Origin: Propionibacteriaceae bacterium
GTDB lineage: Bacteria > Actinomycetota > Actinomycetes > Propionibacteriales > Propionibacteriaceae
Assembly: GCA_031256725.1 (NCBI GenBank)
Contig: JAIRQE010000006.1
Location: 60,001 to 92,000 of the forward strand
Length of the DNA stretch: 32,000 nucleotides
Reading direction: 5' to 3'
Shown here: positions 1 through 32,000 of the stretch, piece by piece
Position numbering within the stretch: the stretch's first letter is position 1
How the letters are laid out: every line of letters begins with the position of its first letter
Notes under the pieces: generated by a model
What the model was told of the DNA's origin: nothing
The model's database searches: none
The model's input: only the letters and a program-made list of their open reading frames with translations
Translations under genes and position numbers: made by a program

Positions 1-75
1 ATCAGTACGGTATCCGTCACGCTCATGGTCAGAAGTCTATCGAAGTACACCTTCTTCGATCCGAAGGATCGGTTT

Positions 76-104
76 TTGACCGTGTTCAAAAAAAATAGTA
101 GGCT
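76..104 (+). promoter_or_regulatory. Candidate promoter of the first lic operon: -35 TTGACC (76-81), 17-nt spacer containing an A8 run (88-95), -10 TAGGCT (99-104)
   Basis: Read directly from the sequence. TAGGCT is the same -10-like hexamer found in front of dapD, dapE and leuB in this window. The -35 is overlapped by the inverted repeat TTTTTGA-CCGTGT-TCAAAAA (73-92). Confidence 0.35.
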
Positions 105-159
105 TTCGAAAATTGAACATTTTGTGAGGGTTAGTCCTCCGAGTACTAGTGAAGAAGAT

Positions 160-1950
160 ATGACTACGAATCTAACTGAGGCCGAGTTCATTGTCCTGAG
201 CCATGTGGCAACTCAGGATTCCGCGGATTCCTCATCCGTTTTTGTGTCACCACAGATTCCTCATCAAAGCGTCGATTCCATTGTCGAAGCACTTCAATCT
301 AGGGGGTATCTCAATGGTTTTGCAGTGACTCCGGTAGGAGTTGCTGTTCTGGAGCCATACAAAGTTAGAAACGCAGTAGTCATGGCTGCAGGAATGTCGA
401 CACGCTTCGCACCGATCTCCTATGAGAAACCAAAAGGATTATTGACCGTCGGTGGTGAAGTTCTTATCGAGCGAACAATCCGCCAACTTCAAGAGGTCGG
501 GATCACTGAGATTACCGTCGTTCTTGGGTACATGATGGAACAATTCCTCTATCTTGAGGACATGTTTGGGGTCAAGATTCGGATTAATCCTGAATACTCA
601 AGCCGAAACACAAACTCTACACTGAAGCTCGTTGAAGACCTTCTTGACAACACCTATATCTGTTATGCAGACAACTATTATGCGAGGAATATCTTCGAAC
701 CCTATGCATACCATGCGTACTATTCAAGTGCCTACCATGAGGGGCCGACTCAAGAGTGGGCACTAACTGTTGATGAAAGAGACCGGATCACTCAGGTCAC
801 TCCTGGTCTAGGTGATTCCTGGGTCATGTGGGGACCAGTGTACTTTGATCGTCAATTCTCTCGGGACTTTGTGCCAATTCTTAACCGTGTTTACGATGAC
901 CCAGAAACTCCACCAAAACTCTGGGAGGCTATCTATGCAGACCATGTTACCGAAGTGGATATGCGAATCCGACGCTATGAAGCTGGGGTGATCTTTGAGT
1001 TTGATTCCTTGGAGGAATTAAAAGCCTTTGATGAAAACTTCATGGTTAATGTTGATTCTTCTATTCTTGATAACATATGCACTACCCTCAATGTTGCCCG
1101 ATCCGACCTTGGAGAGTTTTCTCCCATGACAGATGGACTCTCAAATCTTTCGTTTTCCTTCACCGCGCAGGGTAAGAAATATGTCTACCGTCATCCAGGG
1201 GCATTCACGGTAGGAATTAACGATCGAGTGGCTGAGGCCCAAGCTGAAAAGGTCGCTCAAGATCTAGGCTTAGATAAGAGCTATATATACCTAAATCCTG
1301 AGAAAGGGTGGAAGATCTCTCACTTCATTGATGTGAGTGAACCCTTCGACTATCACAATCCTATACATGTGGCCCGCAGTTTAGATTCAATAAGGCGGCT
1401 TCATCATTCTGGACGAAACATCGAAGCCTCCTTTGACCTTTACGACGAGGGGCTTAAAATCACTGATCGGCTCATGTCCATTGGTGTTGGTGGTGCGACT
1501 CCACGATTCGATTTTCCGGATTTCTACCTACTTAAGGATCGTGCGGCTCGATTGAAGGAGCTTACTGATTCTGACCAAGTTGGAAAAGTCTTGTGCCACA
1601 ATGATTTTTACGAGCCCAATATTCTCATCACTGATAAGGATATTTATCTTATCGACTGGGAATTTTCGGGAATGAATGACTACGCCAGCGATTTGGGTAC
1701 TCTTATCTGTTGCTCGGATTACACCTATGAAGAGGCGCTGGACGTTTTAGCAGTCTACTTCGGTCGAACCCCTACTGATGCCGAGATTAAGCATTGTGTG
1801 GCTCATATTTCTTTGTCCGGTTACTACTGGTGGATCTGGGCACTCAATAAGGATGTCTGCGGAGAACCGGTAGGCGAGTGGACTCACTTATGGTATCGAT
1901 TTGCTAAAGAATATGGGCGAAAAGCTATAGAACTTTACGAAAGAGGATAG
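160..1950 (+). CDS. Tri-domain enzyme, paralog 1 (divergent): degenerate winged-helix N-domain + LicC-like nucleotidyltransferase + LicA-like choline/ethanolamine-type kinase
   Basis: ORF track gives 25..1950. NTP-transferase loop VVMAAGMSTRFAPISYEKPKGLL. Kinase motifs LCHNDFYEPNILI and LIDWEFSGMNDYASDLG. I prefer the start at ATG160 (MTTNLTEAEF...). Positions 60-125 are AT-rich and promoter-like, and the resulting 596 aa matches the 592-aa paralog at 3196..4974. Confidence 0.8.
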   Translation: MTTNLTEAEFIVLSHVATQDSADSSSVFVSPQIPHQSVDSIVEALQSRGYLNGFAVTPVGVAVLEPYKVRNAVVMAAGMSTRFAPISYEKPKGLLTVGGEVLIERTIRQLQEVGITEITVVLGYMMEQFLYLEDMFGVKIRINPEYSSRNTNSTLKLVEDLLDNTYICYADNYYARNIFEPYAYHAYYSSAYHEGPTQEWALTVDERDRITQVTPGLGDSWVMWGPVYFDRQFSRDFVPILNRVYDDPETPPKLWEAIYADHVTEVDMRIRRYEAGVIFEFDSLEELKAFDENFMVNVDSSILDNICTTLNVARSDLGEFSPMTDGLSNLSFSFTAQGKKYVYRHPGAFTVGINDRVAEAQAEKVAQDLGLDKSYIYLNPEKGWKISHFIDVSEPFDYHNPIHVARSLDSIRRLHHSGRNIEASFDLYDEGLKITDRLMSIGVGGATPRFDFPDFYLLKDRAARLKELTDSDQVGKVLCHNDFYEPNILITDKDIYLIDWEFSGMNDYASDLGTLICCSDYTYEEALDVLAVYFGRTPTDAEIKHCVAHISLSGYYWWIWALNKDVCGEPVGEWTHLWYRFAKEYGRKAIELYERG

Positions 1951-1952
1951 TC

Positions 1953-3188
1953 ATGGAAACCTTCGGGACAGTTGTTGTCTACATCATCATGGCCTGTGCC
2001 GTGACTGGAATGATCGTATCCATCGTGAAACCCAAGGCACAATTAGGCAAGGAGTTCCTTGCTGGTATTGATTCAATCGGACCGATCTTCCTGCCAGTGG
2101 CAGGCATCATGGCGGCAGCTCCTTATCTCACTACATTTGTTTCTTATGTCTTCGGCCCTGTCTTCGCTGCTCTTCAAGCTGATCCAGCGATGGCTGCGGG
2201 ATCACTCATTGCGGTCGACATGGGTGGATACCAACTGGCTGAGGCTCTCGCTGAAACGAGGGAATCCTGGATGATGGCAACCATGGCTGCTTATACCCTC
2301 GGTGGAGCTATTGTTTTCACAATTCCAGTAGGTCTGCGCATGATCCAGCGTCGTGACCACAAGTTTTTTGCTCTAGGAACGATGTGTGGAATTTTGGCAG
2401 TACCTGTGTCTGTCTTGATTTTCTCCATGATCTTGGTAGTCACAAATCCGGTGATTCGAGATGCCATCAACACCTCGGGGCCGGCAACCTATGTCCTATC
2501 TCTGGCTTGGACTACAGTGGGTCGCAACCTCATTCCATTGCTTGTTTTATGTGTACTTCTGGCTCTTGGTTTGATGTTTATCACTGACGCTATGATCAAA
2601 GGGTTTATCGTTTTTGGACGTAGCCTTGAAGCTGCCCTCAAGATAGTCTTCGTACTGGTTGTTGTGGACTACTTCACTGGCCTTCCCTCCCGTCTCATGG
2701 GTGCGCTCTTCCAGTTTGAGCCTATCATTGCTGACGAAGCAGATATATTCCGGGCTCTTGAAGTAGCAGGTGCGGTTGGTATCATGCTTTGCGGTGCTTT
2801 TCCAATGGTTCATCTCATCAAAACCTACCTTGCGAAACCCCTTACGGTAATCGGGAAGTTCTTTCACCTGAGTCCGGAGGCCACTGCTGGAATCCTGGCA
2901 GCTTCAGCCAATGGTATTGCTCTGTTCGCGATGTTCAAGCATCTTAAAGGGAGAGATAAGGTTATCACTGTCGCCTTTGTTATCTGCTCTGGCTATCTTT
3001 TTGGTGATCACCTTTCATTTACTGCAAACTTCCAGCCTTCGATGATTGCTCCTGTCATGATTGCTAAGGTGACTGGTGGGGTCCTCGGAATAGTCTTTGC
3101 TTTCCTTTTAGCTGTTAAGAAAGCAGACCAACTAGAGGCGACACAAATGGAGTTGGATCAAGTAGTTGAGAAAGTTGTGACAAACTAG
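1953..3188 (+). CDS. eutH: EutH-family permease (ethanolamine-transporter family)
   Basis: 411 aa and strongly hydrophobic. Blocks match enterobacterial EutH as I recall it: ADPAMAAGSLIAVDMGGYQLAEALA, IVFTIPVGL..RRDHKFFALG, FRALEVAGAVGIMLCGAFPMV, ASANGIALFAMFKHLKGRDKVITVAF..GDHLSFTA. The ATG lies 2 nt after the upstream stop and is preceded by AGAGGA. Confidence 0.8.
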   Translation: METFGTVVVYIIMACAVTGMIVSIVKPKAQLGKEFLAGIDSIGPIFLPVAGIMAAAPYLTTFVSYVFGPVFAALQADPAMAAGSLIAVDMGGYQLAEALAETRESWMMATMAAYTLGGAIVFTIPVGLRMIQRRDHKFFALGTMCGILAVPVSVLIFSMILVVTNPVIRDAINTSGPATYVLSLAWTTVGRNLIPLLVLCVLLALGLMFITDAMIKGFIVFGRSLEAALKIVFVLVVVDYFTGLPSRLMGALFQFEPIIADEADIFRALEVAGAVGIMLCGAFPMVHLIKTYLAKPLTVIGKFFHLSPEATAGILAASANGIALFAMFKHLKGRDKVITVAFVICSGYLFGDHLSFTANFQPSMIAPVMIAKVTGGVLGIVFAFLLAVKKADQLEATQMELDQVVEKVVTN

Positions 3189-3195
3189 GGCTGCA

Positions 3196-4974
3196 ATGAG
3201 ATCAGAACATTACGTCGCCCTATGTAGGCAGTTGTGCGCTAATCCGACCCTGACTCAGCGAGATCTTGCTTCTCGACTAGGAGTCTCTCTTGGGCTTATT
3301 AACCTCACGCTTAAAGAGTCCATCGTTCAAGGGTATCTTCGAAAAGAGGGAGCTAAAACCCTGCTCACCGATGAAGGGCAGAGTTACCTTGACCAATTCA
3401 AAGTAGACAATGCAATCATTCTCGCTGCTGGTTTCGGATCTAGATTCGTACCTTTCACATATGAGACACCCAAAGGGTTGTTGAAGGTCAAGGGTGTACC
3501 CATGGTGGAGCGCCAGATTGAACAACTCATTGCTGCTGGTATCAAAGAGATCATCATTGTTGTGGGCTATCGAAAAGAAGCTTTCGACTATCTCATTGAT
3601 AAGTATGGTGTCACGCTGGTGTATAACCCTGAATATGCAGAAAAAAATAATTTCGTCAGTATGTATTATGCGCTCGATTATCTGAAAAGCACCTATGTGC
3701 TCATGTCGGATAACTGGATTGAAGAGAGCATCTTCAACGCATGGGAGTCACGGTGTTGGTTTTCCTGTCTGTACTTTGAGGGAAAGACTGCAGAATGGAT
3801 TGCCCATAGTGGTTCTCGGGATAAGATCACGAAAATTGAAATAGGTGGAGAGGATGCCTGGGCAATCTTAGGCCCTGCGTATTTTACGCGAGATTTTTCA
3901 GAGACTTTCGCCGAACTTATTCGGGAGCATTATCATAGTCCAGGAACTGACAATGACTATTGGGAGCATATTCTTAAAGACAATCTGGGGTCGCTTCCTC
4001 CGATGTACATGAATAAGCAATCTAGAACCAATGTCTATGAGTTCGAGAATCTGGAGGAGTTGAGGGAATTCGATGAGTCTTATCGGCTGGATTCCGATAA
4101 TGTCATCATCCGGGAGATTTCGCAGGCCCTTAATGTTTCTCCAGACATGATCTGCCGCATCACCCCACTTAAGGTAGGAGCTAGCAATCTCTCATTCACT
4201 TTCTATGTGGATTCACAAGGGTATGTATTTCGTACCCCAGGCTTAGGGACTGAGAAGCTCATCAATCACGCCCAGGAGAAAGCAGCCTATGATGTGCTGA
4301 TTGATGTAGGGATTACTGATGAGATTGTGGCCTTCAATTCACAGCGGGGCACGAAGATCACCAAGTTCTATGAGGGGGTACATGTTGTTGATCCCTCGGA
4401 TGTTGGTCAACTGACAGAGGCTGTACGCCTTATTAAAACCCTACATACAAGCGGCCTTTCCACTGGGTACGCCTGCGATATTGAAAAAATGATTTCTTGT
4501 TACCGTGACCTGGCTGAAGAAATTAATGCTATTCGATTTGTGGACTTTGATGAAGTGACTTTATCTATAGACAAATTGCTTAATCTCAAGCGAAAAATTG
4601 CTGTTGAACCAGTACTGTGCCATGGTGATTTCACTAATACTAATGTTATCCTTTTTCCAGATGGCTCAGGGAAACTCATCGACTGGGAATACTCCGGAAT
4701 GGCCGACCCTATCATGGACATCTCAATGTTTGCTATCGATTCAATTATGGATCGCCCTCAAATTGACCAGTTTATGAGGATGTATATTTCCGAACCCACC
4801 CGTGAAGAATGGTGTCGATTGTATCTTTATGTCGCACTCGGGGGCTTTCTGTGGTCTATCTGGGCAGAATACAAACAGGCCAGTGGACAAGAGTTTGGTG
4901 AGTATCCTCTCAAGATGTATCGCTATGCGAAAGACTACTATTCAATCCTTGTCCACGAAGGCTACTTGGCTTAG
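3196..4974 (+). CDS. Tri-domain enzyme, paralog 2 (canonical): MarR-like winged helix + LicC-like CTP:phosphocholine-type cytidylyltransferase + LicA-like kinase
   Basis: N-terminal HTH: PTLTQRDLASRLGVSLGLINLTLKESIVQGYL. Transferase: AIILAAGFGSRFVPFTYETPKGLL and VGYRKEAFDYLIDKYGVTLVYNPEYAEKNNFVSMY, close to pneumococcal LicC as I recall it. Kinase: LCHGDFTNTNVIL and LIDWEYSGMADPIMDIS. It starts 7 nt after the eutH stop. Confidence 0.85.
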   Translation: MRSEHYVALCRQLCANPTLTQRDLASRLGVSLGLINLTLKESIVQGYLRKEGAKTLLTDEGQSYLDQFKVDNAIILAAGFGSRFVPFTYETPKGLLKVKGVPMVERQIEQLIAAGIKEIIIVVGYRKEAFDYLIDKYGVTLVYNPEYAEKNNFVSMYYALDYLKSTYVLMSDNWIEESIFNAWESRCWFSCLYFEGKTAEWIAHSGSRDKITKIEIGGEDAWAILGPAYFTRDFSETFAELIREHYHSPGTDNDYWEHILKDNLGSLPPMYMNKQSRTNVYEFENLEELREFDESYRLDSDNVIIREISQALNVSPDMICRITPLKVGASNLSFTFYVDSQGYVFRTPGLGTEKLINHAQEKAAYDVLIDVGITDEIVAFNSQRGTKITKFYEGVHVVDPSDVGQLTEAVRLIKTLHTSGLSTGYACDIEKMISCYRDLAEEINAIRFVDFDEVTLSIDKLLNLKRKIAVEPVLCHGDFTNTNVILFPDGSGKLIDWEYSGMADPIMDISMFAIDSIMDRPQIDQFMRMYISEPTREEWCRLYLYVALGGFLWSIWAEYKQASGQEFGEYPLKMYRYAKDYYSILVHEGYLA

Positions 4975-6119
4975 TCCACCAGTTCCCTGGCAATGCTTAT
5001 TAAGGCTTGAGCGGTCTGATCCCATGTGAAGGTGCTTTCTACCCGCGCACGGGTCTTGTTGGCCGCACTGTGCCGCCATCGGTCATTGGTAAGGGCTTCG
5101 ATAAGGAGTTCAGCGATAGTTTGTTCATTGTGTGCGGGCAAGATGCCGCCATATTCTTTGGAGAGGATTAATTCTGGGGTTCCACCGACGGGTGTTGTAA
5201 CCATAAAAGTACCAAGGGCTCCCGCTTCAAGTACTACTGTTGAGAAGCCCTCAGAATGTGAAGGTAGGCAAAAGATATCTGCTTGACTGAGGAGAGATAG
5301 AGCTCGTTCGTGTGTGAGTCCGCCAACATAGATCACCCCAGCCTGATTGTGAGCTTCAAGCTGGCTGTGCAGGGGGCCTTCACCAGCGATGATTAGAACG
5401 CACTCAGGAACGGTGAGTTGAGTAACTCTCATTGCTTCCAGAAGCTCAGGAATGCCCTTTTCGGGTAGGAGACGTCCAACAAAGGCAATGAGTTTCATCG
5501 AGGCCGGGATTGAGAAGTCATCACGGACGTTCCATGCACCCTGTGCTGCTTGCTTCACGGTTTGATTGATGTTGATGGCGTTATAGAGAATCTCTACATC
5601 ATTGATTGCAAAGGTTTTCAGCCACGAAGCACTCTGCTGAGATACAGCAGCAAATTTCGAGGCATATCTCTTCATCCACCATGCAGCAATGTGTTCATAG
5701 ATTCGAATGATTGTATTGAGTGCATAATTACCCATGGTTAAATAACTGGATCCATGTTCAAGAACAATGCAGGGAATTCCTCGCTTCGCGCATGCACGAG
5801 CTGCCCATAGTGACAGTGCCCAGAATCGTGTATTAATCAATGCAAGGTCGAAGTTGCCTACCGCAATATCCTTCATCAGTGATCGGAAATTTCGGTTAAA
5901 ACGCGGTAGAGGATAACGCCCAGCGAGCATAGGAATCGAAGGTACTCGAACGATTTTTACTGCGTCTTCATTCTCACTTATCGGAGTATCAGGAAGTTGG
6001 CTAGCAATGATAGTCACTTCATGGCCCGCATGGGTAAGTGCTTGGGCCAGATAGTGAGTGTACCTCTCTACTCCACCTATTGTGGGGAGGTACTGTGCGG
6101 AGAAGAGAGCGAATTTCAT
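4971..6119 (-). CDS. GT4-family glycosyltransferase
   Basis: ORF track gives 4971..6143. Typical GT4 N-terminus MKFALFSAQYLPTIGGVERY and E-x7-E block EGFSTVVLEAGALG. I prefer ATG6119, which has purine-rich GAGAAAG upstream. The longest ORF starts at 6143. Confidence 0.8.
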   Translation of the reverse strand: MKFALFSAQYLPTIGGVERYTHYLAQALTHAGHEVTIIASQLPDTPISENEDAVKIVRVPSIPMLAGRYPLPRFNRNFRSLMKDIAVGNFDLALINTRFWALSLWAARACAKRGIPCIVLEHGSSYLTMGNYALNTIIRIYEHIAAWWMKRYASKFAAVSQQSASWLKTFAINDVEILYNAININQTVKQAAQGAWNVRDDFSIPASMKLIAFVGRLLPEKGIPELLEAMRVTQLTVPECVLIIAGEGPLHSQLEAHNQAGVIYVGGLTHERALSLLSQADIFCLPSHSEGFSTVVLEAGALGTFMVTTPVGGTPELILSKEYGGILPAHNEQTIAELLIEALTNDRWRHSAANKTRARVESTFTWDQTAQALISIARELVD

Positions 6120-6215
6120 GTGATGGCTTTCTCTTTCTATCATTCCTCAGGGTTACCTATTGGCTCATGGTACTAGACTACCTAGGTCAGGGAAGCACAA
6201 GATAGGAGTGAGTGG

Positions 6216-7043
6216 GTGGCTGACCAAAGTGATGTGCGTGACATTCAACTGCGACTATTGTCCATTTTGAAACTGATCCAAGCCGTGTGCGAGCGTCATG
6301 AAATTAGATTCTTTCTTGCTTATGGAACTTTACTGGGTGCGGTACGTCATAAGGGTTTCATTCCTTGGGATGATGACGTTGATATTTTCATGACCAGACA
6401 AGACTATGAAAAACTCTTTTCAGTGCGAGATGAACTTGGGCCCGACTTCATTATTCAAGAATGGAGGACCACGCCTGAGTATTGGTGTTCTTATCCGAAA
6501 GTACGACAACTTCGGCCTAAGCCTTATATAGAATCACTGATTGCTGATGTAACCGAGAAGAACGGCTTATTTATCGATATCTTTGTGCTAGATGGCTTGC
6601 CTCGGGAACGTTCTCTAGCCCAGTGGCTAGTGGCTGAGGTTCTCAACTTTGCTCGGATTCTTCTTTTGCTTAAAGATATTGGCCCACGAGATCCACGCCC
6701 ACTCATTAAGGCAATCAGTCCACTAGCCAGACTCATTCCGCGATCCTTGATTGCCAAAGTGATGGAGTGGGGATGGTCGCGGTGGAAAGATGGGCCTGCA
6801 ACCTGGCTTGTTCCATATGCGGATCCCGATCTTCGTAATAGTCCGATTCGAGCAAGTGCAATTTTATCAAATGGGGGGGGGTGCTCCATGGTTGAATTTG
6901 AGGGCATTCCCATGCCATGTCCTCGTGATTCAGAGGGATTTCTTCACACCTATTACGGTGATTACATGCAGCTTCCACCTGAAGATCAAAGAGCCTGTCA
7001 TGATATGCGTAGGAACCCCGACTACCATCCGGATGAAGGTTAA
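6216..7043 (+). CDS. licD: LicD-family phospho-alcohol (phosphocholine-type) transferase
   Basis: LLGAVRHKGFIPWDDDVDIFM (LicD acidic motif) and C-terminal YYGDYMQLPPEDQR. GTG6216 has AGGAG (6204-6208) 7 nt upstream. Confidence 0.85.
   Translation: MADQSDVRDIQLRLLSILKLIQAVCERHEIRFFLAYGTLLGAVRHKGFIPWDDDVDIFMTRQDYEKLFSVRDELGPDFIIQEWRTTPEYWCSYPKVRQLRPKPYIESLIADVTEKNGLFIDIFVLDGLPRERSLAQWLVAEVLNFARILLLLKDIGPRDPRPLIKAISPLARLIPRSLIAKVMEWGWSRWKDGPATWLVPYADPDLRNSPIRASAILSNGGGCSMVEFEGIPMPCPRDSEGFLHTYYGDYMQLPPEDQRACHDMRRNPDYHPDEG
6873..6881 (+). repeat. G9 homopolymer tract inside licD (encodes GGG, residues 220-222)
   Basis: Counted directly: g6873 to g6881. It is the longest G/C homopolymer I found in the window. 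Confidence 0.95.
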
Positions 7044-7046
7044 TAC

Positions 7047-8354
7047 GTGCTTCATCGGATTCTTACCAACTCGAAGAACGTCAATCGAAGTGCCTACATC
7101 TGGAACATGATTGCGAGCATCCTGGCAGCAGCACAGTCGATGGTGATGATCTTTGGGGCTTCCAGTCTTCTTGGCGTGGCTGCTACAGCTGTGATTTCGC
7201 TAGCATCTGCGTACACCTATACTCTGTCAACTATTGGTGCTTTTGGAATGAGAAGATTCCATGCTTCAGATGCGGACCGCCAGTATTCCCAACGTGAATA
7301 CCTATGGTCGAGATTCATAACAGTGAATGCCATGTTCGTGATTGCCGCGGTCTTCATTGTGATGAAATCTTGGGATCCGCAGTCTACGCCGATGAAACTT
7401 GGAGTTATTGCAATACTGGTTCTGATTAGGGCCGTTGACTGCATTGACGATGTCATTACTGGGCATTTTCAGCAGACGGGTCGCCTAGACATTGGATCAC
7501 GGATCACGGCATTGCGTTTAGTCGTGTGTACTCTCGGCTTTCTCGTTTCCTTGATTATCACTCGTGATCTGATGCTTAGTCTGATCATCAGTTTCGTACT
7601 CTCACTTCTTGTTCTGGCGGTACTTGCTCGATCCGCTTTGCAGGGCTATGACCCTGATCGTGTACGTACCGTTGACAGGGTAAAAGTGTGGAAACTCCTG
7701 TGGGCTTGCATGCCATTGTTTATCTGGGGTTTTCTTGGGATGTATATCACTAATGCACCCAAGTTTGGGATTGAATCCGCCATGGAAGGAATAGCTCAGA
7801 AGCAGGCCCAAGCTTGCTACGGGATAATTTCAATGCCTGCTTTTGTGATCTCTTTGTTGAGTGGTCTGGTTTTTCATCCCATTATCCATTCCCTTTCTCG
7901 ACAGTGGTTGGATCGGGATTTGGTTGGTTTTGGGCGAACAGTAACCCGAATATCTCTCGTTATCTTAGGGATCACTGCTGCTTGTGTTACTGGAGGAGCA
8001 CTTCTAGGCTTGCCTATCCTTTCGCTAGCATCTCCTTTAGTCGATCTTGGGGGATTAGAACTCGAACTCGCAATACTCCTCTTAGGTGGAGGATTTACCG
8101 CTTTTTCTGCATTCTTCTCAACAGTGCTGACGATTATGCGTCGACAACTGGCTGCTGCCGTTGCTTTGGGTGTAGCTGCGGCTTTCGGACTGACTTCTCA
8201 CTGGTGGGCTCAGTGGCAAGGACTTTTGGGGGTTTGTTTATTGTTTTTAACAATGTACGCCCTCAACACCCTCATTGCAGGGGTGCTGATATGGTGGACT
8301 TGGCGGTCTCGACGATTTAAGGGAACACCCCATTCTGAGGCCAGTACGACGTAG
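7047..8354 (+). CDS. Multi-pass membrane protein, probably a Wzx/MOP-type glycan flippase (polymerase not excluded)
   Basis: 435 aa with about 12 hydrophobic segments. GTG start lies 3 nt after the licD stop. The N-terminal region NRSAYIWNMIASIL...GMRRF resembles polysaccharide-transporter N-termini. No catalytic motif recognised. Confidence 0.45.
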   Translation: MLHRILTNSKNVNRSAYIWNMIASILAAAQSMVMIFGASSLLGVAATAVISLASAYTYTLSTIGAFGMRRFHASDADRQYSQREYLWSRFITVNAMFVIAAVFIVMKSWDPQSTPMKLGVIAILVLIRAVDCIDDVITGHFQQTGRLDIGSRITALRLVVCTLGFLVSLIITRDLMLSLIISFVLSLLVLAVLARSALQGYDPDRVRTVDRVKVWKLLWACMPLFIWGFLGMYITNAPKFGIESAMEGIAQKQAQACYGIISMPAFVISLLSGLVFHPIIHSLSRQWLDRDLVGFGRTVTRISLVILGITAACVTGGALLGLPILSLASPLVDLGGLELELAILLLGGGFTAFSAFFSTVLTIMRRQLAAAVALGVAAAFGLTSHWWAQWQGLLGVCLLFLTMYALNTLIAGVLIWWTWRSRRFKGTPHSEASTT

Positions 8355-8368
8355 ACACAAGGAGGATC

Positions 8369-9418
8369 ATGGCTCGCGTGATGCATGTTCTTTTATCTGG
8401 AGGATACTCTGGGGCAGAGAATGTGGCTGCGACCATTGCTCTGCTTGAAAAAGAGAATGAACATATCTATGTTTCTCCTCCAGGTGTCATTTCCTCTGTC
8501 TTGGAGCGGTTAGGTATTCGACACGTTGAGGTACCTAGGGTCACACCTTCAGCGATCTCGCGGGTGATCCGAGAACACTGCCCGAATGTCGTCCATGCCC
8601 ACGATATAGGAGCGGCAACCATAGTTGCCCTCGATCACCTTGTTCATCGACACTACCGATTGTTGACTCATATTCACTGCAACCATCCCAATATGCGTCG
8701 TGTAAGTGTCCGATCTTTGCTACTGCTTTTTGTGAACACTCAATCTGACGCACTTTTCGTAGTCTCACGTCCTGTGATCGACGACTATCTATTTAAGAAG
8801 TGGATTAAGACTCCGACGGTGCTTCCCAATGTCGTTAATGAGGAACTCATTATGGAGTCCAGCAGAAAGAGCCTGGCCAAAAATATTGATGTTGTATTTC
8901 TGGCTAGGCTCACTCACCCAAAGAACCCCCTCGGATTCATTGATGTCATAGCTGGAGTACGAAAGTCGATTCCGGGTCTGAAAGTCGTCGTCATTGGAGA
9001 CGGAGAACTGGCAGAACAGACGAAGGCCAAAACGGTCGGCGAAGGCCTTGAAGATGTCGTCGAATTCTTGGGTTTCCAGGCCAATCCTTATCCTTATGTT
9101 AAGCAGGCAAGAATCTGTGTCCTCACATCAGTATGGGAAGGCTATCCCATGTCGGCTCTTGAAGCCATGCTCTTAGGAGTGCCCATAGTATGTACCGATG
9201 TTGGGGGTTTGCCACAGATGGTCAACGACTCAGTGGGTAGGGTTTGTACGACTTTAGCTCAGATCGAAGAAGAAGTGATACATCTATTATCGGATCCTAA
9301 GTATCTTGAAGAAAAGACAGCCAAGACCACAGACCATGCTCGTCAAATCAACAATGTGAAGGGTTTCAAACAGATCCTTTCGAGCACCTATCACCGCCTA
9401 GCTGAGATGAGTCGGTAA
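8369..9418 (+). CDS. GT4-like glycosyltransferase
   Basis: E-x7-E block EGYPMSALEAMLLGVPIVCTDVGGLPQMV. Strong SD AAGGAGG upstream of ATG8369. Confidence 0.75.
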   Translation: MARVMHVLLSGGYSGAENVAATIALLEKENEHIYVSPPGVISSVLERLGIRHVEVPRVTPSAISRVIREHCPNVVHAHDIGAATIVALDHLVHRHYRLLTHIHCNHPNMRRVSVRSLLLLFVNTQSDALFVVSRPVIDDYLFKKWIKTPTVLPNVVNEELIMESSRKSLAKNIDVVFLARLTHPKNPLGFIDVIAGVRKSIPGLKVVVIGDGELAEQTKAKTVGEGLEDVVEFLGFQANPYPYVKQARICVLTSVWEGYPMSALEAMLLGVPIVCTDVGGLPQMVNDSVGRVCTTLAQIEEEVIHLLSDPKYLEEKTAKTTDHARQINNVKGFKQILSSTYHRLAEMSR

Positions 9419-9426
9419 ACACTGGA

Positions 9427-9456
9427 TTGACGGTGAATCGAAAGATTCACTATGAT
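9427..9456 (+). promoter_or_regulatory. Candidate tRNA-Gly promoter: -35 TTGACG, 18-nt spacer, -10 TATGAT
   Basis: Read directly. The -10 ends 26 nt before the tRNA 5' end. The spacer is itself a perfect hairpin GTGAATC-GAAA-GATTCAC (9433-9450), which could also stop the upstream operon. Confidence 0.4.
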
Positions 9457-9482
9457 GGCCAGGTTGTCTTGAGGACAATCAT

Positions 9483-9556
9483 GCGAATGTAGCTCAATGG
9501 TAGAGCCCCAGCCTTCCAAGCTGGTCATGCGGGTTCGATTCCCGTCATTCGCTCCA
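9483..9556 (+). tRNA. tRNA-Gly (anticodon UCC), CCA encoded
   Basis: Hand-folded cloverleaf. Acceptor GCGAATG/CATTCGC, anticodon stem CCAGC/GCTGG with loop CTTCCAA, T-arm GCGGG-TTCGATT-CCCGT, discriminator T, then CCA. Confidence 0.9.
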
Positions 9557-9561
9557 AAGAA

Positions 9562-10449
9562 CTAGAAACGTACGATCACCGTTGTTGATGACTGGGAGGA
9601 ATCGGTACGTCCAACCCAACCAGTCAGGGTCTTATCAGAGGCCTTCCATTCGTAGCTGCCAATTGTCACTTCTTTCACTCCGGTTTCAGTGGCCCAACTT
9701 TGTGCAAAAGCTGCCACGGACCATGCGATCTCTTCATTGGAGGCGGTGAGGGTGACGTAGGGGTCTTCGGATGATGTTCCTGGAGTCACCACAGCGTGTA
9801 CCGTTGCACCGTATGCTCGTGTCATTGAGGAAACTAAGAGTTCGGGGTTCGCGGGAGCTGGGTTATACACAATACAGGACCAGGACGCAGGGGTCTGGCC
9901 TGATAAGGATGAGGCTAGCAGCCGAGCGCGATCCACATGCTTGTCATAAGCATCAGGGAAGCCACTGCGTTGAACGGCTTGAGCCACGTCACCAATATCG
10001 GAGTTCTGCCAGTCGCTGACTTTCACCATCTCATCGAAGAATTTCCCTGTTGAATAGTAGGGATCCATGATCTGCTCCTCCGTACCCCAGCCTTGGGAGG
10101 GGCGCTGTTGGAAGATGCCGAGTGAATCGCGATCACCATAATCAAGGTTGCGGATATCGGACTCTTGGAAGGCGGTGGTGATTGCAATCGATACTGCCCG
10201 GGGTACTAGTCCGCGTTGGGCAGCGATACCTGCCATCAGGGAGGCGTACCTCGACTGATCTATGGTGATGCTTGCTGAGCCTGAATCGAGTTGTGCCCGG
10301 CACAGGGTGGCAGGTGGTGGGGGAGGATCTTCTACCCATAGGGACGAGGCCCAACGGTAGGCGCCCCAGAACCCTGCGATGAGTGCCAAGACGACGAGTC
10401 CTATGCCGAGGCCGATCATGATGGTTTTGAAGGTTGATGAATCTTTCAT
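9562..10449 (-). CDS. Membrane-anchored conserved actinobacterial protein with a lytic-transglycosylase-like motif
   Basis: N-terminal TM segment TIMIGLGIGLVVLALIAGFW, then a proline run. FQESDIRNLDYGDRDSLGIFQQRP parallels the SLT pattern E-S...G-L-M-Q. It starts 2 nt after the dapD stop, so it is probably co-transcribed. Confidence 0.5.
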   Translation of the reverse strand: MKDSSTFKTIMIGLGIGLVVLALIAGFWGAYRWASSLWVEDPPPPPATLCRAQLDSGSASITIDQSRYASLMAGIAAQRGLVPRAVSIAITTAFQESDIRNLDYGDRDSLGIFQQRPSQGWGTEEQIMDPYYSTGKFFDEMVKVSDWQNSDIGDVAQAVQRSGFPDAYDKHVDRARLLASSLSGQTPASWSCIVYNPAPANPELLVSSMTRAYGATVHAVVTPGTSSEDPYVTLTASNEEIAWSVAAFAQSWATETGVKEVTIGSYEWKASDKTLTGWVGRTDSSQSSTTVIVRF

Positions 10450-10451
10450 GT

Positions 10452-11369
10452 TCAGTTCCGATGTAGTTCAGTGTTCAGTTCAACTTTTCGAGAACCCCGA
10501 GGGAGGGCTTTAACCTGGCCGGTCACGGAGTCGCGGATATAGAGCCAATTGGCTTGTCCTGACAACTGCGATCCCTTCGAGATCGAACCATCAGGGAGGG
10601 TGACCTTTGTGCCGGCAGTGAGATAGAGTCCAGCTTCGATGATGCAGTCGTCTCCTAGGCTAATACCGAGTCCAGATTGGGCGCCTAATAAGCATCGCTG
10701 CCCGATGGTGACCATCTCTTTTCCGCCACCAGAGAGGGTACCCATGATGGAGGCACCACCACCGATATCTGAGCCATCGCCGACCACGACCCCTGCCGAG
10801 ATACGGCCTTCGACCATGGAGGTTCCCAGGGTCCCTGCATTAAAGTTAACAAAACCTTCATGCATGACGGTTGTTCCTTCGGCCAGGTGTGCTCCAAGGC
10901 GCACCCGGTCTGCATCCCCGATACGAACCCCTGAAGGGACAACGTAATCAACCATGCGAGGGAACTTGTCCACACTGTAGACAGTGAGGGTACCCAGGTT
11001 ACGCAACCGTGATCGTACCTCTTCAAAACCTTCTACGGCGCAGGGGCCAGCCGAGGTCCACACAACATTGGGGAGTATCCCAAAGATCCCCTCAAGGTTG
11101 ATCGTCCTGGGTTCGCTCAGGCGATGGGAGAGCAGGTGAAGACGAAGGTAGGCATCTGGTATGGATGCTGGAGGTTCGTCAAGGTCTATGGAGATGAAGG
11201 TGACTTCTTGGCGTACCTTACGTGAAGCCATGGTTGGATTCGGGGTGGGCTCATCGAGGTCGGCCTTTGTCCCTTCCCCCAACTGGAGTTGGGGGAACCA
11301 GCAGTCAAGAATGCCTGACTGGTCATGGATGGTCGCGATCCCCATGCCTGACGCTTTCCGAGAATTCAT
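10452..11369 (-). CDS. dapD: Tetrahydrodipicolinate N-succinyltransferase (actinobacterial type)
   Basis: [12 protein letters not shown] and hexapeptide-repeat C-terminal half. N-terminus [26 protein letters not shown] aligns with mycobacterial DapD as I recall it. I prefer ATG11369. The longest ORF starts at 11393. Confidence 0.85.
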
Positions 11370-11376
11370 GGAGATA

Positions 11377-11382
11377 AGCCTA
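11377..11382 (-). promoter_or_regulatory. -10 box TAGGCT, 7 nt upstream of the dapD ATG (leaderless candidate)
   Basis: Minus strand reads TAGGCT-TATCTCC-ATG. No SD is present. Confidence 0.4.
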
Positions 11383-11468
11383 CTGGGCATCACTGTTAGT
11401 TTTCTCTAATTTTTAGCGAGATCTGCCTGGATGGAACATATGATGAGACGGATTCCGGTCCAGACGAC

Positions 11469-11474
11469 TAGGCT
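11469..11474 (+). promoter_or_regulatory. -10 box TAGGCT, 6 nt upstream of the dapE GTG (leaderless candidate)
   Basis: TAGGCT-AGACCT-GTG. No SD is present. Confidence 0.4.
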
Positions 11475-11480
11475 AGACCT

Positions 11481-12545
11481 GTGTTGAACTTGGCAGGCGA
11501 TATCCGTGTTTTGCTGCGAGATGTCGTTGATATTGAGTCGGTGAGCGGGAATGAGGCCAAGCTTGCGGACGAAGTTTTTGATGCACTGAACGTCTGCTCC
11601 CACCTTCATGTGACTCGTGTGGGGAACCTCATTGTTGCTCAAACCCACCTCGGGTGTTCCCAGCGTGTCGCCATAGCTGGCCATCTTGATACTGTACCAG
11701 TGGCCGGGAATTTGCCGAGTCGGGTACAGGCTATTGATGGTCGTGAAGCACTTGTCGGGCGAGGTACCTGCGATATGAAGGGTGGGGTCGCCGTGCAACT
11801 CAACCTTGCAGCTACCCTCACCAATCCCACCCGCGACATCACCTGGATCTTCTATGACTGTGAAGAGGTTGAGGCTTCTCGCAATGGCCTTGGCCGCCTT
11901 GCCGAGGTACACCCTGAGCTTCTCAAGGCTGATATGGCGATCCTGATGGAACCGACTGATGGTGTCGTTGAAGCCGGCTGCCAGGGTACCTTGAGGGTCA
12001 CCATTTCGACCACAGGTACTGCCGCACATTCGGCCAGGTCCTGGCTGGGGCATAATGCGATCCATGAGATGGTTGGAGCCCTTCAGATCCTCCAAGACTA
12101 CGAACCCGCTCAGGTGGATGTGGATGGATTGACCTACAGGGAGGGGCTCAATGCTGTAGGGATCTCTGGCGGTATTGCGGGTAATGTCATTCCAGATTTA
12201 TGTGAGCTTTCGGTGAATTATCGATTCGCGCCAGATAAGGATGAAAGTCAAGCCATACAGGTGGTTCGCGAGGTCTTTGCTGGGTACCCAATCGTAGTCG
12301 CAGACAGTGCTCCAGGGGCTATTCCGGGGCTTAGAACCCCTGCTGTCGCATCCTTTGTTGAGGCTATGGGCTCAGTACGTCCAAAGTACGGATGGACTGA
12401 CGTCTCGCGTTTTAGTGGACTTAGTATACCGGCTGTCAACTATGGCCCTGGTGATCCTAACCTGGCTCATACGGATGGTGAATATGTTTTCCTGGACAGT
12501 GTGGAATCCTGTCGGGACTCGCTCCACAACTGGTTGATCTCCTAG
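11481..12545 (+). CDS. dapE: Succinyl-diaminopimelate desuccinylase
   Basis: M20 peptidase motifs: DIESVSGNE and GHLDTVP. Divergent from dapD, as in other actinobacteria. Confidence 0.85.
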   Translation: MLNLAGDIRVLLRDVVDIESVSGNEAKLADEVFDALNVCSHLHVTRVGNLIVAQTHLGCSQRVAIAGHLDTVPVAGNLPSRVQAIDGREALVGRGTCDMKGGVAVQLNLAATLTNPTRDITWIFYDCEEVEASRNGLGRLAEVHPELLKADMAILMEPTDGVVEAGCQGTLRVTISTTGTAAHSARSWLGHNAIHEMVGALQILQDYEPAQVDVDGLTYREGLNAVGISGGIAGNVIPDLCELSVNYRFAPDKDESQAIQVVREVFAGYPIVVADSAPGAIPGLRTPAVASFVEAMGSVRPKYGWTDVSRFSGLSIPAVNYGPGDPNLAHTDGEYVFLDSVESCRDSLHNWLIS

Positions 12546-12563
12546 AATCTGCTTCCTGGCTTA

Positions 12564-12569
12564 TAGAAT
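12564..12569 (+). promoter_or_regulatory. -10 box TAGAAT, 7 nt upstream of the LOG-family ATG (leaderless candidate)
   Basis: TAGAAT-AATCCCT-ATG. No SD is present. Confidence 0.35.
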
Positions 12570-12576
12570 AATCCCT

Positions 12577-13305
12577 ATGGTTAAGGATTATCTCATTCGT
12601 GAACAAAGCGGTGTCATCCGTCGCGGCCCCCAAGCCTCAGTCGTCACAGCCGATCAGAAACTCTTGGAGCATGGTGATAATGGCTGGAAGAGTGGTGATC
12701 CTTGGCGGGTAATGAGGATTCAGGCGGAATTCGTTGAAGGTTTCGAGAATCTTGCAGGGCTTGGTCCAGCAATCTCAGTTTTTGGTTCTGCTCGAACACC
12801 CCAGGATCATCCCGAATACCAGACCTCCTATGAGGTTGGACGTCGTTTGGCTCAGGAGGACTACGCTGTTGTGACTGGGGGTGGTCCTGGCATTATGGAA
12901 GCGGCCAATAGGGGAGCCTATGAAGCTGGGGGAGTCTCTGTTGGGCTTGGGATTGAGTTACCCTTTGAACAGGCCCTCAACCAGTACCTCACCCTCGGGA
13001 TCATGTTCCGGTACTTCTTCGCACGCAAAACCATGTTCTTGAAGTACTCGCAAGGCTTTGTGGTGATGCCTGGTGGATTCGGTACACTCGATGAACTCTT
13101 TGAGGCGCTTGTCCTTGAACAGACACATAAGGTAACCCGTTTCCCCATCGTTCTCATGGGGAAGCAGTACTGGTCGGGGCTCATTGATTGGGTACGTACC
13201 TCCATGTTGTCCCATCACTTCATTTCCGCAGAGGATGTTAATGAAATTCCTATCACTGATGATGTGGATGAAGTCATCGCAATCATGAAGACTCAGACAG
13301 GCTAG
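12577..13305 (+). CDS. LOG-family (TIGR00730-type) nucleotide phosphoribohydrolase
   Basis: GGGPGIMEAANRGA and PGGFGTLDELFE motifs. Confidence 0.85.
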   Translation: MVKDYLIREQSGVIRRGPQASVVTADQKLLEHGDNGWKSGDPWRVMRIQAEFVEGFENLAGLGPAISVFGSARTPQDHPEYQTSYEVGRRLAQEDYAVVTGGGPGIMEAANRGAYEAGGVSVGLGIELPFEQALNQYLTLGIMFRYFFARKTMFLKYSQGFVVMPGGFGTLDELFEALVLEQTHKVTRFPIVLMGKQYWSGLIDWVRTSMLSHHFISAEDVNEIPITDDVDEVIAIMKTQTG

Positions 13306-13307
13306 TT

Positions 13308-13655
13308 ATGGAATGGTTTATTGCACTTATCGCTGTAGGGGTTCTTGGTTTTGCTGCAATGGCAGCTTCAGGTGGGCTTGGGCAATTCGGACCGGTACAC
13401 ATTGATCGAGTGTCCTTGGACCTGCCGAGTACCCCGCTGACCTCTCAAGGCATCTCGAAGCTCAGCTTCACAGTGGTACCTCGGGGGTACGCAATGGAGC
13501 AGGTCGATCTTGTCCTTGCACGGCTCGAAGAGCAGCTCAAATCCGAACCTGACGCGTCTCGTTCTTCCATCGCCCAAGAATCTGGAATAATAGAACCTGA
13601 CAAGTTGAACGACCAAAGGAATCACGATGGCAGCGATGAAACCTCGCACGGGTGA
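13308..13655 (+). CDS. Small membrane-anchored DivIVA-domain protein
   Basis: N-terminal TM segment WFIALIAVGVLGFAAMAA, then the DivIVA-domain signature F-x4-RGY-x3-VD (FTVVPRGYAMEQVDLVLARLEEQL). Confidence 0.7.
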   Translation: MEWFIALIAVGVLGFAAMAASGGLGQFGPVHIDRVSLDLPSTPLTSQGISKLSFTVVPRGYAMEQVDLVLARLEEQLKSEPDASRSSIAQESGIIEPDKLNDQRNHDGSDETSHG

Positions 13656-13809
13656 CGGGCCCATTGAGGTGACCAAGGAGGGGAGGGGCATTCTCTTGCG
13701 TTTCCCTGTAGACGGTGGGGGTCGTCTTGTGATTGAGATGAACGCCTCTGAAGCCAGTGGCCTCTACGAGGCGCTCCAACCTGTGGTTGCCCCGAAACCT
13801 AGTGAATAG
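13627..13809 (+). CDS. DUF3117-family small conserved actinobacterial protein
   Basis: MAAMKPRTGDGPIEVTKEGRGILLRFPVDGGGRLVIEM matches the highly conserved DUF3117 N-terminus as I recall it. It overlaps the upstream gene by 29 nt in another frame. Confidence 0.8.
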   Translation: MAAMKPRTGDGPIEVTKEGRGILLRFPVDGGGRLVIEMNASEASGLYEALQPVVAPKPSE

Positions 13810-13829
13810 TCTTGTAGGGACTATTCACT
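13801..13829. terminator. Perfect 11-bp hairpin between the convergent DUF3117 gene and glgA
   Basis: AGTGAATAGTC (13801-13811) pairs with GACTATTCACT (13819-13829), with a 7-nt loop. There is no clear U-tract on either strand. The left arm contains the DUF3117 stop codon. Confidence 0.5.
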
Positions 13830-13833
13830 AGAC

Positions 13834-15018
13834 CTATCCTTCAAAGAGTTCGATGGCCGTGGAGTACACATCGATCGTTTGATCGGCGATGGCGTCCCAC
13901 CCAAACTCTGTGAGACAGCGGGCCCGACCGGCTTTCCCGAATGCTTCTGCTTTGACGCGATCACGGGTAAGTGTGTTGACCGCATTAGCAAATCCTTCTT
14001 CGAAGGCCGCAATGGCTTGAGGATCGTCTGCTTGGGCTGGATCGTAGGAGACTAATATCCCTGTTTCACCATCAACCACAACTTCTGGAATCCCGCCCAC
14101 AGCAGAGGCAACAACAGCGGTTTCACAGGCCATGGCTTCCAGATTGACGATACCTAGGGGTTCGTAGATTGAGGGACAGGCGAATACTGTTGCCTGGGTG
14201 AGAATGCGGCGAAGGTCGAGTCTTGGTACCATGTCCACAACCCAGGTCACCCCAGAGCGCATGGTCTTCAAGGCTGAGAAAGCCTCGGTGAACTCCTGCT
14301 CAATCTCGGGTGTGTCAGGCGCCCCCGCTAAGAGCAGCAATTGGGTGTCTGGATCGAATTGTTGGGCCGCGCGTACCAAATGTACCAAACCCTTTTGTCG
14401 GGTGATTCGACCTACGAAGACCACGAGAGGTGCATCCAGATCTATCCCTAGTTCCACAAGCTTTGATGTTTGGGGATCGGGGAGGAACTCATCTGTATCG
14501 ATTCCGTTTCGTACAATAAAAACCCTGTCAGGGTCTAGCCCAGGATAGGAGGCGAGTACGTCGCGCCTCATGCCAGCGGAGACAGAGATGACCGCAGTTG
14601 CATCAAGGAAGGCCGTCTTCTCAGCCCAAGAGGATACACGGTACCCACCACCAAGCTGCTCGGATTTCCAGGGCCTGTGCGGCTCAAGAGAATGGGAGGT
14701 GACCACATGGGGGATGTTGAGCATCTTGGAGGTCCATAGCCCAGCCATATTTGCATACCAGGTGTGGGAGTGCACAATGTCGACATGGGGGACGGTTGCC
14801 GCAATCGCCACATCGGTACCCATGATCCTCAGGGCTGCGTTGGCTCCCTCAGGGAAGGTCTCTGGATGGGCGGTGGCCCCTTGCCGGGGTTCACCCATAC
14901 ACTGGACATCAACAAGATTACATTTGGGTTGTAAGTGGGCAACCAATTGTTCAACATGAACTCCAGCACCGCCATAAATAAAAGGCGGATATTCACGGGT
15001 GAGGATTGATACTCGCAT
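13834..15018 (-). CDS. glgA: Actinobacterial GT4 glycogen synthase (GlgA/GlgM type)
   Basis: MRVSILTREYPPFIYGGAGVHVEQL matches the mycobacterial GlgA(GlgM) N-terminus. I prefer ATG15018. The longest ORF starts at 15075. Confidence 0.85.
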   Translation of the reverse strand: MRVSILTREYPPFIYGGAGVHVEQLVAHLQPKCNLVDVQCMGEPRQGATAHPETFPEGANAALRIMGTDVAIAATVPHVDIVHSHTWYANMAGLWTSKMLNIPHVVTSHSLEPHRPWKSEQLGGGYRVSSWAEKTAFLDATAVISVSAGMRRDVLASYPGLDPDRVFIVRNGIDTDEFLPDPQTSKLVELGIDLDAPLVVFVGRITRQKGLVHLVRAAQQFDPDTQLLLLAGAPDTPEIEQEFTEAFSALKTMRSGVTWVVDMVPRLDLRRILTQATVFACPSIYEPLGIVNLEAMACETAVVASAVGGIPEVVVDGETGILVSYDPAQADDPQAIAAFEEGFANAVNTLTRDRVKAEAFGKAGRARCLTEFGWDAIADQTIDVYSTAIELFEG

Positions 15019-15125
15019 ACCTGAATCGTGCCATATCTTGGGCCTTTTGGGTACTCTTTGTCCCATCTGAGACATGATTTCGGAGAAACTTTGTGAAGGG
15101 GGTTGTCATCTACGTGAAATGGTCT

Positions 15126-15131
15126 TAGCGT
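15126..15131 (+). promoter_or_regulatory. -10-like TAGCGT, 7 nt upstream of the glgC ATG (leaderless candidate; ambiguous with a GGGGG SD)
   Basis: TAGCGT-AGGGGGC-ATG. Confidence 0.25.
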
Positions 15132-15138
15132 AGGGGGC

Positions 15139-16365
15139 ATGGCAGTCCGACCAAATGTCTTATCCCTTGTCCTCGCTGGTGGGGAGGGTAAGCGACTCAT
15201 GCCCCTCACTGAGGATCGCGCGAAACCAGCTGTCCCGTTTGGGGGGACCTACCGACTCATCGATTTTGTCTTGAGTAATCTTGTAAACTCCGGTTTTAGG
15301 AAAATCGCTGTTTTGACTCAGTACAAGTCCCATTCGCTTGACCGGCACATCTCCTTGACTTGGAGACTATCAACCCTGCTTAATCAATTCGTGACGACAG
15401 TACCAGCTCAGCAGCGTACTGGTAAGCAATGGTTCCAAGGCAGTGCAGATGCGATCTATCAGTCTTTGAACTTGATCGCAGATGATAAACCTGACTACGT
15501 AGTCGTTTTTGGTGCTGACAACATCTATCGCATGGATGTCGAGCAAATGCTTGATGCCCATATCGACTCGGGTCTTGCCTCAACAGTGGCAGGTATTCGG
15601 GTACCTCGTGATCAGGGCTCACAGTTTGGGATCATTGATGCTGCAGCTTCAGGGGTTATTCAACAGTTCTTGGAGAAACCCAAGGATCCACCAGGTCTGC
15701 CTGATTCCCCCAATGAGTGCTTTGCCTCAATGGGGAATTACATTTTCACGACGAAGGCTTTCGTGGACCTTCTCATGGCAGATGCCACCAACAATGACTC
15801 CCGACATGATATGGGTGGCAATCTCATTCCTGCTTTCGTTGCCGCGGGCGAGGCAGGGGTGTACGACTTCACGGTGAATGATATGCCGGGATCTACCGAC
15901 AAGGATCATAGTTATTGGAGAGATGTTGGTACCATCGATGCTTACCACGAAGCTCATATGGATTTGGTGAGCATTGATCCCGAGTTCAACCTGTACAACC
16001 GGCAGTGGCCCATTTGGACCCATCAAACCCAGTCTCCAGGTGCGAAGTTCGTATTACGTGGTACAGCAGAGGATTCCATTGTTTCTTCTGGATGCATCAT
16101 CTCAGGTGGTGATGTGGATAGATCTGTACTGAGTCCTGACTGTATGATTCATAAGTGGAGCCGAATTGATGAGTCGGTTCTATTTTCTGGTTGTCAGATT
16201 AGCGAGGGGGCGGTTGTCCGTCGGGCTATCCTTGACAAGAATGTGAAAGTGGCGCCACGCGTCGAGATTGGCGTGGACCATGATCATGACAGAGCACGAG
16301 GCTTCTTCGTATCGCCAAATGGCATTACGGTTGTCCCGAAAAATATGGTGGTGAACGAGGGTTAA
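15139..16365 (+). CDS. glgC: Glucose-1-phosphate adenylyltransferase
   Basis: [40 protein letters not shown] and [12 protein letters not shown]. Confidence 0.9.
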
Positions 16366-16371
16366 GCTAGT

Positions 16372-16397
16372 AGGGTCATGGTTGCGGCATGAACCCT
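16372..16397 (+). terminator. Hairpin after glgC (9 bp with one bulge, no U-tract)
   Basis: AGGGTCATG-GTTGCGG-CATGAACCCT. Confidence 0.3.
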
Positions 16398-16446
16398 CAA
16401 TGCTGGTTCTCCACCATTATCCGATGTTGCAAAGGAGAAAAAAGAT

Positions 16447-16758
16447 ATGCCAATCCCACAGCTTTCTGCTGGCGAACTGGCTGCGGCACGAGCAAAGGCG
16501 ATCGTGGTCCGACGAGCTCGTACCGCCCTCAAAGACAAGGTCCGTTCAGGGGCTCTGAGCCCCACACAAGCACTCACTGAGGCTATTGCTGATCCTCAGT
16601 TAAAACTCATTAAGGTTTTCGATTTCTTGAAGGCTGTTCCTCGCATCGGCGAGAAGAAGGCCGAAGCTCTCATGGTGAAGTACTCTATCGCGTCCAGTCG
16701 TAGACTGGGGGGGCTGGGAATCCATCAGCTTGAGGGACTAAAGAAAGAGCTTGGGTGA
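16447..16758 (+). CDS. mihF: Actinobacterial integration host factor
   Basis: MPIPQLSAGELAAARAKAIVVRRARTALKDKVRSG. SD AAGGAG lies upstream. Confidence 0.85.
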   Translation: MPIPQLSAGELAAARAKAIVVRRARTALKDKVRSGALSPTQALTEAIADPQLKLIKVFDFLKAVPRIGEKKAEALMVKYSIASSRRLGGLGIHQLEGLKKELG

Positions 16759-17324
16759 GTTTTACACCAACCGTACTTGTTGGGCCGAGCGGTGTCGGCA
16801 AGGGGACTGTCTTGGCATCCCTGTGTGCCCGTTTCCCGAATGTATGGCTGTCTGTTTCGGTCACAACTCGCCATCCTCGTCCAGGTGAGATGAATGGGCA
16901 ACATTACTACTTCGTGTCCGAAGAGGAATTCGATAATTTAGTTGAGTCTGATGGACTCTTGGAATGGGCGCGTTATCAGTCGGCCCGATACGGTACCCCC
17001 AGGGCTGAGATTGAACAGAAGGTTGCCGAAGGTCGTGCAGTCATCATGGAGGTTGAAACCCAAGGTGCCCTCCAGATTATGGCTAGGCTCGACAAGGTGA
17101 GAACTATCTTTTTGATGCCTCCGTCTTTAGCGGAACTAGAATCGCGACTGAGGGGTCGCGGTACAGAATCTGATGAGTCGATTAAACTGAGACTCCAGAT
17201 CGCTAAGCATGAAATGTCCTTGATGGACGAGTTTGATCACATCATTGTCAACTCTGAAGTAGCGGTAGCGGTTGATGAGTTGGTAAACTTAATCGGTCTG
17301 TCTACCGGTGAGCAACTGGACTAG
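16755..17324 (+). CDS. gmk: Guanylate kinase
   Basis: P-loop [13 protein letters not shown] start/stop overlap with mihF. Confidence 0.9.
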
Positions 17325-17344
17325 CTGAAAAGGAATACCTACAG

Positions 17345-17683
17345 ATGACGAATGTGCAAGAAGGCATCACAAGTCCACCTATCGATGAGCTCCTAGACAA
17401 AGTCGACTCCAAGTATCGTCTTGTGTTGTTTGCTGCACGCCGTGCACGTCAGATTAACGCCTATTACTCACAGTTGGGTGAGGGACTCTTGGAGAATGTT
17501 GGTCCTCTAGTTGATGCCAACTCTCAGGAAAAGCCCCTGTCGATTGCATTAAGAGAGATCGATTCGGATCTTCTCGAATGTCAGGAAATTGATCCTGAGA
17601 CTGAGGCCGCCGCTCGCGAAGAGGCTCTCAAAGAGTCTGCTTTCGACTTCACGAATCCTTTCGCTGAACCAAATCTGACATAG
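17345..17683 (+). CDS. rpoZ: RNA polymerase omega subunit
   Basis: [29 protein letters not shown]. Confidence 0.9.
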
Positions 17684-17698
17684 TCAGCTGACATAGTC
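17675..17698 (+). repeat. Tandem 13-bp duplication CTGACATAGTCAG / CTGACATAGTCGC spanning the rpoZ stop codon
   Basis: Read directly. The 11-nt core CTGACATAGTC occurs at 17675-17685 and 17688-17698. Confidence 0.8.
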
Positions 17699-17771
17699 GC
17701 AGAACTCGACTCAAATCTGTCGTGAGCAACGTATAGGATAGTCCTATTCGTGTGAGGATGAAGGAGTCCCT

Positions 17772-18953
17772 GTGCAGAAATTGTTTACCTCTGAGTCGGT
17801 AACTGAGGGTCATCCTGACAAGATGGCTGATGCCATATCCGACTCCATCCTTGACGCTCTATTGACACAGGATCCCTCCAGTCGAGTGGCTGTGGAAACC
17901 CTTCTCACTACGGGTACGGTCGTGGTCGCTGGAGAGGTGACCACTGAGGGATATGCAGACATTGCTCAGATTGTTCGTGACACAGTCTTGGACATTGGGT
18001 ATTGCTCATCTAAGGTCGGCTTTGATGGGAATTCCTGTGGTGTTCTTGTTGCCATTGGTAATCAGTCTCCCGATATTGCCCAAGGTGTTGATCAAGCCGA
18101 GGAAACTCGTGAAGGCTCTACTGAGGCCTATGATCTTCAAGGTGCTGGTGATCAGGGGTTGATGTTTGGTTATGCTTGTCGAGAGACCGAGTCTTTGATG
18201 CCTCTACCCATCCATCTCGCCCATCGACTATCGGAACAACTGGCTGCGGTTCGCAAATCGGGAACTGTTGACTATCTTCGCCCAGATGGCAAGACCCAGG
18301 TCACGATCGGCTATGAGAATGGTGTGCCTGTTGGGTTGAATACTGTTGTGGTCTCTACTCAACATGATCCTGAAGTGGATCAGTCTCAGATTCGATCAGA
18401 CCTCATCGATCAGGTTATTTCTCCCATTATGAGTGGGGCTGGATTCGATCTCGATGGTGTTGAAATCTTCGTTAATCCAACGGGGCAGTTCGTCATCGGT
18501 GGCCCCAAGGGGGATGCTGGGGTGACTGGTCGCAAGATCATCGTGGACACCTACGGTGGCATGGCTCGCCATGGTGGTGGCGCCTTCTCTGGTAAGGATC
18601 CCTCCAAAGTGGATCGCTCTGCTGCGTATGCTATGAGGTGGGTTGCCAAGAATGTTGTGGCTGCTGGTTTGGCGGATCGCTGCGAGGTTCAGGTGGCCTA
18701 TGCTATTGGTCGGGCTCACCCCATGGGTCTTTATGTGAACTGTTTTGATACTCACAAGGTTGATGAGGCTTCTATTCAGAAGGCCATCACTCAGGTTTTC
18801 GATCTACGTCCTAGAGCTATCATCGATCAGCTTGATCTTCTTCGTCCTATTTATTCCCAGGTCACTAACTACGGCCACTTCGGTCGAGATCTTGAAGTCA
18901 TGACATGGGAGAAAACCAATCGGGTGGAGGCTCTCACCGCAGCACTGCGATGA
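17772..18953 (+). CDS. metK: S-adenosylmethionine synthetase
   Basis: [23 protein letters not shown] start with SD GAAGGAG 6 nt upstream. Confidence 0.95.
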
Positions 18954-20884
18954 TTGCCCAGGTCTACGTTGATGTGGGGGTGCCACATCTGGATCGTAGG
19001 TTCGACTACTCGGTGCCAGCCGACCTTGAATCCTCGGTACGTCCAGGAATCCGTGTGAAGGTGGTTTTCAATAACCGTACCTTGTCTGGTTTTGTGGTGG
19101 GTCTTTGTGACACCAGCGATCACGAGAATCTCAGCGACCTATCCAAGGTTGTCTCTGAAGAGGTTGTGATGCCTGAAGAATCTGTGAGACTCATCAGAGC
19201 AGTTGCGGATCATTGCGCGGGTACCTTCATGGATGTGGCTCGGTTGGCGATCCCTCCGAGGTATGCACGAGCCGAGAAGGTGGCCATGGCTGTGCTTGAC
19301 CAGGATATGGAACCTCAGCCCCGCAAGCCAGGTGTCCTGGATCTCTACCCATATGGCTCCGGTTTTCGACAGGCCCTGAGGCAGGGGAAGTCTCCTCGTA
19401 CAGCATGGACTCTCGCTCCAACTGCGGCGTCTGAGGGTGACTGGGTTCAGGGTCTCACAGAACTTACTCAAGACACTGTGGCAGGTGGAAGGGGGGTACT
19501 CATCCTTGTACCAGATGCCAAGGATTGTGAGCGGGCTGTAGCCTTAGTGTCGAGTGTTATGGACCCACAGCTGGTGGTGTCTCTGTCTGCCGCCAAGGGG
19601 CCTCAGGCCCGGTACACAGCTTTTTTAAAGGCCACTCGTGGTCAGGCTCGTGTTGTGATCGGTACCCGAGCTGCCGCTTATACCCCTGTGAGAAATTTGG
19701 GGTTGATTGCCGTTTGGGATGAATCGGACTCATCCTTCAATGAACCGCATTTTCCCTATCCATCAGTTCGTGATCTTGTGGCTATTAGGGCAACTCAAAC
19801 TGGGTGTGCTGTGGTGTTTGCCTCCTATTCCCGTTCAACAGAAATTGAGAACTGGGTGGATCGGGATTGGTTGAAACAGATCCACCTTCCCACCAATCAA
19901 TCAAGTTTTCTAGCACCTCAGATTCGTGTAGCCTCCCAGGATGATCGATCTTTGGATCGAGACCAAGCAGCACGGGTCTCACGCCTGCCCCATGATGCCT
20001 TCGCTCAGATCCGTGCCGGATTGAAGACTGGGCCTGTTCTGGTCGCTGTACCATGGGTGGGACATCGCAGGAATTTCTTATGTACCACCTGTGGTGATCC
20101 CATGAAATGTCCATGTGGGGGAGGGTTCTCAGAGAAATCTGCAGGTGGTCTCTCCTGTCAGGTATGCGGGTCTTCCGCTCAAGGATGGATGTGCGCTTGT
20201 GGGGGGAAGCGCTGGAAGGCGTTAACGATCGGGTCCGTTCGTACTGCTGAAGAACTGATGAACTCTTTCAAAACCACCCAGGTTTTACGTTCCGATTCTG
20301 CGACCCCCATTGAAACCCTTCCAAGCGATCCTGCTTTGGTCATTGCCACTCCAGGATGTGAGCCAAAGGTTGAAGGTGGGTATTCCGCGGCAGTGATTCT
20401 TGATGCGGCAGATGTTCTTGCACGTCCAGATATTCGTGCGGGAGAGAAAGCCGTACACCGCTGGCTCACTGTGTTTTCTCTGGTCAAACCTGGTAAGGAT
20501 GGGGGAAGCGTACTCATTGTGGGGCCTCCAGGTGAACGGGCAATCCAAGCAGTCTTACGGTGTGATCCTGTGGGTTTTGCTGCTCGTGAACTTGAGGATC
20601 GGCGTGAGGCAGGGTTCCCACCAGCGACTCGGATGGCCACCTTTGTTGGTGCTGATCACGCAGTCGCTGAGGCCGCCAAGACTCTGGGGGAGGCGGGCTA
20701 TGTGGAGGTACTAGGGCCTGTCCATGAGATCGATTCTGACCAGGTGCGACTTATCGCACGGGTACCAGCATCCAGGGGGAGGCAGTTTGCGGAACTTGTG
20801 TCGATCATGGCGATAGGTCGATCCTCATCCAAGAGAAGGGGTATGCTCACCTGGAGACTGGATCCCGATTGGTTAGGAGGGTAA
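18950..20884 (+). CDS. priA: Primosomal protein N' (PriA), actinobacterial form with a degenerate Walker A
   Basis: [30 protein letters not shown] (motif II) and a Cys cluster CTTC..CPC..CQVC..CAC. I prefer ATG18950, which gives an ATGA overlap with the metK stop. The longest ORF starts at 18905. Confidence 0.85.
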
Positions 20885-20888
20885 CGAC

Positions 20889-21854
20889 ATGAGAATGATT
20901 TTCGCAGGTACACCTGCTGCGGCTCTTCCAGTGGTGGAGACTTTAAGCCAGATTCATGAGATTTCTGCTGTACTCACCCGCCCCCCAGCACCTCTTGGGA
21001 GAAGCTCAAAACTTGTGCCGTCTCCTGTTGAGCAGTGGGCTCGGGATTGCAATGTGGAGGTACTCGCACCCACACGAATGCGTGATCCACACTTCGTTGA
21101 TCGTATTCGTGAGATAGCTCCAGAGGTATGTCCTGTGGTGGCCTTCGGTGGAATGATCACTGACGAGTTGTTGAGGATCCCTCCCCGGGGGTGGATCAAT
21201 CTCCATTACTCATTGTTGCCTGCCTTTCGAGGGGCTGCACCTGTGCAACGTGCTCTTCTTGAAGGGGTCAAGACAACAGGTGTGACCGTTTTCAAAATCG
21301 TGAAGGCTTTGGATGCAGGGCCGTGGTTTGTCCAACGCGAGGTTGAGGTTGAGGATCACGAAACAGCAGGTGATCTGTTGGATCGATTGTCTATCCTGGG
21401 AGCTCAGGCCATGGTTGATGGGCTGGATCTCGCTGAAAAGGGAATTGTTCCATCTCAACAATCAGCGACAGGGATCACCCTGGCCCCCAAGTTCACAGTC
21501 AAGGATGCCCGATTGGATATGGGCGCTCCGGCCCAAGAAATCGTTCATCGAATCCGAGCCATGAGCCCAGAACCTGGGGCATGGGCAATGCTGGGTGAGC
21601 AAAGGTTCAAGATCTTGCGAGCTCAAGTGGCTTACGACAGTGATCAGACTCTCCAAACTGCGATGATAGGCAACGCATATCAGGATAGGATCGGGGCAAT
21701 TCTTCCGACCAAGAAGAAGATTTACTGTAGGACCATCGATGGATGGATTGAACTCATCCAGGTTCAGGCAGTTGGTAAGAAACCTATGGTTGGTGCTGAT
21801 TGGGCTCGCGGTGTACTAGGTCATGATAGGGAGGGGGTGCCATCTCTTGGCTGA
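20889..21854 (+). CDS. fmt: Methionyl-tRNA formyltransferase
   Basis: MRMIFAGTP.. and HYSLLPAFRGAAPVQRAL. SD GGAGG lies upstream. Confidence 0.9.
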   Translation: MRMIFAGTPAAALPVVETLSQIHEISAVLTRPPAPLGRSSKLVPSPVEQWARDCNVEVLAPTRMRDPHFVDRIREIAPEVCPVVAFGGMITDELLRIPPRGWINLHYSLLPAFRGAAPVQRALLEGVKTTGVTVFKIVKALDAGPWFVQREVEVEDHETAGDLLDRLSILGAQAMVDGLDLAEKGIVPSQQSATGITLAPKFTVKDARLDMGAPAQEIVHRIRAMSPEPGAWAMLGEQRFKILRAQVAYDSDQTLQTAMIGNAYQDRIGAILPTKKKIYCRTIDGWIELIQVQAVGKKPMVGADWARGVLGHDREGVPSLG

Positions 21855-23184
21855 GAAAGTGGACCCAGCACGCACAGCAGCCTTTGCCGCATTGAAACTC
21901 ATCCGCGAGGGTGGTTATGCCAACCTGTCGCTCAAGGAGGTGCTATCTCAGTCCCGCCTGTCTACCTTGGATGCAGGCTTCGTGACTGAACTTGTATACG
22001 GAGTATGTCGAGGCATGGGAACCCTAGATCTCGTTATTGAGGCCGCCTCTGGACGCAAACTCTCCACCCTTCAACCAGGAGTTGTGGATATTGCGAGGTT
22101 GGGAACTGAGCAGTTGCTGAGAATGAGGGTTCCTTCTCATGCAGCAGTATCCTCCTCGGTGGATCTTGCCAAGACAAGGATTAGCCCACGTGTAACAGGT
22201 GTGGTCAACGCCATCCTCAGGCGGGTGGCTGAGAAAACCTGGGATGAGTGGATCGTACAGATCACCTCAGGAATGACTAAGCGAGAAGCCTTGGCCATAC
22301 AAGCCTGCCACCCTAAGTGGATTGTGGATGTGTACGCAGACTGCCTTCCCGAGGCGGAACTTCTCCCAGCTTTGGAAGCCAACAACCACCCTCCAGTACC
22401 CACATTGGTTGCACGACCGACTCTCATCTCTCGTGAAGACTTGGTTGACCATAGTGGTGGAGAACCGACACCCTACTCCCCATGGGGGGTTATCCGGCCA
22501 GGGGACCCGAGTGAGGTTGAGGCGGTCCGCGATGGTAGAGCTGGGGTACAAGATGAGGGTTCACAATTGGTCGCGGGGCTATTAGCTCAGGTCGAAGCAC
22601 CTCAAGGTCAGTGGTTGGATCTGTGTTCAGGCCCAGGAGGGAAGACAGCCCTTCTCACTGGGCTGGCTCGTGAATTTAAAGAGATCCTCACAGCAGTTGA
22701 GCTTCACCCTCATCGGGCTGATCTCGTGGCGGAGGCTTTGAGAGCCTACCCAGATCCAGGTGAGGTGCTCGTTGGTGATGGACGTACTCCTGAATTGGGA
22801 AGGATTTTCTCTCGAGTGCTTGTGGATGCGCCGTGTACGGGTCTTGGTGCTCTTCGACGCCGACCTGAGGCCCGGTGGCGAAAGATGGCTGAGGATCTCA
22901 CAGAACTCACTACTATACAAAAAGAACTCTTGGCCTCAGCCTGTGCCTCAGCTGTACCTGGGGCGGTGGTGGCCTACGTCACCTGCTCGCCTCATCTCCG
23001 CGAGACGGCCCAGGTAGTTCAATCTGTGAGCCCAGGAATAGAAATCCTGGATGCCCCAGGTTTTCTTCCACAGGTACCAAATACCCAAGCATCCTCGGAC
23101 CCTAGATTTCTCCAGCTATGGCCTCACCGCCATGGTACTGATGCTATGTTTTGCGCCTTGCTAAGAATGCCAGACTCGTTTTAG
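21823..23184 (+). CDS. rsmB: 16S rRNA m5C methyltransferase (RsmB/Fmu family)
   Basis: [37 protein letters not shown] and VTCSPHLRE. The start is uncertain: ATG21823 overlaps fmt by 32 nt, and TTG21847 or GTG21859 are possible. Confidence 0.8.
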
Positions 23185-24224
23185 CCCAGAGCGGCGATGA
23201 TCGCGTCACCAATCTCGAAAGTGGATCGTGTGAGCCCGATAGTTGCTGCAATATCGGCTTCCACGGCTGCTCGGATCGTGGAAGCATCCTTGGCGAACCC
23301 GAGATGATCCAACATCATGGCCCCGGAAAGAATCGCTGCCCGAGGATCAGCGATCCCCTTCCCAGCGATGTCTGGTGCGGAACCATGTACAGGCTCAAAC
23401 ATTGAGGGATAAGTTCCCGAAACATTCAGATTTGCGGAGGCTGCGAGCCCTATACCACCTGTGACTGCAGCAGCCTCATCAGTGAGAATGTCACCAAAAA
23501 GATTGTCGGTAACAATCACATCGAAGCGATCAGGTTGGGTGACCAGGCAGATGGTTGCTGCATCAATGTGAAGATAATCAGTTGTCACATCGGTGTACTT
23601 TTCGCCCACCTCGGCGACGATTCGACGCCATAGCCCGCCAGCATTGACGAGTACATTGTGCTTGTGAACAAGGGTCAGTTTCTTGTTTCGTGTACGCGCC
23701 AAGTCGAAGGCATAACGTACAACCCTCTCAACTCCATAGGCTGTGTTGATGCTGACCTCAGTGGCGATTTCTTCACTAGTTCCGGTACGCACACTGCCAC
23801 CATTGCCACAGTACAAACCCTCTGTACCTTCGCGAACAACGACGAAGTCGATGTTTTTGCCGGCAACAATTGGGTCGGACAGGGGAGTGGGTAGTCCTGG
23901 GTAGAGCTTGGATGGGCGCAGGTTCACGGCGTGATCGAAGGCAAAGCGAAGCTTCAACAGTAGTCCGCGTTCGAGTAGGCCGGAGGGGATCTGTGTGGAA
24001 CCAGGTGCGGCACCCACTGCTCCAAGAAGGATCGCATCTGCTTGCGCGAGGCGTGCGAGGGTTTCATCACTGAGTACCTCCCCTGTCGAGAGCCAATGTT
24101 CGGCTCCAAGCGCATGGGTTTCAAAGGTGAATCCAGGATGTACGAGGTCTACGATTCGGGTTGTTTGAGCCATGACCTCGGGCCCAATACCATCTCCAGG
24201 GATGACTGCGATCAGCGTATTCAT
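23181..24224 (-). CDS. leuB: 3-isopropylmalate dehydrogenase
   Basis: [17 protein letters not shown] and [14 protein letters not shown] prefer ATG24224 because TAGGCT lies 7 nt upstream. The longest ORF (TTG) starts at 24242. Confidence 0.9.
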
Positions 24225-24231
24225 AGGGGTA

Positions 24232-24237
24232 AGCCTA
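24232..24237 (-). promoter_or_regulatory. -10 box TAGGCT, 7 nt upstream of the leuB ATG (leaderless candidate)
   Basis: Minus strand reads TAGGCT-TACCCCT-ATG. Confidence 0.4.
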
Positions 24238-24349
24238 AGCAATGTCCATGATTTGGGAATGAGTGGATTACCTGACGAGACAGATATGAAGGAGAAATAT
24301 AAATTGTTTCCCTTTCTTGGACACCCAAATTCCTTCAGTTGCGCTGAGG

Positions 24350-24355
24350 TACGCT
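24350..24355 (+). promoter_or_regulatory. -10 box TACGCT, 6 nt upstream of the ilvE ATG (leaderless candidate)
   Basis: TACGCT-ATCCCC-ATG. No SD is present. Confidence 0.35.
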
Positions 24356-24361
24356 ATCCCC

Positions 24362-25465
24362 ATGTCTCTTCCATTTGACCTCGTCTCGGATACGAACCGT
24401 GTCTGTGCTGAACGACTTGCCCAGATTCTTAAGAATCCAGGATTTGTGGACTATTTCTCAGACCACATGGCTCACGCCACATGGACAAAGACCGAAGGCT
24501 GGACGGACTCCAGAATAGAGAACTACCACGCCCTCCAGATGCCCCCAGGTACGGCCGTCTTCCACTATGGCCAAGAGATCTTCGAGGGAATGAAGGTCTA
24601 TCGTCATAGCGATGGAAGCATTTGGCTCTTCCGCCCTGAGATGAATGCTCGACGATTCAACAGATCCGCGATCAGGATGGATCTTCCTGAGCTTCCCGAA
24701 GAAGACTTTCTCACCTCTGTACACCGTCTCTCGCGCATTGATGAGGCATGGGTGCCCTCAGGCCAGGAGATGAGCTACTATCTGCGTCCCTTCATGTTCG
24801 CGAATGATGAGTTCCTTGGTGTGAAGTCTGCATCCCGAGTCTCATATCTGGTTATCGGTGGCCCTGCTGCTCCCTATCTTGCCGATGGGCTCACACCTGT
24901 GGACATCTGGGTGACCACTCAGTACTCCCGGACAGGTGATGCTGGTACAGGTGCAGCAAAGTGCGGCGGGAACTATGCAGGCGCGCTCATCGCTCAACGT
25001 GAGGGAGCCGACCACGGATGTTCTCAGGTGCTCTTCACCGACGCCGCAACCCACACGTGGATTGAGGAACTCGGTGGAATGAACTTCTGTGTCGTCACCC
25101 GTGATAACACTCTCATCACCCCTCCAACATCAGGGACAATCCTCGAAGGGATTACCCGAGATTCGATTCTCACCCTCGCTCCCGATTTGGGTCTGACAGT
25201 GGATGTACGCCCTCTGTCCGCCAAGGAACTCTTTTCCAAGGCCCTTGATGGTGAAATCCGCGAGGCCTTCGCCTGTGGTACTGCTGCTGCCGTGACTCCC
25301 ATTGGTCGCCTGCTGTATTCAGAGAACAACCAGGTGAAGACTGTACCCCTGCCTCAACCGCTGGGGGAGGCAACGCGTACCCTGCGTAATGCACTCGTAG
25401 ACATCCAATGGGGTCGTGCTGAGGATACCCATGGTTGGTTGAGTGAAGTGAGACAGAGTTCATGA
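24362..25465 (+). CDS. ilvE: Branched-chain amino acid aminotransferase
   Basis: HYGQEIFEGMKVYR. The N-terminus from MSLPFDLV aligns in length with mycobacterial IlvE as I recall it. The ORF track starts at TTG24317. Confidence 0.85.
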   Translation: MSLPFDLVSDTNRVCAERLAQILKNPGFVDYFSDHMAHATWTKTEGWTDSRIENYHALQMPPGTAVFHYGQEIFEGMKVYRHSDGSIWLFRPEMNARRFNRSAIRMDLPELPEEDFLTSVHRLSRIDEAWVPSGQEMSYYLRPFMFANDEFLGVKSASRVSYLVIGGPAAPYLADGLTPVDIWVTTQYSRTGDAGTGAAKCGGNYAGALIAQREGADHGCSQVLFTDAATHTWIEELGGMNFCVVTRDNTLITPPTSGTILEGITRDSILTLAPDLGLTVDVRPLSAKELFSKALDGEIREAFACGTAAAVTPIGRLLYSENNQVKTVPLPQPLGEATRTLRNALVDIQWGRAEDTHGWLSEVRQSS

Positions 25466-27045
25466 CTGCAATGATGAGAGTGGCTCAGCCTGATCCCTTC
25501 CACATCTTTGATACGACTCTCAGAGATGGTACCCAGCAAGAGGGTATTCGGATGACCGTACACGACAAGATCCGTGTAGCAGGTCTCCTTGATGATCTTG
25601 GAGTGACCTTCATTGAAGGTGGATGGCCTGGAGCAAACCCCAATGACACTGAGTTCTTCGCAACTGCTGCCACAGAACTCACCCTTAAGAACGCCACACT
25701 GGTGGCCTTTGGTGCAACCAGGCGAGTAGGGATGACGGCTGCCACAGATCCGCTCACTCAGGCTTTGCTTGATGCCCAAACCGAGGTTATCTGTGTGGTC
25801 GCGAAGTCCCATGATCGACATGTCACCCATGCGCTCAAGACCACACTTGAAGAGAACCTTGAGATGGTTCGCGATACAGTCACCTATTTGTGCTCTCAGG
25901 GACGGCGGGTCTTTGTTGACTGTGAACACTTTTTTAACGGGTACCTCGACAATCCCACCTACGCCAAATTGGTTGTTGCCACGGCCGCGGAGGCAGGCGC
26001 TGAGGTGGCTGTTCTCTGCGACACCAATGGGGGAATGCTGCCCGCAATGGTGACCGAGATTCTTTCTGATGTTGTACGACTTGGGGTTCCTCTTGGTATC
26101 CACTGTCACAATGACACGGGGTGTGCTGTCGCCAATACTATGGCGGCCATTGAGGCGGGTGCCATGCATATTCAGGGCACGATCAACGGCTATGGTGAAC
26201 GTACAGGCAACGCAGATCTCACAACCCTCATCGCAAACCTTAAGGTGAAGTACGGCTGGGATGTCATCACTGATGGAGCCTTGCAAGACCTCACCCTCAT
26301 CTCCCATTCCATAGCGGAGATCGCCAATCAGGCTCCCGCACCACGTCAGCCTTACGTCGGGATATCCAGCTTTGCTCACAAGGCAGGGCTTCATGCCTCA
26401 GCCATCAAGGTTGACGAGAATATGTACCAACATATTGACCCCAGCATCGTTGGCAATGGTATGAGGATGCTCATCTCGGATATGGCGGGCCGTGCCTCAA
26501 TCCAGATCAAAGCTGAGCAACTCGGACACGATCTATCCGACAAGGGAACTGCCTCCAAACTCGCAGACCTGATTAAGGATCGCGAACTAGCGGGGTACTC
26601 CTATGAGGCCGCCGATGCTTCCTTCGACCTCCTCATTCGTTCTGAACTTACTGGAGAGTCCCTTCCCTTCATGCTTCACGCCTGGAGGGTGTATACCGAT
26701 CAGGATGAGGATTCCCAGGCAGTAGTCAGGGTGAGTTTTGATGATGAGGCCCCGAAACCCTATGTGGGTGAGGGTAACGGTCCAGTGAACGCATTGGACC
26801 AGGCTCTAAGATCTGCGCTGACTCCTCGCTATCCCGTGATGTCCGAGATTGAGCTTTCCGACTATCGGGTACGTCTGCTTGACAATGGTCACGGTACGGA
26901 CGCCATCACTCGTGTACTCATCGATACGAGGATGGGGTTGAAAACCTGGACCACTGTCGGTGTTGGTGAGAATGTCATCGAAGCATCCTGGGAGGCACTA
27001 GTAGAAGCCTATGCCTACGCCATCACTGTCATCGGTTTGGACTGA
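25462..27045 (+). CDS. cimA: Citramalate synthase-type member of the isopropylmalate/homocitrate synthase family (short LeuA-related form)
   Basis: FHIFDTTLRDGTQQEGIRMTVHDKIRVAGLLDDLGVTFIEGGWPGANP and HCHNDTGCAVANT. At 527 aa it is shorter than actinobacterial LeuA. ATGA overlap with the ilvE stop. Confidence 0.65.
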   Translation: MTAMMRVAQPDPFHIFDTTLRDGTQQEGIRMTVHDKIRVAGLLDDLGVTFIEGGWPGANPNDTEFFATAATELTLKNATLVAFGATRRVGMTAATDPLTQALLDAQTEVICVVAKSHDRHVTHALKTTLEENLEMVRDTVTYLCSQGRRVFVDCEHFFNGYLDNPTYAKLVVATAAEAGAEVAVLCDTNGGMLPAMVTEILSDVVRLGVPLGIHCHNDTGCAVANTMAAIEAGAMHIQGTINGYGERTGNADLTTLIANLKVKYGWDVITDGALQDLTLISHSIAEIANQAPAPRQPYVGISSFAHKAGLHASAIKVDENMYQHIDPSIVGNGMRMLISDMAGRASIQIKAEQLGHDLSDKGTASKLADLIKDRELAGYSYEAADASFDLLIRSELTGESLPFMLHAWRVYTDQDEDSQAVVRVSFDDEAPKPYVGEGNGPVNALDQALRSALTPRYPVMSEIELSDYRVRLLDNGHGTDAITRVLIDTRMGLKTWTTVGVGENVIEASWEALVEAYAYAITVIGLD

Positions 27046-27072
27046 GTCAGACTTGGGACTGCAACACTCGAC

Positions 27073-27078
27073 TAAGCT
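27073..27078 (+). promoter_or_regulatory. -10 box TAAGCT, 6 nt upstream of the FAH-family ATG (leaderless candidate)
   Basis: TAAGCT-TGTCCC-ATG. Confidence 0.35.
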
Positions 27079-27084
27079 TGTCCC

Positions 27085-27879
27085 ATGAGAATTGCGCGCT
27101 ACAGTGTCGATGACACCATTCGTTATGGTGTCATCGATCTTGAGATTGATGGTACAGGCAACCCCGATACAGTCTCCGACCTCAGCGGTGACCCCTTCGC
27201 TGGCCCAGTCAAGCTTTCGGGGGTGAGACGTCTCCTAGAAGAGGTACGCCTCCTCGCTCCTGTACTACCGCGGTCCAAGGTCATCGGTGTTGCCAAAAAC
27301 TCTGCTCCCCTCGGTAGTGCACCATCCAAGGATTTGCCTCTGGTTTTTCTCAAGCCCAATACTTCTGTGATCGGTCCGGGGGAGGCCATCCAAGTACCTG
27401 GACTCAGCTCGAAAACAGTACTAGAAGCCGAACTGGCCATCGTCATCTCTCGCATTTGCAGGTCTGTACCTCCCGAACGGGTTCCAGAGGTGATTTTCGG
27501 GTACACCGCTGCCAACGATGTCACAGCCCTTGATCGCATGGGTGAGGGACTCGCATGGGGGGTCGCCAAAGGATTCGACACCTTCACCCCATTGGGCCCC
27601 TGGATCGTGACCCATCTCAGTATTGAAGAGGCCTCCAGTGTTAGCGTTGACTCGTTTATTGACGAGGATCTCACCACCCAAGGGTCAACGAAGACGCTGA
27701 TACACGGAATCGTGGATCTGGTCTGCTTCCTCTCCTCGGTGATGACCCTACTGCCTGGAGATGTGATCCTCACAGGAGCTCCTGGTGGGAATGCGCAGAT
27801 CCTTCCTGGGCAGACGGCCACCATCGAAGTGGAGCAGGTTGGTACCCTTTCTAATCCTGTGATCGGGGAAGATGTATGA
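27085..27879 (+). CDS. Fumarylacetoacetate hydrolase (FAH) family protein
   Basis: VFLKPNTSVIGPGEAIQVP...LEAELAIVISR...GAPGG, typical of FAH/HpcE-like proteins. Confidence 0.8.
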   Translation: MRIARYSVDDTIRYGVIDLEIDGTGNPDTVSDLSGDPFAGPVKLSGVRRLLEEVRLLAPVLPRSKVIGVAKNSAPLGSAPSKDLPLVFLKPNTSVIGPGEAIQVPGLSSKTVLEAELAIVISRICRSVPPERVPEVIFGYTAANDVTALDRMGEGLAWGVAKGFDTFTPLGPWIVTHLSIEEASSVSVDSFIDEDLTTQGSTKTLIHGIVDLVCFLSSVMTLLPGDVILTGAPGGNAQILPGQTATIEVEQVGTLSNPVIGEDV

Positions 27880-28793
27880 GCATATGGAATCGACCCATTG
27901 CCCAGTCGCCTTATCCTCTGAGTCTGGTTCATGAGGGGGAGGATCCCAAACAGGTTTCTGTACGTTTCATGGGCGGGATGATGGTGCTCATGGTCATTGC
28001 AGCTTATGCAGTGATCACCCCTGTGGTGAACAGTGGGGTCGTCTACCTTGGTTACATGTTTGATGGTCAGGTTCTGTCGTGGCCGCAGTACTTTGAGCAG
28101 GCTCGGACCTATTCGATCATCTGGGGTCTTCTCGGCTCCCATCTGGGATTGGGTTCCATGATTCTTGTGATCTGGGCTTATTTCCGTTTCATTCACCGGC
28201 GCCGCATGGAATGGTTGTGGTCAGTTTCCCCTGGTGTCCGATGGAGGTACGGGATACTCTGCGCAGGGGTGGCTCTTGTCGTTATCGGCGCAGTGTGTAC
28301 CTACCACTGGATGACAGGGCCAGGATGGGCGCCCATCAACGGATGGCCGTTGTATTGTGGGATGATCCTCATCACAGTACCGATCCAGGCACTTGCCGAG
28401 GAAGTCATGTTCCGGGGGTACCTCATGCAACTGTTTGGATCCATCGTGCATAACGTGTGGTTCCCGATTGTCGGAACGGCTCTGGTTTTCGCTCTCTTCC
28501 ATGGGGTACAAAACCCATGGCTGTTTGGTTCACGATTCGTCTTTGGGGTTATTGCTGGGATCCTTGTGTGGCGTACGGGTGGACTTGAGGCTGCAGTGGC
28601 CATCCACATCGTTAATAATCTCCTCGTCTTCGCTCTTGCTATTGTCACTGGGACTCTCGTCGAGGTTCGTACCGCCACTGAGGCTCCCTGGACTCAGACG
28701 GTGACCGACACTGCAATGTTTGCGGTGTGTGCTATGGCCTGCTTGGGGTTGGCAATCAAGATGAGGGTGCCTATTGTGGTACGAAAACGCTAG
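27876..28793 (+). CDS. CPBP (CAAX/Abi) family intramembrane metalloprotease
   Basis: Motifs EEVMFRGYL, FALFHG and HIVNN in a polytopic membrane protein. ATGA overlap with the FAH gene stop. Confidence 0.8.
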   Translation: MSIWNRPIAQSPYPLSLVHEGEDPKQVSVRFMGGMMVLMVIAAYAVITPVVNSGVVYLGYMFDGQVLSWPQYFEQARTYSIIWGLLGSHLGLGSMILVIWAYFRFIHRRRMEWLWSVSPGVRWRYGILCAGVALVVIGAVCTYHWMTGPGWAPINGWPLYCGMILITVPIQALAEEVMFRGYLMQLFGSIVHNVWFPIVGTALVFALFHGVQNPWLFGSRFVFGVIAGILVWRTGGLEAAVAIHIVNNLLVFALAIVTGTLVEVRTATEAPWTQTVTDTAMFAVCAMACLGLAIKMRVPIVVRKR

Positions 28794-28956
28794 TGAAAAC
28801 CAGTATTTACTTCTGAAGTGGAACAGTGGCCTCAGGGACTTTGGTCACGGTCATATCCTGATTGAGATGTTGCGCTTCAATTTCTTTATAAAAACTAGCC
28901 TTATTTCTTATATAAATCAGGCGTGAGCGTTAACATCTGGGTACGAGAACCTCACG

Positions 28957-29007
28957 AAAAATAAATGCCACCTACTGGCTTTATTGGCCAGTAGGTGGCA
29001 TCTTGTT
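28957..29007. terminator. Bidirectional intrinsic terminator (14-bp perfect stem)
   Basis: TGCCACCTACTGGC (28966-28979) pairs with GCCAGTAGGTGGCA (28987-29000), with a 7-nt loop. The minus-strand tail is TTTATTTTT and the plus-strand tail is TCTTGTTT. It sits immediately 3' of tRNA-Glu. Confidence 0.8.
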
Positions 29008-29083
29008 TGGCAGCCCCGAAGGGATTCGAACCCTCGCTACCGCCGTGAGAGGGCGGCGTGCTAGACCGCTACACAACGGGGCC
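29008..29083 (-). tRNA. tRNA-Glu (anticodon CUC), CCA encoded
   Basis: Reverse complement GGCCCCGTTGTGTAGCGGTCTAGCACGCCGCCCTCTCACGGCGGTAGCGAGGGTTCGAATCCCTTCGGGGCTGCCA. Anticodon stem CCGCC/GGCGG with loop CTCTCAC. Confidence 0.9.
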
Positions 29084-29133
29084 ACGCGCTTGCGCGAAGA
29101 TAAGTGTAGCAGAAGTTTTCACTGGAGTCTTAC

Positions 29134-29163
29134 TTGAGCAAAGACCCCTCAGTCAGCTAAAGT
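29134..29163 (+). promoter_or_regulatory. Candidate tRNA-Gln promoter: -35 TTGAGC, 18-nt spacer, -10 TAAAGT
   Basis: Read directly. The -10 ends 23 nt before the tRNA 5' end. Confidence 0.35.
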
Positions 29164-29186
29164 TAGTCCTCGGCAGTAAGCTCCCA

Positions 29187-29258
29187 TGGGGTATGGGGTA
29201 ATTGGCAGCCCTACGGATTCTGGTTCCGTCAGTCTAGGTTCGAGTCCTAGTACCCCAA
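29187..29258 (+). tRNA. tRNA-Gln (anticodon CUG), CCA not encoded
   Basis: Acceptor TGGGGTA/TACCCCA, anticodon stem ACGGA/TCCGT with loop TTCTGGT, T-arm CTAGG-TTCGAGT-CCTAG. Confidence 0.9.
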
Positions 29259-29269
29259 CGTAGACCAAG

Positions 29270-29306
29270 AACAGCGTGAACAAAGTTCGCGCTGTTGTGA
29301 TTTTTC
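29270..29306 (+). terminator. Intrinsic terminator after tRNA-Gln
   Basis: AACAGCGTGAAC-AAA-GTTCGCGCTGTT forms an 11-12 bp stem with one G-U pair, followed by GTGATTTTTCT. Confidence 0.7.
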
Positions 29307-29385
29307 TGGGCAGCGTGATGGATGCGTGTTGACGAACAAAGCGAGGAACACCCCAACGTGAAGGTTGAGAACACATGGAGCATGA

Positions 29386-30495
29386 ATGATGAAAGTCATC
29401 CGCAATTCTGAAGAAGACTCCAATCTCGATAGACTGGGGACCATTATGCGCGGAGAATACAAAGTACCTGGTGGGAAGCTTGTTGCGGTTGAAATTGAGG
29501 CAACGGATGGGGTGATTACTCAGGCCCATGTGGCGGGGGATTTCTTTCTGGAACCTGAGGAAGCTCTGGGTCGAATCAATGCCTCACTTATGGGCCTTAC
29601 CGTGGATGCTCGTGTTTCACAGATCGCTCAAGCAGTTGAGAAGGCATTGGATCCCAACGACTCCCTTATCGGTTTCTCTCCTCGTGACATTGGTTTTGCG
29701 TTACGCAGAGCAGTGGGTGCCTCAACGCGATGGGATGATCATGTCTTTGAGCTAATCAAGGATGGGGCGCGCTCTCCAGTGATGCATATGGCTTTGGATC
29801 AGGTTTATGCAGAGGCCATGTCCTGTGGGACGCGGGGCCCAACCCTGAGGATTTGGGAATGGGGAGCACCTGCTGTCGTGATTGGCTCCTTCCAGTCACT
29901 TAAGAATGAGGTTGATCCTGAGGGTGCAGCCCGTCATGGGATCACAGTCGTACGTCGGGTCTCCGGTGGTGGAGCCATGTTCATTGAGCCTGGAAACACC
30001 ATCACCTATTCCCTTGTTGTTCCAGGATCACTGGTGGATGGCATGAGTTTCGAGGAATCCTACGAGTACCTGGATTCCTGGGTGATCCTTGCCCTCAAAC
30101 AACTAGGGATCGAAGCCCGTTACGTACCCATCAATGACATCACCTCTCCTGCTGGAAAGATCGCTGGAGCTGCTCAAAAGAGATTGAAGGATGGTACGGT
30201 CCTCCATCATGTCACCATGGCTTATGACATTGACGCTACAAAGATGTTGGAAGTCTTGAGGATTGGCCGAGAGAAGATGTCCGACAAGGGTACCAAATCC
30301 GCTCAGAAGAGGGTTGACCCTTTGCGGTCCCAAACCCAGATGACCCGTGAACAGATCGTGGAGTCTTTTGTGGAGTCTTTCGCGAGCCAGTACACACTAA
30401 AACTCAGCCAGGTTTCACCTGACGAGGAAGAGGCTGCCACCACCCTTGTGGAAACGAAGTTTGGTACGCAGCAGTGGCTGAATCTTGTTCCCTAA
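29386..30495 (+). CDS. lplA: Lipoate-protein ligase, circularly permuted (accessory domain N-terminal to the catalytic domain)
   Basis: N-terminal EYKVPGGKLVAVEIEATDGVITQAHVAGDFFLEPEE resembles the LplA C-terminal accessory domain. The catalytic part follows: VVRRVSGGGAMFIEPGN and GKIAGAAQKRL. The alternative start ATG29446 (MRGEYKV) has GGGGA upstream. Confidence 0.7.
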   Translation: MMKVIRNSEEDSNLDRLGTIMRGEYKVPGGKLVAVEIEATDGVITQAHVAGDFFLEPEEALGRINASLMGLTVDARVSQIAQAVEKALDPNDSLIGFSPRDIGFALRRAVGASTRWDDHVFELIKDGARSPVMHMALDQVYAEAMSCGTRGPTLRIWEWGAPAVVIGSFQSLKNEVDPEGAARHGITVVRRVSGGGAMFIEPGNTITYSLVVPGSLVDGMSFEESYEYLDSWVILALKQLGIEARYVPINDITSPAGKIAGAAQKRLKDGTVLHHVTMAYDIDATKMLEVLRIGREKMSDKGTKSAQKRVDPLRSQTQMTREQIVESFVESFASQYTLKLSQVSPDEEEAATTLVETKFGTQQWLNLVP

Positions 30496-31961
30496 TCCTG
30501 GGAGGGTTTCCTGACTCGACGACGACGGCGTCTCTGGGGTGAGGATGTCTTAGCCTCACCGACTTTTTCGGGTACTTCGGTCTTCTCGCGGATAACCACA
30601 CCATTACTGCGGCGTTGGCGGCGACCCTCCTGGCGTTTAGCGGGTCTGCGTGCCTCGGCACCCTCACTAGCTTTCCGAGGAGTCTCTTCCTTGGCGGCTG
30701 GTTGAGCTATACGCCCTGTAGAACCCTCAGGGATGCCTAAGGCTTCCAAGAGTTCAGGAGTGGTTGAGTAGGCTTCCACAGGGTCTGAGAAATCAAGGTC
30801 GAGGGCCTTATTGATCATCTTCCAGCGAGGAATATCAGCCCACACTACAAGGGTCACCGCTGTACCACTACGGCCAGCCCTGCCCGTACGCCCAATGCGA
30901 TGGACATAGGTTTTCTCGTCATCAGGGCAGTCAAAGTTCACCACATGGGTCACATTGTCTACATCGATTCCTCGGGCAGCCACATCTGTACAGACGATGG
31001 CTTGAGCCTTCCCTGCTCGGAATTTCGCCAGGGATCGTTCACGAACAATTTGGCTCAGGTCTCCATGGATGGAGGTCACCTTGAATCCACGTTCGGTCAG
31101 ATCATCACTGAGACGCTGAACATCACGCTTGGTGGTACAAAAGATCATCATCCGGGTAGCCTCAGGATTTTGGAGAAGCTTGCCCACAATGGCGGGCTTA
31201 TCCAGATCATGGGCCTGGTAGACGAACTGTGTCGTCGCTGGAACGGTAGTGGCCTCGTGGCTGGTTTCAGCGCGGATATTGATCGGCTGATTGAGGTGGG
31301 TTCGAGCCAGTGTCATGATTGCCGAAGGCATGGTAGCCGAAAAGAGCATGGTCTGACGTTGTTTCGGTATGAAGGAGATCAGCTTCTCCACATCAGGGAG
31401 GAAACCCAGATCCAGCATCACATCAGCCTCATCAAGAACTAGGACGCTCACTGCACTGAGATCAAGATTGCGACGATTCACAAGGTCAAGGAGACGCCCG
31501 GGGGTACCCACAACAACATCGACTCCGCTAGCCAACTGATCAAGTTGGGGTTCGTATCCAACCCCGCCATACACGGTCACAATTGTGGCTTTGCCTGCGG
31601 AAGCTACTGTGAGGTCACCATTGACTTGGAGTGCAAGTTCACGAGTGGGGCACATCACCAATGCCTGTGGTCTAGAGTCCGGGGCAGGAAGGGTGATTCT
31701 CTCAAGAATGGGTAGGCCGAAGGCGAGGGTTTTCCCCGTACCAGTACGCGCCTGACCGATGAGGTCCGTGCCCTTTACTGCGATTGGAATGGACTGCATT
31801 TGTATGGGGAAAGGATATGTGATTCCTTCTGCAGCAAGTGCATCTACAAAGGCTGGGTTGATGCCGAGGTCGGCAAATGTCAGTGTTGATTCGGACAGGG
31901 TTCTCACCTTCAAAGTGTCCGCGCGAGGGCGCGATTCATAGTCTTTCAGGGCATTCACCAA
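30492..31961 (-). CDS. DEAD-box ATP-dependent RNA helicase with an Arg-rich C-terminal tail
   Basis: Q-motif FADLG..PFPIQ, then AQARTGTGKTLAF, PTRELA, TPGRL, DEAD, SAT and HRIGRTGRAG. The tail ends QRRRRRRVRKPSQD. The start is TTG31961 or GTG31958. Confidence 0.9.
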   Translation of the reverse strand: MVNALKDYESRPRADTLKVRTLSESTLTFADLGINPAFVDALAAEGITYPFPIQMQSIPIAVKGTDLIGQARTGTGKTLAFGLPILERITLPAPDSRPQALVMCPTRELALQVNGDLTVASAGKATIVTVYGGVGYEPQLDQLASGVDVVVGTPGRLLDLVNRRNLDLSAVSVLVLDEADVMLDLGFLPDVEKLISFIPKQRQTMLFSATMPSAIMTLARTHLNQPINIRAETSHEATTVPATTQFVYQAHDLDKPAIVGKLLQNPEATRMMIFCTTKRDVQRLSDDLTERGFKVTSIHGDLSQIVRERSLAKFRAGKAQAIVCTDVAARGIDVDNVTHVVNFDCPDDEKTYVHRIGRTGRAGRSGTAVTLVVWADIPRWKMINKALDLDFSDPVEAYSTTPELLEALGIPEGSTGRIAQPAAKEETPRKASEGAEARRPAKRQEGRRQRRSNGVVIREKTEVPEKVGEAKTSSPQRRRRRRVRKPSQD

Positions 31962-32000
31962 GAATGCCAGCGTTTAGTCTACTCTTTTCGGAAGGATTTC

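Follow-up and report, generated by a model that had tools for sequence, protein, structure and literature searches.

Phosphocholine (P-Cho) and phosphoethanolamine (P-Etn) on the bacterial surface are bound by host C-reactive protein and other pentraxins, and such decoration also anchors choline-binding proteins. To our knowledge, almost all that is understood of the mechanism comes from pneumococcus and Haemophilus, whose lic systems lead from a kinase through a CTP:phospho-alcohol cytidylyltransferase to LicD, which transfers the activated group to a glycan; in the pneumococcal lic2 locus, the gene order is tacF-licD1-licD2. The known P-Etn transferases of the EptA/BcsG type depend on phosphatidylethanolamine, a chemistry unlike that of the LicD route proposed below.

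Several other systems employ related enzymes. Treponema denticola has a fused LicCA, which makes CDP-choline and feeds it to a cholinephosphotransferase (CPT) for phosphatidylcholine, as related in PMC8590670 with reference to Kent 2004. Mf1 of Mycoplasma fermentans, a member of the LicD family that acts on glucosyl-diacylglycerol, can transfer either P-Cho or P-Etn in vitro, with CDP-choline or CDP-ethanolamine as the donor (PMC11982090). In the phosphonate tailoring of Atopobium, Olsenella, and Treponema, the LicC-fold enzyme PntC activates the primary amine AEP for surface glycans of Coriobacteriia, and the Treponema enzyme (Tde-PntC) has Glu in place of D192 of LicC, a residue that, together with D105, has a role in the choline pocket of LicC (PMC6697681). 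The pneumococcal LicC itself favors P-Cho ~2700-fold over P-Etn (PMC6697681).

A low-GC accessory segment between two tRNA genes

The locus lies in a 32,000-nt stretch of DNA (the window) from an uncultured member of the Propionibacteriaceae known only as a MAG. A sequence-only reading had described positions 1–9418 as a low-GC island that ends at a tRNA-Gly and may continue past the left edge. The GC shift is real, with 46.9% at 1–9418 versus 53.3% at 9419–32000, but smaller than the hand counts behind that description implied, the ranges of 37–48% and 52–60% being noise of 60-nt lines. GC in 1-kb windows is 0.45–0.49 in the left part and 0.49–0.56 in the right part; all seven genes of the region fall at 44.7–48.4%, the 21 genes to its right have a mean of 53.3% (SD 1.9), and GC3 is 45.5% in the former versus 53.0% in the latter. 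The tRNA-Gly does form the right boundary, but the segment measures 16.7 kb, not 9.4 kb, since low GC runs 7.3 kb further past the left edge, to a tRNA-Pro; its GC is 46.9–50%, versus 53–55% outside.

The order dapD-295aa-tRNA-Gly is a conserved core found also in the relatives L087 and L089, and the tRNA-Gly, as part of this core, has its 3′ end facing away from the island. L089 matches both flanks (MarC 76%, TrmB 66%, TruA 64%, and DapD 76% identity) but carries between tRNA-Gly and tRNA-Pro only ~2.9 kb with unrelated genes, and three relatives are without the island beside dapD. Given this absence at the same site in a relative with the same flanks, and the deviant composition, the 16.7-kb segment is accessory. 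No integrase occurs among its called genes, and searches for att sites found neither a repeat of the 3′ end of either tRNA gene nor direct repeats bracketing the segment.

The window opens within a GT2 gene (L001 6148–6855, minus strand; window −657 to 50), whose product scores 74.5 bits against Pfam Glycos_transf_2 and 263 bits, over its full length, against the NCBIfam PpgS model NF058614 (cut-off 370). Beyond it, in the whole left flank of ~9.9 kb, lie DUF2304, two DUF6541 membrane proteins (putative glycosyltransferases; a search for a PDB relative of DUF6541 found none), HipBA, and the tRNA-Pro. This part resembles the mycobacterial PpgS/Rv3632/Rv3779 system for GalN modification of arabinogalactan in that a GT2 matching PpgS along its length is followed by DUF2304, presumably the counterpart paired with Rv3632, and by large polytopic membrane proteins, but it differs in that the GT2 stays below the equivalog cut-off.

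Table 1. Features of the left part of the window (window coordinates)
Feature	Position	Strand	Evidence or remark
PpgS-like GT2, 5′ end (polyprenyl-phosphate sugar synthase type)	1..50	−	gene extends beyond left edge
LicCA1 (ORF1): degenerate N-terminal winged helix + LicC-like + LicA-like	160..1950	+	NTP-transferase + choline-kinase/APH
EutH-family permease	1953..3188	+	Pfam EutH PF04346, 374.7 bits, full length
LicCA2 (ORF3): winged helix + LicC + LicA fusion, choline type (likely)	3196..4974	+	NTP-transferase + choline-kinase/APH
GT4a glycosyltransferase	4971..6143	−	Glycos_transf_1 111.5 bits, Glyco_transf_4 90.5 bits
LicD-family phospho-alcohol transferase	6216..7043	+	Pfam LicD PF04991, 116.7 bits (cut-off 22.6)
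G9 homopolymer inside licD	6873..6881	+	codons 220–222
Wzx/MOP-type lipid-linked oligosaccharide flippase, 435 aa, multi-pass membrane	7047..8354	+	homologues + AF2 fold
GT4b glycosyltransferase, last gene of LicD-Wzx-GT4 unit	8369..9418	+	Glycos_transf_1 99.8 bits
tRNA-Gly(TCC)	9483..9556	+	ARAGORN + Rfam; right boundary

Two divergent LicCA fusions

LicCA2 matches LicC (E=2.7e-41) and LicA (E=2.6e-31) by sequence, with MurU 4Y7T at E=2e-9, and its AF2 model (pLDDT 89) superposes on LicC 1JYK (TMt 0.93–0.94, rmsd 1.4 Å, 36% identity) and LicA 4R77 (TMt 0.85–0.86), compared with TMt 0.71–0.74 for MurU. The corresponding PDB matches of LicCA1 are LicC 1JYK (E about 6e-35), LicA 4R77 (E=9e-15), and MurU 4Y7T (1.5e-7). 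Both proteins are therefore LicC- and LicA-like, as had been read from the sequence; the N-terminal winged helix ascribed to both is well supported only in LicCA2 (HTH_24 25.1 bits; H-H-H-beta-beta at residues 3–57 of the AF2 model) and is weak in LicCA1 (TrmB E=0.08). The LicCA1 start is probably the ATG at 160, which gives 596 aa as in homologues; of the alternatives at 25 and 76, the former would run into the divergent GT2 gene, which begins at window 50. The fusion of kinase to cytidylyltransferase does occur in two copies, but these are not simple duplicates, being 34% identical, from two subfamilies, and with different partners.

Fused LicCA homologues number at least 2374, and at least 580 fused loci occur among GTDB species representatives. 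The equivalents of LicC D107 and E216 are invariant in 130 fused proteins, both window copies included, and the D192 position is Glu, as in Tde-PntC, in every fused LicCA examined. An unbiased scan of alignment columns, choline-type versus EutH-linked proteins, returned just two discriminating columns, one of which is the position of W136, which we take, like Y190, to be a residue of the choline aromatic box of pneumococcal LicC: it is Trp in 81/81 choline-type proteins and Tyr in 39/44 EutH-linked ones. At the V178 pocket position of LicA, EamA-linked proteins have Phe and EutH-linked proteins Tyr, and the two form separate clades in an NJ tree, with LicCA1 in the EutH-linked clade B.

At the LicC pocket positions, LicCA2 keeps W136 and has Tyr at Y190, with Met for D105 and Glu for D192; at those of LicA, as defined in PMC4364537, it keeps the catalytic D176, N181, D194, and E196 together with Y197, W251, W254, and Y268. 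Its subfamily adjoins choline-binding-repeat proteins in 47/61 Firmicutes loci and BCCT transporters in seven loci, and Treponema loci occur among its relatives; the T. denticola LicCA is assumed to belong here. From these neighbors and relatives, LicCA2 is quite likely the choline branch. No importer for that branch was found in the locus, the DMT-like permease that is paired with LicCA2 in L082 and L084 being missing.

LicCA1 likewise conserves the D/N/D/E catalytic set in its LicA-like part and D107/E216 in its LicC-like part. At its pocket positions, Y190 is replaced by Leu, D105 by Tyr, and D192 by Glu on the LicC side, W136 being kept, while on the LicA side W251 and W254 are kept, Y197 is Phe, and Y268 is Trp. 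The LicC loop AAGxGxR reads AAGMSTR (G to S). The Trp at the W136 position makes LicCA1 one of the few exceptions among EutH-linked proteins, and its retention counts against an ethanolamine-type reading of this enzyme.

A recurrent partnership with EutH

The EutH of the window aligns through residues 5–386 with profile positions 2–351 of 351 of PF04346 and scores 559.4 bits against NCBIfam NF011668, under the cut-off of 575. No eut genes (EutBC operon context) lie near it; instead, its conserved partner is of the LicCA1 type, directly upstream in 47/51 metagenomic loci with an EutH at least 55% identical, versus 3/20 loci with a more distant EutH. The more distant homologues adjoin dehydrogenases, not eut operons, implying that the substrate range of the family is broader than ethanolamine. 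The LicCA–EutH pair is a recurrent module, common in Coriobacteriia and Propionibacteriaceae of gut and termite gut, and the EutH is presumed to import the amino-alcohol substrate of LicCA1; LicCA1 and EutH may, tentatively, form an ethanolamine-type branch.

Importers seen paired with LicCA subfamilies comprise EutH, a LicB-like DMT permease, BCCT, and NCS1. The fused LicCA enzymes form several subfamilies, each with its own importer, and gut Gram-positive anaerobes combine LicCA–importer pairs within one locus: the multi-paralogue loci L065 and L094 of Coriobacteriia hold an EutH-linked paralogue alongside an EamA (LicB-like)-linked one. The parts list noted as non-canonical is so relative to pneumococcus and Haemophilus, but LicCA fusions are widespread and their pairing with EutH is the rule among close EutH homologues.

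LicD, flippase, and glycosyltransferases

The assignments of EutH, a single LicD, and two GT4 enzymes are borne out by Pfam scores (Table 1), and the reported intergenic gaps of 2, 7, 3, and 14 nt agree with the gene coordinates. LicD bears the motif GFIPWDDDVD (DxD, WDDDVD) and matches the catalytic domain of FKRP (6KAJ, E=2.6e-5); it would take a CDP-amino-alcohol donor. Its best NCBIfam match is the cholinephosphotransferase Mf1, which extends over just 60 residues and scores 75.9 bits where the cut-off is 225.

The flippase-like protein has no direct Pfam match over its 435 aa, yet it is of the Wzx/MurJ type by homologue families and fold: it is 50% identical to a PF01943 protein of L082 (51.4 bits, cut-off 28.2), PF01943 is found in 10/17 homologues, two of which are named 'oligosaccharide flippase' by NCBI, and its AF2 model (pLDDT 89) has MurJ and WzxE as best PDB matches (TM 0.67–0.71). 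GT4a, whose gene runs toward that of LicCA2 and overlaps it by 4 nt, is 50% identical to the GT4 adjoining LicD and Wzx in L082, a related MAG with the same parts in another order and at another site. The set of LicD, GT4, and Wzx with fusions recurs in L082 and L065.

As had been stated, LicB is lacking: two tblastn queries, the LicB-like EamA protein from L077 and a DMT-like protein of 362 aa from L082, found nothing in the window or in L001, and the gene table for the remaining ~3 kb of the ~9.9 kb left flank shows no LicB/EamA-like permease either. The reported absence of a priming transferase, LCP ligase, and polymerase from the window extends to the called genes of the left flank. Neither does the window, in any ORF, or the left flank, in its called genes, hold a CDP-alcohol phosphatidyltransferase; tarIJ and teichoic-acid backbone genes are absent from the locus, and no acceptor is visible there.

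Proposed pathway and its alternatives

The region is very probably a lic-type glycan decoration cluster, as first proposed, both fusions matching LicC/LicA far better than MurU. It shares with the pneumococcal and Haemophilus systems the succession of kinase, cytidylyltransferase, and LicD, domains in LicCA2 that superpose on LicC and LicA, and, as in lic2, a LicD adjoining a MOP flippase; it differs in that a winged helix precedes a fused kinase–cytidylyltransferase in two divergent copies, an EutH permease is present but no LicB, there is one LicD, and tarIJ and backbone genes are wanting. The resemblance to PntC extends to the Glu at D192, but the locus is without Ppm or phosphonate genes, and the kinase domain of the fusions, unlike PntC, points to an alcohol that needs prior phosphorylation. 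The locus represents a variant of the lic pathway that is widespread though uncharacterised.

Judged from the gene content, the 16.7-kb accessory segment is probably a cell-envelope glycan cluster in which two branches feed one LicD, and the region is its right-hand 9.4 kb. The amino alcohol would be imported via EutH, phosphorylated with ATP by the C-terminal LicA-like domain of the LicCA fusion, and converted with CTP to a CDP-amino-alcohol by the central LicC-like domain. The two GT4 enzymes would make a lipid-linked oligosaccharide, and LicD would then transfer the phospho-amino-alcohol to a hydroxyl on one of its sugars; the Wzx-type flippase would bring the decorated unit across the membrane, and housekeeping enzymes encoded elsewhere would attach it to the wall or to a membrane anchor. 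Outside the membrane, the neighboring PpgS-like GT2, DUF2304, and DUF6541 proteins probably contribute one more sugar from a polyprenyl-phosphate donor, and, speculatively, the N-terminal winged helix may link transcription to the amount of enzyme or to its occupancy. The two activation branches would be non-redundant, LicCA2 serving choline and LicCA1 with EutH most likely ethanolamine or a related small amino alcohol; given the precedent of Mf1, a single LicD could serve both CDP donors. Most likely, P-Cho is attached to a cell-envelope sugar chain, and probably P-Etn as well. A more specific proposal, less likely than not, is that the EutH-linked LicCA is a dedicated Kennedy-type route from ethanolamine to CDP-ethanolamine, from which LicD puts P-Etn on cell-wall glycans on the cytoplasmic side, with a parallel choline branch and a promiscuous LicD yielding two zwitterionic decorations.

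Both fusions might instead activate choline, redundantly or under different regulation, with EutH as the choline importer replacing LicB and a purely P-Cho glycan as the product. LicCA1 does keep the Trp at W136 as well as both Trp residues in its LicA pocket, LicC and LicA are the best PDB matches of both fusions, and the locus has no other choline permease. This reading is nevertheless unlikely: the fusions, at their low identity, belong to deeply separated subfamilies, the coexistence of EutH-linked and LicB-like-linked paralogues in L065 and L094 speaks against redundancy, most EutH-linked enzymes have Tyr instead of Trp, and we know of no transport of quaternary amines by EutH.

The destination of the activated alcohol may also be questioned. 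Actinobacterial lipoglycans have glycolipid anchors, and a P-Cho/P-Etn glycoglycerolipid like the GGPL of M. fermentans, in which a GT4 would make glycosyl-diacylglycerol to be capped by LicD, would fit the best curated-family match of LicD and the weak matches of GT4a to monoglucosyl-DAG synthase (1.3e-10) and GlcN-PG synthase. It is improbable, however, since the Mf1 match is short and far under the equivalog cut-off, GT4a is closer to polysaccharide enzymes such as TuaC, and the neighboring Wzx/MurJ-type flippase suggests a polyprenyl-linked oligosaccharide. Very improbable is delivery of CDP-choline or CDP-ethanolamine to a membrane phospholipid by the Kennedy pathway; the fused LicCA of T. 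denticola, as described in PMC8590670 after Kent 2004, and the Treponema loci among LicCA2-type relatives lend it some color, but in contrast to that CPT-dependent route, the window and the 10 kb to its left lack a CDP-alcohol phosphatidyltransferase, and the fusions sit amid LicD, two GT4, and a flippase, a set repeated in L082 and L065. A role of the fusions in cell-wall sugar recycling, as sugar-1-kinase/uridylyltransferases of the AmgK/MurU type, is effectively refuted; the sequence-only reading had named this outcome as one that would overturn it. The APH-type kinase and NTP_transferase families are common to both, and there are weak MurU matches, but LicC and LicA are closer by sequence (LicC E about 1e-41 and 1e-35 versus MurU about 1e-9 and 1e-7) and by fold (LicCA2 TMt 0.93 for LicC and 0.86 for LicA in the kinase domain), and the genomic partners are LicD, small-amine permeases, and choline-binding proteins.

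Implications

If the EutH branch does make CDP-ethanolamine, it would be an undescribed cytoplasmic route to P-Etn-decorated glycans, and the Trp-to-Tyr change at LicC W136 would offer a simple metagenome marker for the predicted branch. The literature found agrees with the earlier remark that no actinobacterial system of such architecture has been characterised; candidate genes are now named for Actinobacteria, where ChoP, reported in Actinomyces, Micrococcus, and Corynebacterium, has antibody reactivity as its sole basis (PMC10434233).

A homopolymeric tract in licD

The G9 tract within licD is the longest homopolymer of the window, albeit not statistically exceptional. A slip of +1 truncates the product at 226 aa and one of −1 extends it to 297 aa, and the tract is a possible slipped-strand switch.

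The two LicC-LicA fusions

ORF1 and ORF3 each comprise an NTP-transferase domain and a choline-kinase/APH domain, yet they share just 34% identity and fall into two different subfamilies. Pneumococcal LicC (1JYK) is matched with E-values of 2.7e-41 by ORF3 and 6.5e-35 by ORF1, and pneumococcal LicA (4R77) with 2.6e-31 and 9.5e-15, respectively, whereas the values for the sugar-recycling enzyme MurU (4Y7T) are 2e-9 and 1.5e-7. In the AlphaFold model of ORF3 (pLDDT 89), a winged helix (residues 3-57) is followed by a LicC-like and a LicA-like domain, which superpose on LicC with a TMt of 0.93 (rmsd 1.4 Å) and on LicA with 0.86, compared with 0.71-0.74 for MurU. Because LicC and LicA surpass MurU both in sequence and in superposition, an AmgK/MurU-like fusion, which the sequence-only reading had named as the finding that would overturn a lic-type identity, is ruled out, and that identity stands. 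ORF1 most likely starts at ATG 160, since the resulting 596 aa fit the lengths of its homologues, whereas an ORF counted from 25 would share bases with the divergent GT2 gene. ORF1 has a degenerate winged-helix region, while the one at the N-terminus of ORF3 is modelled with confidence, fused to a metabolic enzyme; the domain is kept across the fused LicCA family, with HTH_24, MarR_2 and other HTH matches in many homologues.

Features of the locus, its borders and related loci (window positions unless a contig is named)
Feature	Position	Strand	Remark
LicCA1 (ORF1)	160-1950	+	
EutH	1953-3188	+	
LicCA2 (ORF3)	3196-4974	+	
ORF3 winged helix	3196-3370		residues 1-57
GT4a	4971-6143	-	
LicD	6216-7043	+	
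G9 run in licD	6873-6881		codons 220-222
435-aa protein	7047-8354	+	
GT4b	8369-9418	+	
tRNA-Gly(TCC)	9483-9556		
295-aa protein	9562-10449	-	between tRNA-Gly and dapD; no Pfam or NCBIfam match
tRNA-Glu(CTC)	within 29008-29259	-	divergent from tRNA-Gln, ~100 nt between them
tRNA-Gln(CTG)	within 29008-29259	+	
HipBA repeat, copy 1	about -6959 to -6905		left flank L171 2966-3020
HipBA repeat, copy 2	about -5237 to -5184		left flank L171 4688-4741
LicCA with NCS1 permease	L070 8774-13393		Streptococcus infantis OMI849
LicCA2 with 362-aa protein	L082 8559-9907		Propionibacteriaceae MAG
LicCA2 with 362-aa protein	L084 11769-13127		Propionibacteriaceae MAG
LicCA with YidC-TagF-like fusion	L083 1794-6196		
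LicCA with YidC-TagF-like fusion	L084 5576-9911		

Recurrence of the locus and its importers

The pathway logic and the LicC-LicA fusion are already known, the latter from T. denticola according to a passage of PMC8590670 that cites Kent 2004, and the architecture is found again in a large number of uncultured anaerobes and in some cultured ones. Homologues of ORF3 number at least 2374 (E < 1e-20) and come from Peptococcaceae, Coriobacteriia, Synergistales, Oscillospiraceae, Bacillus and others. At least 580 LicCA loci occur among GTDB species representatives; the close Propionibacteriaceae relatives come from a separate contig search, not from these loci. Of the parts list that had been called non-canonical, the absence of a LicB-like permease is borne out for the window and its left flank, but the list is not unique, as fused LicCA and the LicCA1-EutH pair recur widely.

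The ORF3-type loci L002-L062, from Firmicutes, Treponema and Fusobacterium, most often (47/61) have as direct neighbour a choline-binding-repeat protein of ~506 aa, mostly in two copies and a median of 103 nt away; a BCCT transporter is found in 7/61. ORF3-type LicCA and these repeat proteins form a compact module that would couple choline activation to choline-binding proteins. Two Propionibacteriaceae loci (L083 and L084) carry an ORF3-type LicCA divergent from a 750-aa fusion of YidC (60KD_IMP) and a TagF-like domain (Glyphos_transf), and also from an LtaS-like sulfatase-family protein of ~700 aa, an unusual teichoic-acid-like partner set for this family.

The ORF1 type, in a neighbour-joining tree of 130 LicCA sequences, comprises a Collinsella and Atopobium clade whose genes accompany EamA (LicB-like) permeases, two clades tied to EutH, with ORF1 in one of them, and a small third clade; loci such as L065 and L094 each contain an EamA-linked and an EutH-linked paralogue. 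Metagenomes were scanned with a three-sequence EutH alignment, a single EutH query having returned none. An ORF1-type gene lies directly upstream in 47 of the 51 informative loci whose EutH is at least 55% identical to that of the window, and in 3 of 20 below this value. All EutH-linked loci recovered are from MAGs or uncultured metagenomic contigs, L065 being from an uncultured Coriobacteriaceae MAG. NCS1 (Transp_cyt_pur) permeases are a further importer family: in a cultured streptococcus, a MarR regulator is followed by an ORF1-type LicCA and then by such a permease, with a phage-type integrase nearby. LicCA2 of L082 and L084 has two partners, a polytopic protein of 362 aa with a weak resemblance to EamA (25% identity, E=2.5e-12) and a short one of 86-88 aa; both are missing from the window and from its left flank. 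One dedicated importer for each LicCA appears to be the general rule. Neither for the EutH-linked subfamily nor for any lic locus of Actinobacteria was a characterised protein found in the literature, and phosphocholine in Actinobacteria has been described on the basis of antibody data (PMC10434233). The EutH-coupled branch is the part that deserves experiment.

Proposed substrates of the two branches

The choline-binding-repeat and BCCT neighbours mark the ORF3 type as a putative choline enzyme. When EutH-linked enzymes were compared column by column with choline-context ones (ORF3 type plus EamA-linked), two separating columns only were obtained. One is the position of W136 in pneumococcal LicC, which we take to be a member of the choline aromatic box, with Trp in 81/81 choline-context enzymes versus Tyr in 39/44 EutH-linked ones; ORF1, though EutH-linked, retains Trp. 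In the kinase pocket, for which the residues of LicA are given in PMC4364537, EamA-linked enzymes have Phe and EutH-linked enzymes have Tyr at the position of V178. The exchange of an aromatic face for a hydroxyl-bearing ring would suit a change of substrate, with a primary or secondary amine in place of a quaternary one. The D192 position was rejected as a substrate marker, because it is Glu in every fused LicCA, choline-context ones included.

EutH matches its Pfam family over the full length (374.7 bits), slightly under the NCBIfam equivalog cut-off. Homologues of 45-48% identity (L142, L148 and L153) lie beside short-chain dehydrogenases, aldehyde dehydrogenases and an FAD oxidase, and a eut context (eutBC) was looked for around them and not found. 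These neighbours weaken the ethanolamine call, and judging from them the EutH family seems to serve several small-alcohol pathways.

Proposed pathway and alternatives

LicD is a clear family match (116.7 bits) with a WDDDVD motif. Pfam gives no direct match for the 435-aa protein, which is assigned as a Wzx-type flippase on other grounds: a PF01943 protein of a related MAG shares 50% identity with it, 10 of its 17 homologues carry PF01943, two are named "oligosaccharide flippase" by NCBI, and its model (pLDDT 89) is closest to MurJ and WzxE (TM 0.67-0.71). PDB sequence searches with this protein, with DUF6541 and with the 362-aa DMT-like protein gave no match. The licD gene contains a G9 tract, the longest homopolymer of the 32-kb window, of a type expected ~0.5 times per 32 kb from composition alone; LicD would end early, at 226 aa, after a +1 slip and reach 297 aa after a -1 slip. 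In other bacteria, lic genes are phase-variable.

The enzyme families and their gene linkage are observed directly, and from them we infer the substrates, the acceptor and the final polymer of the following route. An amino alcohol would be imported, in the first branch by EutH, with ethanolamine or another primary amine as the candidate substrate, and in the choline branch by a protein encoded elsewhere, given that this locus lacks the DMT-like permease that accompanies LicCA2 in L082 and L084. It would then be phosphorylated by the LicA domain and cytidylylated by the LicC domain, and LicD would transfer the phospho-alcohol to a lipid-linked oligosaccharide built by GT4a and GT4b. Mf1, a LicD-family enzyme of Mycoplasma fermentans, transfers phosphocholine as well as phosphoethanolamine in vitro (PMC11982090), and a single LicD could therefore serve both branches here. 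The decorated unit would be flipped by the Wzx-type protein and attached by enzymes encoded elsewhere, while an extracytoplasmic sugar may be added by the PpgS-like GT2 together with the DUF2304 and DUF6541 proteins of the left flank.

Alternatively, choline may be activated by both branches, with EutH substituting for LicB; this would suit the Trp retained by ORF1, less so the Tyr of most EutH-linked enzymes, and is unlikely but worth keeping in view. A glycolipid resembling GGPL, the glycoglycerolipid of M. fermentans, would be in keeping with Mf1 as the best NCBIfam match of LicD, but is an improbable product of a locus that includes a Wzx-type flippase. A phospholipid pathway of the Kennedy type is more doubtful still, as a CDP-alcohol phosphatidyltransferase was looked for in the window and its left flank and not found, and AmgK/MurU-like recycling, to which the weak MurU matches would point, is hardly conceivable beside the LicC and LicA superpositions.

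Extent and accessory status of the segment

The contrast in composition noticed by the sequence-only reading was reproduced, with 46.9% GC in window 1-9418 versus 53.3% in the remainder. All seven genes of the region lie at 44.7-48.4%, against a mean of 53.3% (SD 1.9) for the 21 genes to the right, and GC3 is 45.5% versus 53.0%. The tRNA-Gly border was likewise located, and the ORF coordinates reproduce the reported gaps of 2, 7, 3 and 14 nt. The window belongs to an uncultured Propionibacteriaceae MAG; the ORF3 protein is 100% identical to NCBI MDR0488166.1, encoded on a 182.6-kb contig, and the same sequence occurs on a 50-kb Logan contig. The remaining window is housekeeping (dapD, dapE, glgA/glgC-like genes, gmk, rpoZ, metK, priA, fmt, rsmB and leu genes). 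Promoter and terminator scans gave matches at or below chance level, and tRNA was the only match of the Rfam scan.

In fetched sequence, the cluster runs on past the left edge of the window with a PpgS-like GT2 (263 bits over its full length, under the family cut-off), one protein with DUF2304 and two membrane proteins with DUF6541, HipBA, tRNA-Pro(TGG), MarC, TrmB and TruA, in this order outwards. Synteny with relatives, which the earlier reading had proposed to compare, revealed the same flanks without the segment in L089: MarC (76% identity), TrmB (66%) and TruA (64%) lie beyond tRNA-Pro, the 295-aa protein and DapD (76%) beyond tRNA-Gly, and only ~2.9 kb of small unrelated genes between the two tRNAs. 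The 295-aa protein adjoins dapD in three relatives (62-67% identity); dapE-dapD-295aa is kept in two further relatives, tRNA-Gly also in L087, and the genes beyond differ in each. Given the left-flank content and these gene orders, the accessory segment is ~16.7 kb long, between two tRNA genes, and its GC is 47% across the lic genes and 50% farther left, versus 53-55% in the flanks. A classical tRNA-integrated island was rejected, since no integrase was found among the called genes of segment and flank, no second copy of the tRNA-Gly or tRNA-Pro 3' end, and no direct repeat bracketing the whole segment. The related MAG L082 has LicCA1-EutH, DUF6541, DUF2304, GT2, LicCA2, LicD, GT4 and Wzx in a different order, ~70 kb from its own dapD, which argues for a functional set moving or rearranging as a unit. 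The sole notable repeat is direct but imperfect, ~55 bp long and 88-94% identical; its two copies enclose the HipBA toxin-antitoxin cassette, at the segment's left end, and suggest a separate insertion of HipBA.

Follow-up and report, generated by a model that had tools for sequence, protein, structure and literature searches.

Two paralogous kinase-cytidylyltransferase fusions, P1 and P2, flank an EutH-family permease in the DNA stretch of a gut Propionibacteriaceae bacterium analysed here (32,000 nucleotides; the window). They represent two ancient sister clades that split after LicC and LicA had been fused, and they are probably non-redundant. The assignment of P2 as a choline enzyme is well supported. 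Alongside such a choline route, P1 may provide a second, non-redundant one, fed by the permease and preferring a different head group, a reading that we place just short of an even chance.

Both proteins are single polypeptides in which a small wHTH (in P2, an HTH_24 match at aa 12-39, E 1e-5) is followed by a cytidylyltransferase half (Pfam NTP_transferase/NTP_transf_3; the PF12804/PF00483 fold of LicC) and then a kinase half (Choline_kinase/APH; LicA and choline kinases belong to PF01633), the order of LicCA-type enzymes. P1 lies at 160..1950 on the forward strand (596 aa), with its LicC-like domain at 361..1035 (aa 68-292) and its LicA-like domain at 1129..1896 (aa 324-579); P2 lies on the same strand at 3196..4974 (592 aa), with the corresponding domains at 3382..4083 (aa 63-296) and 4102..4929 (aa 303-578). 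The two are 34% identical over 533 aa (BLASTP, E = 3e-96). Against pneumococcal LicC (1JYK), P2 scores 145 bits (E 3e-41; aa 63-296 on chain 19-250) and P1 124 bits (E 6e-35; aa 68-292 on chain 25-248, LicC residues 5-228). The P2 kinase matches LicA (4R77) at 112 bits (E 3e-31), and the P1 kinase scores 59 bits against 3DXQ and 57 bits against 4R77. A preliminary description, made from the letters alone, had recognized paralogous fusions in 160-4974, and these matches bear it out. The contrasting motifs that it quoted for P2 and P1 are all found in the translations: AAGFGSRF and AAGMSTRF, YAEKNNFVSMYYAL and YSSRNTNSTLKLVE, DYWEHIL and KLWEAIY, HGDFTNTN and HNDFYEPN. Its choice of the ATG at 160 as the start of P1 also proved the better one. 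A longer ORF opens at 25, but orthologs align from residue 1-5 of the shorter version, a divergent GT2 gene begins near position 50, and a hairpin with a T-run (56-72) falls inside the longer ORF.

The residues of both paralogs predict catalytic competence, in agreement with the intact cores first described. The kinase elements HxDxxxxN and DWE are present in each (CHNDFYEPN and LIDWEF in P1, CHGDFTNTN and LIDWEY in P2, sharing IDWE), as are transferase residues R18, K28, D107 and E216; position 218 is Asp in P1 and Glu in P2, each 100% conserved within its own clade. LicA-numbered D176, N181, D194 and E196 are 98-100% conserved in both clades, and conservation of all catalytic residues checked is close to 100% in each clade, with more than 120 members compared in both. 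The nucleotide loop of the LicC family has the signature GXG(T/S)R-X8-PK. P2 is canonical here (AAGFGSR, G-F-G-S-R...PK), with a YWE motif further on, and P1 reads AAGMSTR (G-M-S-T-R...PK), with Ser in place of the second Gly. This substitution, and the wHTH at the start of both proteins, might suggest that one paralog has ceased to be an enzyme and acts as a sensor or regulator through the wHTH and degenerate ligand sites. We regard this as highly improbable given the conservation of the catalytic residues; Ser16 is itself present in 98% of the P1 clade, and many genomes have no enzyme of this kind in the locus other than the P1 type.

With pneumococcal LicC and LicA as outgroup, the P1 clade (123 sampled members, 43-61% identical) and the P2 clade (122 sampled members) are reciprocally monophyletic, with identities of at least 43% inside clades and 27-37% across them. 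A local duplication was rejected, since P1 and P2 fall into separate clades with clade-wide pocket differences. Both clades occur together in at least three genomes from two classes, the window's own among them. Raoultibacter phocaeensis has the same P1-EutH-P2 order, its genes being 50%, 64% and 53% identical, respectively, to those of the window, and Raoultibacter carries a third fusion and a second EutH as well; the Propionibacteriaceae MAG GCA_009782785 has separate modules with their own transporters, P1-EutH and kinase-DMT-P2. The clade-wide pocket differences together with this co-occurrence, including the shared order in Raoultibacter, support non-redundancy.

The differences between the paralogs are clade-wide and conserved, and are not noise. 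At the LicA choline contacts that we used (T29, D176, V178, Y197, E213, W251, W254 and Y268), P2 has S, D, T, Y, D, W, W and Y, identical or conservative at all eight. P1 has S, D, Y, F, C, W, W and W; it keeps the aromatic cage, replaces V178 with Tyr and loses the acid at 213, with Cys-Cys at LicA positions 212-213. The P1 clade is fixed for Tyr at V178 (98%) and Cys at E213 (98%), and both residues are essentially missing from the P2 clade. On the transferase side, P2 keeps LicC Y92, W136, Y190 and W191, whereas P1 keeps only W136 and W191. LicC D105 is Met in P2 and Tyr in P1 of the window (Val/Met and Ser in the respective clades), D192 is Glu in both window paralogs, and E192 and E135 are conserved in the P1 transferase. 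The pocket region of the P1 transferase is polar (N88, S89, S105, H162, K189) and has two conserved basic residues, R85 and K189; the matching P2 positions are hydrophobic or aromatic (F/L88, A/V89, V/M105, P162, Y/F189, Y190).

A position was called discriminating if the two clades have different residues there, each conserved in at least 80% of its own clade. There are 31, including LicA Y268, a documented choline contact; LicA L212 and I250, which adjoin contacts E213 and W251; and LicC 16, 85, 109, 190 and 218. Such sites are not significantly enriched in the LicA pocket (3/8 versus 38/265, p = 0.10). That the quoted blocks line the head-group pocket was assumed in the preliminary description and could be confirmed in part: the LicA cage and LicC D105 and D192 are documented. 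The block NNFYSLY is present in LicC as described (residues 86-92) but is undocumented as a head-group contact in the texts searched; D105 and D192 are the only LicC choline contacts documented in that literature, where the residues of the composite aromatic box are not itemised. The broader suggestion of two activated substrates fares similarly, as the clade-wide differences and co-occurrence favor it and the lack of significant enrichment in the LicA pocket does not. The bulkier P1 kinase residues at V178 (Tyr) and Y268 (Trp) would fit a pocket that favors smaller head groups on steric grounds, an argument already made for PntC versus LicC.

The permease gene (1953..3188, forward strand, 411 aa) begins 2 nt after P1 and ends 7 nt before P2. 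Residues 5-386 of its product match Pfam EutH (PF04346) at 375 bits; among NCBIfam models, NF011668 scores highest with 559 bits, which is below its cutoff of 575, and other models fall far under theirs. The protein shares 63-68% identity with members of a large actinobacterial clade whose genes come after those of the P1 type, and EutH directly follows the P1 type in 9 of 14 P1-seeded loci. Its identity to the eut-operon EutH of C. difficile and Klebsiella is only 32-34%. The C. difficile comparator does sit among eutBC and microcompartment genes, whereas the window and 14 related loci contain no such genes. The closest non-actinobacterial homologs (43-51%) lie outside eut operons and have as neighbors DeoR regulators, kinases and FAD oxidoreductases of the kind seen in polyol catabolism.

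The transporter partners, moreover, are not fixed by clade. An Adlercreutzia enzyme of the P1 clade, 61-64% identical to the EutH-linked ones and with the same pocket signature, is followed 1 nt on, translationally coupled, by a true LicB (109 bits) whose choline cage is complete (F109, W167, Y233, Y236, N252, Y255). A P1-type gene at a further locus (L034) is paired with the LicB-like DMT family that otherwise accompanies P2, and one P1 ortholog has an NCS1 permease as its partner. Downstream of P2 orthologs lies either a LicB-like DMT protein keeping W167, Y233, N252 and Y255 or a BCCT transporter; these neighbors, the kept or conservative LicA contacts and the four retained LicC aromatics uphold the initial view of P2 as choline-like. 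In Enterorhabdus sp. P55, a homolog of the phosphorylcholine esterase Pce/CbpE (2BIB, E 3e-85) and two further choline-binding-repeat proteins are encoded on the flanks of a P1-EutH-LicD locus, where no P2-type gene is in view.

The step from eutH adjacency to ethanolamine as the P1 substrate is not supported in light of the permease's distance from eut-operon EutH, its closer relatives outside eut operons, the LicB, LicB-like and NCS1 partners of same-pocket P1 enzymes, the choline-binding proteins at the Enterorhabdus locus and the aromatic cage of the P1 kinase. Ethanolamine is still the leading single candidate, though a tentative one, and choline or N-methylated ethanolamines may instead be substrates of P1.

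It is conceivable, if somewhat unlikely, that both paralogs make CDP-choline. P1-EutH would then be an alternative choline module of actinobacteria, with an EutH-family permease in the place of LicB, P2 would be a second lineage gained by module accretion, and the two would differ in kinetics, regulation (each having its own wHTH) or expression rather than in substrate. The substitution of LicB for EutH behind an unchanged P1 pocket, the transporter families swapped between clades, the Enterorhabdus neighbors and the retained kinase cage all agree with a shared substrate. P2 has no choline importer of its own in the window, and choline may therefore enter through the EutH-family permease; next to P2-type genes there are, in addition, stand-alone LicA-like kinases, which shows that these loci do contain redundancy. 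A single substrate must nevertheless be reconciled with the fact that three genomes, belonging to two classes, have kept both clades, one of them as two complete modules that each have a transporter, and with clade-specific conserved changes at documented contacts (V178 to Tyr, E213 to Cys, Y268 to Trp) and the absence of LicC Y92 and Y190 from P1. The third fusion and second EutH of Raoultibacter are likewise hard to explain by one substrate.

An alcohol other than a simple amino alcohol (for example glycerol, a polyol, or the serine/serinol type) is a less probable substrate for P1, and we consider it improbable overall. P1 would in that case supply a CDP-alcohol to a LicD-family enzyme, comparable to CDP-2-glycerol and CDP-ribitol in capsule loci; CDP-ribitol and CDP-glycerol are known LicD-family donors. 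The polyol-type surroundings of the 43-51% EutH homologs, the polar transferase pocket region with R85 and K189, and the NCS1 pairing are consistent with such a role, but the P1 kinase keeps W251, W254 and aromatics at 197 and 268, which constitute a cation-binding cage, its transferase conserves E192 and E135, and the exchange for LicB in Adlercreutzia points to an ammonium compound.

The preferred reading, in which P1 and P2 serve different head groups, can be placed in the surrounding locus. Upstream of P1 are GT2, DUF2304 and two DUF6541 genes. Downstream, a GT4 glycosyltransferase on the reverse strand (4971..6143; Pfam Glycos_transf_1 and Glyco_transf_4) converges on P2 with a 4-nt overlap and has orthologs in three related loci (L005, L007, which is the Adlercreutzia locus, and L032). 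It is followed on the forward strand by a LicD-family phosphotransferase (6216..7043, 275 aa), the predicted user of the CDP-alcohol or CDP-alcohols, then by a polytopic membrane protein (7047..8354, 435 aa), a putative glycopolymer flippase from its position only, and by a second GT4 glycosyltransferase (8369..9418; Pfam), which closes the low-GC glycan locus. GC content rises from 45-49% to 52-56% at about 9.4 kb. The 435-aa protein has no match in Pfam, NCBIfam or PDB; it weakly resembles (23-27%) a membrane protein adjoining LicD in L007 and L030, and a Polysacc_synt protein occupies its slot in L032.

The LicD gene is the only one in the window and the 10 kb upstream, as had been noted for the locus. 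Its product matches PF04991 at 117 bits, contains a DDDVD acidic motif and scores 76 bits against the NCBIfam Mf1 model (cutoff 225), the match covering the N-terminal region. Mycoplasma fermentans Mf1, a LicD-family enzyme, transfers both phosphocholine and phosphoethanolamine from CDP-choline and CDP-ethanolamine, which makes it plausible that one LicD serves two donors. The acceptor of Mf1 is a glucolipid; its dual use of donors is the property that a single LicD in the window would need.

We therefore picture P1, the permease and P2 as a probable single operon inside a cell-wall glycopolymer locus that would run like the Lic pathway; homology, intact catalytic residues, clade structure, co-occurrence and gene linkage are what the data show, and the substrates, the direction of transport and the acceptor are what we infer. 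A small amino alcohol would first be imported, the C-terminal LicA-like domain would phosphorylate it, and the LicC-like domain of the same polypeptide would convert it to a CDP-alcohol. LicD would then move the phospho-head group onto the glycan, and a donor-tolerant LicD could install both head groups. It is tempting, though doubtful, to extend this to gut and termite-gut Actinobacteria (Coriobacteriia, Propionibacteriaceae, Bifidobacteriaceae) as a modular, import-fed system that gives a single wall glycopolymer several different kinds of zwitterionic head group. A module would comprise a permease (EutH-family, LicB, LicB-like DMT, BCCT or NCS1) and a wHTH-LicC-LicA fusion, with P1-EutH a CDP-ethanolamine or methyl-ethanolamine route parallel to the P2 CDP-choline route and, in some genomes, to an imported-AEP route (PntC-like). 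If so, the EutH family would include biosynthetic head-group importers beside catabolic ethanolamine channels.

The window shares its chemical logic and enzyme families with the Streptococcus pneumoniae Lic pathway (LicB, LicA, LicC, LicD1/2, TacF): alignments to LicC and LicA run the full length of the domains, there is a LicD, and the place of the flippase is occupied by a membrane protein. It differs in that LicC and LicA are fused, in that order, behind a wHTH and in two 34%-identical paralogs, in having an EutH-family rather than a DMT/LicB importer, and in lacking TarIJ genes. We found no description of this variant in the literature searched. LicC and LicA activities are also joined in one polypeptide in Treponema denticola LicCA, which is described in PMC8590670 as making CDP-choline (citing Kent et al. 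2004) that a cholinephosphotransferase converts to phosphatidylcholine. The neighbors in the window are instead LicD and glycosyltransferases, and neither a second paralog nor an EutH permease is reported for T. denticola.

The PntC 2-aminoethylphosphonate cytidylyltransferases are LicC-family enzymes with a shifted head-group preference, their selectivity being ascribed mainly to pocket size (Rice et al. 2019, PMC6697681). Tde-PntC has Glu (E196) at LicC D192, as do both window paralogs; PntC works without a kinase, and its residue at LicC D105 is Glu, against Ser in P1 (Tyr in the window copy) and Val/Met in P2. Related loci have, upstream of P1-EutH, a gene for a PntC-like "ESD" protein supplied by an ABC importer; this gene is absent from the window.

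The window permease shares a full-length Pfam EutH match with eut-operon EutH, but its clade, unlike the latter, is linked to kinase-cytidylyltransferase genes. Whichever the substrate, an entire clade that goes by the annotation "ethanolamine utilization protein EutH" is tied to head-group biosynthesis and not to catabolism, with consequences for inferring ethanolamine and choline use from gut metagenomes. Surface phosphocholine and phosphoethanolamine are ligands of C-reactive protein, natural antibodies and choline-binding proteins, and shape host handling of commensals. Bacterial glycan phosphoethanolamine is normally derived from phosphatidylethanolamine; to our knowledge, there is next to no record of bacteria decorating glycans through a CDP-ethanolamine route that starts from imported ethanolamine, a route that would suit species without phosphatidylethanolamine. 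The cultured relatives Raoultibacter and Adlercreutzia/Enterorhabdus make the substrate question directly testable. Finally, licD contains a G9 homopolymer (6873..6881, forward strand), the sole G/C run of at least 8 within the window.

The gene content of the first 9.4 kb of the window points to a variant of the Lic pathway in which a fused LicC-LicA enzyme has been duplicated and the importer belongs to the EutH family, a combination that we did not find in the literature searched. The two fusions and the permease lie on the forward strand: P1 runs from an ATG at 160 to 1950, the permease (1953-3188) follows after 2 nt, and P2 (3196-4974) begins 7 nt further on. A GT4 glycosyltransferase gene (4971-6143) is convergent with P2, and beyond it lie licD (6216-7043), a gene for a polytopic membrane protein of 435 aa (7047-8354), for which no family match was found in Pfam or the PDB, TacF-era entries included, and a second GT4 gene (8369-9418). 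The contig continues upstream of the window with a GT2 gene in divergent orientation, one DUF2304 gene and two DUF6541 genes. The longest P1 ORF begins at 25 and the database gene call at 76; 160 is a more likely start than 25 because the longer ORF contains a hairpin accompanied by a T-run (56-72), as well as an A8 run (88-95), and because the divergent GT2 gene begins near position 50. This glycan locus has 45-49% GC, against 52-56% in the remainder (9400-32000), where the housekeeping genes include dapD, dapE, a glgC-like gene, gmk, metK, priA, fmt, rsmB and leu genes, and this contrast suggests that the locus may have been acquired horizontally. Between it and dapD, on the reverse strand (9562-10449), is a gene for a protein of 295 aa that has a membrane helix at its N terminus and a Pro-rich linker, and for which we found no family match. 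A contig of a Propionibacteriaceae MAG matches the window at 100% identity; the genome is absent from the species representatives, where the best match reaches 60%.

That P1 and P2 are a paralogous kinase-cytidylyltransferase pair, as the preliminary description held, is clear from their 34% identity over 533 aa (E = 3e-96) and from the LicC-like and LicA-like domains present in both; all of the motifs quoted for them are found, and pneumococcal LicC does have the block NNFYSLY. P2 matches the pneumococcal structures more strongly than P1, with 145 and 124 bits respectively for the LicC-like domain (1JYK) and 112 and 57 bits for the LicA-like domain (4R77). The winged helix-turn-helix (wHTH) domain that precedes them (160-390 in P1, 3196-3380 in P2) has Pfam-significant matches to HTH_24 in P2 and to HTH_24/MarR_2 in P1 orthologs, and only a weak match in P1 of the window itself. 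A DNA-binding domain on a biosynthetic enzyme hints at possible substrate-responsive autoregulation. The LicC-LicA ('LicCA') fusion as such is already known from Treponema denticola (Kent et al. 2004, as cited in PMC8590670).

Each paralog as a query recovered thousands of relatives. A MAFFT alignment of 245 full-length fusions and a neighbor-joining tree rooted with pneumococcal LicC+LicA as outgroup divide cleanly into two monophyletic clades, P1 (123 members) and P2 (122), with identities of at least 43% inside clades and 27-37% across them. LicC R18, K28, D107 and E216 and LicA D176, N181, D194 and E196 are near-invariant in both; therefore neither protein is a decayed copy, and the earlier view that both keep intact kinase and transferase cores holds. 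By this comparison P1 and P2 are members of two old clades, both apparently under selection. Thirty-one positions discriminate between the clades, each at least 80% conserved in both on different residues. Among them are LicC G16 (Ser in 98% of the P1 clade, Gly in 100% of the P2 clade) and, given as P1/P2, LicC Y85 (R/K), Y109 (Y/W), Y190 (L/Y) and D218 (D/E) and LicA L212 (C/I), I250 (Y/L), F265 (V/F) and Y268 (W/Y). Two documented contacts in LicA just miss the threshold because the P2 clade varies there: V178 (Tyr in 98% of the P1 clade; A, V or I in P2) and E213 (Cys in 98%; Y or F in P2). Clade-discriminating sites are not significantly enriched in the LicA pocket (3/8 versus 38/265, p = 0.10). 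We also tried single residues as markers of transporter type and dropped them: at LicA position 250 (His/Tyr), H250 occurs with EutH in one related locus (L035) and with a DMT transporter in another (L034), and at LicC position 134 an abundant P1 subgroup has Asn.

The choline contacts given in the LicA paper are T29, D176, V178, Y197, E213, W251, W254 and Y268. At these eight positions P2 of the window has S, D, T, Y, D, W, W and Y, all identical or conservative, and P1 has S, D, Y, F, C, W, W and W; the P1 kinase has kept the cage, with a Tyr where LicA has V178 and no acid left at 213. Part of the NNFYSLY block of LicC may face the nucleotide base, by analogy with RmlA/GlmU, and no published role for it in head-group contact was found in the literature searched on LicC choline-box residues. 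That literature, including the Rice supplement, names only D105, D192, R129 and E216; only D105 and D192 are documented there as choline contacts, with E104 and E196 as their counterparts in the 2-aminoethylphosphonate (AEP) enzyme Tde-PntC, whose selectivity is attributed to pocket size (PMC6697681). Both paralogs have Glu at position 192, and position 105 is Met in P2 and Tyr in P1 of the window, Ser being the P1 clade consensus. At nearby positions P1 is polar (N88, S89, H162, K189) and P2 hydrophobic or aromatic (F/L88, A/V89, P162, Y/F189, Y190), and positions 88, 89, 162, 189 and 190 may line the pocket.

The proposal that P2 is choline-like is well supported by its LicA-like cage and by the genes 3' of its orthologs. 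A metagenome scan with P2 returned only five loci. In other genomes the gene after the P2 ortholog encodes either a LicB-like DMT protein or a BCCT transporter. The DMT protein (about 365 aa) has LicB as its only PDB relative (E = 2e-6) and retains LicB W167, Y233, N252 and Y255, and the BCCT transporter is adjoined by a choline-binding-repeat protein. In three related loci (L032 7559-8907, L034 8873-10286 and L026 9781-11147) a gene for a conserved 86-106-aa protein always comes after that for the LicB-like DMT protein, which is about 363 aa long and 28-31% identical to a true LicB.

For P1, a different alcohol such as ethanolamine had been suggested from its position upstream of eutH. The linkage stands: a EutH gene lies directly downstream in 9 of the 14 loci found via P1-type proteins, and all loci found via EutH have a P1-type gene upstream. 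P1 as an ethanolamine enzyme, however, is not established. The window permease falls under the NCBIfam equivalog cutoff for EutH and shares only 32% identity with EutH from a eut/microcompartment operon of C. difficile and 34% with that of Klebsiella. Proteins closer to it (43-51%), from Nitratireductor, Paracoccus and P. aeruginosa, have DeoR regulators, kinases and FAD oxidoreductases as neighbours, not eutBC. EutH homologs nearer to the window protein than eut-operon EutH, on a Nitratireductor plasmid (L036 2575-7233) and a P. aeruginosa plasmid (L039 1-6236), lie by DeoR, phosphotransferase/glycerol kinase and FAD oxidoreductase genes, which suggests that this branch may carry substrates other than, or besides, ethanolamine.

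Further evidence against a simple ethanolamine assignment comes from Coriobacteriia. The literature searched contains no report of phosphocholine walls in this class and no mention of phosphocholine together with it; nor does that literature, for any organism, mention EutH alongside LicD or LicA. Adlercreutzia sp. Marseille-QA1605 has a P1-clade enzyme with the pocket signature of the EutH-linked enzymes; it is 61-64% identical to them and no more divergent from them than they are among themselves. The gene that begins 1 nt behind it encodes a true LicB (109 bits), in which the choline cage F109, W167, Y233, Y236, N252 and Y255 is retained. In Enterorhabdus sp. P55 three choline-binding-repeat proteins (L030 9452-15263, L005 12666-16212) come after a P1-EutH-LicD locus: YkuD, a Pce/CbpE-like metallo-esterase and GH25. 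The esterase clearly matches pneumococcal phosphorylcholine esterase (2BIB, E = 3e-85). A transporter of the DMT family that typically accompanies P2 is the partner of one P1-type gene, and an NCS1 permease is the partner of another; thus importer families have been swapped in the neighbourhoods of both clades. This leaves three readings: enzymes of the P1 clade may differ among themselves in specificity, they may be broad, with the choice of substrate made by the importer, or choline may be what the permease of the EutH family transports. Two routes to CDP-choline are a serious rival, somewhat less likely than the two specialised routes favored below.

Co-occurrence of the clades bears on the same question. 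Raoultibacter phocaeensis repeats the P1-EutH-P2 order (50%, 64% and 53% identical, respectively); ahead of it stand an additional P1-like fusion that has a EutH gene to itself and, after an ABC importer, a LicC-only gene. This tandem array (L025 762-9641: LicC-only gene, P1-like fusion, EutH, P1 ortholog, second EutH, P2 ortholog) packs four cytidylyltransferase and three kinase domains into 9 kb, and its two EutH proteins are 71% identical. A Propionibacteriaceae MAG (GCA_009782785) has, in one glycan locus, P1-EutH and a separate P2 module of a stand-alone LicA-like kinase, a LicB-like DMT protein, a small protein and P2, adjoining LicD. That both clades persist in two Actinobacteria classes, in one case as complete modules each served by its own importer, is as would be expected of different specificities. 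We tentatively favor, as the most likely reading, two differently specialised activation routes, with choline for P2 and ethanolamine as no more than the leading candidate for P1. The substrate question is open to experiment in cultured Raoultibacter and Adlercreutzia strains.

Only one LicD was said to be available to use the products, and a single copy is indeed what the window and the 10 kb upstream contain. This is no obstacle to two donors, because the LicD-family protein Mf1 accepts both CDP-choline and CDP-ethanolamine and because LicD gene number does not follow fusion number across related loci. The licD reading frame contains a G9 homopolymer (6873-6881; codons N-G-G-G-C), the sole G/C run of at least 8 in the 32 kb, which might serve as a slipped-strand phase switch controlling head-group transfer, or might be a spot where assembly errors arise easily. 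Large fusions of YidC-like (60KD_IMP) and TagF-like glycerophosphotransferase domains recur near P1- or P2-type genes (L023 738-2654, L024 5641-7941, L026 13974-16106, L027 6006-7892, L033 1-4097, L034 10349-12634), usually adjoining a Sulfatase-family membrane protein of 680-730 aa, and are possible alternative consumers of the CDP-alcohol. Finally, in four related loci (L029 631-5016, also L025, L033 and L035) a wHTH-LicC-only protein with Glu at LicC D105 ('ESD', as in Tde-PntC) lies directly upstream of P1-EutH and behind an SBP-ATPase-permease importer; importer and LicC-only protein together look like a PntC module that would be fed by imported 2-aminoethylphosphonate.

Follow-up and report, generated by a model that had tools for sequence, protein, structure and literature searches.

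A nine-guanine tract in a licD gene of an uncultured Propionibacteriaceae bacterium is a frameshift-prone site within chance expectation

Results

In the 32,000-nucleotide stretch of Propionibacteriaceae DNA analyzed here (the window), a run of nine guanines lies in frame within a licD gene, where slippage by one base in either direction truncates the reading frame ahead of the conserved C-terminal block. With a probability of roughly 55%, we read the run as an incidental homopolymer that codes for three glycines and serves as the frameshift hot spot of the locus, from which LicD-null variants would arise reversibly and at a low rate.

A G9 Tract in the licD Reading Frame

By homopolymer count, the nine consecutive G at 6873-6881 of the plus strand form the longest homopolymer of the 32-kb window, followed by A8 at 88-95 and G7 at 16707-16713. 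An earlier note on this DNA had named the tract the longest G/C run and the G7 the next longest, and the run count confirmed both. Its first G is in codon position 1 of ORF 6216-7043, and the nine bases form the codons GGG GGG GGG, giving Gly220-222 in the protein context ..ILSNGGGCSMVEF.. at a point 80% along the ORF and away from its 5' end. The G7 lies near the 3' end of a 103-aa ORF (16447-16758; PF22525, H2TH_5) and just precedes the start of an overlapping guanylate-kinase gene (16755). The features of the tract and its slip products are as follows.

6216-7043, plus strand: LicD-family phospho-alcohol transferase, 275 aa, intact with G9 (PF04991, motifs, AlphaFold2 model, fold match)
6873-6881, plus strand: G9 homopolymer, GGG GGG GGG, Gly220-222 of LicD (base-run count, translation)
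6893-6895, plus strand: TGA stop after a +1 slip; 226 aa with G10, 225 aa with G7 (simulated tract lengths)
7108-7110, plus strand: stop after a -1 slip; 297 aa with G8, 298 aa with G11 (simulated tract lengths)

When tract lengths were simulated, the slip products that had been translated by hand proved exact, with G8 ending at 7110 and G10 at the TGA of 6893-6895. The simulation also reproduced the loss of the conserved C-terminal block YYGDYMQLPPEDQR, which is missing from both the G8 and the G10 product. The G8/G11 product runs past the GTG of the next gene at 7047 and overlaps the start of that gene. We considered a programmed frameshift or fusion product and rejected it, as the G8 tail, which stops 64 nt inside the next gene, has neither a similarity nor a function. 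As in contingency loci, a slippable mononucleotide G/C tract (about 7-8 units or more) lies inside an ORF, and a change of one unit toggles the frame. All structural prerequisites for a slipped-strand switch are present, with G9 as the "ON" frame.

The Tract Lies in a Loop Upstream of Conserved LicD Residues

LicD-family enzymes transfer a CDP-activated phospho-alcohol to a cell-surface glycan. That the tract gene encodes a decoration transferase of this type, as previously proposed, is borne out by the PF04991 profile match (E = 2e-33; 116.7 bits against a curated cutoff of 22.6), the conserved motifs, and an FKRP-like predicted fold. The exact protein is on record as MDR0488168.1, annotated "LicD family protein [Propionibacteriaceae bacterium]." Both the N-terminal motif WDDDVD (WDDDxD) and the C-terminal YGDYMQLPP (YGDYMxLP..H block) are kept. 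W51, D52-54, D56, and P254 are invariant in alignments of 16 and of 66 sequences, and the smaller set also shows no variation at Y247-Y250, L253, and H262, whose conservation in the larger one is at least 90%. The alignments place the invariant or near-invariant F228, E229, P236, L243, Y247-G-D-Y250, L253, P254, and H262 on the 3' side of the tract. Because the invariant C-terminal residues all lie downstream of the tract, we strongly infer that both slip products would lose function.

An AlphaFold2 model computed on 66 homologues (pLDDT 92.9) puts Gly220-222 in a loop that leads from helix 213-216 to strand 224-228, the strand opening a hairpin 224-228/231-235. Foldseek matched the model to the FKRP catalytic domain (6L7U/6KAL/6KAM) with a probability of 1.00 and E = 3e-5, and an HMM match to 6KAJ likewise points to a nucleotidyltransferase-type fold like that of the FKRP catalytic domain. 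To our knowledge, FKRP (fukutin-related protein) is the only LicD-type structure solved.

The Tract Is Not Exceptional in Length

An independent-and-identically-distributed (iid) estimate from the window base counts gives ~0.25 G/C runs of at least nine per 32 kb. We also used a stricter null, in which synonymous codons were permuted among the 28 CDS of the window and every protein sequence was kept. Under this permutation, a mean of 0.31 such runs was expected in the 32 kb covered by the test, and the probability of at least one was 0.27; over a stretch of this size, the result is compatible with selection as well. The G9 run is not statistically exceptional, as a run of this kind would arise by chance in about a quarter of cases. 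GGG makes up 27% of the glycine codons in the window, which holds 10 Gly-Gly-Gly tripeptides. Shorter G/C runs were mildly depleted, with 8 runs of at least six observed in the CDS against 13.4 expected in the permutation; against this depleted background, the G9 is an outlier, although not significantly so, and the position of the tract above that background counts against an incidental origin.

Extending the count to 44.4 kb of the source genome (the upstream piece L057, the window, and the downstream piece L061), we found one G9, one G7, and one A8, and no other G/C run of at least eight. The G9 has no companion among long G/C tracts in its island. Neither overrepresentation of the tract relative to composition and codon usage nor its conservation in relatives was found.

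Related Loci Do Not Carry the Tract

In a search of ~15 billion proteins, the closest LicD homologues were 54-56% identical. The related loci L054, L055, and L056 (55-59% GC) share a module made up of the fusion gene, a GT4 gene, LicD, and a Wzx-like gene; L054 and L055 appear to be one locus from two collections, and the nonredundant sequence amounts to ~40 kb. At the tract position, homologues read YGQP or YGEP, encoded by TACGGGGCG or TATGGGGCG, with only a 4-G stretch there, and across the ~40 kb, licD included, there was no G/C run of at least eight. Given the YGQP/YGEP of the homologues, the Gly-Gly-Gly and the tract are lineage-specific and occupy a variable loop. The earlier note had called for a comparison of tract length among related strains; in the 54-56% identical homologues, the tract is absent from the equivalent position.

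LicD peptide patterns searched in 185,579 GTDB species-representative genomes, a set from which the source metagenome-assembled genome (MAG) is absent, gave a best near-full-length identity of 34%; matches at this level were mostly from gut Firmicutes and Bacteroidota, and short N-terminal segments reached 57%. Some genes farther downstream, the related loci L054 and L056 contain a second, divergent LicD paralogue (L054:18916-19794 and L056:17923-18801; 292 aa, with ~30% identity to the LicD of the window), and the window island has a single LicD.

The Lineage Has Been Sampled Once

Over 17 kb, the Logan assembly of SRR14710887 shows 100% identity to the window, G9 included. A literature search for this run accession gave no record that would place its habitat. 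As this assembly and the MAG contig probably both derive from run SRR14710887, their agreement is not independent. A flank-anchored pattern with a variable gap (ATTTTATCAAAT N5-14 TGCTCCATGGTT) returned 0 matches in the JGI metagenome contigs. Among the ~15 billion proteins, nothing fell between 56% and 100% identity to LicD and no truncated LicD variant was present; the sole other member of the exact-protein cluster of LicD is a V/M start-codon variant. Exact look-ups of LicD and five neighboring or flanking genes returned only SRR14710887 contigs and, for some of them, the 182.6-kb MAG contig; the look-up of ORF 29386-30495 gave no record, probably because the called start differs. The lineage is thus represented by a single MAG contig and the Logan assembly of a single run, each with G9, and this single sampling accounts for the lack of a tract-length variant in the searchable collections.

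The Gene Belongs to a Low-GC Glycan-Decoration Island

The tract had been placed in a low-GC island, in agreement with the GC profile: bases 1-9500 have 45-49% GC vs. 52-56% elsewhere in the window. Apart from licD, the island contains the following features.

1-9500, no strand: low-GC (45-49%) glycan-decoration island beside core genes dapD, dapE, and others (52-56% GC) (GC profile, Pfam)
160-1950, plus strand: fusion 1, nucleotidyltransferase and choline/ethanolamine kinase (LicC/LicA-like domains) (Pfam; ATG 160 probable start)
1953-3188, plus strand: EutH-type permease (PF04346, E = 6e-112; NCBIfam EutH, 559 bits)
3196-4974, plus strand: fusion 2, nucleotidyltransferase and kinase with an N-terminal winged helix-turn-helix (wHTH) (Pfam; 50% identity to the fusion gene of the relatives)
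4971-6143, minus strand: GT4 glycosyltransferase, divergent from licD (Pfam, comparison with related loci)
7047-8354, plus strand: polytopic membrane protein, 435 aa, ~12 hydrophobic segments (hydropathy, transitive homology)
8369-9418, plus strand: GT4 glycosyltransferase (Pfam)

By Pfam, the Lic-1 set is represented by LicA-type kinase and LicC-type NTP-transferase domains in the two fusion proteins, with LicD alongside. We found no LicB-type choline permease in the island, the sole permease there being of the EutH type (PF04346), with an NCBIfam EutH score of 559 bits that falls just under the equivalog cutoff of 575. As the permease is EutH-like and not LicB, the transferred group could as easily be phosphoethanolamine as phosphocholine, and the alcohol predicted for LicD is probably one of the two. 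The EutH-type permease together with two kinase/nucleotidyltransferase fusions hints at phosphoethanolamine, or at two phospho-amine decorations.

The ORF of fusion 1 is open from position 25, and ATG 160 was chosen by the domain offset relative to its paralogue. Fusion 1 is 32% identical to the single fusion gene of the relatives, with no closer counterpart found in the related loci, and the N-terminal winged-HTH segment of fusion 2 resembles MarR/EPS regulators. The A8 at 88-95 lies upstream of the probable ATG 160, between TTGACC (76-81) and TAGGCT (99-104); these are spaced 17 nt apart, and the A8 could be a promoter-spacer tract. The consensus scan called no promoter at 76-104, and its promoter and terminator calls across the window were at background level only. 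Tandem Repeats Finder reported no other notable repeat in the lic genes.

The membrane-protein gene starts at 7047, 3 nt past the licD stop. Its 435-aa product has no Pfam match and is 37% identical to genes of the relatives that bear a weak match to PF01943 (Polysacc_synt, MOP flippase), by which transitive homology only it may be Wzx/MOP-flippase-like. The earlier note had described a flippase start at this site; the position stands, and the flippase identity carries that same qualification.

Poly-G Clusters in Other LicD-Bearing Loci

A much stronger contingency signature than that of the window is found in a LicD-bearing glycan locus of 34% GC from a Bacteroidales MAG (RGIG4929, roe deer rumen; JAFUYA010000039.1, L013:2500-10900). 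Within 8 kb there are six G8-G9 tracts, all on the same strand, against an iid expectation of ~0.01, and OFF states are observed: one G8 tract exactly splits a GNAT gene (ORFs 2339-2620/2578-2985), and another does the same to an Acyl_transf_3 gene (8958-9518/9515-9988). Many tracts, a very low chance expectation, and OFF states together mark a contingency island; none of these features is seen in the window. The existence of such clear poly-G clusters in other LicD-bearing glycan loci counts against an incidental origin of the window tract. The LicD gene of that locus (10001-10843) has a G9 of its own at codons 268-270 of 280. We compared the two positions and rejected homology between them, as the tract of the Bacteroidales gene follows the conserved block.

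A Mailhella MAG (NZ_CANRLT010000001.1) has an in-frame G8 (10005-10012) in the N-terminal extension of a 359-aa LicD-like ORF (9743-10822), and a G9 (13416-13424) near the 3' end of a 267-aa ORF (12672-13475).

Discussion

Repeat-controlled lic genes have been described or proposed in Gram-negative bacteria. In Haemophilus influenzae lic1, CAAT repeats at the 5' end of licA give ON/OFF phospho-amine decoration (as cited in PMC539331). The window resembles this system in the predicted LicD-dependent phospho-amine decoration of a surface glycan and in the repeat inside a lic gene; it differs in having a mononucleotide repeat 80% into the transferase gene licD, where H. influenzae has a tetranucleotide repeat in the 5' end of its kinase gene. 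Switching is experimentally proven in H. influenzae, a Gram-negative pathogen, and is putative in the present host, an uncultured actinobacterium. For Campylobacter upsaliensis RM3195 licABCD, control of phosphorylcholine by a poly-G in licA (bp 132-146) was proposed from sequence (PMC539331). There too, a homopolymeric G tract is found within a gene of a lic locus, but that tract, at the 5' end of licA, is longer and its genome has many other variable runs of G, in contrast to the single G9 in licD. The Neisseria pilin phosphorylcholine transferase gene pptA has a poly-G whose length correlates with phase-variable phosphocholine display (PMC10434233). It shares with the window the location of the tract in the coding region of the transferase itself, although its target is the pilin protein and not a glycan.

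Precedents closer to the host concern other genes. Cutibacterium acnes, the best-studied member of the host's family, has 54 variable homopolymeric tracts, 96% of them G/C and ~28% intragenic, some truncating; their lengths follow clades, and the authors interpret this as slow accumulation and not as active switching (PMC4746626). None of its variable tracts is reported in a lic-type gene. The actinobacterial NucS repair system leaves 1-2 bp indels unrepaired, permitting homopolymer-based variation (PMC11551767). Mycobacterial tracts (glpK 7C/7G, espA, espK, and others) provide reversible actinobacterial homopolymer frameshifts of the kind posited here; these cases are backed by thousands of genomes and by experiments, but no surface-glycan lic gene is among them. 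A 7G tract of Mycobacterium smegmatis gained +1 frameshifts at 3.1e-8 per generation (PMC10334774), and this rate of ~3e-8 is far below that of classical contingency loci. The earlier note knew of no such case in an actinobacterial lic-type locus. That statement needs narrowing, as homopolymer frameshift variation is established in actinobacteria and poly-G control of a lic locus has already been proposed (PMC539331); the tract would join a known class, without a new mechanism.

The best-surviving alternative is a true contingency locus, in which selection would maintain the tract and LicD would pass reversibly between ON (G9) and OFF (G8/G10) at a frequency that sustains decorated and undecorated cells. 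Such a locus would help cells escape phage, antibodies, or lectins that recognize the phospho-amine epitope, and in its OFF frames, translation of the neighboring membrane-protein gene could be disturbed as well. We regard it as possible but doubtful. The length of the G9 is within the range of functional poly-G switches, one-base slips in both directions truncate the product, the gene class and island context fit, and the nonconserved loop could accommodate a repeat. NucS would not remove indels of 1-2 bp (PMC11551767), and the C. upsaliensis licA proposal, Neisseria pptA, the CAAT repeats of H. influenzae licA, and the Bacteroidales poly-G cluster with two genes split exactly at tracts all provide precedents. 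Against these stand the chance-level length (P = 0.27), the single tract without companions in the island, and its absence from the equivalent position of 54-56% identical homologues. The 15 billion proteins and the JGI contigs contained no length variant or truncated protein, and both assemblies give the tract as G9. The actinobacterial rate measured in M. smegmatis is slow (PMC10334774), tract lengths in C. acnes track clades (PMC4746626), and the tract lies 80% into the ORF and not near its 5' end.

The proposal of the earlier note, a phase-variation switch for the decoration transferase, therefore divides in two. The sequence prerequisites of a switch are present in the window; the switching step is unsupported, as the tract is at chance level, solitary, absent from homologues, and found at one length, and the comparable tracts of C. 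acnes change slowly and are bound to clades. In its full form, with the G9 as a selected slipped-strand ON/OFF switch on LicD itself and thereby the first actinobacterial case of a lic-type surface decoration under repeat control, the proposal seems to us unlikely. If it were true, the switch would operate in a host whose repair leaves slippage loops in place, and it would generate decorated and undecorated subpopulations in the community.

A sequencing or assembly error, with, e.g., G8 or G10 as the true length or with several lengths in the population merged into G9, is very improbable. Homopolymers are error-prone, and two assemblies that probably share run SRR14710887 do not provide independent agreement. 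However, two different assemblers gave the identical sequence, and the G9 frame continues into the invariant F228, E229, P236, Y247-Y250, L253, P254, and H262, with a normal stop following 3 nt ahead of the next gene. Less credible still is a function of the run in RNA or DNA apart from frameshifting, e.g., as a hairpin, a terminator-like element, or a site of transcriptional slippage: the consensus scan listed ATGGGGGGGGGTGCTCCAT (6871-6889) as a weak terminator-like stem, but its 9 terminator-like sites are background (8.1 expected in shuffles), and the stem needs G-T pairs, is situated in coding sequence, and has a poor T-run after it. Slippage by RNA polymerase is documented for the most part on A/T runs.

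We thus favor the incidental Gly3-coding homopolymer as the most probable reading. The glycan island would have been horizontally acquired by the Propionibacteriaceae host, and the run would have arisen incidentally as common GGG glycine codons and not as a selected switch; the commonness of GGG among the glycine codons of the source genome makes such an origin the most likely one. Once present, the G9 would be the most slip-prone site of the locus. Slippage to G8 or G10 would strip the last ~55 residues, with the β-hairpin, a helix, and the invariant C-terminal residues, and leave cells LicD-null until the opposite slip restores LicD. By analogy with actinobacterial tracts, the slip rate may be low, roughly 1e-8 to 1e-6 per generation, and the tract would act as a mutational hot spot or slow contingency site rather than as a fast phase-variation switch; the G9 is also a plausible low-frequency contingency site. 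The ON frame, together with a gene class known for contingency tracts (surface-glycan decoration, lic-type), counts against a purely incidental reading.

At present, the tract merits an annotation flag ("frameshift-prone tract in licD") and not the name of a discovery, its mechanism being well known. If it does switch, phase-variable phospho-amine decoration would be known beyond Gram-negative mucosal pathogens, in an uncultured actinobacterium that is commensal or environmental, and the window would offer a concrete locus at which to test the effect of NucS-type repair on contingency behavior outside mycobacteria.
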